From contig JANMLV010000224.1 of NCBI GenBank assembly GCA_031372705.1, positions 1-53,859 on the forward strand: a DNA stretch of 53,859 nucleotides, read 5' to 3'. How positions within the stretch are numbered: position 1 is the stretch's first letter; each line of letters begins with the position of its first letter. The notes under the pieces are model-generated. The model had not been told where the DNA came from, did not search any database, and saw only the letters and a list, made by a program, of their open reading frames with translations. This DNA is from Bacteroidota bacterium (GTDB taxonomy: Bacteria; Bacteroidota; Bacteroidia; Chitinophagales; BACL12). Positions 1 through 53,859 of the stretch are shown one piece after another. Made by a program: the position numbers and the translations under genes.

Positions 1-643
1 TCATTAAAAAAGCAATAACGTCAGCTATATCGCCGGTTGGCGTAAAAGTTTTGTATTGTTCTTCAGTAGCCCAAGATAAATTATTAGGTGTTTGCAAGGT
101 AGCCGGGGCAATGCAATTTGCGCGAATATTTGCTGATCTACCTTCTTCAGCTGTGCTCATGGTTAAAGCAATTACGGCACTTTTACTTGCTGCATAAACC
201 GAATTTCCCATAGCTTGATGCAGGGCAGGTTTTGCACCAATGGTAACTATTGCACCGCCATTGTTTGCCTTCAGTAAACTATAAACATGCTTTAATAATA
301 AAAAAGTAGGAAGTGTATTCAAATTCATCAAAAACTGATAATCCTCAATGCTATAATCACTAATTGATGCCCCCGGTTTATAGCCGCCTGCCATATGAAC
401 CAAGCCCATAACAGAGGAATCGTCTCCTACTAAGCGCTTAACATCTTCCTCAACTGCCAAATCTGCAATGATTGGTTGTAACTGATTTCCCACAAATTCG
501 GGAAAAAGTTCGTTGAGCAAAGTAACACTTTTTTCGTTGATGGCACTTGCCCGTAAAAAGTAACCCTGTTGCAATAAAAGTGCAGCAACAGCGCGGCCTA
601 AGCCACCGTCAGCACCTGTAATTATGATAGTTCTTTTGTTCAT
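1..643 (-). CDS. SDR family NAD(P)-dependent oxidoreductase (3' end truncated by the window edge)
   Basis: Not in the ORF track. Manual minus-strand translation from ATG 643 gives MNKRTIIITGADGGLGRAVA (TGxxxGxG), then YAASKSAV (YxxxK) and IRANCIAP; frame open to position 1. TATTTTTG box at 653-660 (minus). Confidence 0.9.
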   Translation of the reverse strand, partial: MNKRTIIITGADGGLGRAVAALLLQQGYFLRASAINEKSVTLLNELFPEFVGNQLQPIIADLAVEEDVKRLVGDDSSVMGLVHMAGGYKPGASISDYSIEDYQFLMNLNTLPTFLLLKHVYSLLKANNGGAIVTIGAKPALHQAMGNSVYAASKSAVIALTMSTAEEGRSANIRANCIAPATLQTPNNLSWATEEQYKTFTPTGDIADVIAFLM

Positions 644-792
644 TTTCGTCTTCAAAAATAAGGATTTGTTACGGTTTATAGACAATTTGTGATGCACGTG
701 TTTGTCTATAATTTTATTTTACAATCAAAAAACGTTTATTTTGTGCAGTATTAGGCAGTTCAATACTGTTGAATACATCTAATATCTTAAGT

Positions 793-1449
793 ATGAAGAA
801 AATAGTATTATCTCTCGTTATCCTCATTGTGACAGGCTTTACAGCTCAAAAAGCAACAGCTCAGTTGTGGCTTATGACCGATGGTGGTGTATTCTTTACC
901 AAAAACTTGGTTGGTGAAGGTATAAATCTGCGCGGCGCATGGCATTATGGCGATTATGACCGCAATATGGTAACATTAGGCGGAGGTTACAATATTATTG
1001 GTGGCCCAAGTTTTGACATCGCACTTTATGATACTTCAGGTAATGCATTCGATACTTTGGAAAACACACCAATGGTGGTGAATATGATTTCAATAGACGC
1101 CGACTACAGAAGGTATTTTTTCCAAACTGATGCTGACGACTACTTTGCTTTTTACGGTCTGATAGGCACTAGTTTATGGATGGTAAATACTAAGTTGAAT
1201 TTGGTGCCATTTGCCGATTCGCTGTATGCGCCATCAGAAAGTGTAAAGCTGACTCAATCGAGTATGAGTGTGCGCATGCCGATTGGATTCGGAATAGATT
1301 GGACTGTGAGAGGCCGTTTATGGTGGTATTTTGAAGCCAAAGTGGAACTTCCGTTTACTCAAGTAGATAACGACTTTATTGGAAACGATTTTGGCGTGAG
1401 TTACCATATAAACACCGGAGCGCGTATCATGCTTTGGGATGTATGGTAA
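793..1449 (+). CDS. Outer-membrane beta-barrel protein, function unknown
   Basis: Signal peptide MKKIVLSLVILIVTGFTAQKATAQ from ATG 793 (preferred to TTG 769); alternating aromatic/hydrophobic strands; ends in W. Confidence 0.65.
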   Translation: MKKIVLSLVILIVTGFTAQKATAQLWLMTDGGVFFTKNLVGEGINLRGAWHYGDYDRNMVTLGGGYNIIGGPSFDIALYDTSGNAFDTLENTPMVVNMISIDADYRRYFFQTDADDYFAFYGLIGTSLWMVNTKLNLVPFADSLYAPSESVKLTQSSMSVRMPIGFGIDWTVRGRLWWYFEAKVELPFTQVDNDFIGNDFGVSYHINTGARIMLWDVW

Positions 1450-1471
1450 ATAAGGAGTTTTAATTCCAAAT

Positions 1472-2746
1472 CTATTTCTTGTGATTTATAATTATGCGCA
1501 GCGCTCTATCGTATGTGATGTAATTCCACATCCAATTGATGAATACCATGAATCGATTGCGGAATCCTACTAGCGACATTAAATGCACAAACATCCAGAT
1601 ATACCAAGCAAAATATCCTCCAAACGAATAAAAAGGTAAATCAACTACAGCGCGATGTCGGCCAACCGTAGCCATATTTCCTTTGTTTTTATATTTGAAT
1701 GCGCGAAGCGGTTGTTGCTTGTGTAATTGTTTGAAATTATAAATCAAATTATCGGCCTGCTGCATGGCAACTTGGGCAACCCCCGGATGACCGTTCGGAA
1801 AAGCTTCGTCTGCTTGCATGTAGGAGATGTCGCCAATTGAAAAAATTTGTTCAGTTCCAATTATTTGATTGAAACCATCAACTGCATATCTATTGCCTTT
1901 TGTAATAGCACTTTGATCTATTCCGGGAAGCGTTGCTCCTTTAACACCTGCTGTCCAAATAACCTCCGGCGATTTAATTGTTCTTCCATCTTTTAACACT
2001 AATTCAGTGCCGGTAAAATCGCTTACCAGTGCATTTAACCAAACGGTTACGCCTAATTCTTCCAGATATTTTTTTGCAAGATGTGACGATTTTGCAGACA
2101 TAGTTGGCAATAATTTGTCACTGCCTTCAATCAAATGCACTTCCATTTTTGCCGGATTTAATTCCCGATAATCGGTAGGCAATACATTTTTCTTTATTTC
2201 CGCCAAAGCGCCCGCCAACTCAACACCGGTAGGCCCTCCACCAACAATTATAAAATTCAATTCTTTTTGATCGTTGTAGTTCACTGAATCAGCTACAGCA
2301 TTTTCAAATTGCTGTAAAATTGCGCTGCGCATATTTAATGCTTCAGGTATTGATTTAAGTGTTAAGCTATATTTTTCAAGATTTTTATTTCCATAAAAAT
2401 TGGTAGTTGCGCCGGCAGCAATTACCAAATAATCGTAGTCAATTGCACCTACAGTAGTAATAACTTGCTTATTAACCCTGTCAATTTCAGTTACTTCTGC
2501 TACGCGAAAAATGATGTTAGGATATTTACCAATTTTTCTGCGCAAAGGATAGGCAATGCTTTCTGCGGTTAATCCCGCAGAGGCAATTTGATAAAGTAAA
2601 GGTTGAAATGTATGGAAATTGTTTTTGTCGATTAATACCACGCGATAAGGCATATTATCGAGTTGTTTAATCATTTGCAATCCGGCAAATCCGCCGCCAA
2701 TAATTACAATTTTAGGTAGTGATTCGTTGCTGAATTTATGTATCAT
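1472..2746 (-). CDS. ndh: Type II NADH dehydrogenase (NAD(P)/FAD-dependent oxidoreductase)
   Basis: Two dinucleotide-binding motifs (IIGGGFAG, IVGGGPTGVELAG), FQPLLYQ, AQVAMQQ, and the C-terminal WMFVHLMSLVGFRNR membrane-anchor region. Confidence 0.92.
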   Translation of the reverse strand: MIHKFSNESLPKIVIIGGGFAGLQMIKQLDNMPYRVVLIDKNNFHTFQPLLYQIASAGLTAESIAYPLRRKIGKYPNIIFRVAEVTEIDRVNKQVITTVGAIDYDYLVIAAGATTNFYGNKNLEKYSLTLKSIPEALNMRSAILQQFENAVADSVNYNDQKELNFIIVGGGPTGVELAGALAEIKKNVLPTDYRELNPAKMEVHLIEGSDKLLPTMSAKSSHLAKKYLEELGVTVWLNALVSDFTGTELVLKDGRTIKSPEVIWTAGVKGATLPGIDQSAITKGNRYAVDGFNQIIGTEQIFSIGDISYMQADEAFPNGHPGVAQVAMQQADNLIYNFKQLHKQQPLRAFKYKNKGNMATVGRHRAVVDLPFYSFGGYFAWYIWMFVHLMSLVGFRNRFMVFINWMWNYITYDRALRIIINHKK

Positions 2747-2868
2747 GGTCAGGGTAAATTAGTTTTTACGTTAACGGTAATAATTTGAATTATGTTCAGT
2801 TAAAGTAGCTTTTCTGTAAAACACATATGGTTTTTACCTTAGCTTTGCTGCATAAAATTAACTGCAGT

Positions 2869-4074
2869 ATGGCAAAAATTAAAAGTAATCCGTCATTTGG
2901 TTCTATTTGTGTTCAACCCGGCAAAACCGATAAGGTAATATTGCCTCATAATGAACCAATTTATGCCACCACAGCATATACTTTTCAATCTACCGACCAT
3001 GCGCTGAGCTTGTTCGACGACCACCATAAAGGCTATGTTTATTCGCGATGGGGCAACCCAACCGTTTCTATGGCTGAGGATAAAATTGCTGCACTAGAAA
3101 CACATGGCAGCAGTATAAAAGCAAAAGCACAATTATTTAGTAGTGGAATGGCTGCAATTGCGGCAGTGCTTTTGTCGTGTGCAAAAGCCGGCGAAAAAAT
3201 ACTAACGCAATATCAATTGTATGGCACAACCGATGAGTTAATGCAAAAGCAACTCAAAGACTGGAACATCGAAACAATTAGATGTAATTTGAATGATATT
3301 AAAGCAGTTGAAGAATTGTTAAAAGCTGACAAAACAATAAAATTAATTTATGTTGAATCGCCATCTAATCCTATGATGGAAGTGTTTGATATTGCAGCTA
3401 TTGCAAATGTTGCCAAGAAATATAAATGTAAAGTTGCAGTTGATAATACGTTTTCATCGCCTTATTGTCAGCGACCTTTATTATTAGGGGCTGATTTTTC
3501 GGTTCATTCGGCTACTAAATATCTAAACGGACATGGAAGCGGACTCGGTGGTGTTATTATTGGTAAGGATGTAAAATTTATGAAGAATGAAGTTTGGACT
3601 AAAGTAAAATTACTTGGTGCCAACTCAAATGCATTTGAAAGTTGGTTGTTATTGCAAGGATTAAAAACACTCGCCATTAGAATGCAGCGTCATTGCGAAA
3701 ATGCTAAAATAGTAGCCGCATTTTTAGAAAAACATCCTGCTGTAACTGCAGTAAATTATTGTGGGTCTAAAAAACATCCTCAAAAAAATATTATTAAAAA
3801 ACAAATGCTTGCGCATAGCGGGATGTTAAGTTTCGAATTGAAAGGCGGATTAAAAGCAGGAATTAAATTAATGAACAAGGTTAAACTTTGTAATATGGTT
3901 ACCTCTTTAGGAACATTAGATACTTTAATTCAACATCCTGCAAGTATGACTCACGTAAACGTTCCGCGCGAAAGAAGAATGGCTGCAGGAATTACAGATG
4001 GGTTGGTTAGATTGAGTGTAGGTATTGAAGAAGTGCAGGATATTATAAATGATTTGGCTCAAGGAATGGAATAA
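2869..4074 (+). CDS. PLP-dependent trans-sulfuration enzyme (methionine gamma-lyase / cystathionine gamma-lyase family)
   Basis: YSRWGNPT, FSSGMAAI, ESPSNP, VDNTF, HSATKYLNGH (PLP lysine), HPASMTH, RLSVGIE. Start ATG 2869 lies downstream of TAGCTTTG. Confidence 0.92.
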   Translation: MAKIKSNPSFGSICVQPGKTDKVILPHNEPIYATTAYTFQSTDHALSLFDDHHKGYVYSRWGNPTVSMAEDKIAALETHGSSIKAKAQLFSSGMAAIAAVLLSCAKAGEKILTQYQLYGTTDELMQKQLKDWNIETIRCNLNDIKAVEELLKADKTIKLIYVESPSNPMMEVFDIAAIANVAKKYKCKVAVDNTFSSPYCQRPLLLGADFSVHSATKYLNGHGSGLGGVIIGKDVKFMKNEVWTKVKLLGANSNAFESWLLLQGLKTLAIRMQRHCENAKIVAAFLEKHPAVTAVNYCGSKKHPQKNIIKKQMLAHSGMLSFELKGGLKAGIKLMNKVKLCNMVTSLGTLDTLIQHPASMTHVNVPRERRMAAGITDGLVRLSVGIEEVQDIINDLAQGME

Positions 4075-4076
4075 AT

Positions 4077-4105
4077 AAAATGCCCTACTTTAAGCAGGGC
4101 ATTTT
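4077..4105. terminator. Bidirectional intrinsic terminator
   Basis: AAAATGCCCT...AGGGCATTTT inverted repeat between convergent genes. Confidence 0.8.
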
Positions 4106-4132
4106 ATATATAATAGCAATAATATGTATTAA

Positions 4133-5008
4133 TTAACAACTAATTGCTTCAACGGTAGGACTTATTTTTTTGACTAATCCTTGCAATACTTTTCCGGGTC
4201 CAACTTCAATAAAGTTAGTTGCGCCGTCGGCAGTCATTTGTAATACACTTTGTGTCCATTTAACCGGTGCGGTGAGTTGAGCAATTAAATTATTTTTTAT
4301 ATCAGCAGGGTCAATTACTGCCGCCGCTGTAACATTTTGATACACAGGGCAAATAGGTTGATTAAAATGTGTTGCATTAATGGCTTCATATAATTCGATG
4401 CGCGCAGGTTCCATTAGTGGTGAGTGAAAAGCACCGCCAACGGGCAATATTAATGCGCGTTTTGCACCTGCTGTTTTTAAGGCTTCGCATGCTTTATTTA
4501 CAGCATCTATTTCACCTGAAATAACCAATTGGCCCGGACAATTATAATTTGCAGCAACCACAACGCCATCGGTTTCGTTGCAAATGCGTTCAACAATATC
4601 ATCGGCTAATCCGAGCACGGCAGCCATTGTTGATGGTTGCAATTCACAGGCTTTTTGCATAGCCAATGCTCGTTTGTAAACAAGTAAAAGACCATCTTCA
4701 AACGATAATGTATTGTTGGCAACTAATGCAGAAAACTCACCTAATGAATGTCCTGCAACCATATCCGGATTAAAGTCTTGAATTGTTGATGCAAGAATTA
4801 CAGAATGTAAAAAAATAGCCGGTTGTGTTACCTTGGTTTGTTTCAATTCATCTTCCGTGCCATTGAACATGATATCGGTGATTGAAAATCCCAATAATTC
4901 GTTTGCTTTTTCAAATAACGCTTTTGCAGCGGCATTGTCATCATAAAGCGGTTTTCCCATGCCCGGAAATTGTGCACCTTGTCCCGGAAAAATGTAAGCT
5001 TTCTTCAT
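4133..5008 (-). CDS. fabD: Malonyl-CoA:ACP transacylase
   Basis: FPGQGAQ, TQPAI, GHSLGE catalytic serine motif, AFHS, EVGPGKVL; likely start MKKAYIF. Confidence 0.97.
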   Translation of the reverse strand: MKKAYIFPGQGAQFPGMGKPLYDDNAAAKALFEKANELLGFSITDIMFNGTEDELKQTKVTQPAIFLHSVILASTIQDFNPDMVAGHSLGEFSALVANNTLSFEDGLLLVYKRALAMQKACELQPSTMAAVLGLADDIVERICNETDGVVVAANYNCPGQLVISGEIDAVNKACEALKTAGAKRALILPVGGAFHSPLMEPARIELYEAINATHFNQPICPVYQNVTAAAVIDPADIKNNLIAQLTAPVKWTQSVLQMTADGATNFIEVGPGKVLQGLVKKISPTVEAISC

Positions 5009-5024
5009 TGTATACAATTATGTT

Positions 5025-5462
5025 TTATTCTTTAATACCTGATTTGTTAATAACAATAAATACATCTTTTGTTAGTGCCCAGCCGGCATCTTTATCCTTA
5101 TTGAATTTAGCGGGAACAACCAATATAACTTTGTCTTCAATTGTTGCTACTTTATAAACAGCATAGGCTTTTATTTTATCAGGATTTGCAATACGCTGGT
5201 CTAAACTGCCGAATGCTGTGGGCCAGCTATCTTCCGTGTGGGTACTTATTATTTTTTCAAGCAATGGCGCATTTATGCCTTCAATTTTCATCATCTCAAT
5301 TTCTCCATCATTTAAATCGTAAGTGCTAAAAAGATCACCCGGTTCAATAATTTCTACTCGAGGACATTTCTTGCCTTCAATTTTATACTTTTTTGCTTGA
5401 GCATTAACGGCACTGGTAGTTAATAGGAGCATTGCGAGTATTACAATTGGTATGTTTTTCAT
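5025..5462 (-). CDS. Hypothetical exported protein
   Basis: 145-aa ORF with a signal peptide (..SAVNAQ), co-oriented just upstream of fabD. Confidence 0.7.
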   Translation of the reverse strand: MKNIPIVILAMLLLTTSAVNAQAKKYKIEGKKCPRVEIIEPGDLFSTYDLNDGEIEMMKIEGINAPLLEKIISTHTEDSWPTAFGSLDQRIANPDKIKAYAVYKVATIEDKVILVVPAKFNKDKDAGWALTKDVFIVINKSGIKE

Positions 5463-5591
5463 ATTAATAATTTAGGATGTAAATGTATATAATAATTGCC
5501 AATTCTAAGGCATTACCCACAGCAGTGCAACAAGCAGCTTGCTTAATACCTAAGTGCAATTGCACCAATATTTCAAATACTCAAATAGTTA

Positions 5592-6218
5592 TTACTTGCT
5601 TAAGCGGGTAGATATCAAATTGATAAACTCGTTACGTGTTTGCATTTCCTGGAATTGTCCGGTAAATGCAGAAGTTGTGGTAACTGAATTTTGTTTTTGA
5701 ACGCCACGCATCATCATGCATAAATGGTTTGCTTCAATTACTACAGCAACGCCAATTGGTTCGAGGGTATCTTGCAGGCAATGTAAAACTTGCTGGGTTA
5801 GGCGTTCTTGCACTTGTAAGCGACGCGAAAAAATATCTACAACACGAGCGATTTTACTTAATCCAACAATTTTGCCATTTGGAATATAGGCAACATGCGC
5901 TCGTCCAAAAAACGGAAGCATATGGTGTTCGCACATGGAATAAATTTCTATGTCTTTTACAATTACCATCTCGCTGCATTCCTCGGTAAACATTGCTCCG
6001 CGAACAACGGCTTCTGCATCTTGACCATAACCTTGGGTTAAATATTGCATTGCCTTGGCTATACGTTCAGGTGTTTTTTGCAGGCCTTCACGTTCAGGGT
6101 CTTCACCTAATGTGGTGATTATTGATTTATAATTTGAAGCTAGAGCCTCGATAGATTCCATATCGTATTGTTCCACTTTTTTATAGAATTTACCTGATGT
6201 GTTATAAATTTCTTTCAT
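5592..6218 (-). CDS. folE: GTP cyclohydrolase I
   Basis: [46 protein letters not shown]. Confidence 0.98.
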
Positions 6219-6229
6219 AAGCTGCCGGT

Positions 6230-6637
6230 TTAATCACCGAAATATTCTGCATAAATATTTTCGGTTTCTTGAAGTTTTATAGAATGTAAAACACCACCTT
6301 GTATCATTGGTTCAATAAGATGCCAAATTACTTTGCAGAAATTTTCTGTACTAGGTTGCACTTCTTTAAAATAGGGTGTATCGGAATTTAGATTCATGTG
6401 GTCAAATCGTTCAACAATCTCTTTTTTTATCAAGTCGCTGAGTTTTTTGGCATCAATTATAAAACCGGTATCCGGATCGGGCTCGCCTTTTACTGTAACA
6501 AAAAGCTGGTAATTGTGCCCATGCCAATTCTTGTTGGCACATTTTCCAAATACTTCAAAATTCTTATCCTCGCTCCATTTATTATTGAACAAACGGTGCG
6601 CAGCGTTAAATGTTTCGCGTCGGGTAAGGTAAACCAT
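6230..6637 (-). CDS. queD: 6-carboxytetrahydropterin / 6-pyruvoyltetrahydropterin synthase
   Basis: FNAAHRL, KC-x5-HGHNY zinc ligands, STEN, ETEN; in an operon with folE. Confidence 0.92.
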
Positions 6638-6641
6638 AGCA

Positions 6642-6649
6642 CAAAGATA
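6642..6649 (-). promoter_or_regulatory. Bacteroidota -7 promoter box (TATCTTTG) for queD-folE
   Basis: Exact TAnnTTTG match ending 4 nt before the ATG. Confidence 0.65.
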
Positions 6650-6837
6650 ACATTAGGTATTTGTTTTAACCCAACTAATCATAGATTTGGGCGCTCAACT
6701 AAAGTATTCATTTTTAGATATGCACAAGCCGAAAACGCGCCAATCTTAGGGCCGGGTTATTACCGCAATTTAATTGAGCATACTTAAATTGCCCAAAATT
6801 GGTAGCTAAACAGCGGTTTTATTAAGATGAAATTGGT

Positions 6838-7266
6838 TCAAGCAGCCAAAATTGCCACTTTTTTTGGGTTGCGAGAATCAACCTTCACTTCAAGTGTGCG
6901 ACCTTTTTGATAATAGCGAAATTCTTCTTTTCGGATGTTATGTTTAAGTTCCACTTCGTATGGAACCATAGTGCTATGTCGTATTTCCAATAATAGCCCT
7001 ATTCTCGGGTTGCGGTTAACAGTTAGGCCCGTTTCCCATACCTCTAGAATGATTGCCATCGCCGGTTCTCCTGATTTCATTACATCCATAGCAACGAAAG
7101 CAGGTCTAAAAAAGAACCAATAGCCCGCAAAGGCCACTGCGGATGTTAGCACGAATGTCGCCAAGCCGAATGTCCAGTGAAACACAGAAATAATACCGAC
7201 AGCAGTAAATGCTATGCCAAGAAATAGCCAAATAACGTAATTAGGAAGTCCGAACTGCTTAACCAT
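6838..7266 (-). CDS. Hypothetical membrane protein (two N-terminal TM helices, small beta-rich C-terminal domain)
   Basis: Hydrophobic N-terminal half, then ETGLTVNRNPRIGLLLEI...EVKVDSRNPKKVAI. Confidence 0.75.
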   Translation of the reverse strand: MVKQFGLPNYVIWLFLGIAFTAVGIISVFHWTFGLATFVLTSAVAFAGYWFFFRPAFVAMDVMKSGEPAMAIILEVWETGLTVNRNPRIGLLLEIRHSTMVPYEVELKHNIRKEEFRYYQKGRTLEVKVDSRNPKKVAILAA

Positions 7267-7384
7267 AAAAGTAGGGTGCCTGTTTAAAATGTAATCAACT
7301 TATGTTACTTTATATACGTAAAATTGTACCGTTTTGTTCAAATGAAGAAACTACTTTTTCACATTTATTGTCTTAATAATACAA

Positions 7385-7885
7385 ATGATGCACAAATTTA
7401 AAATCACTTTAACCTTGTTTTGCTTGTTTTTGACATTTGCAAGCGGATTTTGTCAAGGCTCAACGCTGCTTCCAAAAGATGAAAAAGTGGTAATTCAAGA
7501 TAAAATTGCCTCATTTTTTACGGCCATGTATCAAAACGATAGCACAACTTTAAAGCAACTTTTCAGCAATAAAGCCAGATTGCTTACGTTGCTTAGTCAA
7601 GGTGAAGTAGCAAGTTTATTGGAAGTGCCAATAGGTGAATTTGTGGCTGCCGTTGGGGAGTCTAAAACTGAACTTTGGCTGGAAGTTATTTGGAGCTACA
7701 CCATAGAGGTTGAAGGCGAAATGGCAAGTGTATGGTGCCCTTATACTTTTTTTCTTGAAACCAACGGCGTTAAACAAATGATGCACTGCGGTGTTAACTC
7801 ATTTGAATTGTATCGCGGTCCTATTGGTTGGCAAATTACCCAAATAACCGACATTAGGTCTACCGGAAATTGCCGAGTAGAATAA
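7385..7885 (+). CDS. Exported NTF2/SnoaL-like fold protein
   Basis: Signal peptide; ASVWCPYTFF...HCGVNSFEL...WQITQITD pattern typical of NTF2-like proteins. Confidence 0.75.
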   Translation: MMHKFKITLTLFCLFLTFASGFCQGSTLLPKDEKVVIQDKIASFFTAMYQNDSTTLKQLFSNKARLLTLLSQGEVASLLEVPIGEFVAAVGESKTELWLEVIWSYTIEVEGEMASVWCPYTFFLETNGVKQMMHCGVNSFELYRGPIGWQITQITDIRSTGNCRVE

Positions 7886-7940
7886 CCGCATGTGAGCATT
7901 TTTACGTATATCTTTTATAACAATCATATTTTTTTACACA

Positions 7941-8972
7941 GTGAATACATTTATTGAAAGCCTACTCGAAAAAAATCAAATCCCTGATTTTTTGATTCGC
8001 AATAGAATCAGACAGCTACTTGAAGTGAGAATAAAGGACGAAACCAAAGCCACACAAGAATTGCAGCAAGCTCATTTATTGCGCATAATTGAAGAACTTA
8101 AGCAATCGCCAATCGCAATAAATACCGCTGAGGCAAACGAACAACATTACGAAGTGCCTACTGCTTTTTTCCAGTTAGTAATGGGTAAGCACATGAAGTA
8201 CTCAAGTTGTTATTGGAATGCCGACACGCACACACTTTCAGATGCTGAAACACTGGCACTTACTGATACTTGTAAACATGCTGAATTGCAAAATGGAATG
8301 AAAATTCTTGAACTCGGCTGTGGATGGGGCAGTTTAACCATGTTTATGGCTGCTGCATATCCTAATGCACAAATTACCGCAGTTTCCAATTCAGCTACAC
8401 AAAAGCAGTATATTGATGCAACTTGCACTGAGCGCGGATTGAAAAATGTGCGCATTATTACTGCCGATATGAACGATTTCATGTTGGATGAACAATTCGA
8501 TAGAGTTGTTTCTGTCGAAATGTTTGAGCACATGCGCAATTATAAACTGCTCATGAAAAAAATAAGCTCGATGTTGAAGCCTGACGGGAAGTTATTTGTA
8601 CATATTTTCACACATAAGGCATTTACCTATTATTTTGAAGTGGCCGATGAAAATGATTGGATGAGTAAATACTTTTTTACAGGTGGAATTATGCCGTCGG
8701 ATGATTTATTACTTTATTTTAATGAAGATTTAAAAATAAGTAATCATTGGCATTGGGATGGCACACATTACCAAAAAACAGCTGAATGCTGGTTGCAAAA
8801 TATGGATGCACATAAAGGGGAAGTAATGCCAATTTTAGCACAAACCTATGGCGCCGGAAATGCAACAAAGTGGTGGGTATATTGGAGGATGTTCTTCATG
8901 GCTTGCGCTGAACTTTGGGGATATAAAAATGGGAAGGAATGGTTTGTGAGTCATTATCTTTTTACAAAATAA
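7941..8972 (+). CDS. SAM-dependent methyltransferase, CFA-synthase / coclaurine N-methyltransferase-like
   Basis: ANEQHYEVP, MKYSSC, LELGCGWGS, SVEMFEHMRN, FFTGGIMPS; GTG start. Confidence 0.9.
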   Translation: MNTFIESLLEKNQIPDFLIRNRIRQLLEVRIKDETKATQELQQAHLLRIIEELKQSPIAINTAEANEQHYEVPTAFFQLVMGKHMKYSSCYWNADTHTLSDAETLALTDTCKHAELQNGMKILELGCGWGSLTMFMAAAYPNAQITAVSNSATQKQYIDATCTERGLKNVRIITADMNDFMLDEQFDRVVSVEMFEHMRNYKLLMKKISSMLKPDGKLFVHIFTHKAFTYYFEVADENDWMSKYFFTGGIMPSDDLLLYFNEDLKISNHWHWDGTHYQKTAECWLQNMDAHKGEVMPILAQTYGAGNATKWWVYWRMFFMACAELWGYKNGKEWFVSHYLFTK

Positions 8973-9002
8973 ATTTCACAGTAACAGTTTCATAATTAAT
9001 TA

Positions 9003-10253
9003 ATGCAAATAGGAATAATAGGAACAGGAATTGCCGGAATGGGCTGCGCACATCGCCTGCACAAACACCACGATATTACTGTGTTTGAGCAAGCAGATTA
9101 CGTTGGCGGACATACAAATACAGCTTTTGTGGATGATGATGGAACGCAAATTCCAATTGATACGGGATTTATTGTTTTTAATAACGAAAATTACCCTCAT
9201 TTAAACCGATTATTTCACGAATTAAATGTGCCGGTTAAACCAACTAAAATGAGTTTTGCTGCCCACATTGTTGAAGAAAATATCGCTTATTGCGGAAGTA
9301 GCTTATCGTTGTTATTTGCACAGTATAAAAATATATTTTCACCGCGATACATCCGGTTTTTACGACAGTTAAATGCATTCAATAAAGTATGTGTTGAAGT
9401 AATTGAAAATACTTCCTTACATAGATTATCAGTTGCAGAATATGTTGAACGAAAAGGGTGGAATAACGACTTGTTAAATTGGTATTTATTGCCAATGAGT
9501 TCCGCATTGTGGAGCATTCCTCCGGATACAAGCGCAAAATTTCCAATATTGGCACTAGTTCGATTTTTTAAAAATCATGGATTTTTAGGATTGAATACTC
9601 AGTTTCAGTGGTATACGGTGGCAGGTGGAAGCGAAGCATATAAACAGCGATTAATTGAACCGTTTAGTGATAAAATTAAAATTAATGCAAAGGTTACAAG
9701 TGTAGTTCGAAGTGGCGATAAAATAAGAGTAACAACAATTAATAATGAAACTTTAGTTTTTGATAAAGTAATCATTGCCGCTCATGCTAACCAAGCTATT
9801 GAAATGTTAACCGATATAAACGAACGCGAACAACGCTTGCTCGAACCGTTTAAGTATCAAAAAAATACAGCTACTTTACATACCGATGCATCCATTATGC
9901 CGAATGTTAAAAAGGTATGGAGCAGTTGGAATTACCGCACCGAAAAAATAGATGACAAATTGGTGTCGTCGTGCACTTATTGGATGAACAGTTTGCAGGG
10001 CGTTTCCGAAAAGAATAACTATTTTGTTACGATTAACAATCCCGGCTCAATCGACCGGCAAAAAGTTATTAAAGAAATAATATATGAACATCCTGTATTT
10101 ACTGTTGAAGCTATGGAAACCCAACAGTTTTTGCCGGATTTGAATAATAATGGGCATTTGTACTTCTGCGGAAGCTATTTCCGATATGGTTTTCATGAGG
10201 ATGCGCTGATGAGCGCCAATCAAGTTTGCGATATGATTTTAAACAACAATTAA
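9003..10253 (+). CDS. FAD-dependent oxidoreductase (amine-oxidase fold; UfaD-like fatty acyl desaturase candidate)
   Basis: IIGTGIAG, GGHTNT, IDTGFIVFN, WSSWNY, YEHP, GFHEDA. Confidence 0.88.
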   Translation: MQIGIIGTGIAGMGCAHRLHKHHDITVFEQADYVGGHTNTAFVDDDGTQIPIDTGFIVFNNENYPHLNRLFHELNVPVKPTKMSFAAHIVEENIAYCGSSLSLLFAQYKNIFSPRYIRFLRQLNAFNKVCVEVIENTSLHRLSVAEYVERKGWNNDLLNWYLLPMSSALWSIPPDTSAKFPILALVRFFKNHGFLGLNTQFQWYTVAGGSEAYKQRLIEPFSDKIKINAKVTSVVRSGDKIRVTTINNETLVFDKVIIAAHANQAIEMLTDINEREQRLLEPFKYQKNTATLHTDASIMPNVKKVWSSWNYRTEKIDDKLVSSCTYWMNSLQGVSEKNNYFVTINNPGSIDRQKVIKEIIYEHPVFTVEAMETQQFLPDLNNNGHLYFCGSYFRYGFHEDALMSANQVCDMILNNN

Positions 10254-10290
10254 ATATTTTCGTATATTGCATAGTGGTTAATTTGTAACA

Positions 10291-11085
10291 ATGAAATCAG
10301 CTTTATATAAATGTTTAGTTATGCATAACCGAATTGAGCCTAAAAAGCATCGGTTTACCTATAACATTTTTATGTTTTGGCTTGATATTGATTTGGTAAG
10401 CACTTTAGCGACCAAAATTCCGCTTTTTGCCTATAATAAACGCGGTGTTTTTAGCTTTAGAGATAGCGACCATTTTAAATATCCTGCCGGCGATGCACGC
10501 AATAACTTAAGCGTAAGGCAAAAATTGGATGCCTATCTGGCTGAAAATGGAATTGCAACACCTCCAAAACAAGTAATGCTGCTTACACATGTGCGCATGC
10601 TCGGTCATGTGTTTAATCCTGTTAGCTTTTATTTCTGCTATAATGAACAAGGCGACTGCGATTATGTTGTTACGGAAATCAGTAACACCTACGGTGAGAT
10701 GAAGCTGTTTTTAGTAGATCAGAAAAAGGAAATGGCATTTGAACAGTACGAGCAAAAATATTTCTATGTTTCCCCTTTCACCGATATGGATACCGAATTT
10801 GAGTTTAGATATCATTTGCCCGACGATAAATTAAATGTTCAAATTAATGTAAAAGATAAAACGGGAAGCAAATTTTTTATTAGCACGCTCACCGGGAAAC
10901 AAAAAATGTTAACTAACGCCAGATTGTGGTGGTATGTTTTCCGGTTCCCATTTGTAACAATAAAAGTAGTTTTAGGCATTCACTGGCAAGCATTATTATT
11001 ATGGTTGAAAAAAGTGCCTTATCACAAAAAAACAGATAACGCAGATTTGCAACGCGGTATAATTAATATAAATAATCAGAAATAA
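10291..11085 (+). CDS. DUF1365 family protein (UfaO-like)
   Basis: H-x-R, FNPVSFYFC, EISNTYGE, KYFYVSPF, IHWQALLLWLK. Confidence 0.9.
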   Translation: MKSALYKCLVMHNRIEPKKHRFTYNIFMFWLDIDLVSTLATKIPLFAYNKRGVFSFRDSDHFKYPAGDARNNLSVRQKLDAYLAENGIATPPKQVMLLTHVRMLGHVFNPVSFYFCYNEQGDCDYVVTEISNTYGEMKLFLVDQKKEMAFEQYEQKYFYVSPFTDMDTEFEFRYHLPDDKLNVQINVKDKTGSKFFISTLTGKQKMLTNARLWWYVFRFPFVTIKVVLGIHWQALLLWLKKVPYHKKTDNADLQRGIININNQK

Positions 11086-11103
11086 AAATAGTCAAAACAT
11101 AAA

Positions 11104-12312
11104 ATGAAATTCTATAAAAAAACCATTTTGAAGTTTCTGCAACCAATGCAGAGCGGCTATTTACATATTACACTCGCCAATGGTGAAATATTGGAGTTGG
11201 GTAGTAAGCAAAATGAATTACACGCAGATGTAACTGTGCTGGATGATGAATTCTTCAGACGGGCATTCCTCTTTGGAGACATCGGTTTTGCGGAATCATA
11301 TATGGCCGGTGAATGGACTACTAACGACTTAACAAAGCTGTTGTCGTGGTTTCTCTTGAATGTAGACAAAGCGCCAACTTTGAGCGGTTCTGCAGCGAAA
11401 ACTTTGATTTTGAATGCATTTCAGTTTGCCAATAAAATATTTCACAAGAAAAGAAAAAACTCGTTAACAGGCTCTCGTAAAAATATTGCAGAGCATTATG
11501 ATTTAAGTAACGAATTTTTTAGCTTGTTTTTAGATAACACAATGACTTATTCTTCGGGTTATTACACCCAACCTGATTTGGAACCTGAAAAAGCACAGTA
11601 TGCAAAATATGATAGTTTGTGCACGTCATTAAAGCTTAGTTCAGCCGACCATCTTTTAGAAATTGGGACCGGCTGGGGAGGATTTGCCATCTTTGCAGCT
11701 AAAAATTATGGATGTAAAATTACTTCTGTAACGATTTCAAAACAACAGCATGATTTTGCTACAAACAGAATTAAAGAGCAACACTTAGAGCACTTGATTG
11801 AAGTGCAGTTAAAGGATTATCGCCTTATAGATGGAAAATTTGATAAAGTGGTTTCTATTGAAATGATTGAAGCAGTTGGTGCACAGTATTTAAAAGTGTA
11901 TTTCGATAAAATTCAATCGGTATTAAAGCCAAATGGCGTGTTGGCATTGCAAGCAATTGTTTGCCCTGATTCACGTTTCGAATCTTTCAAAAATAATGTC
12001 GATTTCATTCAGAAGCATATCTTTCCTGGGAGTTTACTGCCAAGTATTGCTGCCATTAATACTGCTATAAATGAAACAGGCGACTTGTTTTTATTCGGAC
12101 TTAAAGATTTGGGTAAAAGCTATGTAATTACATTGTCAGAATGGCGTAAAAATTTTAATGGTAATATCGATCAAGTTAAACAACTAGGGTTCGATGAAAC
12201 CTTTATTCGCAAGTGGAATTATTATTTTTCTTATTGTGAAGCTGCATTTGATATGCGAAACATTAACGTTGTGCAAATGGTATATACCCGACCAAACAAT
12301 TATAAATATTAA
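11104..12312 (+). CDS. cfa: Cyclopropane-fatty-acyl-phospholipid synthase family methyltransferase
   Basis: GFAESYM, NIAEHYDLSNEFF, MTYSS, LEIGTGWGG, SIEMIEAVG, FIQKHIFPG, WNYYFSYCEAAF. Confidence 0.93.
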   Translation: MKFYKKTILKFLQPMQSGYLHITLANGEILELGSKQNELHADVTVLDDEFFRRAFLFGDIGFAESYMAGEWTTNDLTKLLSWFLLNVDKAPTLSGSAAKTLILNAFQFANKIFHKKRKNSLTGSRKNIAEHYDLSNEFFSLFLDNTMTYSSGYYTQPDLEPEKAQYAKYDSLCTSLKLSSADHLLEIGTGWGGFAIFAAKNYGCKITSVTISKQQHDFATNRIKEQHLEHLIEVQLKDYRLIDGKFDKVVSIEMIEAVGAQYLKVYFDKIQSVLKPNGVLALQAIVCPDSRFESFKNNVDFIQKHIFPGSLLPSIAAINTAINETGDLFLFGLKDLGKSYVITLSEWRKNFNGNIDQVKQLGFDETFIRKWNYYFSYCEAAFDMRNINVVQMVYTRPNNYKY

Positions 12313-12322
12313 ATTTGTATCT

Positions 12323-13090
12323 ATGTTACAGGTTTTGAGATATACATTCGTTATTGCCGGGATTGCACTCTCGCTAGCAGCGTCATCACAAATTTTAATT
12401 GCTGAAGATTGGTCGCAATCTGATTGTGAAGGCACTGAACATAATTTATTTACCACACTGGATACCGGCTCAGTGGTTGTTATGGAAATTGTAATGCTCG
12501 ATGGCTGTATGCCTTGTATTAATACCGCTCACCTTATTGGACCTGTAATTGATAGTTATAATGCCCTTTATGAAAATCGGATTCAATATTATACTTTCGG
12601 TTATAACGATACTTATAATTGCGCAGCATTAAGTGAGTGGAAAACAATTAACGAAATTACTTGTAATGCGCAATTTGTAGAAGGAGCAGATATTGCGTCT
12701 TTTTATGGTGGGATGGGCATGCCAACAATTGTTGTAACCGGCCGCAATACCCACAATGTTTATTTTAATCAATTTGGATTTGTGCCTTCCGATACCGCTG
12801 AATTTGCACTTGCAATTGAATACGCACTCGGTTTATCTGAACCGGTTGCGATTGATAATCATATGCAAGCATCGCTTCCCGTTTTCCCAAACCCGGTGCA
12901 AAATGAAATTCAAATTAGCGGTTGGCCTGCCAACACGAACCTAACTGTTTATGATATTTTTGGAAAATGTGTAATCACCGCACAATTGCAAAACAACCGT
13001 ATTAATGTGTCAAGCTTGCCACAGGGATTATATACAATTAGCGTGCAAAACGACACCTATTCAGCAACTACTCGTTTTGTGAAATACTGA
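12323..13090 (+). CDS. T9SS-sorted protein with a thioredoxin-like CxxC domain
   Basis: Start reassigned to ATG 12323 (signal peptide MLQVLRYTFVIAGIALSLAASSQ); GCMPC, GMPT; C-terminal VFPNPVQ...LPQGLY...RFVK sorting domain. Confidence 0.8.
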   Translation: MLQVLRYTFVIAGIALSLAASSQILIAEDWSQSDCEGTEHNLFTTLDTGSVVVMEIVMLDGCMPCINTAHLIGPVIDSYNALYENRIQYYTFGYNDTYNCAALSEWKTINEITCNAQFVEGADIASFYGGMGMPTIVVTGRNTHNVYFNQFGFVPSDTAEFALAIEYALGLSEPVAIDNHMQASLPVFPNPVQNEIQISGWPANTNLTVYDIFGKCVITAQLQNNRINVSSLPQGLYTISVQNDTYSATTRFVKY

Positions 13091-13093
13091 ATA

Positions 13094-13951
13094 TTATTTT
13101 GGCAACATAAATATCGGTAGGTTGCTCTGGTATAACACATCAGCACGCATTGATTGATGCAGCAGTCCGCTGATGCCATGATGTTTTACTCCGGTTAGTG
13201 CAATAGCTCCTATATTTTTATTTTGAACATAATGCTGCCATGCTTCATGTAAAATTATAGCATCGACTACCTCATAATCAAGATTTATATCTTTATAATC
13301 ACTTTTTATTTGTTCTGCAATCTTAAAAATTGCTGATTCTGCATCAACGCGGTCGGTTTTAAAGTGAACCAAATGCAACTTGATGTTATACGGTTGCATT
13401 AAGTTCAGCAATTTGCCTATTGCATAGTTATCGTCAGCATCAAGATTTGTCATATATAGAATTGTTGAAGCAGGATCAAATTGATAATTCTCAGGAACCA
13501 CCAATACTGGATAATTTGATTTTTGCATAACAGATTGCGCCATGCTACCAAAAAACAACCTTTCTAATCTGCCATGCTTATGTCGGCCCATAATGATAAG
13601 CTGAGGGTGCAATTCAGCAGCTTTTTCAAGTATCACAGCATCCGCTACTCCATTTTCTGTATATCCAAATACGGGCAAGTTCTTACCGGCATTATGCATT
13701 TTTTGTTGAAATGTGCTAACAAGTTGCTGCATGTCGGTTTCTGCTTCAGTTCGCATTTTATACAATAAGTCAGAAGTGTATTTCTCAACACCCGTTTCTG
13801 AATACGTAGGACGCTCATGGGCAACAAAAGGGTCATCAAAGGCATTTATAAAGTGAATGGCAGCTTCTAAATTTATAGCTATTGGCAGTATATAATCGAG
13901 TGCCTCTGCTGCATTATCTGCTAAATTAGTTGGAACAAGCAACTGTTTCAT
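13094..13951 (-). CDS. Universal stress protein (tandem USP domains)
   Basis: LLVPTNL, LIIMG, FFGSMAQSV, YPVLVVP. Confidence 0.9.
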   Translation of the reverse strand: MKQLLVPTNLADNAAEALDYILPIAINLEAAIHFINAFDDPFVAHERPTYSETGVEKYTSDLLYKMRTEAETDMQQLVSTFQQKMHNAGKNLPVFGYTENGVADAVILEKAAELHPQLIIMGRHKHGRLERLFFGSMAQSVMQKSNYPVLVVPENYQFDPASTILYMTNLDADDNYAIGKLLNLMQPYNIKLHLVHFKTDRVDAESAIFKIAEQIKSDYKDINLDYEVVDAIILHEAWQHYVQNKNIGAIALTGVKHHGISGLLHQSMRADVLYQSNLPIFMLPK

Positions 13952-14039
13952 GACTTAAAATTTGTTTAAAGTTACCATATAAAAATCGACTTTTTGATGA
14001 AAAAAGTCACCATTTCAGCGCTTTTCGAAACAATTATTA

Positions 14040-14071
14040 TGTTTAACTGTTTTGAAAATAGATTAAACAAA
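14040..14071. promoter_or_regulatory. Candidate operator GTTTAA-N16-TTAAAC upstream of the merR-like gene
   Basis: TGTTTAA-N16-TTAAACA inverted repeat; same arms and spacing recur at 14990-15020. Confidence 0.5.
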
Positions 14072-14084
14072 CTATCTTTACAGC

Positions 14085-14981
14085 ATGGCATCAATTTACA
14101 GCATACGTGAGCTTGAATCACTTTCCGGTATAAAGGCACATACAATACGTATTTGGGAGCAACGTTACGGTATTTTAAATGCCAGTAGAACAGAAACTAA
14201 TATTCGTTTCTACTCGGAAGAGGAGTTGCGCTATTTAATGAGTTTGGCTTTACTCAATCGCAACGGCTATAAAATTTCCAAATTGGCTGCCATGAGCCAT
14301 AGCGACATTTCGAAGTTGGTTGTCGAAATGATAAATGCACCCGCCGAATACTCCAATCAAATTGAAGCGCTAACCATTGCTACCATTGCATATGACGAAG
14401 ATAAGTTTGAGAAAATACTCAACACCTGCATTCTTCAAATAGGTTTCGAAGAAACAATAAAAAAAGTTGTGTTTCCTTATCTCGAAAAAGTTGGTATGCT
14501 CTGGGTTTCGGGCACTATTATGGCTGCACAAGAGCACTTTATGACCCAATTGCTTCGTCAGAAGCTACTTGTTGCAATTGATGGCCAACAAATAAAGACA
14601 GATGCACATAGCAAAGAATTTGTATTGTTTTTGCCTAACGGCGAATGGCACGAATTAAGTTTACTGTTCCTTAGCTATCTGCTAAAATCCAGAAACCATA
14701 AGGTAATTTATTTAGGACCCAGTGTTCCGCTTCAAGATTTGCTAAAAGTTGGCGAAACGCTACAACCATATGGCTTTTACACAATAATAACTACCAACCC
14801 ATCAACATTTACTGTAAGTGAGTATCTCAATCAAATTGCCACGAATTTTCCCGAAAGTAAAGTTTTTGTGAGCGGACCTCAAGTAAATAACCAGCTTAAG
14901 GGGTTAATTTCAAATGTATACCCAATAAGCAGTCTGGATACGGCAATTGATCGCTTAGAGGAATTTGCTGTGGCATCTTAA
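14085..14981 (+). CDS. MerR-family regulator with B12-binding domain (CarH/LitR-like)
   Basis: MerR HTH (YSIRELE...HTIRIWEQRYG...R..NIRFYS); W-x9-EH (WVSGTIMAAQEH); E-x-H (GEWHELS); YLGPSVP. Confidence 0.9.
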   Translation: MASIYSIRELESLSGIKAHTIRIWEQRYGILNASRTETNIRFYSEEELRYLMSLALLNRNGYKISKLAAMSHSDISKLVVEMINAPAEYSNQIEALTIATIAYDEDKFEKILNTCILQIGFEETIKKVVFPYLEKVGMLWVSGTIMAAQEHFMTQLLRQKLLVAIDGQQIKTDAHSKEFVLFLPNGEWHELSLLFLSYLLKSRNHKVIYLGPSVPLQDLLKVGETLQPYGFYTIITTNPSTFTVSEYLNQIATNFPESKVFVSGPQVNNQLKGLISNVYPISSLDTAIDRLEEFAVAS

Positions 14982-14989
14982 CTCATTTC

Positions 14990-15020
14990 GTTTAACATTT
15001 AACTAAAAAAGTTAAACAAA
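14990..15020. promoter_or_regulatory. Candidate operator GTTTAAC-N14-GTTAAAC upstream of the ECF sigma gene
   Basis: Perfect 7-bp inverted arms immediately upstream of the -33 box. Confidence 0.5.
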
Positions 15021-15022
15021 AA

Positions 15023-15054
15023 TTTGGTTTTCTGAAATTCCTGAATTAACTTTG
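15023..15054 (+). promoter_or_regulatory. Bacteroidota housekeeping promoter (-33 TTTG, -7 TAACTTTG)
   Basis: TTTG at 15023-15026, 20-nt spacer, TAACTTTG at 15047-15054, 17 nt before the ATG. Confidence 0.75.
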
Positions 15055-15071
15055 CCTTATAATTAAGAATT

Positions 15072-15587
15072 ATGACAAACATTGAGTTCGAATCAAACAT
15101 CATTGGGTTAAAATCTCCTCTTAAGGCATTTGCCTTAAATTTAACGCGTGACCGCGACGATGCACTTGATCTTGTGCAGGAAACTTATTTCAGAGCCTTG
15201 TCTAACCAGGACAAATTTCATGATGGCACTAACTTGAAGGCGTGGTTACTTACCATCATGAAAAACATCTTTATTAACAACTACCGTAAATCGTCTAAAA
15301 GACAGACAGTTGTTGATAGTTCAGATAATTTGTTTTTAATAAATTCTGGTGGTGCTATAACAGCAAATCAAGCTGAAAACGATTTTGTGATGAAAGACTT
15401 GGTTAAGGCAATTAACCAATTGGATGAAGAATATAAAAAGCCTTTCATTATGCATTACCAAGGCTACAAGTATGAGGAGATTGCCGAAACGATGCATTTG
15501 CCGTTAGGAACTGTAAAAAGCAGAATTTTCTTCGCCAGAAAACAAATGAAAGACTTTTTGGAAACAAAAGGTTTCGACAGATATTAA
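15072..15587 (+). CDS. ECF RNA polymerase sigma-70 factor
   Basis: DLVQET, NLKAWLLTIMKNIFIN (region 2); GYKYEEIAE...LGTVKSRIFFAR (region 4). Confidence 0.95.
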   Translation: MTNIEFESNIIGLKSPLKAFALNLTRDRDDALDLVQETYFRALSNQDKFHDGTNLKAWLLTIMKNIFINNYRKSSKRQTVVDSSDNLFLINSGGAITANQAENDFVMKDLVKAINQLDEEYKKPFIMHYQGYKYEEIAETMHLPLGTVKSRIFFARKQMKDFLETKGFDRY

Positions 15588-15613
15588 TTTAAAATTTTTA
15601 GGTATACATCAAG

Positions 15614-15640
15614 ATCCCGAATTTATTTCGGGATTTTTTT
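15614..15640 (+). terminator. Intrinsic terminator
   Basis: ATCCCGAA-tttat-TTCGGGAT followed by a T run. Confidence 0.75.
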
Positions 15641-16022
15641 ATGCCTCATACAGTTCAATTGGCAATCCGTCAGGGTCGCAGAAAAAAACAAATTTTTTCC
15701 CTGTATATTCATCTATTCTTATTGTTTCAAAAACGATTCCCTTGCTGCTGAATTTTGTTACGGCAGCTTCAACATCTTCAACCGCAAAACATAGGTGCCG
15801 CAGGCCTTTTGCTTCAGGATAGGAGGGTCGCTCAGGTGCATTTTCAAATGAAAACAATTCAATTGCTTCGAACGCATTTACACGTAAATCTAATTTCCAA
15901 GAATTGCGGTCTACGCGATAGTTTTCGGCAATAATTGGCAATGAGAGTTGCTCGTGATAAAAACGTTTTGAACGTTCATAATCACTGCAAATAATAGCAA
16001 TATGGTGAATTCCTTTAATCAT
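15639..16022 (-). CDS. VOC/glyoxalase family protein (YaeR-like)
   Basis: IHHIAIICSDYERSKRFY, IELF, GLRHLCFAV, DPDGLPIELYE. Confidence 0.92.
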   Translation of the reverse strand: MIKGIHHIAIICSDYERSKRFYHEQLSLPIIAENYRVDRNSWKLDLRVNAFEAIELFSFENAPERPSYPEAKGLRHLCFAVEDVEAAVTKFSSKGIVFETIRIDEYTGKKFVFFCDPDGLPIELYEA

Positions 16023-16384
16023 TCGTAAAAGAAAAATGCATCCTCAAAATGTTTAAAAAACCATTTGTCATCTTTCGATTTAAAAACGGCAATAATATCA
16101 AATCGCAATGCACTGTTTGATTCTTTTTCATAAAAATATGCTGCAGCTGCTTTAGCCATCATTTTTCGTTTAGTAGCGCCAACTGATTCTTCCGGGAAAC
16201 CAAAAACATAACTACTCCTTGTTTTTACCTCCATAAAAGCAATGGTATCTCCCAATTTAGCTATAATATCAACCTCTGCGCGCCCAAATCTATAGTTGCG
16301 CTGCAAAATTTGATAACCCTTTTCTTCCAGGTAAAGAACAGCCTTATCCTCTCCAAGCCTCCCCAATTCGTTATGCCTGCTCAT
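16019..16384 (-). CDS. yraN: YraN family (UPF0102) predicted endonuclease
   Basis: Start reassigned to MSRHNELGRLGED (16384); EVDIIA, FMEVKTR, RFDIIAV. Confidence 0.92.
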   Translation of the reverse strand: MSRHNELGRLGEDKAVLYLEEKGYQILQRNYRFGRAEVDIIAKLGDTIAFMEVKTRSSYVFGFPEESVGATKRKMMAKAAAAYFYEKESNSALRFDIIAVFKSKDDKWFFKHFEDAFFFYE

Positions 16385-16410
16385 AAAAGTGTATTTTTGT
16401 ACCTTAGAAC

Positions 16411-17394
16411 ATGGACAAATATATTGATAGATTTCCGAAACAACTGCTTGAGGCTTTGGCCATTGGGGCAAATTTACCTGATATACATTGTCCACGTCAG
16501 GTAAATAATATTGTAATTTCAGGAATGGGCGGCTCAGGAATTGGCGGATTGTTGTTAAAAGATTTCTTGAAATCAACCCTTTCAATTCCATTAGAGGTTA
16601 TTAACGATTATAATTTGCCTGCAATCTGTAACGAAAATACACTTTTGATTTGCTCCAGTTATTCAGGTAATACAGAAGAAACGCTTTCGGCCTTTGCGCA
16701 AGCTGTTGATCGCAATTGCATGGTTGCTTGCGTGTCGAGTGGCGGAAGATTGTCGGATTTGGCACATCAACATCATTTTCCTGTTGTTACCGTTCCGGGA
16801 GGCATGCCACCCCGAACTTGCTTGGGATATTCTTCGGTTGCACAATTGTTTATATTATATAAGTCGGGCATAATTAGTAATACGTTCATTAAAAATATTG
16901 AGCAAGCAGCAGCGCTTTTAACAACTGCTAAAGAAACCATCCACCAAACAGCAAAATCAATTGCCGTTTTAGTTAAAGATTCAATTCCGGTTGTGTATGC
17001 CGATACAGCAATTAACACGGTTGCTTTGCGTTTGAAGCAGCAAATAAATGAAAACGCAAAAATGCTTTGTTATAATCTCGCATTGCCTGAAATGAATCAC
17101 AATGAATTGGTTGCTTATTTTGAAAAGCACGAGAATTTAAGCGTAATTTATTTGCGTCATCCTGCTGAGCATCCTCAAACTGCTAAACGTTTTACATTGG
17201 TTGAGGAATTAATTAGTGATAAAATAGGTTGTAGTGCAACAATATATTCCGATGGCAATTCATTCTTGGAAAATATTTTTTATTTAATTCATGTTGGCGA
17301 TTGGTTAAGCTTCTATTTGGCTGAATTAAATGGCGTAGACCCAATTAAAATTGAAATGCTTGATTGGTTAAAAACAGCATTGGAAAAAAAGTAA
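16411..17394 (+). CDS. Bifunctional phosphoglucose/phosphomannose isomerase (SIS fold)
   Basis: GMGGSGIGG, SSYSGNTEET, SSGG, PR, QINENAK, PEMNHNE. Confidence 0.92.
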   Translation: MDKYIDRFPKQLLEALAIGANLPDIHCPRQVNNIVISGMGGSGIGGLLLKDFLKSTLSIPLEVINDYNLPAICNENTLLICSSYSGNTEETLSAFAQAVDRNCMVACVSSGGRLSDLAHQHHFPVVTVPGGMPPRTCLGYSSVAQLFILYKSGIISNTFIKNIEQAAALLTTAKETIHQTAKSIAVLVKDSIPVVYADTAINTVALRLKQQINENAKMLCYNLALPEMNHNELVAYFEKHENLSVIYLRHPAEHPQTAKRFTLVEELISDKIGCSATIYSDGNSFLENIFYLIHVGDWLSFYLAELNGVDPIKIEMLDWLKTALEKK

Positions 17395-18093
17395 ATGCAA
17401 CTCGTTAAATTTCGTGATTTAGGAAGAATGGAATATGGATATGCATGGAAATTGCAGGATGCTATTTTTAAAGATATTATTGATAAAAAATTAAAGAACA
17501 GGATAATACCTGAAGATGAGCAATTAACCTATCAACATCAATTATTATTTGTTGAACATGATCCGGTTATAACTTTAGGGAAAAGTGCCAACGAAAACAA
17601 TGTATTATTTAATGAAGAGGCCTTAAAACAACGTGGTATCCAACTTTTTCATACCAATCGGGGTGGTGATGTAACCTATCATGGACCGGGACAAATAGTT
17701 GGTTATCCTATTTTAGACCTTGATTATTTTTTTACCGATTTGGGGAGATATTTAAGGAGTATTGAAGAGGTAATTATTTTAACATTAGCCGATTATAATA
17801 TCAAAGGCGAAAGATTGCAAGGTGTTACCGGTGTTTGGTTAGATGCCGATAATGCCAAAGCCAGGAAAATTTGCGCAATTGGAATTAGAAGCAGCAGATG
17901 GGTCACCATGCATGGGTTTGCATTTAATGTAAATACTGACCTTAATCAATTTAATTTTATTATTCCTTGCGGAATACAAGATAAAGCAGTAACTTCATTG
18001 CAACAGGAATTAGGATACCCTGTTAATATGGAGGAAGTAAAACAAAAAGTAAAGAAACATTTTTCAACGGTATTTAATTGTAAATTAATCTGA
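17395..18093 (+). CDS. lipB: Lipoyl(octanoyl) transferase
   Basis: EHDPVITLG, RGGDVTYHGPGQIVGYPI, KICAIG, HGFAFN, IIPCGI. Confidence 0.97.
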   Translation: MQLVKFRDLGRMEYGYAWKLQDAIFKDIIDKKLKNRIIPEDEQLTYQHQLLFVEHDPVITLGKSANENNVLFNEEALKQRGIQLFHTNRGGDVTYHGPGQIVGYPILDLDYFFTDLGRYLRSIEEVIILTLADYNIKGERLQGVTGVWLDADNAKARKICAIGIRSSRWVTMHGFAFNVNTDLNQFNFIIPCGIQDKAVTSLQQELGYPVNMEEVKQKVKKHFSTVFNCKLI

Positions 18094-19151
18094 TGCAAGA
18101 ATTTGAAGACGATATAGAAATAAATGATCTTGCGGGTGACACCGAAGAAGAACTGTATGAACATTATCGAGTGGTAACCGACAGGAAGCAAGAACCGTTG
18201 CGCATCGACAAATTTTTATTCAACAGGATAGAAAATATTTCACGCACCAGATTGCAAAATTGTGCTGCGGCTAATTGTATTTTAGTTAATGGTAAAGCAG
18301 TTAAATCTAACTATAAAATCAAGCCTTTTGATGAAATAGTGGTTGTGCTGCCACAGAAACCTGCAAAGTATGATGTTCGAGCTGAAAATATTCCAATTGA
18401 TATTGTATATGAAGATGATGATGTAGTTTTAATTAATAAAAAACCGGGCATGGTTGTACATCCCGGCCTCGGCAATTTTTCAGGCACCTTGGTAAATGCA
18501 TTGTTGTACCATTTTGAACAATTGCCGCCAAAGCAAGATGAACCCTATCGCCCCGGCCTTGTGCACCGTATTGATAAATTCACATCAGGTTTGATAATTG
18601 CTGCCAAAAATGAATTCGCAATGGCTCATCTCGCAAAACAATTTTACGACCATAGCATAAGTCGCAGGTATTATGCGTTAGTATGGGGCGAATTTGAAGA
18701 AGACAGTGGAACAATTACCGGAAATATTGCGCGCCATCAACGTTTTAGAAAAATATTTACTGTTTATCCCGAAGGCGGTGAAATTGGTAAACATGCCGTA
18801 ACACATTATAAGGTGTTGGAACGTTTTGGGTATACCAGCTTAGTAGAATGTAAATTAGAAACAGGCCGAACACATCAAATTAGAGTGCATATGCAAAGTA
18901 TCGGGCATCCAGTTTTTAGTGATAATACCTATGGCGGTGATAAAATTGTTAAAGGCACTATTTATAACAAGTATCGTCAGTTTGTTGAAAATTGCTTTGA
19001 TTTAATTCCGCGTCAGGCTTTGCATGCTAAATCTCTAGGGTTTATTCATCCAAGTTCCGGCAAAGAAATGTATTTTGAAAGCGAATTACCGGCCGATTTT
19101 GCCGCTGCAACCGATAAATGGCGTGCTTATTCGTTAAATATCAAATATTAA
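18093..19151 (+). CDS. rluD: RluA-family 23S rRNA pseudouridine synthase (RluD-like, with S4 domain)
   Basis: RIDKFL S4 domain, NKKPGMVVHP, VHRIDKFTSG, LETGRTHQIRVH, RQALHA. Confidence 0.93.
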   Translation: MQEFEDDIEINDLAGDTEEELYEHYRVVTDRKQEPLRIDKFLFNRIENISRTRLQNCAAANCILVNGKAVKSNYKIKPFDEIVVVLPQKPAKYDVRAENIPIDIVYEDDDVVLINKKPGMVVHPGLGNFSGTLVNALLYHFEQLPPKQDEPYRPGLVHRIDKFTSGLIIAAKNEFAMAHLAKQFYDHSISRRYYALVWGEFEEDSGTITGNIARHQRFRKIFTVYPEGGEIGKHAVTHYKVLERFGYTSLVECKLETGRTHQIRVHMQSIGHPVFSDNTYGGDKIVKGTIYNKYRQFVENCFDLIPRQALHAKSLGFIHPSSGKEMYFESELPADFAAATDKWRAYSLNIKY

Positions 19152-19170
19152 TTATTTTATATCTTGCGGT

Positions 19171-20412
19171 ATGATGATTAAAAAGAAACTGGTTTTTTTA
19201 TTTCTGACTGTTGTGATTTTTCAATCACAGGTATTCGGGCAGCAATGCGCAACCAATGAAATTTTGAAGCAAATCAGCATTAATAACCCTGATATGTATC
19301 AAAATATCATCACCCAAAAAAATATTGCCGCAAATGCGCGTTTAACAGATGATGTTTATGTAATTCCTGTTGTTGTACATATTGTATATAATACCGAATC
19401 TCAAAACCTGGATGATATTCGTGTATTCACCCAAATAAACGTGTTAAACGAAGATTTTCGCAGGTTAAATCCCGATACGGTTAACACACCCGGTGAATTT
19501 TCAGATAATGCAGCAGATGTTGGAATAGAATTTTGTTTGGCTTCTATCGACCCTTACGGAAATCCCACTACCGGAATAGTTAGAACATTTACCGATACTA
19601 CCGAATGGCTACTTTCATTTTCAGAAGAAGTAAAACAAACTGATCAAATGGGTGATGATGCTTGGCCGGCATCAACATATTTAAACATTTGGGTATGTAA
19701 TCTTCAAGATGGCATTCTTGGTTACGCTGTTTCTCCCGGTGCAAGTCCAGAGGTTGATGGTGTTGTAGTAGATTATCGAAATTTTGGTTTAGCTGATGTT
19801 AGTTCTCAGCCGTACCACCTTGGTCGTACTTGCACACACGAAGTTGGTCACTGGCTCGGTTTAACCCATATTTGGGGCGATGACGGCGGAATATGCGGCG
19901 GCACCGATAATATTCCCGATACTCCAAATCAAAGTGAGGAAACATATGGCTGTCCTGATTTTCCGCTTACCGACGAATGTTCTCCCGACGCTCCGGGTAT
20001 TATGTTTCAAAATTATATGGATTATACCGATGATGCCTGTATGAATATTTTTACTGATGGTCAGCGAGAAAAAATGCGCACTGTTATGGAAACTTATCGG
20101 GCCTCATTATTAACATCTACAGCCGGATGTAATGAAATTGGACCATTACCGGGCGATTTGGCAGAACTTTTGGTGTATCCGATTCCTTCAAATGGCCAAT
20201 TTACCGTTACAGTTAAAAATTTTATTGGCTACCAAGATCATATCGATATTCAAATTTATGATGTTTTAGGTCAGTTAATTGCCGGCGCAAATCCCGAAGC
20301 CACCTATAACGTAGCACAATATTTCGACCTCTCCAATTTATCAACCGGTTGCTATTTTGTGCAGGTATTTAATGGCACATATTTCCTATCAGCTGAGTTT
20401 ATGATTTATTGA
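19171..20412 (+). CDS. M43 (pappalysin/ulilysin-like) zinc metalloprotease with T9SS domain
   Basis: Signal peptide, IPVVVHIVY, HEVGHWLGLTH, NYMDY Met-turn, C-terminal VYPIPSNG...GCYFV. Confidence 0.93.
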   Translation: MMIKKKLVFLFLTVVIFQSQVFGQQCATNEILKQISINNPDMYQNIITQKNIAANARLTDDVYVIPVVVHIVYNTESQNLDDIRVFTQINVLNEDFRRLNPDTVNTPGEFSDNAADVGIEFCLASIDPYGNPTTGIVRTFTDTTEWLLSFSEEVKQTDQMGDDAWPASTYLNIWVCNLQDGILGYAVSPGASPEVDGVVVDYRNFGLADVSSQPYHLGRTCTHEVGHWLGLTHIWGDDGGICGGTDNIPDTPNQSEETYGCPDFPLTDECSPDAPGIMFQNYMDYTDDACMNIFTDGQREKMRTVMETYRASLLTSTAGCNEIGPLPGDLAELLVYPIPSNGQFTVTVKNFIGYQDHIDIQIYDVLGQLIAGANPEATYNVAQYFDLSNLSTGCYFVQVFNGTYFLSAEFMIY

Positions 20413-20578
20413 CCAAATTAATGGGTGTGCAAACATTATTGGATAGTTTATGATTATTTCAATATGTAATACTTGAAATAATAATCCTAAAGGCAAATAA
20501 ACTTAACTTGAATGATGAAATTTTCATGCTTCTCCTTAACTTTGTAGAGTAACTCATCATTAAATCTTAATCAACATA

Positions 20579-21874
20579 ATGAAAAAAGCTTTACTTGCCG
20601 GTGTAATGCTGGCTATTACTACAGTGTCGTTTGGTCAAACTACAATTCGTTGTGGCGCAAATGCCTATCTTAAGCAATTGGAAACCGACTTTCCAGAAGA
20701 ATTTGCAGGCATTAAAGCCTCAGCCGAAAAGCGCGCAAATACTACTGTTACAACAACTTACAGAACTAATGGAGGTGTATATACAATTCCGGTGGTGGTG
20801 CATATAGTTTACAGCACCGCAGTTCAAGACATAGACGATGAATTTGTAATATCACAAATAGAAGTTTTAAATGCCGATTATCGCAGGTTAAATGATGATG
20901 CTGATGAAACTCCGGGTGCATTCGAAACAGTTGCTGCCGATGCACAAATAGAATTTTGCTTGGCACAACAAGATCCTGACGGACATTTCTCATCAGGTAT
21001 TACCAGAACAGAAACTGATATATCCAGTTGGAGTTTATTTGTTGGTGGTGCAGCTGAAAACTATGCCGATAACGTAAAATTTACCGACAAAGGTGGCGAA
21101 GATGCTTGGCCTCGTACTGAATATTTAAACATGTGGGTTTGTAATTTAGGCGGTGGACTTTTAGGTTACGCAACTCCTCCGGGAGGTCCATCAGGAAAAG
21201 ATGGTGTTGTAATTGGATACAAATATTTTGGTGATAGCAGTCCGGGAGGCGTTTACAACAAAGGCAGAACAGCAACGCATGAAGTTGGTCACTGGCTTGG
21301 GTTAAACCACACTTGGGGTGATGATGATTTTGCTGCTGAACCACAATGTGGTGGCTCTGATGGCGTGGGAGATACTCCAAATCAAGAAGATGCAACTTAC
21401 GGTGCTCCACCTTTTCCTCAACTTGACGACTGTTCTCCTTCAAGTCCGGGTATTCAATTTATGAATTACATGGATTATGTTGATGACGGTGCAATGAATA
21501 TGTTTTCACAAGATCAAGCTGATGAAATGAGAGCAGTGTTAGAAGATGACCGTGAAACTATTCTTAGTTCTCAAGGTTGTGTTCCGGGTGGCGTTGATGT
21601 AAATGATGTACTTAAAGCACAATTAATTCAATTGAGTATCTATCCAAACCCTTCAAATGGCGAATTTGTTTTTGAAATGAAAAACTTCGTTCATAACGAT
21701 CTTACAGTTGAAGTTTTTAACCTGACAGGTGAACTTATTGATAGAATTCAGGTTGTTAATAGTGGTGAAGAAACAATAGTATTTGATGCACAAAATTTAA
21801 GTGCAGGTGACTACTTGGTAAAAGCATCGGATGGTGAATTTTACCTTACTCAAAAGATTACAGTAATAAAATAA
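20579..21874 (+). CDS. M43 zinc metalloprotease with T9SS domain (paralogue of the upstream gene)
   Basis: Signal peptide, RCG cysteine-switch-like motif, HEVGHWLGLNH, NYMDY, IYPNPSNG; TAACTTTG box upstream. Confidence 0.93.
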   Translation: MKKALLAGVMLAITTVSFGQTTIRCGANAYLKQLETDFPEEFAGIKASAEKRANTTVTTTYRTNGGVYTIPVVVHIVYSTAVQDIDDEFVISQIEVLNADYRRLNDDADETPGAFETVAADAQIEFCLAQQDPDGHFSSGITRTETDISSWSLFVGGAAENYADNVKFTDKGGEDAWPRTEYLNMWVCNLGGGLLGYATPPGGPSGKDGVVIGYKYFGDSSPGGVYNKGRTATHEVGHWLGLNHTWGDDDFAAEPQCGGSDGVGDTPNQEDATYGAPPFPQLDDCSPSSPGIQFMNYMDYVDDGAMNMFSQDQADEMRAVLEDDRETILSSQGCVPGGVDVNDVLKAQLIQLSIYPNPSNGEFVFEMKNFVHNDLTVEVFNLTGELIDRIQVVNSGEETIVFDAQNLSAGDYLVKASDGEFYLTQKITVIK

Positions 21875-21894
21875 TATGTTTAAATTAATTAGAT

Positions 21895-21938
21895 AATAAA
21901 AAAGTGGTTGGTTATTAATAACCAACCACTTTTTTATT
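21895..21938 (+). terminator. 44-bp perfect palindrome / terminator
   Basis: AATAAAAAAGTGGTTGGTTATT|AATAACCAACCACTTTTTTATT is its own reverse complement. Confidence 0.8.
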
Positions 21939-21952
21939 TAAATCAATTGCTG

Positions 21953-23152
21953 ATGACACGTGAAGAGGATATAAAATCATTGCTGACTGCAACAACGCAA
22001 AATGTACAATTATTGCAAATTGCAGATAAAGTGCTGGCAGGTTTTAGAATTAGTTTTGAAGATGGGGTTGCACTTTATGAGCATGCCGACCTTAGCTTTG
22101 TTGGTACACTTGCCGATTATATTCGCAAAAAGAAACATGGCGATATAACCTATTTTAACCGGAACTTCCACATAGAACCCACTAATTTATGCGTTTTCGA
22201 TTGTAAGTTTTGTTCATACTCAACGCTAATTAAAAAACGATCTGAAGGTTGGGTAATGAGCAGTGAAGAAATACTGGATATTGTTCGCTCATATAATAAT
22301 AAACCGGTTACAGAAGTGCATGTTGTTGGAGGCGTGTTACCTGAATTAAATTTGAAGTGGTTTGCAGATATTATTCGCGAAATAAAAATAATAAGACCAG
22401 AACTGCACGTAAAAGGATTTACCGCAGTAGAATTGGATTATATGATTCGCAAAGCGAAATTGAGCACGAGAGAAGGTTTGGCATTGCTTAAAGAAGCCGG
22501 CCTCGATTCACTTCCGGGCGGTGGAGCAGAAATTTTTGATGAAGACCTTCGCAATCAAATTTGTGCAGATAAATGTAATTCGGCAACCTGGCTCGAAATT
22601 CATAAAACTGCGCATGAATTAGGCATGCCTACCAATGCTACCATGCTTTATGGTCACATCGAAAATTATAAGCATCGCGTTGATCACATGGATCGTTTGA
22701 GAAAATTGCAAGATGAAACGAGTGGATTTAATTGCTTTATTCCACTTAAGTTTCGCAATAAGCATAACCAAATGAGTAATATTGAAGAGGTGAGTGTTAT
22801 TGAAGATTTACGCAATTATGCCATCTCAAGAATTTATCTCGATAATTTCGGACATATTAAAGCGTATTGGCCAATGATAGGTCGACAAAATGCCCAATTA
22901 AGTCTCAATTTTGGTGTAAACGATATTGACGGAACTATTGATGATTCAACAAAAATTTATTCCATGGCAGGTGCCGAAGAGCAAACACCTGTTATGAGCA
23001 CAAAGGAAATTTGTGAATTAATAATTGCAGTAGGCAAAATTCCTGTTGAACGCGACACTGTTTATAATGCTTTAAAAAATTATGCGGATGTGGATCTTGA
23101 TGCAGAATTTGGCGTTAATAGTTTTGTAAACTTGCCGCTTATAAATAACTAA
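21953..23152 (+). CDS. mqnE: Aminofutalosine synthase (radical SAM)
   Basis: HIEPTNLCVFDCKFC (CxxxCxxC), PGGGAEIF, NATMLYGHIE, FIPL, HIKAYW (MqnE-type); start MTREED. Confidence 0.88.
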   Translation: MTREEDIKSLLTATTQNVQLLQIADKVLAGFRISFEDGVALYEHADLSFVGTLADYIRKKKHGDITYFNRNFHIEPTNLCVFDCKFCSYSTLIKKRSEGWVMSSEEILDIVRSYNNKPVTEVHVVGGVLPELNLKWFADIIREIKIIRPELHVKGFTAVELDYMIRKAKLSTREGLALLKEAGLDSLPGGGAEIFDEDLRNQICADKCNSATWLEIHKTAHELGMPTNATMLYGHIENYKHRVDHMDRLRKLQDETSGFNCFIPLKFRNKHNQMSNIEEVSVIEDLRNYAISRIYLDNFGHIKAYWPMIGRQNAQLSLNFGVNDIDGTIDDSTKIYSMAGAEEQTPVMSTKEICELIIAVGKIPVERDTVYNALKNYADVDLDAEFGVNSFVNLPLINN

Positions 23153-23153
23153 T

Positions 23154-23762
23154 TTGGAAAAAGAAATTTTTATTATTCGCCACGGCGAAACTGATTTTAA
23201 TAGGTCAGGTATTGTTCAAGGTAAAGGTGTTAACAGTTCTATAAATGAGAATGGGCGCTCACAAGCAGCATCTTTTTTTGATGTATATGCCAATGAAGGT
23301 TTTGAGCGTATTTACATTTCACAATTGCAGCGCACAGCCCAAACAGTAGAGCCTTTCGCCGGCTTAAATATTCCGTTAACTATTCATGAAGGGCTAGATG
23401 AAATTAGCTGGGGTATTCACGAAGGAAAGAAAGATGGTGATACATTCAAAGACTTCTACAGCATGCTCCATTTATGGCAAGCAGGTGAAACTACTTCAAA
23501 AATTGAAGGCGGTGAAAGTCCCGAAGAGGTTCAAATCCGACAACGCATTTTTGTTGCTGATTTGATTGCGGCACCTGAAAAAAAAGTGTTGATCTGCAGC
23601 CATGGTCGCGCAATTAGAATTTTACTTTGTACCATGTTGAATCAGCCATTAAAAGATATGGATACATTTCCGCACAACAATGTGAGTTTATATAAACTTA
23701 ATTACGATGCTAATGGTTTTAAAATTATATTATTTAACGACATTGGACATTTGAATGGATAA
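23154..23762 (+). CDS. Histidine phosphatase family protein
   Basis: RHGETDFN, EISWG, GGES, SHGR; TTG start 1 nt after the mqnE stop. Confidence 0.9.
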   Translation: MEKEIFIIRHGETDFNRSGIVQGKGVNSSINENGRSQAASFFDVYANEGFERIYISQLQRTAQTVEPFAGLNIPLTIHEGLDEISWGIHEGKKDGDTFKDFYSMLHLWQAGETTSKIEGGESPEEVQIRQRIFVADLIAAPEKKVLICSHGRAIRILLCTMLNQPLKDMDTFPHNNVSLYKLNYDANGFKIILFNDIGHLNG

Positions 23763-24513
23763 GCATATTATTTCACTGGTAAGTTATCTCAATACAAAAC
23801 CATTTTTGTATGGTTTGGAGCAATCAGATGTGCTTAGTAAGCTTGAATTACAGTTGGATATTCCTTCAGTTGGAGGTAAAAAAATATTAAGCAATTCGGT
23901 TGATATCGGTTTAGTACCGGTGGCCGTTTTGGCTAAGTTGGATGATGCGCGTATAATTACCGACTATTGCATTGGCGCAAATGGACCAGTAAAAAGCGTG
24001 AGTATTTTTTCTGAAGTTCCAATCGATAAAATTGAAAAGGTTTTTCTTGATCATCACTCATTAACATCCGTTCAACTTGTGAAAATATTATTGCGTGAAC
24101 ATTGGCAAATTAATCCGTTGCAAATTGACGCGCATGCAGGTTATATAGAAGAAATAAAAGGAGCAACAGCAGGATTGGTAATTGGTGATAGAGCATTGTT
24201 GCTCAATAATCGATTCGAATATGTTTATGATTTAAGCGCTGCATGGAAACAACTTACCGGATTACCATTTGTATTTGCCGCATGGATTACCAGAAAAACA
24301 TTACCCGATAATTTAATAGCAGATATAAATAATGCACTGCAATTCGGAGTAAGTCATATTGATACAGTTGCCGAAAATTATAAGCATCCAAATTTTTCGA
24401 AAGAAGAAGTATATGATTACCTTCAAAATTATATCAGCTATAACCTTGATAGCACTAAGCGTAGAGCTTTAGACCTCTTTATCGGGAAAGTTAGAGCGAA
24501 TGTTCCGGTTTAA
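23755..24513 (+). CDS. mqnA: Chorismate dehydratase (futalosine pathway)
   Basis: SYLNTKPF, CIGANGPVKSV, SLTSV, LVIGDRAL, DL...W...TGLPFVFAAW. Confidence 0.92.
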   Translation: MDKHIISLVSYLNTKPFLYGLEQSDVLSKLELQLDIPSVGGKKILSNSVDIGLVPVAVLAKLDDARIITDYCIGANGPVKSVSIFSEVPIDKIEKVFLDHHSLTSVQLVKILLREHWQINPLQIDAHAGYIEEIKGATAGLVIGDRALLLNNRFEYVYDLSAAWKQLTGLPFVFAAWITRKTLPDNLIADINNALQFGVSHIDTVAENYKHPNFSKEEVYDYLQNYISYNLDSTKRRALDLFIGKVRANVPV

Positions 24514-24516
24514 TTA

Positions 24517-25389
24517 TTATAAAGTGGAAATAAAATTTAATCCCTTTTGAATTAAATTGTCTGTTGCTTTTGCAGGGTCATTGCTAAATGTACCTAATGC
24601 TCTATTTGCCAATAAAACATTCAAAGATAAACACCTATGATTCAATACATTTGCTAAGCCATACATAGCAGCCGTCTCCATTTCTATATTGGTAATCCTC
24701 AAATTATTTTCATTAAAGGTTTCAACTTTTTTATAATACTCCGGATGGCTTAGTGTATAACCCAAACTTCTGCCTTGCGGCGCGTAAAATCCGGGCGCAG
24801 TTAATGTAATTCCCTTAATAAAGTTATTATCCAATTTTGACAATAATGTTTCATCTGCTTTAAATAAGTATGGATTTATATTGCCATCGAAATAGCAATG
24901 GGTTTTAAATTTCGACAACAATGTTAATTCTGCTATGGTGTTGTTAAAGTCATAGAAATAAATAACATTGTCTAGCCCAATGCCAAATTCAGATGCCAGC
25001 AAACTGTCAACGCTTATATCCCGTTGCACACAGCCTGATGTGCCAAAACGCACAATTGTTAAGCTGGTGTGATTGCCCTTAAATTGCTTTTGCTCAAAAT
25101 CATAGTTTTTTAAAACATGCAATTCATTAAATACAATATCAATATTATCAGGTCCAATTCCTGTACTGATTACACTGATTTGCTTTTTGCCAATAAAACC
25201 TGTATGCGTTATAAATTCTCGCTTTTGCACTTTATGTTCAATGTAATCAAAATATTTGCTTACCATTGCAACACGGTCAGGATCACCTACAGTAATTATG
25301 GTATCAGCTAATTGTTCCGGAAGTAAATGCAAATGATAAACACTGCCATCTGCATTCAATATGAGTTCTGAGGATGCGATTGTTGACAT
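24517..25389 (-). CDS. Nucleoside phosphorylase (PNP/UDP family, uridine-phosphorylase-like)
   Basis: YHL, VGDPDRV, REF, STGIG, RFGTSG, GFYAPQGR, NIEMET. Confidence 0.9.
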   Translation of the reverse strand: MSTIASSELILNADGSVYHLHLLPEQLADTIITVGDPDRVAMVSKYFDYIEHKVQKREFITHTGFIGKKQISVISTGIGPDNIDIVFNELHVLKNYDFEQKQFKGNHTSLTIVRFGTSGCVQRDISVDSLLASEFGIGLDNVIYFYDFNNTIAELTLLSKFKTHCYFDGNINPYLFKADETLLSKLDNNFIKGITLTAPGFYAPQGRSLGYTLSHPEYYKKVETFNENNLRITNIEMETAAMYGLANVLNHRCLSLNVLLANRALGTFSNDPAKATDNLIQKGLNFISTL

Positions 25390-25393
25390 AGCT

Positions 25394-25426
25394 CAAAGTT
25401 AATTGTAAAATTTCTGATTATTTTTG
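25394..25426. promoter_or_regulatory. Back-to-back divergent -7 boxes
   Basis: TAACTTTG (minus, 25394-25401) and TATTTTTG (plus, 25419-25426) in a 46-bp divergent intergenic region. Confidence 0.6.
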
Positions 25427-25435
25427 CATCCTGTT

Positions 25436-26296
25436 ATGAGTGAGCTGATAAAGCAGATTTTTGTCCCTACCGATTTTTCAACCGCTTCTGCAGCGGCTTT
25501 GCAGTACGCCATATATATTGCAAACAGAACTAATTCGCGTATTCATTTAGTACATTTTGCAAATAGAGACAGCCTAAAGGGCAAAAATGATTCTGCAGCA
25601 GCCTATAAGAAAAATTTGAGGGTGTTAGAGGCTCGGTTAGATGACATGAAAAACTTTAGTGGCGCTGCTTTCCGCATCGAAACTCATGTTATAACTACAT
25701 CTGAATCTATTTCACAATTAATACATGAATATGGGTTAGAAATTGGCGCTGAGTTAGCTTGCATAGGAACTTTTGGTGCCGATTCGAAGTCAACAAAGTT
25801 CAACTTGGGCAATAACACAGAAAAATTAGTAAAAAGTGTCGATTTCCCTGTTTTAACATGTCGCGAAGTAAAAGCGCCTATTCAGTTTAAGAATTTCCTA
25901 TTGCCAATCGATTTAACAAAATACACCAGCGAAAAAGTTGAGCGTATAATTCGTTTTGCAAAAAGTTTTGATGCTACGATACATTTAGTAGCCGTTTCAG
26001 AATTTTTGGAAGAATTTATCTCCAGCCGATCTGCACTTGAAGATAAAATGGAAGAAGCAGCAGAAGTTATTCGAAAGCATGGATTGAAATGCACTACCGA
26101 AATGATAAGACATGACATTGTGAGCAATTCTATTCTTTCTTACGCAACAGAAATCGATGCCGATTTATTGGTAATTATGAGCCACGCCGAAAATAAATTT
26201 AACAATCTCATTTTTGGTTCACGCATAAATAAGATAATATCCCATTCAGAAATTCCGGTATTAAGTTTCCGCCCTGAGGATGAAGAAATGGAATAA
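25436..26296 (+). CDS. Universal stress protein (tandem USP domains)
   Basis: IFVPTDFS, LGNNTEKLV, PVLT, ADLLVIM, IFGS, IPVLS. Confidence 0.9.
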   Translation: MSELIKQIFVPTDFSTASAAALQYAIYIANRTNSRIHLVHFANRDSLKGKNDSAAAYKKNLRVLEARLDDMKNFSGAAFRIETHVITTSESISQLIHEYGLEIGAELACIGTFGADSKSTKFNLGNNTEKLVKSVDFPVLTCREVKAPIQFKNFLLPIDLTKYTSEKVERIIRFAKSFDATIHLVAVSEFLEEFISSRSALEDKMEEAAEVIRKHGLKCTTEMIRHDIVSNSILSYATEIDADLLVIMSHAENKFNNLIFGSRINKIISHSEIPVLSFRPEDEEME

Positions 26297-26298
26297 AT

Positions 26299-28128
26299 TT
26301 AGTGCGTATTAACTAATACGGTTGACGCTTTCGAGCTTTCACTAATAACTTCAATTAATAATATTTCAGGATAACCTTGCGGCGCTTTCCATTCAAATGC
26401 TGAAGCAAAACCAATTGTTGAAGCTAATAATTTTCCTTCAATATTGTAACAATTCAGTGTGTACCCTTGAGGAGTATTTAAATTAATAATTAGTGATTCA
26501 TTTTTAAACGAAAATCCTGCACTATTTACAAACGTTATGCCATCAACATTTATCTTATCTGCTATTGCAACAGGATAGAGCAATCCTCGTGCTTGCAACG
26601 CGCCATAAACTAATTCGTAATAAGTGCCGCCAAATAGTAATGCTTCAGCTTCAACAATTAATAAGGCTGCTTGAGGCATTGTCATATTCGGGAAACTGCC
26701 ATACAACGCTTCTAAAACTAATTTGTCGGTATTTTCTTTCCCAATTAAATCGAAAATATCCATCAACGCGCCACTCCATATCTCACTTGAAGCATAATAA
26801 TTATCATTATTATCTTCCGGATAATGTTTATCGGTATCTGCATTTCTCCCAAACCAAAATTCATTATGTCCATCCCACGAAAATATTTTAGCCCATTCGT
26901 AATCGCTGAATTTCCTGGAATAACTTGCTGCGAAATAGTCGCCATAGCCTTCATCTAATGCCCTGCGTTCTAAACCCGAATTTGATAGGGGAGAGGCTTG
27001 GTCGCTTATGGCATGTGTATATTCATGAATTATAACATCAGCGTCTTCTGCATCATCAACTCCGCCTTCACCAAATTGTATACTTGGAATTGCAGCACTC
27101 ACATAAAACGAAATATCTCCGCCACTTGCACCATGTGGATCTATTTCAATATAAAAATTTTGTAAGCTCTCATATCCTAAATTAATTAAATCATTATTCA
27201 TGTTGGTAATATGATAAAATACATTAACATCTTCAAATCCACTTTCACTGCGCAGAAAATTAAATTCAGGAACAATACTAGTAACAACAGGAACAGTTGG
27301 CGCATTTAAGTCTTTTAAAATAACACTGTCGGTGCGCAAAAAGAATGTATCGTTTTCCAATTTTACTATCATAAAAACTGCAACACTTTCGCCATTAAGT
27401 GCAATGTTGTCAGCATCGTCATTGTCGCTATACTCACCACCGTAATTAATTTCAGCTGTTGTTAAAGGATCGGGTAAATAAACTTTAGCTGCAACGGTTG
27501 TATCTGCACCCGAAAAATATACTTTGTGATTATCGGTTTCAACTATATTACCATCAGCATCACAATATATGGTTATGGCACTTCTGTCGTGTGTGAATTG
27601 ATAATCATAAACAAATGTAATTTGCGGCTCATTATTTTTGTTTATGCGAATAATTTGTTTCGGCAATATTGATTGTGGTATAGCATATTTTGATTTTATA
27701 GTATTATCTGCGATGCTGTTAATTTGCATCGAGGCTACATTTTGCCAGTCAGCGGTATTATAAAATGCTCCAACCAAATATTGAATGTCTCCATTTTGCG
27801 CGACACTTATTTTTATAAATGCATCGTCAATTTTTATATTATTATAATATTGAAAATAAGTGTAGTAAGTTGAATGTTTCGTTGCTTTACTGAATGCAAA
27901 TTTTATCTGCGCGTTATGCTGATTAAGTTCCGGATGTTGATTTACAATAAATGACTGTACACTTGTCGTATCATTTTGAATAGCTGTCGGAATTGAAAAC
28001 TTGGCTATTGAAACTGGTTGTGATTGAACCGTTGTATTATTACCAAAAAGTAAAAAAGCGCTAAAAAGAATGGCTAAATGCCAATTCAATTTGCCATAAT
28101 GATTCCAATTTTTGTAAAATCTTTTCAT
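26299..28128 (-). CDS. Secreted gluzincin metallopeptidase (M36/M4-like) with probable degenerate T9SS domain
   Basis: Signal peptide, FTP-like propeptide (YYTYFQYYNNIKI), DADVIIHEYTHA, ALDEGYGDYFA, EIWSGAL; C-terminal YNIEGKLL. Confidence 0.8.
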   Translation of the reverse strand: MKRFYKNWNHYGKLNWHLAILFSAFLLFGNNTTVQSQPVSIAKFSIPTAIQNDTTSVQSFIVNQHPELNQHNAQIKFAFSKATKHSTYYTYFQYYNNIKIDDAFIKISVAQNGDIQYLVGAFYNTADWQNVASMQINSIADNTIKSKYAIPQSILPKQIIRINKNNEPQITFVYDYQFTHDRSAITIYCDADGNIVETDNHKVYFSGADTTVAAKVYLPDPLTTAEINYGGEYSDNDDADNIALNGESVAVFMIVKLENDTFFLRTDSVILKDLNAPTVPVVTSIVPEFNFLRSESGFEDVNVFYHITNMNNDLINLGYESLQNFYIEIDPHGASGGDISFYVSAAIPSIQFGEGGVDDAEDADVIIHEYTHAISDQASPLSNSGLERRALDEGYGDYFAASYSRKFSDYEWAKIFSWDGHNEFWFGRNADTDKHYPEDNNDNYYASSEIWSGALMDIFDLIGKENTDKLVLEALYGSFPNMTMPQAALLIVEAEALLFGGTYYELVYGALQARGLLYPVAIADKINVDGITFVNSAGFSFKNESLIINLNTPQGYTLNCYNIEGKLLASTIGFASAFEWKAPQGYPEILLIEVISESSKASTVLVNTH

Positions 28129-28675
28129 GTTGTGCTCTGTTAAAAGCTATTGTAAAAATACATGTTTCTGCAAATTCGGACGTTAAAATTTTAGCTCCTG
28201 TTTTATTGATTTCATGAATTACCATATGCATATCAGCTTCTTTACATGTTATTTTATAGCAATCCTGAATTTGCACATATAATAATCCGGCATCATTGAG
28301 TCCGGTTAAAGCTGCTGTTCCATAAGCATTTATTAATCCCGGGATGCCAAGTTTTTTTCCTCCGTAATACCGTACAACTAGTATTGCTGCTTGCGTAACT
28401 TCCCTGCTTTTTAGTGCATTTAAAATGGGTTTGCCTGCACTGCCTGAAGGTTCACCATCGTCGGAAGAACGCTCAGTGTCAGCTTCTTGGCCTGTCCTTA
28501 GTGCCCAAGCAATGTGCACAGCTTTATGGTGCTCTTTTTTTAATTTTTCTTTTAACAATTTTAATTCGCCTTCTTCGGCAATAGCATATACATAAGCAAG
28601 AAACTTGCTACCGGATTCAGTATAAGTGCCAACAGAAGCGCTGCTGATAGTTTGATATTCTGTAATTATCTTCAC
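28061..28675 (-). CDS. yigZ: YigZ/IMPACT family protein
   Basis: SKF, HIAWA, SDDGEPSGSAGKPIL, VVRYYGGKKLGIPGLINAY. Confidence 0.93.
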   Translation of the reverse strand: MKIITEYQTISSASVGTYTESGSKFLAYVYAIAEEGELKLLKEKLKKEHHKAVHIAWALRTGQEADTERSSDDGEPSGSAGKPILNALKSREVTQAAILVVRYYGGKKLGIPGLINAYGTAALTGLNDAGLLYVQIQDCYKITCKEADMHMVIHEINKTGAKILTSEFAETCIFTIAFNRAQHEKILQKLESLWQIELAFSHSF

Positions 28676-28729
28676 AATTCATTTGCGAAGATGTAGCAAG
28701 TATTCCGTATTTTAAAATATGATTTAAAA

Positions 28730-29392
28730 ATGACTGATTATCCATTTATTTCATTCAAATCTGACCCAATTAGCGAGGAAGAAATGATGCTAAGAAGCAA
28801 CGCATTTAAAGAATTAATGCAAAAGCGCAGGTCACTCCGATTTTTTAAGGATAAGCAAATTCCGGAAGATGTACTGACTAATATTTTGATAACAGCAGGA
28901 ACTGCGCCATCCGGGGCCAATAAGCAACCATGGACTTTTTGTGTGGTAACGAATAAGGGCTTGAAGGAATCGATTAGAATTGCTGCAGAAAAGGAGGAAA
29001 GACATAGCTATGAGCAGCGAATGCCTGCCGAGTGGCTTGAAGATTTGGCTCCTTTAGGAACCGATTGGCAAAAGCCGTTTCTAGAGACTGCCCCAGTTTT
29101 AATAGTTGTTTTTAAAAGAAACTACGAAGTTGTTGCCGGTAAAAAACGCAATAATTATTACGTTACAGAGAGTGTAGGATTGGCAACCGGATTATTACTT
29201 GCGGCTATTCACAATGCCGGGCTTGTTGCCCTGACACATACGCCAAGTCCGATGGGGTTTTTAAAGGAATTATTGAAACGTCCTGAAAACGAAACACCTT
29301 TTTTACTCATTCCCGTTGGTTTTGCCGCCGAAAATGCAGTAGTGCCCGACATTCGTAAAAAGGACCCTAACGAATTTATTATTAAATATTAG
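28730..29392 (+). CDS. Nitroreductase-superfamily flavoprotein, iodotyrosine deiodinase-like
   Basis: RRSLRFF, TAPSGANKQPWTF, E-x3-Y and K 21 residues after the Y, YVTESVG, LTHTP. Confidence 0.85.
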   Translation: MTDYPFISFKSDPISEEEMMLRSNAFKELMQKRRSLRFFKDKQIPEDVLTNILITAGTAPSGANKQPWTFCVVTNKGLKESIRIAAEKEERHSYEQRMPAEWLEDLAPLGTDWQKPFLETAPVLIVVFKRNYEVVAGKKRNNYYVTESVGLATGLLLAAIHNAGLVALTHTPSPMGFLKELLKRPENETPFLLIPVGFAAENAVVPDIRKKDPNEFIIKY

Positions 29393-29412
29393 TTGGAGAA
29401 CTGCTACTAAAT

Positions 29413-30693
29413 TTGGTTCTTTCATTGTTTAATTTTAATCTTGCATTGGTTAAATTAAGCAACAATTTGAAATCTTCCGATTACATTTCACTAATCGCAG
29501 GCATGTCGGAGAAAATTCCAACGCTCCGTGTTTCTAGCGATGCACAGCAATACTTTGCTGAGCAATTTAAAGCATTATTTCATGTTGATTGCTGTGCTAT
29601 ATACCGTGTAAGTGAAAAGCCGGCTATTTTTATTCGTTCACTGGATTGCAAGCCTTCAAAACGAAATAATAAGCCTAAGTTTAACAATCGACTAACGTTG
29701 CCGGAAACATTAGGAAACAATTGTGATCAATTTGTTTTAATCAACCAACCCGAAAATGTAGATGACTCCAATTGCCAATCAACTATTTATATGGCCGTTA
29801 GAAGGGCCGGTGAAGTGGAAGTAGTGCTATTTGGTTACACATCGCATGCTATTGACAGCAATCCCCTGTTAAACGATATCTGTCGCATTTTTTCAAATTT
29901 CTATTTGCAAGTTGAGGATTCCCTAAAAATTCGCAACAAAATAAATGATAAGCAGCAAGAACTTTCTGGCAGAATTTCTGAAAATAATGAAACACTTTTC
30001 CAATTAAATGAAAAGCTAATTGCGTATAATCAGGAACTGCAACAATTTGCATATTCTGCTTCCCACGATTTACAAGAGCCACTTCGTACAATATCATCTT
30101 ACATTAGTTTATTTCTGAAAAATTATGGCGAACAATTAACTGATGAAGGGAAAGAATACTTGAATTATGCATCAAATGGAGCACAGCGGATGCATCATTT
30201 AATTAAAGATTTACTTACATATAGTAAATTGGACTATCAGAATGAACCGACCACTACTTTTGAAGGTAATGAAATTATTCGTCAAGCGCTCGATAATTTG
30301 CATATAGCAGTTGAAGAAAGTAATGCACTTATTCTATATCCCGATTTTCCTGCAATCCATGGCAACCATTCACAAGTAATTTTACTTTTTCAAAACTTGA
30401 TTGATAATGCGATTAAATTTAGAAGTAAAAACGAGCCATTGGTGATTATTGATATTGAAGATAAACTTGATAAATGGGAGTTTAAAATCAGCGACAACGG
30501 TATTGGTATTGCACAGCAGTTTCAACAGAAAATATTTGGTATTTTTAATAGATTACACGGACGCGATGAAATTCAAGGGTCCGGCTTGGGGCTCTCAATT
30601 TGCAAGAAGATTGTTGAAAAACATAATGGTAGTATTACCGTTGAATCTAAGCACGGAAAAGGAACAACATTCATTTTTTCACTCAGCAAGTAA
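29413..30693 (+). CDS. Cytoplasmic sensor histidine kinase (HisKA + HATPase); start uncertain
   Basis: H-box FAYSASHDLQEPLR, N-box NLIDNAIKF, DNGIG, GSGLGL, GKGTTF; no TM segments. Confidence 0.9.
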   Translation: MVLSLFNFNLALVKLSNNLKSSDYISLIAGMSEKIPTLRVSSDAQQYFAEQFKALFHVDCCAIYRVSEKPAIFIRSLDCKPSKRNNKPKFNNRLTLPETLGNNCDQFVLINQPENVDDSNCQSTIYMAVRRAGEVEVVLFGYTSHAIDSNPLLNDICRIFSNFYLQVEDSLKIRNKINDKQQELSGRISENNETLFQLNEKLIAYNQELQQFAYSASHDLQEPLRTISSYISLFLKNYGEQLTDEGKEYLNYASNGAQRMHHLIKDLLTYSKLDYQNEPTTTFEGNEIIRQALDNLHIAVEESNALILYPDFPAIHGNHSQVILLFQNLIDNAIKFRSKNEPLVIIDIEDKLDKWEFKISDNGIGIAQQFQQKIFGIFNRLHGRDEIQGSGLGLSICKKIVEKHNGSITVESKHGKGTTFIFSLSK

Positions 30694-30735
30694 TTACGCT
30701 TTTTTACAATTTACCATTATTATTAAAATTTTTGT

Positions 30736-31599
30736 ATGCATAAATTATTGATTTTTATTGGTGTATCATTAATTGTATTTGCCGGCTGTGATACAGTGCA
30801 AACTACATCTGAAAAATCTACGACAGATTATCCTCAAGGCAAATTGTTTATAATTGGCGGTGGCGATAGAGGTGATAGTTTGATGATGGATTTGATTGAA
30901 GCATCAGGTTGGAAGCCCGGCGACTTAATTACTACCATCACCTTGCCAAGCGGCTGGGGCGATAGCGCGTATATATGGCTTAATGATGATTTTAAAAAAT
31001 TAACCGGCCAAAATTGTGTAAAATTTGATTCCGCAGCAGTAAATGTTCCGGCAAAAATAGATTCACTCAGAAAATCAAAAATCATTTTTATTAGCGGTGG
31101 CGATCAAGCTGTGATGATGCGCTTAATTAAAGGAACTAATATTAAAGCTGCAATTAATGAAGCATATCAAAACGGGGCACTAATTGGTGGCACAAGTGCC
31201 GGAGCAAGTATAATGAGTGAGCGAATGATCACAGGCAATGGTTTAGTTGATACAGTGTATCAATCAACTTTCGACAAAATTTGGAAGGGAAATCTAGAAT
31301 TGACAGAAGGATTAGGTTTGCTGGATTCAGTGATAATCGATCAACATTTTGTGGCGCGCAGTCGCTATAATAGGCTATTATCAGCTGTAATTCACAATAA
31401 TGGGCTTCAATGTATCGGTATTGATGAAGGCACTGCAATATTAGTGAGCCATGGTAATGCTAAGGTTATAGGTGTGAGCCAAGTAATTGAATTTTCAAAT
31501 CCAATGGAAGTTAATATTACAAACGATACATTATTGGCCGCAAAACAAATACATGTAAGTATTTATTTGCCTGGTAACGATTTTCCTATTAAGCAATAA
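30736..31599 (+). CDS. cphB: Cyanophycinase (peptidase S51), predicted lipoprotein
   Basis: IIGGG, SGGDQ, GTSAGA nucleophile motif, IDQHFVARSR, GIDE; lipobox VFAGC. Confidence 0.88.
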   Translation: MHKLLIFIGVSLIVFAGCDTVQTTSEKSTTDYPQGKLFIIGGGDRGDSLMMDLIEASGWKPGDLITTITLPSGWGDSAYIWLNDDFKKLTGQNCVKFDSAAVNVPAKIDSLRKSKIIFISGGDQAVMMRLIKGTNIKAAINEAYQNGALIGGTSAGASIMSERMITGNGLVDTVYQSTFDKIWKGNLELTEGLGLLDSVIIDQHFVARSRYNRLLSAVIHNNGLQCIGIDEGTAILVSHGNAKVIGVSQVIEFSNPMEVNITNDTLLAAKQIHVSIYLPGNDFPIKQ

Positions 31600-33033
31600 T
31601 TATTTTAGTTGATTAATTTTTTCCAGCATCCAATTGCGCATATAAGATTGATTGCTATTGTTTAATGCAATAACTATTTTTTCTCTCTCTTTTTGTTTAT
31701 AGGAAGGATGTAGCTTCGCAATTGCACTTATTTGTTTAATGAAATGTGTAAATTGATCATTGGTAGCTTTGTCTACAATTGATTTGTTATACATTAAGAA
31801 TTGGCGAAAACTTTCGAGGAAAGCTGAAAGTAAATCCCATTCTTTTTTTGTTAGGTATATCATACTTTGCAATGCGCGCAATTCATATTTAATCATTAAG
31901 TTTTCTGTTTCAACTGAAACTAATTGTTGATGCGCTAGCTCATAATCACTGCTGAAAAAATTAATCCATGCGTTACATAAGTGTAATGTGGACGTTTTAA
32001 TATTTGGAGCAATTGCATCTATATTTTCACTTAGTGCTTTCTTGGCATATACTATTTCGCCCATTTGTAAGGCGTTTAGTATTGCATTATAAAGTGAAGA
32101 GTAGGAGAGCCCTTTTGCGCCCGTCCACAGTTTTTTATTCAGCTTTAAATCGTATAATTTGAATAATTCGGCTCTCCATTTTTCATCATGTGATACACTG
32201 GTATTTGCATAGTCCAACAATCCAATTAGAATGTTTTCCATATACTTGTTGGGTAACCTGTTTTCGTTTAACTTGAACACAGTTATTGCTTTAATGAAAT
32301 GGTGCTCATCGCCTTCAATATTTGCTTTTAACAACCAATATAACATCTCAACTTCAGGATTAGGAAAAGGTTGCAACGCTTCGTATAGTTCTATAAATGC
32401 GCTAATCCTTTTAATATCCAATGGCAAGTTTAAACTTCTTGTAGCTTTAATGTAATTCAATAGCGAAGTATAAATTCTTACTAAAGCCCAAGAGGTAATA
32501 ATCAAATGTGTTTTGTCGTTGCTCATGTAAACATCAGAGGCCTGTAAGCTTTTTCTGTTGCTGTAGATGTTGTGCAGTATTTTAATATCGTTAATCCAGA
32601 TTGCAGACTTTAACTGTTCCTCAATATTATATTGTCTTTTTGCAAGCTGCGCATCTATTTTTTTTATATTTTTTTCTACTAAATCCAACAAGTTGCGTTG
32701 TAATAGGAATAAGTTCAAGTAATGCTCTTTTATAGTGTTGCCATCTTTTAAGGCTTCTTGGGCAATAAATTCCTGCATCATTATCAAAAAATCTGAGCAT
32801 AGATTGCGATAAGCGGCATCATTATAATGCTTTATTTTTGACGTTAGGGTAAATATTCTCGTTTTTTCCTTTTCATTCAGGTTGAACTCAGGAAAATAGG
32901 GTGTTAAATTTTGATAGAACCGTGTAAACTTTTCATTCTTATTAAAGTAAGGCGAGGCAATAAAATCGCCAAACAACTTCCATTCCTGTTTATTGAGTAT
33001 TTGTAAAACTTGTTGAAGGTAAGTCTTCTCCAT
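31600..33033 (-). CDS. Hypothetical helical cytoplasmic protein
   Basis: 477-aa ORF, F-x2-SPYFN N-terminal motif, helical-repeat-like composition; no catalytic motif recognised. Confidence 0.75.
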   Translation of the reverse strand: MEKTYLQQVLQILNKQEWKLFGDFIASPYFNKNEKFTRFYQNLTPYFPEFNLNEKEKTRIFTLTSKIKHYNDAAYRNLCSDFLIMMQEFIAQEALKDGNTIKEHYLNLFLLQRNLLDLVEKNIKKIDAQLAKRQYNIEEQLKSAIWINDIKILHNIYSNRKSLQASDVYMSNDKTHLIITSWALVRIYTSLLNYIKATRSLNLPLDIKRISAFIELYEALQPFPNPEVEMLYWLLKANIEGDEHHFIKAITVFKLNENRLPNKYMENILIGLLDYANTSVSHDEKWRAELFKLYDLKLNKKLWTGAKGLSYSSLYNAILNALQMGEIVYAKKALSENIDAIAPNIKTSTLHLCNAWINFFSSDYELAHQQLVSVETENLMIKYELRALQSMIYLTKKEWDLLSAFLESFRQFLMYNKSIVDKATNDQFTHFIKQISAIAKLHPSYKQKEREKIVIALNNSNQSYMRNWMLEKINQLK

Positions 33034-33152
33034 GCTACAAATCTCTAAATTATGTTAAACAATCCAAAATTTTAAAGTAGTTTATTTAATAAATACTTAT
33101 TAATTAAACTCCAAGTAGCATATTTGAGTTAATTTATTAATAAGGCTATTTA

Positions 33153-34160
33153 CTAATTTAGTTTGATAAAACTTGCTTGATTTATTTTGCTCAAGGATGT
33201 TACAATTATAAAGTAGTATCCGGCCGGTAATATTTCGACATTTATTAATTCACCGGATTTAATACTTGTGCTTTTATATACGCGTCCTGATATATCGCAT
33301 ATAGATAATTCTGCAAAGGCTTCCTCTTCGAAATTGATACGAATATTATTGCCGTTTACAGGGTTTGGTGTAATTAGAATTTCATTGTATTTTAAGTCGG
33401 AAGTTATTGCGTTTACAACTATTGTCGAATCGCTAAATGTTGATTCAGAAGCTGATTGAACAACTGATTTTGTATCCGATTCTTGTAAAATGGCTATCGT
33501 AAATAGTCGATTATTTTCCCAATTAATATCAAGTGGCGATTCTGTGAAAATAGATATCGAATCGCCAACCATTTCCGGTAAAAAAATACTATTGCCTGTA
33601 GTTGCAGTGAGCGATTTTCTAAATACATCATAATGTTGGTCTTCACCGTTGCCTCCTGTATAAAAAACCGTGTCTTCTGCAAGTGCAACAAATAACTTCA
33701 ACTCACCCAAATCATGTGCTTCAACAGTTTTTATTGTTATTTCATTTTTTACATAGTTATCATTAAAAATGGTTTGCTTAATGCTAATCGCAGCAGGTGA
33801 GGTTTGTCCTGTAAAAGGACTGAAAATTGCCGGATCCGAAAAATTAGCACCTGCAGATACTACACTTCCTTGAATTACTAATCTTGGTGTTCCTCCATAA
33901 ATGCCATAATAATTTGTTCGGTCGTCATTTTCAGCAACATTATTTTGATTTAATAAACAATAGTCGTAAGGTGAGCTTGGATGTATGGCTAAATGCAATA
34001 TACCCGGCTGCGTTGCTAGGTTGCCGTAAAACCCCGGATTTTTTGTTGCGCAAATACTACATTCTGAGTTTGTAAAGTGCTCAACTACTATTGTTTTTGG
34101 TGCTTGTCCATAAACTGCATTCAAAGTAAAAATCGCCACTATTAACATGATATTCCGCAT
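33153..34160 (-). CDS. Omp28-like protein (thioredoxin-like CxxC + Ig-like) with T9SS domain
   Basis: Start MRNIML; VEHFTNSECSIC, GTP, VALAED, H-x2-VFR, AILQ; ITPNPV...LPAGYY sorting domain. Confidence 0.85.
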   Translation of the reverse strand: MRNIMLIVAIFTLNAVYGQAPKTIVVEHFTNSECSICATKNPGFYGNLATQPGILHLAIHPSSPYDYCLLNQNNVAENDDRTNYYGIYGGTPRLVIQGSVVSAGANFSDPAIFSPFTGQTSPAAISIKQTIFNDNYVKNEITIKTVEAHDLGELKLFVALAEDTVFYTGGNGEDQHYDVFRKSLTATTGNSIFLPEMVGDSISIFTESPLDINWENNRLFTIAILQESDTKSVVQSASESTFSDSTIVVNAITSDLKYNEILITPNPVNGNNIRINFEEEAFAELSICDISGRVYKSTSIKSGELINVEILPAGYYFIIVTSLSKINQASFIKLN

Positions 34161-34514
34161 AAATAACTTTTTTTGAAAAACCATTCTATATACGAAATAG
34201 TTCAAATTTGGATTTTTTAATGCATTTATATTGATGCTTTTGGCTCAAAAATGGCCGTATGCAGGCTAGTTTCATTTGTCTGAAATCATTTATTATAGAT
34301 GCTTTCTGCGATTTTATTGGTTTCTTTAGTCACTTGAAAGCTACAATCTAAAATTTTTCTACTGGTTTACCTTCAGCAAGTTTTGTCCTTTTGCCTTTGT
34401 TATGGGCCAACAACCTTTATATGCATATAGTAAATGTAAATATCGGTCACCCAAAAACTAGTTTTAGAAAACATTTAAATAACAAATAAACATTTAACCA
34501 TTAAAAAAATCAAA

Positions 34515-36257
34515 ATGAAAAAGCAATTACTTTTATTCGCTGCTGCACTATTAGCCGGTTTCGGAACTATTTCAGCACAAACAAACATTTATCCAAGTTC
34601 GGGCAGTGCCGGTTTAGGAACTATTACGCCTGTATCATCTGCCTTGTTGGATATGCAGAGCACCTCGCAAGGGTTACTCGCACCACGTATGACAAAAGTG
34701 CAGCGCGATGCGATTGTTTCTCCGGCAACAGGATTGTTAATCTATCAAACAAACTCAACACCAGGGTTCTATTACTTTAGTGGATCTGCATGGACTGCAA
34801 TTTCCAGTAAAGGAGCTAATACAAGTTTGTCGAATTTGGCTGCCGGAGGTACTTCAATTAATGTTGGTTTAACCCCTGCTACTAATAATACAATTGATTT
34901 GGGATCAACAACAAATAATTGGAATGAAGTTTTCGTAAATTCAATTAAATTTATGGATGGCACAACACAATCTACTGCAACAGTTGGAGGTGGCGGTGGA
35001 GGTTTGGCAGGAAGCGGCTCCACTAATTATTTACCAAAATTTACTGCAGCTACTACCGTTGGTAATTCGACCATATACGACAATTTCGGAAATGTAGGAC
35101 TAAACACTACTTCAATGGTGGGCTCAGCAAATTTTACTGCTAAATCTTTAAATACAACAGGTTACGGTGGTATGTATGTTGATATGGGTGGCGCTAGCGG
35201 AAGAAAACCATTTTACGGTTATGCAGTTGGCGGCTCCGCAAAAGCATGGACTTATTTTGATGAAGCTACAAATCAATTCAGAATAAATAACAATGGCGAT
35301 CAATTTATAATTGATAATGCAGGACAAATTGGTATAGGAACTACTTCTCCGGATGCAAAATTAAAAGTTGAAACATCAGGAACAGTACCTGTAATGAAAG
35401 TAACTAAGCCATGGACCGGTGTTGGCGCAACTAATTTTAATTTAGTTGAAATAAGTAACACTTATACATTTGGATACGGAACAGGCTTGCAAGCCGGCGG
35501 CGGACAAACAGGATTAAAAGGTGTGGCTTCTAATGGTGCTAATACCGGCTATGGTGTATACGGAACTGCATTTGGCGCTGCCGGTTTATCAATAGGTGTT
35601 TATGGAACCGCGGGAGCTACTGCCGGTCCGGCATATGGCGTTTATGGAACCACTACAAGTGGAACTACTCAATACGCAGGTTACTTTGAAGGTCGTGGAT
35701 ACTTTTCAAGCAATGTGGGTATTGGAACAACATCACCATCAGTTAGAATGCACATCGACGGCGGCACTGATGCATCACTTGCATCGGGCGGATTTATAGT
35801 TAACGGTGAAACAACCGGTACAAATTTGACTATAGATAATAATGAAATTATGGCTAGAAATAATGGTGTTGCATCAACACTTTATTTGAATAACGACGGT
35901 GGAAACATCAGTATGTGCTATTCAAGTGGTAGTGTTATGATAGGCGCATCTGTTCCTGCAACAGGATATTTATTGTCAGTAGATGGCAAAGTAATGTGTG
36001 AAGAATTAAAAGTGCAATTAAGTGAAAGCTGGCCTGATTACGTATTTGCCGATGATTATAAATTATTGTCATTATACGAATTAGAAGCATCCATTAAAGC
36101 TAACAACCACCTGCCCGGTATTCCTTCAGCAAGTGAAGTTGAAGCAGAAGGTATTGCTGTAGGTGAAATGCAAGTGCAAATGATGGAAAAAATTGAGGAA
36201 TTAACCTTATACATCATTGAATTACAGAAGCAAATTGATGCTTTAAAAGCAAACTAA
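34515..36257 (+). CDS. Exported Gly-rich fibre-like protein with C-terminal intramolecular-chaperone-like domain
   Basis: Signal peptide; LDMQSTSQGLLAPRMT...GLLIYQT...GFYYF module; GIGTTSP repeats; YGVYG repeats; WPDYVF...NNHLPGIPSA...EKIEELTLYII coiled coil. Confidence 0.75.
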   Translation: MKKQLLLFAAALLAGFGTISAQTNIYPSSGSAGLGTITPVSSALLDMQSTSQGLLAPRMTKVQRDAIVSPATGLLIYQTNSTPGFYYFSGSAWTAISSKGANTSLSNLAAGGTSINVGLTPATNNTIDLGSTTNNWNEVFVNSIKFMDGTTQSTATVGGGGGGLAGSGSTNYLPKFTAATTVGNSTIYDNFGNVGLNTTSMVGSANFTAKSLNTTGYGGMYVDMGGASGRKPFYGYAVGGSAKAWTYFDEATNQFRINNNGDQFIIDNAGQIGIGTTSPDAKLKVETSGTVPVMKVTKPWTGVGATNFNLVEISNTYTFGYGTGLQAGGGQTGLKGVASNGANTGYGVYGTAFGAAGLSIGVYGTAGATAGPAYGVYGTTTSGTTQYAGYFEGRGYFSSNVGIGTTSPSVRMHIDGGTDASLASGGFIVNGETTGTNLTIDNNEIMARNNGVASTLYLNNDGGNISMCYSSGSVMIGASVPATGYLLSVDGKVMCEELKVQLSESWPDYVFADDYKLLSLYELEASIKANNHLPGIPSASEVEAEGIAVGEMQVQMMEKIEELTLYIIELQKQIDALKAN

Positions 36258-36285
36258 ATTGATTTCAACTTTTAAAATTACCATT

Positions 36286-38583
36286 ATGAAAAAATTATTA
36301 ATGGCATTTGCAATAATGTATTGCGTAAGTGGAAATTCAATTTTCGCACAACAAACGCAATTATCGCAAGTAGCTGAAAAAAAACACGGCGCTTATATTA
36401 AGCCCGGCAGCAAGCCCGATTGGATTGAGTTTAAAAAGGAAGTGCCGTTTAATGCTGAAAATATTTTTCGCGATGCACCGGATTTAATTGGGATGTCATC
36501 AAACGATGAGATGCGTTTATTTAAAACAAATATTGATGCAGCCGGTAATAAGCATTTTAAATTCGCGCAGTTTTTTAAAGGTGTGCGTATTGAGGGTTTA
36601 GAATATTATGCACATGAGCGCAATAGTGTATTGCATCTCATCAACGGAACTTTTGTGGCAGATATTAATTTGAATACAATACCGGCAATTTCCGGTGAAC
36701 AAGCTGTTCAAACTATGCTAGCTGCTTATCCCGCTGAAAAATATTTGTGGGAAGATGTTGATGCTGAAGCTGCATTTAAAATTAAACGCAAGAATGAACT
36801 TGCCACATTGTATCCAACACCGGAATTATTAATAGTAAAAATAAATCCCACAGGTCCTTTTTTGGCAAGTAATTATACCTTGGCATATCGTATGTATGTG
36901 TTTGCAAAAAAGCCGCATATTGCACAATACGTTTATGTAAATGCACAAACCGGAGCAATACTCAGAGATAAAAGTTTAGACCATAGTTGTAATACTACTA
37001 CAGTGGAAACAACGTTTAATGGTCCGCAATTAATGTATACCGATTATAGAGAAGAATCTTGTAATGATGGATCGGATGAATTTGCCTATTTCTCAATTAA
37101 CGATTGTAATACCGATTCGGAAATTAGAAGCAATATGGAAGATGCTGATGGCGACGATTATTTAATTTGCGATGAGGATAATGATTGGAGTTGGATTGGC
37201 CCAGGTGTCAGCGGCATGATGGCGATAACTTCACTGTGGACAATTTCTGAATCATTTAAATACTATGATATCGTTCACGGTCACGAAAGTTTTGATGGTA
37301 GCTCCGGATTAATCGATTTATTTAGCAATCATACTTATTATGATGACGATGATAATCCTTATTGCACAAATGCAAATTATACATCTATATTAGATAATAT
37401 TTATTTTGGCTCAGGAAACGATTGTATACCCGGAACTACCGATGATTATAATACACTCGATATTGCCGGTCACGAATTTATGCACGGAATTATTGAGTAT
37501 GCACATTTTGATGCATTAGATTATTCAGAAGAAAGTGGTGCACTCAACGAATCGTTTGCAGATATTTTTGGTGAAATGGTAGAATATTGGATAGAAGGTG
37601 GTGCTTCACCAAGTTGGCTGATGGCAGAAGATAGAGGCGCTATTCGCTCAATGAGCAGCCCCAACGATTTTAATGATCCGGATACTTACTATGGTGATTT
37701 TTGGGCACCACTGGACGGCGATGATAATGGCGGAGTACATATAAATTCCGGAATTCAAAATCACATGTTTTATTTATTAAGTGAGGGTGGTGAAGGTGTA
37801 AACGATTACGATGTAGAATATCATGTAGATGGCATCGGCTATGTAAAAGCGCGAACAATTGCTTGGAGTGCGATGATGAATTACTTAAACGCGGCCGACG
37901 GATATTTTACGGCTAGAAACGCCTGGATACAAGCAGCAATCGATTTATATGGAAGTTGTTCACAGGAAGTAATTTCTGTTGGTCAAGCTTTTCAAGCAGT
38001 TGGCGTAACTAAATTTACCGCTTATGATATTGCTTCTGTTTGCGGAACTTATTTTTTTACAGGTTTTGCTGATGCAACTTATGCTATCGAAAATAAAAGT
38101 GTTGTAGTTGGCGAATTTCTTTTGCCTTGTGCAACTACAATAAATTCACCTGCAGTTGTTACTTTCGAATCAGGATATTATATTAATTTAAGTCCGGGAT
38201 TTGAAGCTAAATCAGGTTCCACTTTTGTGGCTTGGATAGATGAATGTGAAATAAGTGAGTATGATCCTGGCGGTTTGCGTTATGTGGCTCCAATTGAAGA
38301 TGAAGTTGTAGAAAATGAAAATAGAACTCAAATGGAAGTATTTCCTGTGCCCACAGCAAACAACATCACATTAGCTATAACGTTAGCTAACAGCGCAATC
38401 GCAAATTTATATGTATCAGATATTGCAGGCCGATTTGTTGCCAACTGGATGATTAATCAACAAGTAAATGAAGGTACCCATCAATTTGAATTTGATGCAA
38501 GTAATTTACCTTCAGGTATTTATTATGCAACATTCAAAACAAATAATGAAATGCAAACTGCAAAATTTGTAGTCCAACATTAA
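36286..38583 (+). CDS. M4 (thermolysin-family) metalloprotease with T9SS domain
   Basis: FTP/PepSY propeptide, HEFMH, ESGALNESFAD, GGVHINSG, LSPGFEAKSGSTF module, VFPVPT...LPSGIY. Confidence 0.93.
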   Translation: MKKLLMAFAIMYCVSGNSIFAQQTQLSQVAEKKHGAYIKPGSKPDWIEFKKEVPFNAENIFRDAPDLIGMSSNDEMRLFKTNIDAAGNKHFKFAQFFKGVRIEGLEYYAHERNSVLHLINGTFVADINLNTIPAISGEQAVQTMLAAYPAEKYLWEDVDAEAAFKIKRKNELATLYPTPELLIVKINPTGPFLASNYTLAYRMYVFAKKPHIAQYVYVNAQTGAILRDKSLDHSCNTTTVETTFNGPQLMYTDYREESCNDGSDEFAYFSINDCNTDSEIRSNMEDADGDDYLICDEDNDWSWIGPGVSGMMAITSLWTISESFKYYDIVHGHESFDGSSGLIDLFSNHTYYDDDDNPYCTNANYTSILDNIYFGSGNDCIPGTTDDYNTLDIAGHEFMHGIIEYAHFDALDYSEESGALNESFADIFGEMVEYWIEGGASPSWLMAEDRGAIRSMSSPNDFNDPDTYYGDFWAPLDGDDNGGVHINSGIQNHMFYLLSEGGEGVNDYDVEYHVDGIGYVKARTIAWSAMMNYLNAADGYFTARNAWIQAAIDLYGSCSQEVISVGQAFQAVGVTKFTAYDIASVCGTYFFTGFADATYAIENKSVVVGEFLLPCATTINSPAVVTFESGYYINLSPGFEAKSGSTFVAWIDECEISEYDPGGLRYVAPIEDEVVENENRTQMEVFPVPTANNITLAITLANSAIANLYVSDIAGRFVANWMINQQVNEGTHQFEFDASNLPSGIYYATFKTNNEMQTAKFVVQH

Positions 38584-38600
38584 TAAAATAATTAATTTAC

Positions 38601-38641
38601 AAAAAAAGGGACGCACTAAGTAATTAATGCATCCCTTTTTT
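38601..38641. terminator. Bidirectional terminator (imperfect stem)
   Basis: AAAAAAAGGGA...TCCCTTTTTT between convergent genes. Confidence 0.7.
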
Positions 38642-38651
38642 GTGTTTGAAT

Positions 38652-40766
38652 TTATTTAGAAACGCCCAAGCAATGCAACATAAATGTATACATAAATGCC
38701 ACTTCATTCACGCTTTCATATCTGCCCGATTGCCCGCCGTGACCGGCGTCCATATTTATTTTAAACAGCAATAAGTTATTATCAGTTTTTGTATAGCGCA
38801 ATTTCGCTACCCATTTAGTAGGCTCGAAATATTGAACCTGACTGTCGTTTAAACCGGTAGTTACTAATAAATTAGGATAGTTTTTTGCAGTAACATTATC
38901 ATAAGGTGAATAGCTCATCATATAATCGTATTGCTCCTTTATGGAAGGATTTCCCCACTCTAGCCATTCAAATGTTGTAAGAGGAATACTCTCATCTTCC
39001 ATAGTTGTAATAACATCCACATATGGAACATCAGCAATAATGCCATTATATAATTCCGGAGCCATATTTGCTATCGCACCCATTAATAATCCGCCGGCGC
39101 TTCCGCCATTCGCAAATAATTTATCTTTTGCAACATAATTATTATCAATTAAATATTTACTGCAATCAATAAAGTCATAAAAAGTATTTTTCTTGTTTAA
39201 CATCTTTCCATCATCATACCAAGCGCCACCCATTTCTTGTCCGCCGCGAATATGTGTATTGGCATAAATAAAACCTCGGTCTAACAAACTAAGTACATTG
39301 CTGTCAAAATAATCTTCATTGCTATAACCATATGAACCATAACCATAAATAAAGCCGGGTGCTGTTCCATCTTTTTTTACAGCATCTTTTCGATAAGCAA
39401 TTGTGAGCGGAACCATCTTACCGTCGCGCACTTTTACCATTATTCGCTCAGTAGTGTATTGTGTTTTATCATACCCACTCGGTATAACATCTTGCTTTAA
39501 AATAATTTTTGTATTTGTTGTAACATCATATTCATAAGTAGTAAAAGGTGTTATGAGCGATGAATATACAAACCGTATTTTATTCGTATTCGGCTCGGGA
39601 TTGGTGCTAATTGCAGCATAGTATCCCGGTTCATCAAACTGTATAAAATTATCTTTGCCTGTGCGCGAAATTATACGCAGTGTTGTTAACCCGTTGGCGC
39701 TTTCCTGAGCAACAAAAAAATCATTAAAATAAGTAACACCTTCTAAAAATACATTATCGCGTGCAGGTATTACATCAACCCAATTTTCTTTCGCAGGATT
39801 TGCAATCTTCACTGTGCAGAGCCTGTAATTTTTGGCATTGTAATTTGTTTTTATCGAAAACTCGCCGCCGGTTATGTGATCAGCAAAATAATTGAGATTA
39901 GCAATAAGTGGTTCAATAGTAATAAAATTGCCGGGATTAGTTCCATCAGTATATTTAATTATTGACGCATCAGTTCTGCCTAAGTATGCAAAAATGTAAT
40001 CGTTACTTCTGCTTTGGTAAATAAAAATATCTAAGGTTTCATCATCTTCCTGCAAAAGCAAAATATCATCAGCAACCCGACTTCCAATTACATGTTTCTT
40101 TACTTGATTTACACGAAGCGTTTCCTTATCAGGAACACCATATATTATTGATTTATCATCTTTCGACCACAAACAACCATTTCGAGTATCTTTAATTTCA
40201 TCACCTAACCATTCACCTGTGGTTAAATTTTTAATTTTGATATTGTAAAAATTCCTGCCATCTGCATCGGCAATAATGCAAACTTTTGTATGGTCATGAC
40301 TAACTTCAATGTTGAAACTCAAAAATTCATGGCCTTTAGCTAAATCGTTCCCATTAATAATGATTTCCTCTTTAGCCTCAAGTGAACCTTTTTTTCTGCA
40401 ATAAATAGGGTATTCTCCACCCTTTTCGTACCTGGAGTAGTAAAAAAATTCTCCCTTTTTATAAGGAACACTCTGCTCATCCTCCTCAATTCTGCCAACC
40501 ATTTCCTTAAAAAGTTGTTTTTGCAACCCTTCAGTTGGTTCCATAACCTCCTTTAAGTAAGCATTTTCAGCTTCCAAATGGGCAATTACCTGCTTATCCT
40601 CTCGGTTTTTCATCCAATAGTAAGGATCTTCACGGTCACCAAAACTGCCATTTATTACATGTGGAATACGTGCAGCAGCCGGCGGCTGTGGTGCATGGTG
40701 TTGAGCTAAAATCGCTGTTCCAAACAGGTTTAGCAGCAAAACAATAAGTATGTTCAACTTTTTCAT
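38652..40766 (-). CDS. ptrB: Oligopeptidase B (S9A), exported
   Basis: DPYYWM, LEAENAY, YGYGSYG, RGGQEMG, GGSAGGLL, D-SQV-YFEP, AGHGG; signal peptide from MKKLNIL. Confidence 0.95.
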   Translation of the reverse strand: MKKLNILIVLLLNLFGTAILAQHHAPQPPAAARIPHVINGSFGDREDPYYWMKNREDKQVIAHLEAENAYLKEVMEPTEGLQKQLFKEMVGRIEEDEQSVPYKKGEFFYYSRYEKGGEYPIYCRKKGSLEAKEEIIINGNDLAKGHEFLSFNIEVSHDHTKVCIIADADGRNFYNIKIKNLTTGEWLGDEIKDTRNGCLWSKDDKSIIYGVPDKETLRVNQVKKHVIGSRVADDILLLQEDDETLDIFIYQSRSNDYIFAYLGRTDASIIKYTDGTNPGNFITIEPLIANLNYFADHITGGEFSIKTNYNAKNYRLCTVKIANPAKENWVDVIPARDNVFLEGVTYFNDFFVAQESANGLTTLRIISRTGKDNFIQFDEPGYYAAISTNPEPNTNKIRFVYSSLITPFTTYEYDVTTNTKIILKQDVIPSGYDKTQYTTERIMVKVRDGKMVPLTIAYRKDAVKKDGTAPGFIYGYGSYGYSNEDYFDSNVLSLLDRGFIYANTHIRGGQEMGGAWYDDGKMLNKKNTFYDFIDCSKYLIDNNYVAKDKLFANGGSAGGLLMGAIANMAPELYNGIIADVPYVDVITTMEDESIPLTTFEWLEWGNPSIKEQYDYMMSYSPYDNVTAKNYPNLLVTTGLNDSQVQYFEPTKWVAKLRYTKTDNNLLLFKINMDAGHGGQSGRYESVNEVAFMYTFMLHCLGVSK

Positions 40767-40895
40767 GCCCGAAATATACATGTTTATTAAAATCGTATTC
40801 TTCAACCCTGTCACAAATCAACTATTTTTTTTACCGTTTTTTGCCTATAGTTAAAGTGAAATGCTTTACTTTAGCGACCGACTAAACCTAAAACT

Positions 40896-43800
40896 ATGCG
40901 GAAATATCTACTCCTGACTATTGTTTCCTTTGCTACCATGCAGTTGTTTGGACAAGGGCGCAACATTACAGGGAAAATTACAGATGCTGACAATGGCGAA
41001 TACCTGCCGGGTGTTACAATTTTACTTGAGGGAACCCAAAATGGTACTATAAGTGACATTGACGGTAAATACAATATCATGGTGCCTGAAACCGGCGCTA
41101 CACTTGTATTTTCGTTTGTTGGTTACGAAACTCAAAAGATATTGATTGGAACAAAGAACGTGCTTTACGTTTCATTGAAAATGTCACAAGAAATACTGGA
41201 AGAGGTAGTTGTTGTGGGATACGGAACAGAGGTTAAAACAAAAGTAACGGGAAGTATATCTGAAATTAAAGCTGATCAAATCGCTTTAACGCCTGTGTCA
41301 ACTGTTGAGCAAACCCTTCAAGGTAAGGCTGCAGGGTTATTTATTGAGGCAAATAACGGGAAAGTTGGTGGAGATGTAAAAATCCGCATTAGAGGTTCAT
41401 CTTCAATAAATGCAAGCAATCAACCATTAATTATTGTTGATGGTATTCCGATTAATACGGTAGCTGTAAATGATTACTTCAACGTTTATTTAAATCCATT
41501 AAATGATATCGATTTTAATGATATAGCCAGTGTAGAGGTGTTAAAAGATGCTTCGGCAAGTGCCATTTATGGTTCACGCGGAGCAAATGGTGTAATTATT
41601 ATTACAACTAAAAGAGGAAAAGCAGGTAAAGCGAAAATTACACTCGATTATCAGCAAGGTTTTAGTAAACCAACTCGTTTACGCGAATTTTTAAATGCTG
41701 AAGAATATATTGATTACTACACAGAAGCTGCTATTAACGGCGGAACATACGATTTTAATAACGGCATCAGCGGTTATAGTACTGTTGAAGAAGCAGTCGC
41801 AGATTATATTGAAGATGTAGAGAAAAAATTTGACCGCCTTGCCGGATATTCAGATTGGAGAAACGACTACGTGAATACCGATTGGCAGTCACAAGCTTTT
41901 CAAGATGCTACTTCCGGTATGCTCGATTTTTCGGTTTCAGGTGGAACAGATAAAATGCAATATTTTACCAGTCTTGGTTATTCTAGTCAAGAAGGTATCA
42001 TGATAGGTAATTATGGCGATCGTTTCAATATTCTTAATAATATTGATGCACAATTGACAGAAAAATTGAAGATGAGTTTAAACCTTAACCTAAGTCGTTC
42101 AATTAACAACGATATTCCGGATGATAATTCATTTTCTACCCCATTGCAAATGGTTGCCCAATCGCCGCTTACACCGCCAATTGATACAGCAACGGGCGAA
42201 TATTATAATACGCCAACTACATTATATTACAATCCGTTAATTGAAATAGATAACGTGTTTTTTGAAAGCACAACTTTCAGAACACTCGGTAACTTAACGG
42301 CAGAATATCAATTATTTAAGGTATTAGCATTAAGAGCTGAATTAGGTGGCGATATTACTAATCACAATCAAGAACGTTTTTACGGCAGTAAAAGCGAAGT
42401 AGGTTTATCGGTAGGTGGTTATGGAACAAGTTATAATTCCGGCGTCCAATATTTAGATACTAAATTTTTATTGTTGTATAACCAAAAATTTGGTAAAAAT
42501 TCACTTGCTGCTACCGGTGGTGTAGAGTTTAATCAATATGACGACTTTTATAACTCAGTTGAAGGTCAAGGATTTCCTAATGATAAATTACAAACACTTG
42601 CCTCCGCAGCAGAAATAGTAGCCGGTACATCAGTTGTTTCGTATTACAGATTTTTATCTTATTTCACCCGCGTTACCTATGATTATGATACACGCTATTT
42701 ATTAAATCTTACTGTAAGAGCTGATGGTTCTTCTCGTTTTGGTGAAGAAAATCGATACGGCGTTTTCCCTTCAGCTTCGGCCGGATGGGTAATTTCAAAC
42801 GAAAGCTTCCTTAAATCAAGCAAAAAAGTTAGCTTGCTCAAACTCAGAGCCAGCTATGGTTACACAGGAAATGCAGGTATTGGAAATTTCGATTATAAAG
42901 GTTTATACGGTATCGGCGCTTATGCAGGAACTTCATCAATCTATCCTTCAACAATTGCTAACCCTGAATTAACTTGGGAAAAAACAGCGCAATTTGATAT
43001 CGGTTTCGATTTCGGATTCTTTAATGATCGCTTATCAGGTGAAATAGATTATTATATTAAAAATACTACCGACTTATTACTCGATGTTCCTGTTCCGGCT
43101 ACTACAGGTTATGCAGTGCAAACGCAAAACGTAGGTAGCCTCGAGAATAAAGGATTTGAATTTGTAATTAATTCCGACAACTTTGTTGGCAACTTTAAGT
43201 GGAGCACTAGTTTTAACTTCTCAATAAATAGAAATAAAATAACTGAACTTGCAAATGGTCAGGAACTTATCGACTTAGGTGGAAGCGATTTCATGAATGT
43301 TATTATGGTAGGTCAGCCACTTGGTGTATTTTATGGCGCTGAGTATGCAGGAGTTGATCCTGATAATGGCGATGGATTATTTTACGTAAATGATGAAGGC
43401 GGCGGAATTGAAACCACAAACGATTTCAACCTTGCTAATTATGTAGTTGTTGGCGACCCGAATCCTGATTTTTTTTCCGGTATCACAAATAATTTATCTT
43501 ACAAAAATGTAGGTCTCGATTTTGTTTTCCAAGGTGTTTATGGTAACGATGTAAACTTGCAAGGCGATTATTGGATGAGCTCAAATGCAAGTCAATACGA
43601 TAATCAAACTGCTGACCAACTGGATGCATGGGAAAATGTGGGCGACGATACAGACATTCCTGAAAACAGATTGTTATTCGCAAACGGAACAGAATCGCGC
43701 TCAAGCAGATACCTGTCAGATGCATCATACCTTAGATTAAAAACAGTTACTTTAAGTTATACTATACCTGAAAAGCTTACAACTAAAATGAATATGACTT

Positions 43801-43970
43801 CATTAAGATTATATGCTTCAGGTTATAACCTTTATACATTTACTAATTATCGTGGATGGGATCCGGAAGTTTCTACCGATTCATTTACCGATAATGTATT
43901 TTATGGAATCGATTTTTACAGCGCTCCACAACCTAAAACAATTGTATTTGGTGTTAGCATAGCGCTTTAA
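40896..43970 (+). CDS. susC: SusC/RagA TonB-dependent transporter
   Basis: CarboxypepD-like N-terminus, VVVVGYG, IRIRGSSS, LKDASASAIYGSRGANGVIIITTKRG, DGSSRFG, LTWEKT. Confidence 0.97.
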   Translation: MRKYLLLTIVSFATMQLFGQGRNITGKITDADNGEYLPGVTILLEGTQNGTISDIDGKYNIMVPETGATLVFSFVGYETQKILIGTKNVLYVSLKMSQEILEEVVVVGYGTEVKTKVTGSISEIKADQIALTPVSTVEQTLQGKAAGLFIEANNGKVGGDVKIRIRGSSSINASNQPLIIVDGIPINTVAVNDYFNVYLNPLNDIDFNDIASVEVLKDASASAIYGSRGANGVIIITTKRGKAGKAKITLDYQQGFSKPTRLREFLNAEEYIDYYTEAAINGGTYDFNNGISGYSTVEEAVADYIEDVEKKFDRLAGYSDWRNDYVNTDWQSQAFQDATSGMLDFSVSGGTDKMQYFTSLGYSSQEGIMIGNYGDRFNILNNIDAQLTEKLKMSLNLNLSRSINNDIPDDNSFSTPLQMVAQSPLTPPIDTATGEYYNTPTTLYYNPLIEIDNVFFESTTFRTLGNLTAEYQLFKVLALRAELGGDITNHNQERFYGSKSEVGLSVGGYGTSYNSGVQYLDTKFLLLYNQKFGKNSLAATGGVEFNQYDDFYNSVEGQGFPNDKLQTLASAAEIVAGTSVVSYYRFLSYFTRVTYDYDTRYLLNLTVRADGSSRFGEENRYGVFPSASAGWVISNESFLKSSKKVSLLKLRASYGYTGNAGIGNFDYKGLYGIGAYAGTSSIYPSTIANPELTWEKTAQFDIGFDFGFFNDRLSGEIDYYIKNTTDLLLDVPVPATTGYAVQTQNVGSLENKGFEFVINSDNFVGNFKWSTSFNFSINRNKITELANGQELIDLGGSDFMNVIMVGQPLGVFYGAEYAGVDPDNGDGLFYVNDEGGGIETTNDFNLANYVVVGDPNPDFFSGITNNLSYKNVGLDFVFQGVYGNDVNLQGDYWMSSNASQYDNQTADQLDAWENVGDDTDIPENRLLFANGTESRSSRYLSDASYLRLKTVTLSYTIPEKLTTKMNMTSLRLYASGYNLYTFTNYRGWDPEVSTDSFTDNVFYGIDFYSAPQPKTIVFGVSIAL

Positions 43971-44007
43971 TGATTTAAAAGATTAAGTGTTTTTAAAAAA
44001 AGAAATT

Positions 44008-45348
44008 ATGAAAAAATCATTATATCAATATTTAATTCTCGGATGTGCAATTGTTGCTGCACCTTCGTGTAAAGATTACTTAGATCTAGAACCTGCGCAA
44101 AGTTTAAGTAACGAAACTGCACTAGATAACGACTTGGGCGTAAAACAAGCACTTATTGGCGCATATGATAATATGTCACAAACATCGCTCCTAGGCGGCG
44201 AATTAATGCGTAATTCCGAATTATATGGTGCCGATGGCGAAATAGTTTGGGTTGGCACTTACACTGCACCACGCGAAATTTACAATCGCGATATTCTTGT
44301 AACCAATGGAGATGTTTCCGGTTTATGGACAGATGCATATGAAGTGATTAATGCATGCAATGGTGTTATCAATGCAATCAGCGTTGTTGAACCCGATGAT
44401 CAAAATCGTGTTAAAGGTGAAGCGCTTGCATTAAGAGGTTGGGCACATTTTGAACTTACAAGGATGTTCGGACAACAATATGAAGTGGGTAGCGATAACA
44501 CACAATTAGGCGTTCCACTTATTTTACTGCCAACATTGGCAGTTGGCGATAATGTTGATGTGGTAAGAAATACAGTAGAAGAATGTTATACCCAAGTTAT
44601 TGCTGACCTCACAGAAGCAGAAAGCTTACTTCCTGAGTCAAACGATGAATATATTAATAAATATGTTGCAGCTGCATTGTTGGCACGCGTTTACTTGCAA
44701 AAAGAAGATTACACTGCTGCCCGCGATGCTGCAAATCGTGTAATTGCTTCTAACGACTTTGCTTTGAATACCAATTTTGCCGATGCATTTGCGCAAGATA
44801 ACTCAACCAACGAAGATGTTTTCAGCTTAGAAAATTCTGAACTCGATAACAGCAATGTAATGGTAACTTATTTCGCAATAAACGATTTTGGTGGTCGTGC
44901 AGATATTGAAATTCAACCTGAACATTTAGCTTTATACGATATTGCTGATGCAAGAAGTTTAATGTTTTTGGTTGATGGTGATGCCACTTATACTACTAAA
45001 TATAATAACGAATTTGGTAATTTAAGTATCATTCGAATTGCTGAAATGTACTTAATTCGCGCCGAATGTAACGCACGTTTAGGTTCAGCAATTGGTTCAA
45101 GTCCGGTTGATGATTATAATATGGTACATACCAGAGCAGGTTTGCCTGCAGCAACCGATGTTGCCTTAGATGATATTTTATTGGAACGCCACCTCGAACT
45201 TGCTTTCGAAGGTTTTAAAGTACATGAAATAAAACGTTTAAAAGGAACTAGCGGTGTAATGAACTACAACGACCCTAAAATGATTTATCCAATTCCGCTT
45301 TCCGAAATTGAAATCAATCCATTGTTGGTGCAAAATCCCGGATATTGA
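44008..45348 (+). CDS. susD: SusD/RagB lipoprotein
   Basis: Lipobox APSC, GEALALRG, AALLARVYL, IRIAEMYLIRAE, ELAFEG, PIP..E...NP...QNPGY. Confidence 0.96.
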   Translation: MKKSLYQYLILGCAIVAAPSCKDYLDLEPAQSLSNETALDNDLGVKQALIGAYDNMSQTSLLGGELMRNSELYGADGEIVWVGTYTAPREIYNRDILVTNGDVSGLWTDAYEVINACNGVINAISVVEPDDQNRVKGEALALRGWAHFELTRMFGQQYEVGSDNTQLGVPLILLPTLAVGDNVDVVRNTVEECYTQVIADLTEAESLLPESNDEYINKYVAAALLARVYLQKEDYTAARDAANRVIASNDFALNTNFADAFAQDNSTNEDVFSLENSELDNSNVMVTYFAINDFGGRADIEIQPEHLALYDIADARSLMFLVDGDATYTTKYNNEFGNLSIIRIAEMYLIRAECNARLGSAIGSSPVDDYNMVHTRAGLPAATDVALDDILLERHLELAFEGFKVHEIKRLKGTSGVMNYNDPKMIYPIPLSEIEINPLLVQNPGY

Positions 45349-45383
45349 TTAAATCCTTCAAGATTTATTAATTGGCACTTTTT

Positions 45384-45420
45384 AAGCACGAATCAACGAA
45401 TATTGATTCGTGCTTTTCTT
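45384..45420 (+). terminator. Intrinsic terminator after susD
   Basis: AAGCACGAATCAA-cgaata-TTGATTCGTGCTT followed by a T-rich tail. Confidence 0.85.
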
Positions 45421-45673
45421 TTAATCCTTTTGTGACACGATAACAAATGTCACAAACAGCCCTGCTAATGTCGATAGTTAGTGACAGGTAAAAAGTAACT
45501 GTAAAGTGATAAAAATGACCTTAGGGTGGTCAAATGAGCATAATTTTAAATTAGTTGGGGTGTTTTTGTGACATATCCTTGAGGTAAGTAAAGCGCTAAC
45601 TTTTTTTCAATTTGCCTAATATGACTATATTTAGATTCACAATAAAATCAATTCACAATAAAAATTTGCCTAA

Positions 45674-46048
45674 ATGAAAAGATTAATTTTACCAGTACTT
45701 CTCGCAGCAGGTTTGCTTATCTCCGCACAGGGGTATGCACAGCAAGCAACTAAAGTTGAACCTGACTTCAACATTCAGTTAACTGAATCCATGTTGCAAC
45801 AAAAATTCATTCAATTGGATATTTCAGGATTGCAATTTAAAGATGAAGTTACAGCCCAGAAATTTTTCAAATCAATTGGAAACAACCTTGTAGAGTTCCG
45901 TCTCGATTACACGAGTAAAACTGCAATCATGATGTTGTATCCCGACAGACTTGGAAAATTCACATGGACTTTAGCAGATTGGAACGAATATGTTGGCAAT
46001 ATGTCTACACGTTGTTCTTCAACTTACTCTTCATTTTTAAACCAATAA
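45674..46048 (+). CDS. Hypothetical exported protein
   Basis: 124 aa, signal peptide ending AQGYAQ. Confidence 0.7.
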   Translation: MKRLILPVLLAAGLLISAQGYAQQATKVEPDFNIQLTESMLQQKFIQLDISGLQFKDEVTAQKFFKSIGNNLVEFRLDYTSKTAIMMLYPDRLGKFTWTLADWNEYVGNMSTRCSSTYSSFLNQ

Positions 46049-46063
46049 TCTAAAACTGATTCT

Positions 46064-47344
46064 ATGAAAAAATTTTATATAAAATGTTCAGCAGTTGCGG
46101 TACTTTTAATATGCACAGCAACATTAAGCAATGCCCAAATAGTTGGCGGCGTTTCTTATTTGAAAGGTAAATTTGTTGAAGTAGCAATTTCTGATTGCGG
46201 TACTTATACTTCAGGCGCTGAAGGTGTAACGCAAGCAGCTCCTGCCGGATACCACGAGAATACATTAGACGGTTCATTATCATTCGGAAATGATAGAAAT
46301 TCTGATGGATGGGACTTAGGTGTTCCTGATCAGTGTGGTGATTATATTATGCCGGGTTCTCCTGAAGATGGCTTTGCTATTCAAATGGGAGAAGGTACCG
46401 TTTATGGTAATATCCAGCCTTCTTGCTACAGTCCTACTTTGTTTGTTGCTAACGCACCTTCATTTGAAGGTTCAAACACTTTTAATTTAAATGCAGGCTC
46501 AGTTAGAAAAAGTATTTGGCAAGGCACAAATGCAGAATTAGGAATTGCAATCGCGCAGACTTCTTACTATTTAAATAAGAAACAAGCTATTCTTACCATT
46601 GTTGATATCTGCAATGGTGGTGACGATTTGTTTGACGTTTATTATGCAAGAAATTCAGACCCGGATAATGATCAAGTTACTACCGGCGACTTTACGACAA
46701 AAAATAATGCAGTTAAACAATATGCAACTGACGGATTTTCGCAAGTTTCTGCTGCCAGTAATTCAGGTTCTCCTTGCTACATGAGCTATGTAACAGGTGA
46801 TGCTCGTGGTAAAGTTTCAAGAGGCAATTTTTCAATGGGTGAGCCTTACGACATGTATAATGGATTAGCGGGGTATATTACCACTGCCGGTGCCGTTGCT
46901 GCTGATGAGGCTATTCAAGTTTCATTCAAAATTGATACTATTGTTAATAATGATTGCGCTTGTGTTGCATATAGCACAGTGTTAACTCCAACAGGTGTTA
47001 CAGAGCAAGTTGCATTAACCGGAACTGCTTGTGCTACTTTAGGAACACTCGCACGTTATGGCGACGATGTTGTTGCTGCTTACTTAGACGATCCAATCTA
47101 CTTCTTGAATAACGAAATGTTAGTGTATCCAAACCCTTCAAACGGTAACTTTACACTAAACTTGTTCGAAATTGAAGATGCAACAATTACAGTAGTTAAC
47201 ACTACAGGTCAAATTGTTTACACTGCAACAGGTGTTAGCAATTTCGCAGGTGTTACACTCGAAGATTTAACTCCGGGTTTATACTTTGTAAATGCTGCTT
47301 ATGGCGATGGTAAAGTAGTTACCAAGTCAGTAGTTATTGAATAA
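46064..47344 (+). CDS. T9SS-sorted protein of unknown function
   Basis: Signal peptide, Cys-containing beta-rich body, VYPNPSNG...LTPGLYFV...KSVVIE. Confidence 0.85.
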   Translation: MKKFYIKCSAVAVLLICTATLSNAQIVGGVSYLKGKFVEVAISDCGTYTSGAEGVTQAAPAGYHENTLDGSLSFGNDRNSDGWDLGVPDQCGDYIMPGSPEDGFAIQMGEGTVYGNIQPSCYSPTLFVANAPSFEGSNTFNLNAGSVRKSIWQGTNAELGIAIAQTSYYLNKKQAILTIVDICNGGDDLFDVYYARNSDPDNDQVTTGDFTTKNNAVKQYATDGFSQVSAASNSGSPCYMSYVTGDARGKVSRGNFSMGEPYDMYNGLAGYITTAGAVAADEAIQVSFKIDTIVNNDCACVAYSTVLTPTGVTEQVALTGTACATLGTLARYGDDVVAAYLDDPIYFLNNEMLVYPNPSNGNFTLNLFEIEDATITVVNTTGQIVYTATGVSNFAGVTLEDLTPGLYFVNAAYGDGKVVTKSVVIE

Positions 47345-47366
47345 CAACTTGCTGATTAATGTATTT

Positions 47367-47400
47367 AGTGCCTGATTAACTACAGTTAATCAGGCACTTT
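47367..47400 (+). terminator. Intrinsic terminator
   Basis: AGTGCCTGATTAACT / AGTTAATCAGGCACT 15-bp arms followed by T residues. Confidence 0.85.
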
Positions 47401-47515
47401 CATTTATTATTGTAAGGTATTGAGATTTCAGAGTGCATATTTAAATGATTGTAAAACATCTCCGTAATGATTATTTACTTAACTTCGCACCGCTTTTAAT
47501 ACTAAACCAAAAAAA

Positions 47516-49453
47516 ATGAAACTAATCAAACACACATTACTTCTCACGGTTATTCTGAGTGCGTTTACCACTTTTAATGCAAACGCCCAGTTATATACCT
47601 TCACTAACGATGAGTTAGGATTACCCGGAACTGTTGCTACCGGTGTTACAGCTTCGAGCCTTACACCTGTTAATGGTCCTGTGTTTATTAACGCTTGCGG
47701 CAGTGGATATAGCACCGACACCTGGAGCTTATCTACCGGTGCTTTCAGTACTGCTTTTTCCGCAATCCAATTAACCTTGACACCAACTGCGGGTTATAGC
47801 ATGACCATCACTCAAATGCAGTTTGACTTAGGTCGTAACCCACAAGGTCCAAGCAGAATGCGCTATGCATATAGCACAGATGGTGGTGCATCTTGGATCA
47901 ATAATGGAACCGATTATTCAGTGCCAAGTGGCTCATGTGGCTCCGGAACTACATTTATTTGGAACATGACTGATTTTACTTCAACATCAGCAGTTATTTT
48001 CCGTATTTATGGTTGGAATGCAGGCAATGTTAATGGTCAAGAAAGAAATTACAATGGTATTGTTGCAGGTTCGGCTTGTGCATTAACTGCATGGTATGCT
48101 GATGCAGATGGCGACGGATTTGGTAACCCAGCTGTTAGTACATTAGCTTGCAACGCACCTACAGGTTACGTAGCCAATAATACTGATTGTAATGATGCTA
48201 ACGCTTCAATAAAACCGAGTGCGACAGAAATTTGCAACTGAATTGATGATAATTGCAATGGTTCAATAGATGAAGGACTTACATTTGTTACCTATTATGC
48301 TGATGCAGATGGTGACGGTTACGGAAATCCTGCAGTAAGTGTAACTAGCTGTTCAGGTCCTCCTGCCGGTTATGTTGCCAACAACACAGATTGTAATGAT
48401 GCTAATGCCTCAATAAACCCGGGTGCTGCTGAAATTTGCAACGGAATTGATGATAATTGCAATGGTTCAATAGATGAAGGACTTACATTTGTTACTTACT
48501 ATGCCGACGCTGATGGCGATGGTTTTGGTGATGCAGGTACAAGTGTTACATCTTGCGCACCTGTAGCAGGTTATGTTTTAAATAATACCGATTGTGATGA
48601 TACACAAAACACTGTTTATCCCGGAGCAACCGAAATTTGCGATGGTTTAGATAATGATTGTGATGGTAGTATTGACGAAAATTTAGTGGTAGCAACAATT
48701 GCTCCTGCCGATTCTGCAATTACTTGTAAAGGTTTTCCTGTAACATTCTCTACAGAGCCTTGCGCAGGTTGCACTTACCAATGGTTCAAAAATGACAATC
48801 CATTACCGGGCGCTACAAGTGATACTTACAGCACAACTAAACCTGCTTATTATTCAGTTCAAGTAAACATTCCGGGCGGTTGCTTCGATGTTTCTGATTA
48901 CTCTTTATTAATCAGCGGATTTAATCCGAATGCTAATATTTACTATCCGAATGGCTTAAACTTATGTGCACCTTCGCCGGGAACTAATATCTTGGTTAAA
49001 GTTGGTTACACAGCTACAAATACTTATCAGTGGTACCAAGATGGTTTACCATTTGTTGGTGGTGGAGCTACAAGCTGGAAAATTTATCCTACAACTGCAG
49101 GAACTTACACTTGCTCAATCACTTCGATAGATGGTTGTAACCGTGTTACAGAGCCTGCTGTAGTAATTAACTCTTGCCGTATAGCAAATGAAACTGAAGC
49201 AACGTTGGCAGTTTATCCTAACCCTGCATCAAACAATTTTACAATTGATATGACAGTTGAAGAAAACATTGAAACTGCTCAAATCCAATTAGTAAATATG
49301 ATGGGTCAAATTGTAGCTAATGTATCTGCAACAGTTAATGGCGGTATATTAAATAATACAATTAATACAACTGATTTATCTTCAGGTATGTATCTTGTAA
49401 AAGTAATTACTGAATCAAAAGAATACAGCACTCAATTAATATTGAATAAATAA
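47516..49453 (+). pseudogene. T9SS-sorted surface protein with three MopE-like metal-binding repeats, interrupted by one in-frame TGA (48239-48241)
   Basis: ORFs 47516-48241 and 48686-49453 share a frame. Manual translation of 48242-48685 shows no further stop and continues the YADADGDGFG...DCND...EICNGIDDNCNG repeats. Joined product is 645 aa: signal peptide, repeats, Ig-like domains, VYPNPAS sorting domain. Confidence 0.85.
48227..48495 (+). repeat. 65-bp direct repeat, 204-bp period (48227-48291 and 48431-48495)
   Basis: 64/65 identical; the only mismatch is T48239 vs G48443. Confidence 0.95.
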
Positions 49454-49466
49454 TTAAAGTGTAAAC

Positions 49467-49501
49467 AAAAAAAACCGCATCTTTTTGATGCGGTTTTTTT
49501 T
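49467..49501. terminator. Bidirectional terminator
   Basis: A8-CCGCATC-ttttt-GATGCGG-T8 between convergent genes. Confidence 0.9.
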
Positions 49502-49519
49502 ATGCTTAATTTTTAGCAA

Positions 49520-50098
49520 CTAAGGCTTAAAAAAATTCGCCATAAATATTTTAATGGCTAATGCTAAGGCAATTACGCCAAAAAATTTAGTAATGGCATG
49601 CAGCGCTGTTTTACCGATTTTTCGCTCTATCCAATCGGTTGAACGCAATACAATAAATATGATAACTGCGTTAACTAATACTGCTATTAAAATGTTATAA
49701 ATAGAGTAAACGCTGCGCATACTAATCAGCACAGTTAGTGTTCCGGCACCCACCAATAAAGGAAATCCAATTGGCACTAAACTACCTGCCGCAGAACCTT
49801 CCGGGGTAGATTTAAAAATGTGAATACCCAATATCATTTCCAAACCCAATAAGAAAATTACAACCGAACCTGCAAGCGCAAAAGATTGCGTATCTAATCC
49901 CAATAAACTCAAAATGGTATCTCCCAAAAATAAAAAAGTAACCATGAGAATACCGGCAAAAATGGTCGTTTTTGCAGGTTGTAATGTAATACCTCTATTC
50001 TTCATCGAAATAATTAAAGGCACATTTCCTAAAACATCGATAATTGCAAATAGTGTTAAACTAATGGTAATGATATCTGAAATTTTAATAGCAGACAT
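49520..50098 (-). CDS. marC: MarC family membrane protein
   Basis: LFAIIDVLGNVP, FALAG, VPIGFPLLVGAG, KFFGVIALALA; about six TM helices. Confidence 0.9.
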   Translation of the reverse strand: MSAIKISDIITISLTLFAIIDVLGNVPLIISMKNRGITLQPAKTTIFAGILMVTFLFLGDTILSLLGLDTQSFALAGSVVIFLLGLEMILGIHIFKSTPEGSAAGSLVPIGFPLLVGAGTLTVLISMRSVYSIYNILIAVLVNAVIIFIVLRSTDWIERKIGKTALHAITKFFGVIALALAIKIFMANFFKP

Positions 50099-50680
50099 AA
50101 AATAAAATTAAATGGTAATTAAAATAGGTAATTGTAAATAAGGAATACAAGAAGACTAACAGCACGCAACTGCGCAAATATACCAAGGATACTCATGTAT
50201 TCCAATGGCATTATTGTAGATGTTTAATGTAAATTTCATAGTAGGCACAACAAATAAATGTAAATACCGGCAAAAAAGTTCCCCCCTATAGCGAAATATT
50301 TTTTGCCACCGCAAAAACTATTTCTGCTATAGGGCATTTCTTCAACCTTTTTACCTGTATTTTGTAAGCAGGACTTTCTATTAGCGATTTTGTGTTTATC
50401 GAATATGTTAATTGTATAAATGTGCGCAGTTGAGTATATTTGGTATTGAGTTAACTGCGCCAATCTTGCCAAATTGGGGTGATTGGGGAAGTAAAGGTGC
50501 GCATATAAACAAGTTATAACCAATGGTTCATAAAAATTCCAGTCATATTGCAACTTCGGACAGATACTCTCAGTGGACTGTTGACCGACTGAACAAACGC
50601 AGACGAAGGCAAGTCGGCCGACTGCTTTTTTACAAACTTTTGACTACTCACACGACAATATTTATTAATTTAACAGACAA

Positions 50681-52867
50681 ATGAAAAAAATGAAAAATCG
50701 ATTTAACCTTTTTGCACTAGTTCTTATACTTGGTACTTTTGCATCAACAACTTTTGCTCAAATTGAAATAACAGATTTTAAAGATGATAGTAGCGATGCG
50801 TATTATTTGAATATTGAATTATCAATTGGAGAAGAAACTTTCTTTGAATCATACAAATCTGAACTTGGATTAACTGAGAATGATGAAATGCAAGTTAAAA
50901 CATCTGAAATAGATGAATTAGGGTTTACTCATACTCGTTACAAACAATACTTTAAAGGTATTGAAGTGGAGGGAGGAACGTATATTTTGCATTCAAAAGA
51001 GAGTTATGTAATAATTGCAAATGGTGAACTTATTGAAGGACTAAACTTAAATATTGTACCCTCTATTTCTGAATCAGAAGCATTGGAATCAGCTTTAAAA
51101 GAAATTGCAGCAGTTGAATATGCGTGGCAATCTAAAGAATGGGAAGACGGATTAAAGCTTGAAACAGAAAATGAAATAGCTACCTATTACCCCATTGGCA
51201 CACTTGTATTTACGAAAGATTTTTTAACCTCACCCAAATTCGAGAATTATCTCTTAGCCTATAGATTTGAGATAGTGTGCTCAAATCCCGATGAAAATTT
51301 TATGATTTATATTGATGCTGAAAAAGGAAGCTTCATTAAAAAATATCCCTTGACCAAAGATTGCACAAATCATGTCGGCTCCGCAACAATGATGTATTAT
51401 GGTTATCATACTTTTAATGTAAACAAACGAGGATGGCCATATAACGACTATACACTTGAGGATTGCACAAGAGGAAGTGGAATTAAAACAAAATGGGCGC
51501 ATTTTCTTCCAGACAATGTTACAGATGATAATGGCAATTGGGGAACTGATGATCAAAAGGGAACTACAATACATTGGATAGCGCAAAGAGCATGGGATTA
51601 CTACCAAGCTACACACAGTCGTAATGGAATGGATAATTCAGGACATCAACTTGATATGCGAGCCGATTGGAATCAAGCAAATGCGGTATACAGTCATATC
51701 TTAGGTAATGATAAAATTAAGATTGGAACATTTACAAATTATTTAGGAACCTTAGATGTTGTAGGTCATGAATTTACGCATGGTATCACTCAATATACTG
51801 CAAATTTAGAATATGAAAATGAATCGGGGGCATTAAATGAATCATTCTCTGATATATTCGGGACTGCAATAGAAAGGTATTCACTAGGCTCTAACGACTG
51901 GGATTTAGGCGCTCCCGCAATTACATTAAGAAACATGGAAAACCCTAATGCATTTAGTCAACCTGATTTTTACGAGGGGGCATTCTGGTATACTGGCCCT
52001 GATGATACTGGCGGAGTGCATACAAATAGTGGTGTTCAAAATTATTGGTTCTATTTGTTAAGTTCTGGGGCGACGGCAAACGTCACTGGGATAGGTTTTG
52101 ATAAAGCTGCTAAAATCGCCTATAGAACACTCACGATTTACCTTGATGAAACTTCTGACTATAATGATGCAAGAACTTGGTCATTACAATCAGCTGCAGA
52201 TTTATATGGATCATGCTCCAACGAATGGTTAATGACAAATAATGCATGGTCAGAAGTGGGTCTTGGCGCAACATTACCCTTTATTTTCTGCGCCACTATT
52301 TCAGGACCTTCTTTGATATGCGAGGAGGAGCTAAATGATATTGACTACATATTTAACGCATCTGGAACTTATAATGGTTTGACCAACCCAACAGGAATGA
52401 CTTTTAGTTGGGTAATAACTCCAAGCAGTCCTGCATGGACATTTAATTTAAGTGGTACTGGTAATAAAAAAATGACCGTTACAAATGTAAACGGAACAAC
52501 TGACAGGACTTTAACTGTCACTGCATCATTTGCCGGTCAAACTCAAACCGATGCCCACAATGTTTTAATAGAACCTTGTGATGATTGCCCTCCCCTTTGT
52601 AAAATCGGGTTTTTTGATAAGACCGATGAATTAAGCATCAATATATTTCCAAATCCAACAGACGGGATAGTAAATTATTACATAACAAATTCCACTGGCG
52701 AAGTACTACTACAAGTCTTCGACATTAAGGGTAAATTGCTATTTAATAAAAATATTAGCAAATCTGACGGGACATTAAATATTTCAGAATTCCCATCAGG
52801 AATATATTTATTTAAGTTAGCAGACAATTCTAATTCTACATCCCATTTAATTCAAGTAAATAAGTAA
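50681..52867 (+). CDS. M4 (thermolysin-family) metalloprotease with T9SS domain
   Basis: Signal peptide, FTP propeptide (THTRYKQYFKGIEVEG), HEFTH, ESGALNESFSD, GGVHTNSG, IFPNPT...FPSGIY. Confidence 0.93.
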   Translation: MKKMKNRFNLFALVLILGTFASTTFAQIEITDFKDDSSDAYYLNIELSIGEETFFESYKSELGLTENDEMQVKTSEIDELGFTHTRYKQYFKGIEVEGGTYILHSKESYVIIANGELIEGLNLNIVPSISESEALESALKEIAAVEYAWQSKEWEDGLKLETENEIATYYPIGTLVFTKDFLTSPKFENYLLAYRFEIVCSNPDENFMIYIDAEKGSFIKKYPLTKDCTNHVGSATMMYYGYHTFNVNKRGWPYNDYTLEDCTRGSGIKTKWAHFLPDNVTDDNGNWGTDDQKGTTIHWIAQRAWDYYQATHSRNGMDNSGHQLDMRADWNQANAVYSHILGNDKIKIGTFTNYLGTLDVVGHEFTHGITQYTANLEYENESGALNESFSDIFGTAIERYSLGSNDWDLGAPAITLRNMENPNAFSQPDFYEGAFWYTGPDDTGGVHTNSGVQNYWFYLLSSGATANVTGIGFDKAAKIAYRTLTIYLDETSDYNDARTWSLQSAADLYGSCSNEWLMTNNAWSEVGLGATLPFIFCATISGPSLICEEELNDIDYIFNASGTYNGLTNPTGMTFSWVITPSSPAWTFNLSGTGNKKMTVTNVNGTTDRTLTVTASFAGQTQTDAHNVLIEPCDDCPPLCKIGFFDKTDELSINIFPNPTDGIVNYYITNSTGEVLLQVFDIKGKLLFNKNISKSDGTLNISEFPSGIYLFKLADNSNSTSHLIQVNK

Positions 52868-52877
52868 TTTTTTACAC

Positions 52878-52916
52878 AAACCACTACGATACATTTTAAA
52901 TGTATCGTAGTGGTTT
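52878..52916 (+). terminator. Near-perfect palindrome (19-bp arms, 1-nt centre) between the two cassette genes
   Basis: AAACCACTACGATACATTT-T-AAATGTATCGTAGTGGTTT. Confidence 0.75.
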
Positions 52917-52930
52917 TAATTCTATTTAAC

Positions 52931-53545
52931 ATGAAAAATATAATATTCACAACAACATTTATAATTTATATATCAACATTGATTGCACAAACAAGCAATT
53001 CCTTTTCAGTTAAAATTGGGGAAATAGCATTTACAGATTGGGGTAATAGGTATGGAATACAGCCTACATTATCTTATTCGCATTTGTATTCAAATCAATT
53101 GAAATTATCAACAGATTTAAATGGCTATTACTTTGAGCGATTGAATGAGTTTCACAGTTTGCCTCCTGTGGGCTTTGTTGAAAGCAAAATAGTAATTGAA
53201 AGTAATATTAAGTTGTGCCGTCAATTTAGCTCAGTTGATAACTTAAAAACAGCTGCTGGAGCAGGCTTGTCATTAAGACTTCGTAGCGACAACATCATTG
53301 TTTCTTCAGGAGTAACTGGCGGAGGCTTTCCTGAAACAATTTTAATTGGTTATGGAGGTATAGAGGTTGGTGTAGTCTTGTACTTTGAAAGCAATTATTT
53401 ATTGACTGACAAATTTTCGTTTGGAATTTATACCCAAGCTAATTTATATTATCCAACAAATGACGGTACATCCTCATATTGGGTGCACAAAAGTCCAAGT
53501 GCATTTAGTTTTGGTCTATCAACAAATTTTTATTTTAGAAAATAG
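52931..53545 (+). CDS. Hypothetical outer-membrane beta-barrel protein
   Basis: Start MKNIIF with signal peptide; amphipathic strands; C-terminal FGLSTNFYF. Confidence 0.65.
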   Translation: MKNIIFTTTFIIYISTLIAQTSNSFSVKIGEIAFTDWGNRYGIQPTLSYSHLYSNQLKLSTDLNGYYFERLNEFHSLPPVGFVESKIVIESNIKLCRQFSSVDNLKTAAGAGLSLRLRSDNIIVSSGVTGGGFPETILIGYGGIEVGVVLYFESNYLLTDKFSFGIYTQANLYYPTNDGTSSYWVHKSPSAFSFGLSTNFYFRK

Positions 53546-53579
53546 CAATTGGAATGATAAATTTCTACCTTAAACCACA

Positions 53580-53731
53580 GGTTATAACATAGGCTTTGGC
53601 AAAATTTGTTTTTGTGGGGGCGGACGAGTAAATCAAACCTTCATCCATCTATCAACCCTTTAATAAAATAAATACCTTAATCGCTTCTATCCCCACAAAA
53701 ACAAACTTCGCCAAGCCCCAAAACGTCAGGC
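53580..53731 (+). other. attC-like recombination site (about 150 bp imperfect hairpin)
   Basis: TAAC box, left arm GGCTTTGGCAAAATTTGTTTTTGTGGGG (53592-53619), right arm CCCCACAAAAACAAACTTCGCCAAGCC (53691-53717), then GTCAGGC at the R' position. Confidence 0.6.
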
Positions 53732-53859
53732 TGTGAATAAACTCCACGTTTAATCTATTTCTTAAAATTATTGCGTGTAAAATTGATTTACACTTGTAAT
53801 AATTCAATTTAACACCTGCATTTTTAATGATGTAATTTCTTTTCGCATAATTATCATGT

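Follow-up and report, generated by a model that had tools for sequence, protein, structure and literature searches.

The block at positions 50514-53725 of the window (the whole stretch of 53,859 nucleotides that was analyzed) is very likely a mobile cassette with two genes that belongs to an integron-like system and stands first in an array inserted beside the chromosomal gene marC. The boundaries proposed in an earlier note on this DNA were found again, with the same length of 3212 bp: GTTATAACCAATGGTT at 50513-50528 and AACCACAGGTTATAAC at 53573-53588 were complementary at 14 of 16 positions, and the cassette start GTTATAA was the exact reverse complement of the R'' box TTATAAC (7/7), so that, as in an integron cassette, the 5' end complements its own R''. 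A search with the 16-mer, allowing up to two mismatches, gave only two occurrences in the 53.9-kb window, where 0.12 were expected and none of 100 shuffles gave two. GGTTATAACC is a palindrome in itself. Since 147 inverted pairs were listed in 3.6 kb, the 14/16 match on its own is weak evidence; it is the context of a hairpin family, not this match, that raises the boundary observation above chance. The features of the locus are listed in Table 1.

Table 1. Features at the marC locus, in window coordinates
Feature	Position	Strand	Evidence
marC, conserved chromosomal flank	49520..50098	-	Pfam MarC, E 3e-26
Intergenic stretch collinear with congeners	50099..50283	.	DNA matches with G010/G011 stop at 50283
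attI-like left element (LE), ends ...AAACAAG directly before the cassette	50340..50512	+	alignment A3
Cassette, 3212 bp, TTATAA... to ...CAAAACG	50514..53725	+	start complements own R''
M4 (thermolysin-type) zinc protease, 728 aa	50681..52867	+	Pfam domains and motifs
Terminator-like perfect 19-bp hairpin, then T-run, between the two genes	52878..52916	.	kept in the G014 copy
ORF2, about 204 aa, signal-peptide-like N-terminus; ends with the last stop codon of the cassette	52931..53545	+	homologue alignment A5
attC-like site, 150 nt	53582..53731	+	model R1, 64.2 bits, E 9e-11; fold z -4.2
End of multi-copy element 'A', first 134 bp, joined right after AAAACG	53726..53859	+	contig ends there

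The long imperfect hairpin that the earlier note had described, and whose relatives it had suggested searching for, proved to belong to a large structured family. The covariance model R1 identified 34 distinct sites on 21 contigs of this genome, 17 of them outside the training set, and the window carries one such site before the contig end. The site in the window is composed of the R'' box TTATAAC (53582-53588), two arms of 24 nt (53596-53619 and 53691-53714; 92% complementary, 71 nt apart), the spacer AAAAC and the crossover G at 53725, while its R' box is a hybrid, GTCAGGC, with the inserted element. The bottom strand folded as DNA at -25 kcal/mol, compared with -13.0 +/- 2.9 for shuffles, none of 200 of which was as good. 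Across the family TAAC and GTTA were nearly invariant, compensatory changes were present at 16 of 16 RNAalifold stem pairs, and 94.7% of cells were paired, against 69.2% after shuffling and 30-43% after sliding. Part of this covariation is built in, since the 17 training hairpins were chosen by a scanner that required a stem. The R boxes of classical attC sites have the consensus TAAC/GTTA, and by that generally known consensus the family has the makeup of attC sites, with AAC/GTT boxes flanking an imperfect hairpin of conserved structure. Their likeness to the canonical geometry, as it is generally understood, is less plain: the spacers between R box and stem measure 1 nt at one end and 5 nt (AAAAC) at the opposite one, and the stem has conserved 1x1 mismatches (alignment columns 12/137, 19/130 and 22/126) in place of distinct bulges. 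Site length is about 130 nt, with short direct repeats in many of the loops. An Rfam scan of 48000-53859 returned no family at threshold, with weak leader and miRNA-like matches on hairpins only.

The geometry claimed in the earlier note, in which the 5' end pairs with its own R'' and crossover occurs at G|TT, recurred elsewhere in the genome. In 13 of 21 neighbouring site pairs, each of the three variable bases after GTTA complemented its counterpart among the three that precede TAAC in the following hairpin; the other eight pairs broke the rule. With shuffled pairing, 10,000 trials averaged 1.46 complying pairs and never exceeded 9. The distance between an R'' box and its upstream partner point ranged from 0.4 to 5.4 kb. 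This complementarity is the trace that crossover at G|TT leaves.

The left partner of the crossover was also examined. The LE is present in nine copies in the genome, the similarity between copies stops exactly at G|TTA, and the complementarity rule was satisfied at three of five LE-to-attC pairs. The left partner is therefore itself a repeated attI-like element, which corrects the earlier note. The LE contains a promoter-like box, TATATTTG, read as such from the Bacteroidetes -7 consensus, and the element may have promoter function. It may also represent a true attI. By-eye comparison showed it to be unlike the 128-bp region that follows the candidate recombinase gene described below. No conserved hairpin was found in the LE, only five weak pairs; this, together with an inner TAAC that breaks the cassette rule (by eye), led us to reject the LE as a second kind of attC. 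The LE was present in one of 16 congeners. The copy in the window has no recombinase beside it.

The claim that the block had been inserted was borne out by comparison with congeners. Congeners G010, G011 and G015 also carry marC at this position, its product being 88-90% identical in amino acids, and DNA homology with G010 and G011 ends at about 50283, within a terminator-like hairpin (sequences compared by eye). About 210 bp after marC, G010 and G011 carry genes whose homologues lie here on contig C6 (10720-18058), and C6 ends an array at about 10639. Since marC stands beside C6-type genes in these two congeners, the array at marC is an insertion relative to them. The assembly is fragmented (318 contigs), so the link from the window end to C6 comes from synteny and was not read through. 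Both the protease gene and ORF2 were missing from all three congener marC loci. In another species, contig C173 of genome G014 contains window positions 52519-53719 at 92% DNA identity, between two R1 hairpins and in other context; the last 1.2 kb of the cassette thus lies inside an array of that species, whose core marC region is only 68-69% identical.

The right flank is a multi-copy element joined at the crossover point of at least five hairpins, not chromosome. The identical 134 bp closes five contigs, that of the window and four others, and the five hairpins that precede it are all different but of one form (xxxTAAC, stem, loop, stem, AAAACG). The sequence is absent from positions other than these five contig ends. 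Contig depth over it was 118 in run X1 and 84 in run X2, compared with about 7 and about 5.6 over the cassette, and it was found in none of the 16 congeners. The empty site AACAAG|TCAGGC put forward in the earlier note does not stand, for TCAGGC opens this element. The idea that the flank is an IS1182-type insertion sequence found no support: Pfam matched neither its 46-aa N-terminus nor the ORFs of 94-117 aa in internal copies.

Excision was sought in the assembled contigs of runs X1-X4, out of eight runs found; X4 covers the region only in part. Neither the joint 50512|53726 nor the circle junction ...CAAAACG|TTATAACC was found in these contigs, two joints of low depth, whose sides measured 23 and 24 letters, being set aside, and neither an empty LE site nor an excision product was seen in the run contigs examined. 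The codon usage comparison proposed in the earlier note did not set the cassette apart, and neither did GC, which was 0.348 against 0.370 +/- 0.018 and a genome value of 0.365 and so was not foreign.

The earlier note saw no integrase in view and placed the recombinase elsewhere. There is indeed no recombinase gene beside the locus, and the candidate is a single 375-aa Xer/IntI-like tyrosine recombinase encoded on contig C200 (gene 21712-22839). This gene heads an array of the same hairpins: it is followed by 128 bp and then by G|TTATAT, which matches the R'' box ATATAAC of the first hairpin, and seven co-oriented ORFs with three hairpins extend from C200 to C217. The C200 protein scored 213 bits with the integron integrase model TIGR02249, against a cut-off of 265, and about equally with the XerA, XerD and IntI models. 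Its best solved relatives were XerA (5hxy, 134 bits; 4a8e, 132 bits) and IntI4 (2a3v, 126 bits in two pieces). Alignment A4 showed that it is without the insertions present in the IntI of G047, that is, without the additional domain of about 45 aa. One published account terms this domain necessary for integron recombination.

The recombinase family, which has thousands of members, is linked to these hairpins. Seven of 16 Bacteroidota-labelled loci of C200 relatives carried R1 matches, and all 16 matches lay downstream on the same strand; several further loci were polar too. When 1.5-kb flanks were taken, a hairpin was present at five of 29 recombinase loci, one of them divergent. Hairpins were detected in 63 of 70 genomes with the recombinase (E<=1e-45), the other seven having none, and in 24 of 51 without it, an odds ratio of about 10 among kin that are not independent. 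On balance, it is somewhat more likely than not that a C200-type recombinase is the enzyme that acts here, in trans. Proteobacterial relatives with 30-34% identity were considered as integron integrases and rejected, since they score as PRK01287 XerC-type.

We propose that the cassette would have been captured as a circle, that its 150-nt attC-like site would fold on one strand and recombine at G|TT with the double-stranded LE, and that the LE promoter would then read into the protease gene, with the C200 Xer/IntI-like recombinase acting in trans. The circular intermediate and the single-strand folding are inferred. More tentatively, and with slightly less than even confidence, the system may be a phylum-wide Bacteroidota analogue of the integron without IntI. 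In this reading the recombinase, XerA/IntI-like, extended at its N-terminus and devoid of the additional domain, would act at G|TT on folded, asymmetrically spaced hairpins; attI-like promoter modules (the LE, perhaps also one termed 'B') would be scattered within the arrays and over other chromosomal loci, and rAID-1 would be one branch. Owing to these scattered modules, capture and expression of cassettes could take place at a distance from the recombinase gene.

The hairpins could instead be palindromes of the REP/MITE or terminator type, with vertically inherited genes and a chance match at the boundaries. They are common and sited after stop codons, the 14/16 match is ordinary among the inverted pairs, and GC is native. 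However, REP or terminator biology offers no basis for complementarity to R'' 0.4-5.4 kb upstream in 13 of 21 pairs (null 1.5). REP/MITE copies should be dispersed and independent in sequence of the neighbouring block, whereas here each R'' is linked to the beginning of the block that it closes. The co-orientation of ORFs (26 vs 1 on contig C276), the array missing in congeners, and the 92% identical tail in the array of another species, with no protease orthologue above 41% identity in 120 genomes, also oppose this explanation, which is largely refuted already and is the least probable of those weighed here. Hardly more probable is a classical integron or CALIN moved by a canonical IntI that went unassembled or unbinned. 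This would fit an assembly broken at every repeat, R boxes that read TAAC/GTTA like those of classical attC, and a 32-aa fragment at C162:5443-5535 that matches the TIGR02249 C-terminus and contains a stop codon. A hidden IntI is at odds, however, with a completeness of 97.4% and a six-frame TIGR02249 search of the genome without a match above the 265-bit cut-off. Across the order, canonical IntI was present in one of 121 genomes, which had no R1 match, while the hairpins were present in 87 of 121, and at seven loci they trail the Xer-like recombinase with strict polarity.

A further possibility concerns only the enzyme: the housekeeping XerC/D-like pair (contigs C90 and C302) or another protein might move the cassettes, and the C200-type recombinase might serve only its own array or have another function. 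The hairpins found in 24 of the 51 genomes that lack a C200-type gene, the difference between the LE and the site beside the C200 gene, and the nearly equal scores of the C200 protein would be accounted for in this way. The polar linkage, the co-occurrence and the rule holding at the C200 junction nevertheless speak against it, and we consider it unlikely.

The cassette reading, with a C200-type enzyme, was then set against known systems. Integrons are seen as essentially proteobacterial. The arrays share with classical integrons the co-oriented promoterless cassettes ending in imperfect hairpins with AAC...GTT boxes, the preservation of structure over sequence, the G|TT crossover with a cassette start that complements the R'' of the same cassette, and diverse cargo that includes defence genes; an array head with an attI-like site and a promoter may be a further common trait. 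They differ in having no IntI: nothing with the IntI-specific additional domain was found in the genome. They also differ in that recombinase gene and cassettes are mostly co-directional, nine LE copies stand without a recombinase, and cassettes reach 3-5 kb with several genes. CALINs have at least two attC sites, called with the classical attC model, and no integrase nearby; attC-type sites without a nearby integrase gene are likewise what the marC locus shows. Xer/dif-type site-specific recombination and IMEX elements share the Xer-like recombinase. Xer systems act on short double-stranded dif sites and are not known to form arrays of hairpin-ended cassettes. In the accessible part of its account, IntegronFinder's yield for Bacteroidetes was limited to In0 and a single complete integron, in Salinibacter, and with so nearly empty a report the present sites may escape the classical attC model.

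The closest described system is rAID-1 (recombinase-associated acquired interbacterial defence), found as clusters in gut Bacteroidales (Ross et al., 2019; 10.1101/471110). The accessible text of that study describes a tyrosine recombinase of the XerD family at the 5' end, with 44% or more identity to BF9343_RS08045, followed by co-directional genes with intergenic repeats 'reminiscent of integrons', in 226 of 423 Bacteroidales genomes. A 2025 preprint still called rAID biogenesis open. The C200 array matches this layout, with repeats between its co-directional downstream genes (at least two are expected), and two Bacteroidales MAG loci, L049 and L056, have R1 hairpins after a relative of the C200 recombinase. 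Bacteroidales-labelled relatives were 36-46% identical to the C200 protein. On the other hand, rAID-1 is defined by orphan immunity genes and low GC, whereas the present arrays carry a secreted protease and varied genes at near-native GC and come from another order and an environmental host; in the accessible parts of the rAID-1 accounts, neither a hairpin structure nor a crossover point nor a cassette rule is described. As to the suggestion of a distinct cassette system, a closely analogous one is already in print for Bacteroidales. No paper describing such hairpins in Bacteroidota, or their crossover rule, was found in a search that missed most subscription journals and the rAID supplements (motif logos, tables S6 and S7); the latter could be relevant to the identity of the rAID repeat with the present hairpin.

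A cassette system of the same logic is common in this group: among 121 genomes taken from one order, 87 had R1 matches. If confirmed, it would widen the known reach of cassette-based gene capture, show that hairpin recombination can be reached by routes other than the IntI additional domain, explain much of the fragmentation of MAG assemblies in these bacteria, and provide defined sites and a crossover point with which to test the growth of rAID-type arrays in gut Bacteroidales. Should the phylum-wide reading be true, rAID-1 biogenesis would gain a concrete, testable mechanism.

The genes carried by the cassette were also analyzed. The protease has a signal peptide, an FTP/PepSY propeptide and a T9SS C-terminal sorting domain, with Pfam matches to Peptidase_M4_C (8e-48), Peptidase_M4 (3.5e-18), FTP and Por_Secre_tail (5.7e-12). 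Its motifs HEFTH at residue 363 and NESFSD at residue 386 supply the HExxH and the downstream Glu motif, which, with the catalytic and helical domains and the sorting domain, mark it as an M4 protease predicted to be secreted by the T9SS. Its best relative, in a search of 120 genomes of the order, was 41% identical. If the system is confirmed, this secreted thermolysin-like protease would be accessory, exchangeable cargo for the marC locus. The longest frame of ORF2 opens at a GTG at 52910, and its homologues begin at an ATG; ORF2, which the earlier note had taken for a beta-barrel, had no Pfam or NCBIfam match, no family appearing even at E 5, and only three homologues were found (90, 59 and 64% identity). 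No immunity family was detected among 20 other cassette ORFs and the two of the window with general profiles at Pfam thresholds. The earlier note's view of a system that shuffles secreted cargo was not upheld: Por_Secre_tail was present in only three of the 20 other cassette ORFs in the Pfam scan, and their cargo was diverse, with defence genes (GmrSD, AAA_15) included.

The hairpin that ends the cassette, which carries the M4 protease gene and ORF2, was solid: its 24-nt arms, spaced 71 nt, were 92% complementary, and as single-stranded DNA it folded at -25 kcal/mol, against -13.0 +/- 2.9 kcal/mol in shuffles (0/200 equal). No Rfam family matching this attC-like hairpin was found. Both 16-mers that the earlier note took as the cassette's boundary boxes were in place, with 14/16 complementarity, and, when two mismatches at most were allowed, these were the motif's sole occurrences in the window (expected 0.12). 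The 14/16 match by itself is little proof, because the motif core, GGTTATAACC, is a palindrome and 147 inverted pairs were listed in 3.6 kb. Weak, below-threshold Rfam hits (Thr_leader and others) on both strands marked a strong bidirectional terminator-like hairpin between a T9SS-tailed gene (48686-49453) and marC, the chromosomal flank.

The window's final 134 bp also ended four other contigs of its genome (G000), in each case after a different hairpin. The design common to these hairpins was three variable bases, TAAC, one base, a long stem, a loop, a return stem, AAAAC, and G. Sites in G000 were searched using a purpose-written scanner and then a covariance model, R1, built from 17 sites; R1 scoring, which covered 150 of the 4413 first-look candidates, gave at least 37 matches, or at least 34 distinct sites on at least 21 contigs, at least 17 of these sites lying outside the model's own training set. 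Compensatory changes were seen in 16/16 RNAalifold-predicted stem pairs, and 94.7% of stem cells paired (69.2% shuffled, 30-43% with partners slid), figures that are inflated because the 17 rows had been picked for having a stem. R1 hairpins were present in 87 of the 121 genomes sampled from the order. In many attC loops there were short direct repeats, two or three per loop, of type AGTTTTGTGGT or ACTTTTGTGCT, which could be accessory-protein binding sites; the loop of the window's own hairpin was without them. The TAAC...GTTA scanner also caught a separate family of 78-nt, near-perfect palindromic repeats (CAATAACCACTGCTCGGACATG...), which was unrelated to the attC model.

Cutting and joining at G|TT requires that the opening six bases of a cassette complement the R'' box of its own hairpin. 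When each site was paired with its nearest downstream neighbour on that contig and strand, all three variable bases were complementary in 13 of the 21 pairs, while shuffled pairing gave 1.46 on average and never more than 9 in 10,000 trials. The eight failing pairs were long gaps, where sites were possibly overlooked, or visibly degenerate sites. At the window, GTTATAA faced TTATAAC at 7/7, the cassette geometry that had been claimed. The sequence upstream of 50513 was part of a repeated left element (LE) with nine copies, and likeness among the copies ended exactly at G|TTA. A conserved hairpin was looked for in LE and was not found. A box in LE fits the Bacteroidetes -7 promoter consensus, and LE would be an attI-like site with a promoter. 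The block that the earlier note proposed as a cassette is a real one, and the integron-like system to which it belongs is real and widespread.

The 134 bp after G53725, which had been read as chromosome, proved to be multi-copy and not chromosomal. This sequence, 'A', was not found in 16 congeners, and in every case followed the AAAACG of a hairpin. Another multi-copy sequence, 'B', always ended ...CTGACG, and TTAxxx cassette starts came next at eight contig ends. Both sat exactly at the hairpin crossover, and the first 19 bases of 'A' were a 16/19 inverted copy of the 'B' end. 'A' and 'B' may mark opposite ends of a single inserted element; alternatively, 'B' may be another attI-like module. 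A small minus-strand ORF (MDFITPQNRHQ...) begins in 'B', and it had no Pfam match.

Upstream of marC, the window and two congeners, G010 and G011, had collinear genes. About 210 bp after marC, both congeners had genes whose G000 homologues lie on contig C6, which holds an LE, two rule-obeying cassettes, and a final hairpin whose end lies at about 10639. Homology of the congeners to the window ended at about 50283, and the protease and ORF2 were absent from 3/3 congener loci examined (G010, G011, and G015, the first two followed downstream). The array at marC is thus an insertion relative to these congeners. We infer from synteny that the window end joins C6, because the assembly breaks at repeats. 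GC content gave no sign of foreign origin for the cassette.

No relative of the protease above 41% identity was found among 120 genomes of the order, and the best congener matches (at most 39% identity) came through paralogues. In contig C173 of congener G014, a stretch comprising the sorting domain, inter-gene hairpin, ORF2, and attC matched the window at 92% DNA identity, whereas the marC region of G014's species was only 68-69% identical to that of the window. The G014 copy sat in a 1.5-kb cassette between two R1 hairpins, with another cassette next, and the G014 and window cassettes agreed at 13 of their first 14 bases. These matches argue that the cassette moves. The 5' cargo differed, G014 having a chimeric 235-aa ORF where the window has M4 domains; in it, an unrelated N-terminal part that has no signal peptide continued in frame into the protease's T9SS sorting domain. 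A swap of passenger domains within the cassette could explain this fusion, as could a deletion that left a remnant. Two more M4 paralogues in G000 were 36-37% identical to the cassette protease, and the best congener matches resembled them in identity (36-39%) and length (~780 aa). These paralogues seem to be the vertically inherited family members.

The M4 protease with a T9SS secretion signal was confirmed as an intact gene with a signal peptide, propeptide, and T9SS sorting domain. The ORF2 product, an orphan protein of 204 aa, looks secreted and has three known homologues. Among 20 other cassette ORFs scanned, T9SS tails were present on three proteins; one 5.4-kb cassette carried a TonB-receptor-like protein and a histidine kinase, and other cargo included GmrSD, AAA_15, and PLD-type genes, oxidoreductases, and IS30- and IS110-type transposases. 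ORFs within arrays were strongly co-oriented. On contig C312, genes for IS30-like (HTH_38 + rve) and IS110-family transposases came after an R1 hairpin, so insertion sequences sit inside arrays.

For Bacteroidetes, the accessible part of the IntegronFinder 2.0 paper gives In0 elements and, as the sole complete integron, that of Salinibacter; two other papers merely list Bacteroidota among integron-bearing phyla. The closest described system is rAID-1, recombinase-associated acquired interbacterial defence clusters in 226/423 genomes of gut Bacteroidales which, in the available text (bioRxiv 10.1101/471110), comprise co-directional genes downstream of a 5' XerD-family recombinase, with intergenic repeats described as 'reminiscent of integrons'. 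The system described here is probably related to it. A 2025 preprint still calls rAID-1 biogenesis open, and a literature search of sources other than subscription journals and supplements found no description of the hairpin structure or crossover rule.

A canonical integron integrase was absent: no G000 sequence exceeded the TIGR02249 cut-off, which was passed in 1/121 genomes of the order, one with no R1 hit. The best match in G000 was a single 375-aa tyrosine recombinase on contig C200, scoring 213 bits against TIGR02249 (integron integrase; cut-off 265), 206.6 bits against XerA_Arch (cut-off 220), 190 bits against XerD (cut-off 329.6), and, with no cut-off, 134 bits against XerA (PDB 5hxy) and 126 bits, in two pieces, against IntI4 (PDB 2a3v). 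In an alignment with the canonical IntI of genome G047, this protein and four relatives lacked about 45 residues of insertions, which are the IntI additional domain, described in one paper as necessary for integron recombination. Downstream of the recombinase gene, a 128-bp interval led to G|TTATAT, which matches R'' of the first hairpin, and C200 continued into C217 with two further cassettes. Among 16 Bacteroidota-labelled loci of recombinase relatives, taken with 10-kb flanks, seven carried R1 hits, 16/16 of them downstream on the recombinase strand and none upstream. With 1.5-kb flanks, a hairpin was present in 5/29 recombinase loci, one of these divergent, a layout present in some genomes. 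Across the order, hairpins were found in 63/70 genomes with the recombinase vs 24/51 without it, although related genomes are not independent. The family comprises at least 7099 proteins at E<=1e-40, named by their sources as XerD, site-specific integrase, or 'tyrosine recombinase/integron integrase'.

Just 5' of the recombinase gene were about nine copies of a ~134-bp repeat, one block in one orientation and then a block reversed, which looks like a putative regulatory or binding array. Elsewhere, flanked on one side by a dihydroorotate dehydrogenase gene and on the other by a 'B' element at the head of a small array of cassettes, a 32-aa fragment containing a stop codon matched the integron-integrase model at its C-terminus (E 6e-5). 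This fragment may be what is left of a second recombinase gene.

Coordinates of features in the window, in other contigs of G000, and in congener G014
Feature	Location	Remark
Weak Rfam hits	window 49428-49564	both strands
'A'	window 53726-53859; ends of C144, C51, C217, C21	
'B'	ends of C144, C51, C6, C107, C120, C121, C163, C242	multi-copy
Homologues of genes after marC	C6:10720-18058	
Stretch matched in G014:C173	window 52519-53719	
Fused sorting domain	L132 (G014:C173) 5474-6181	
M4 paralogues	window 36439-38013; C227:19325-21424	
Loops with direct repeats (examples)	L007:6709-6840; L006:7636-7767; L008:1887-2017	
78-nt palindromic repeats	C125:5820-5896; C192:18077-18154; C276:12284-12361, 12488-12565, 18641-18718	
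Hairpin and transposase genes	C312:217-3155	L021
~134-bp repeats	C200:20400-21700	L022/L133
Integrase-like fragment	C162:5443-5535	L165 1444-1536
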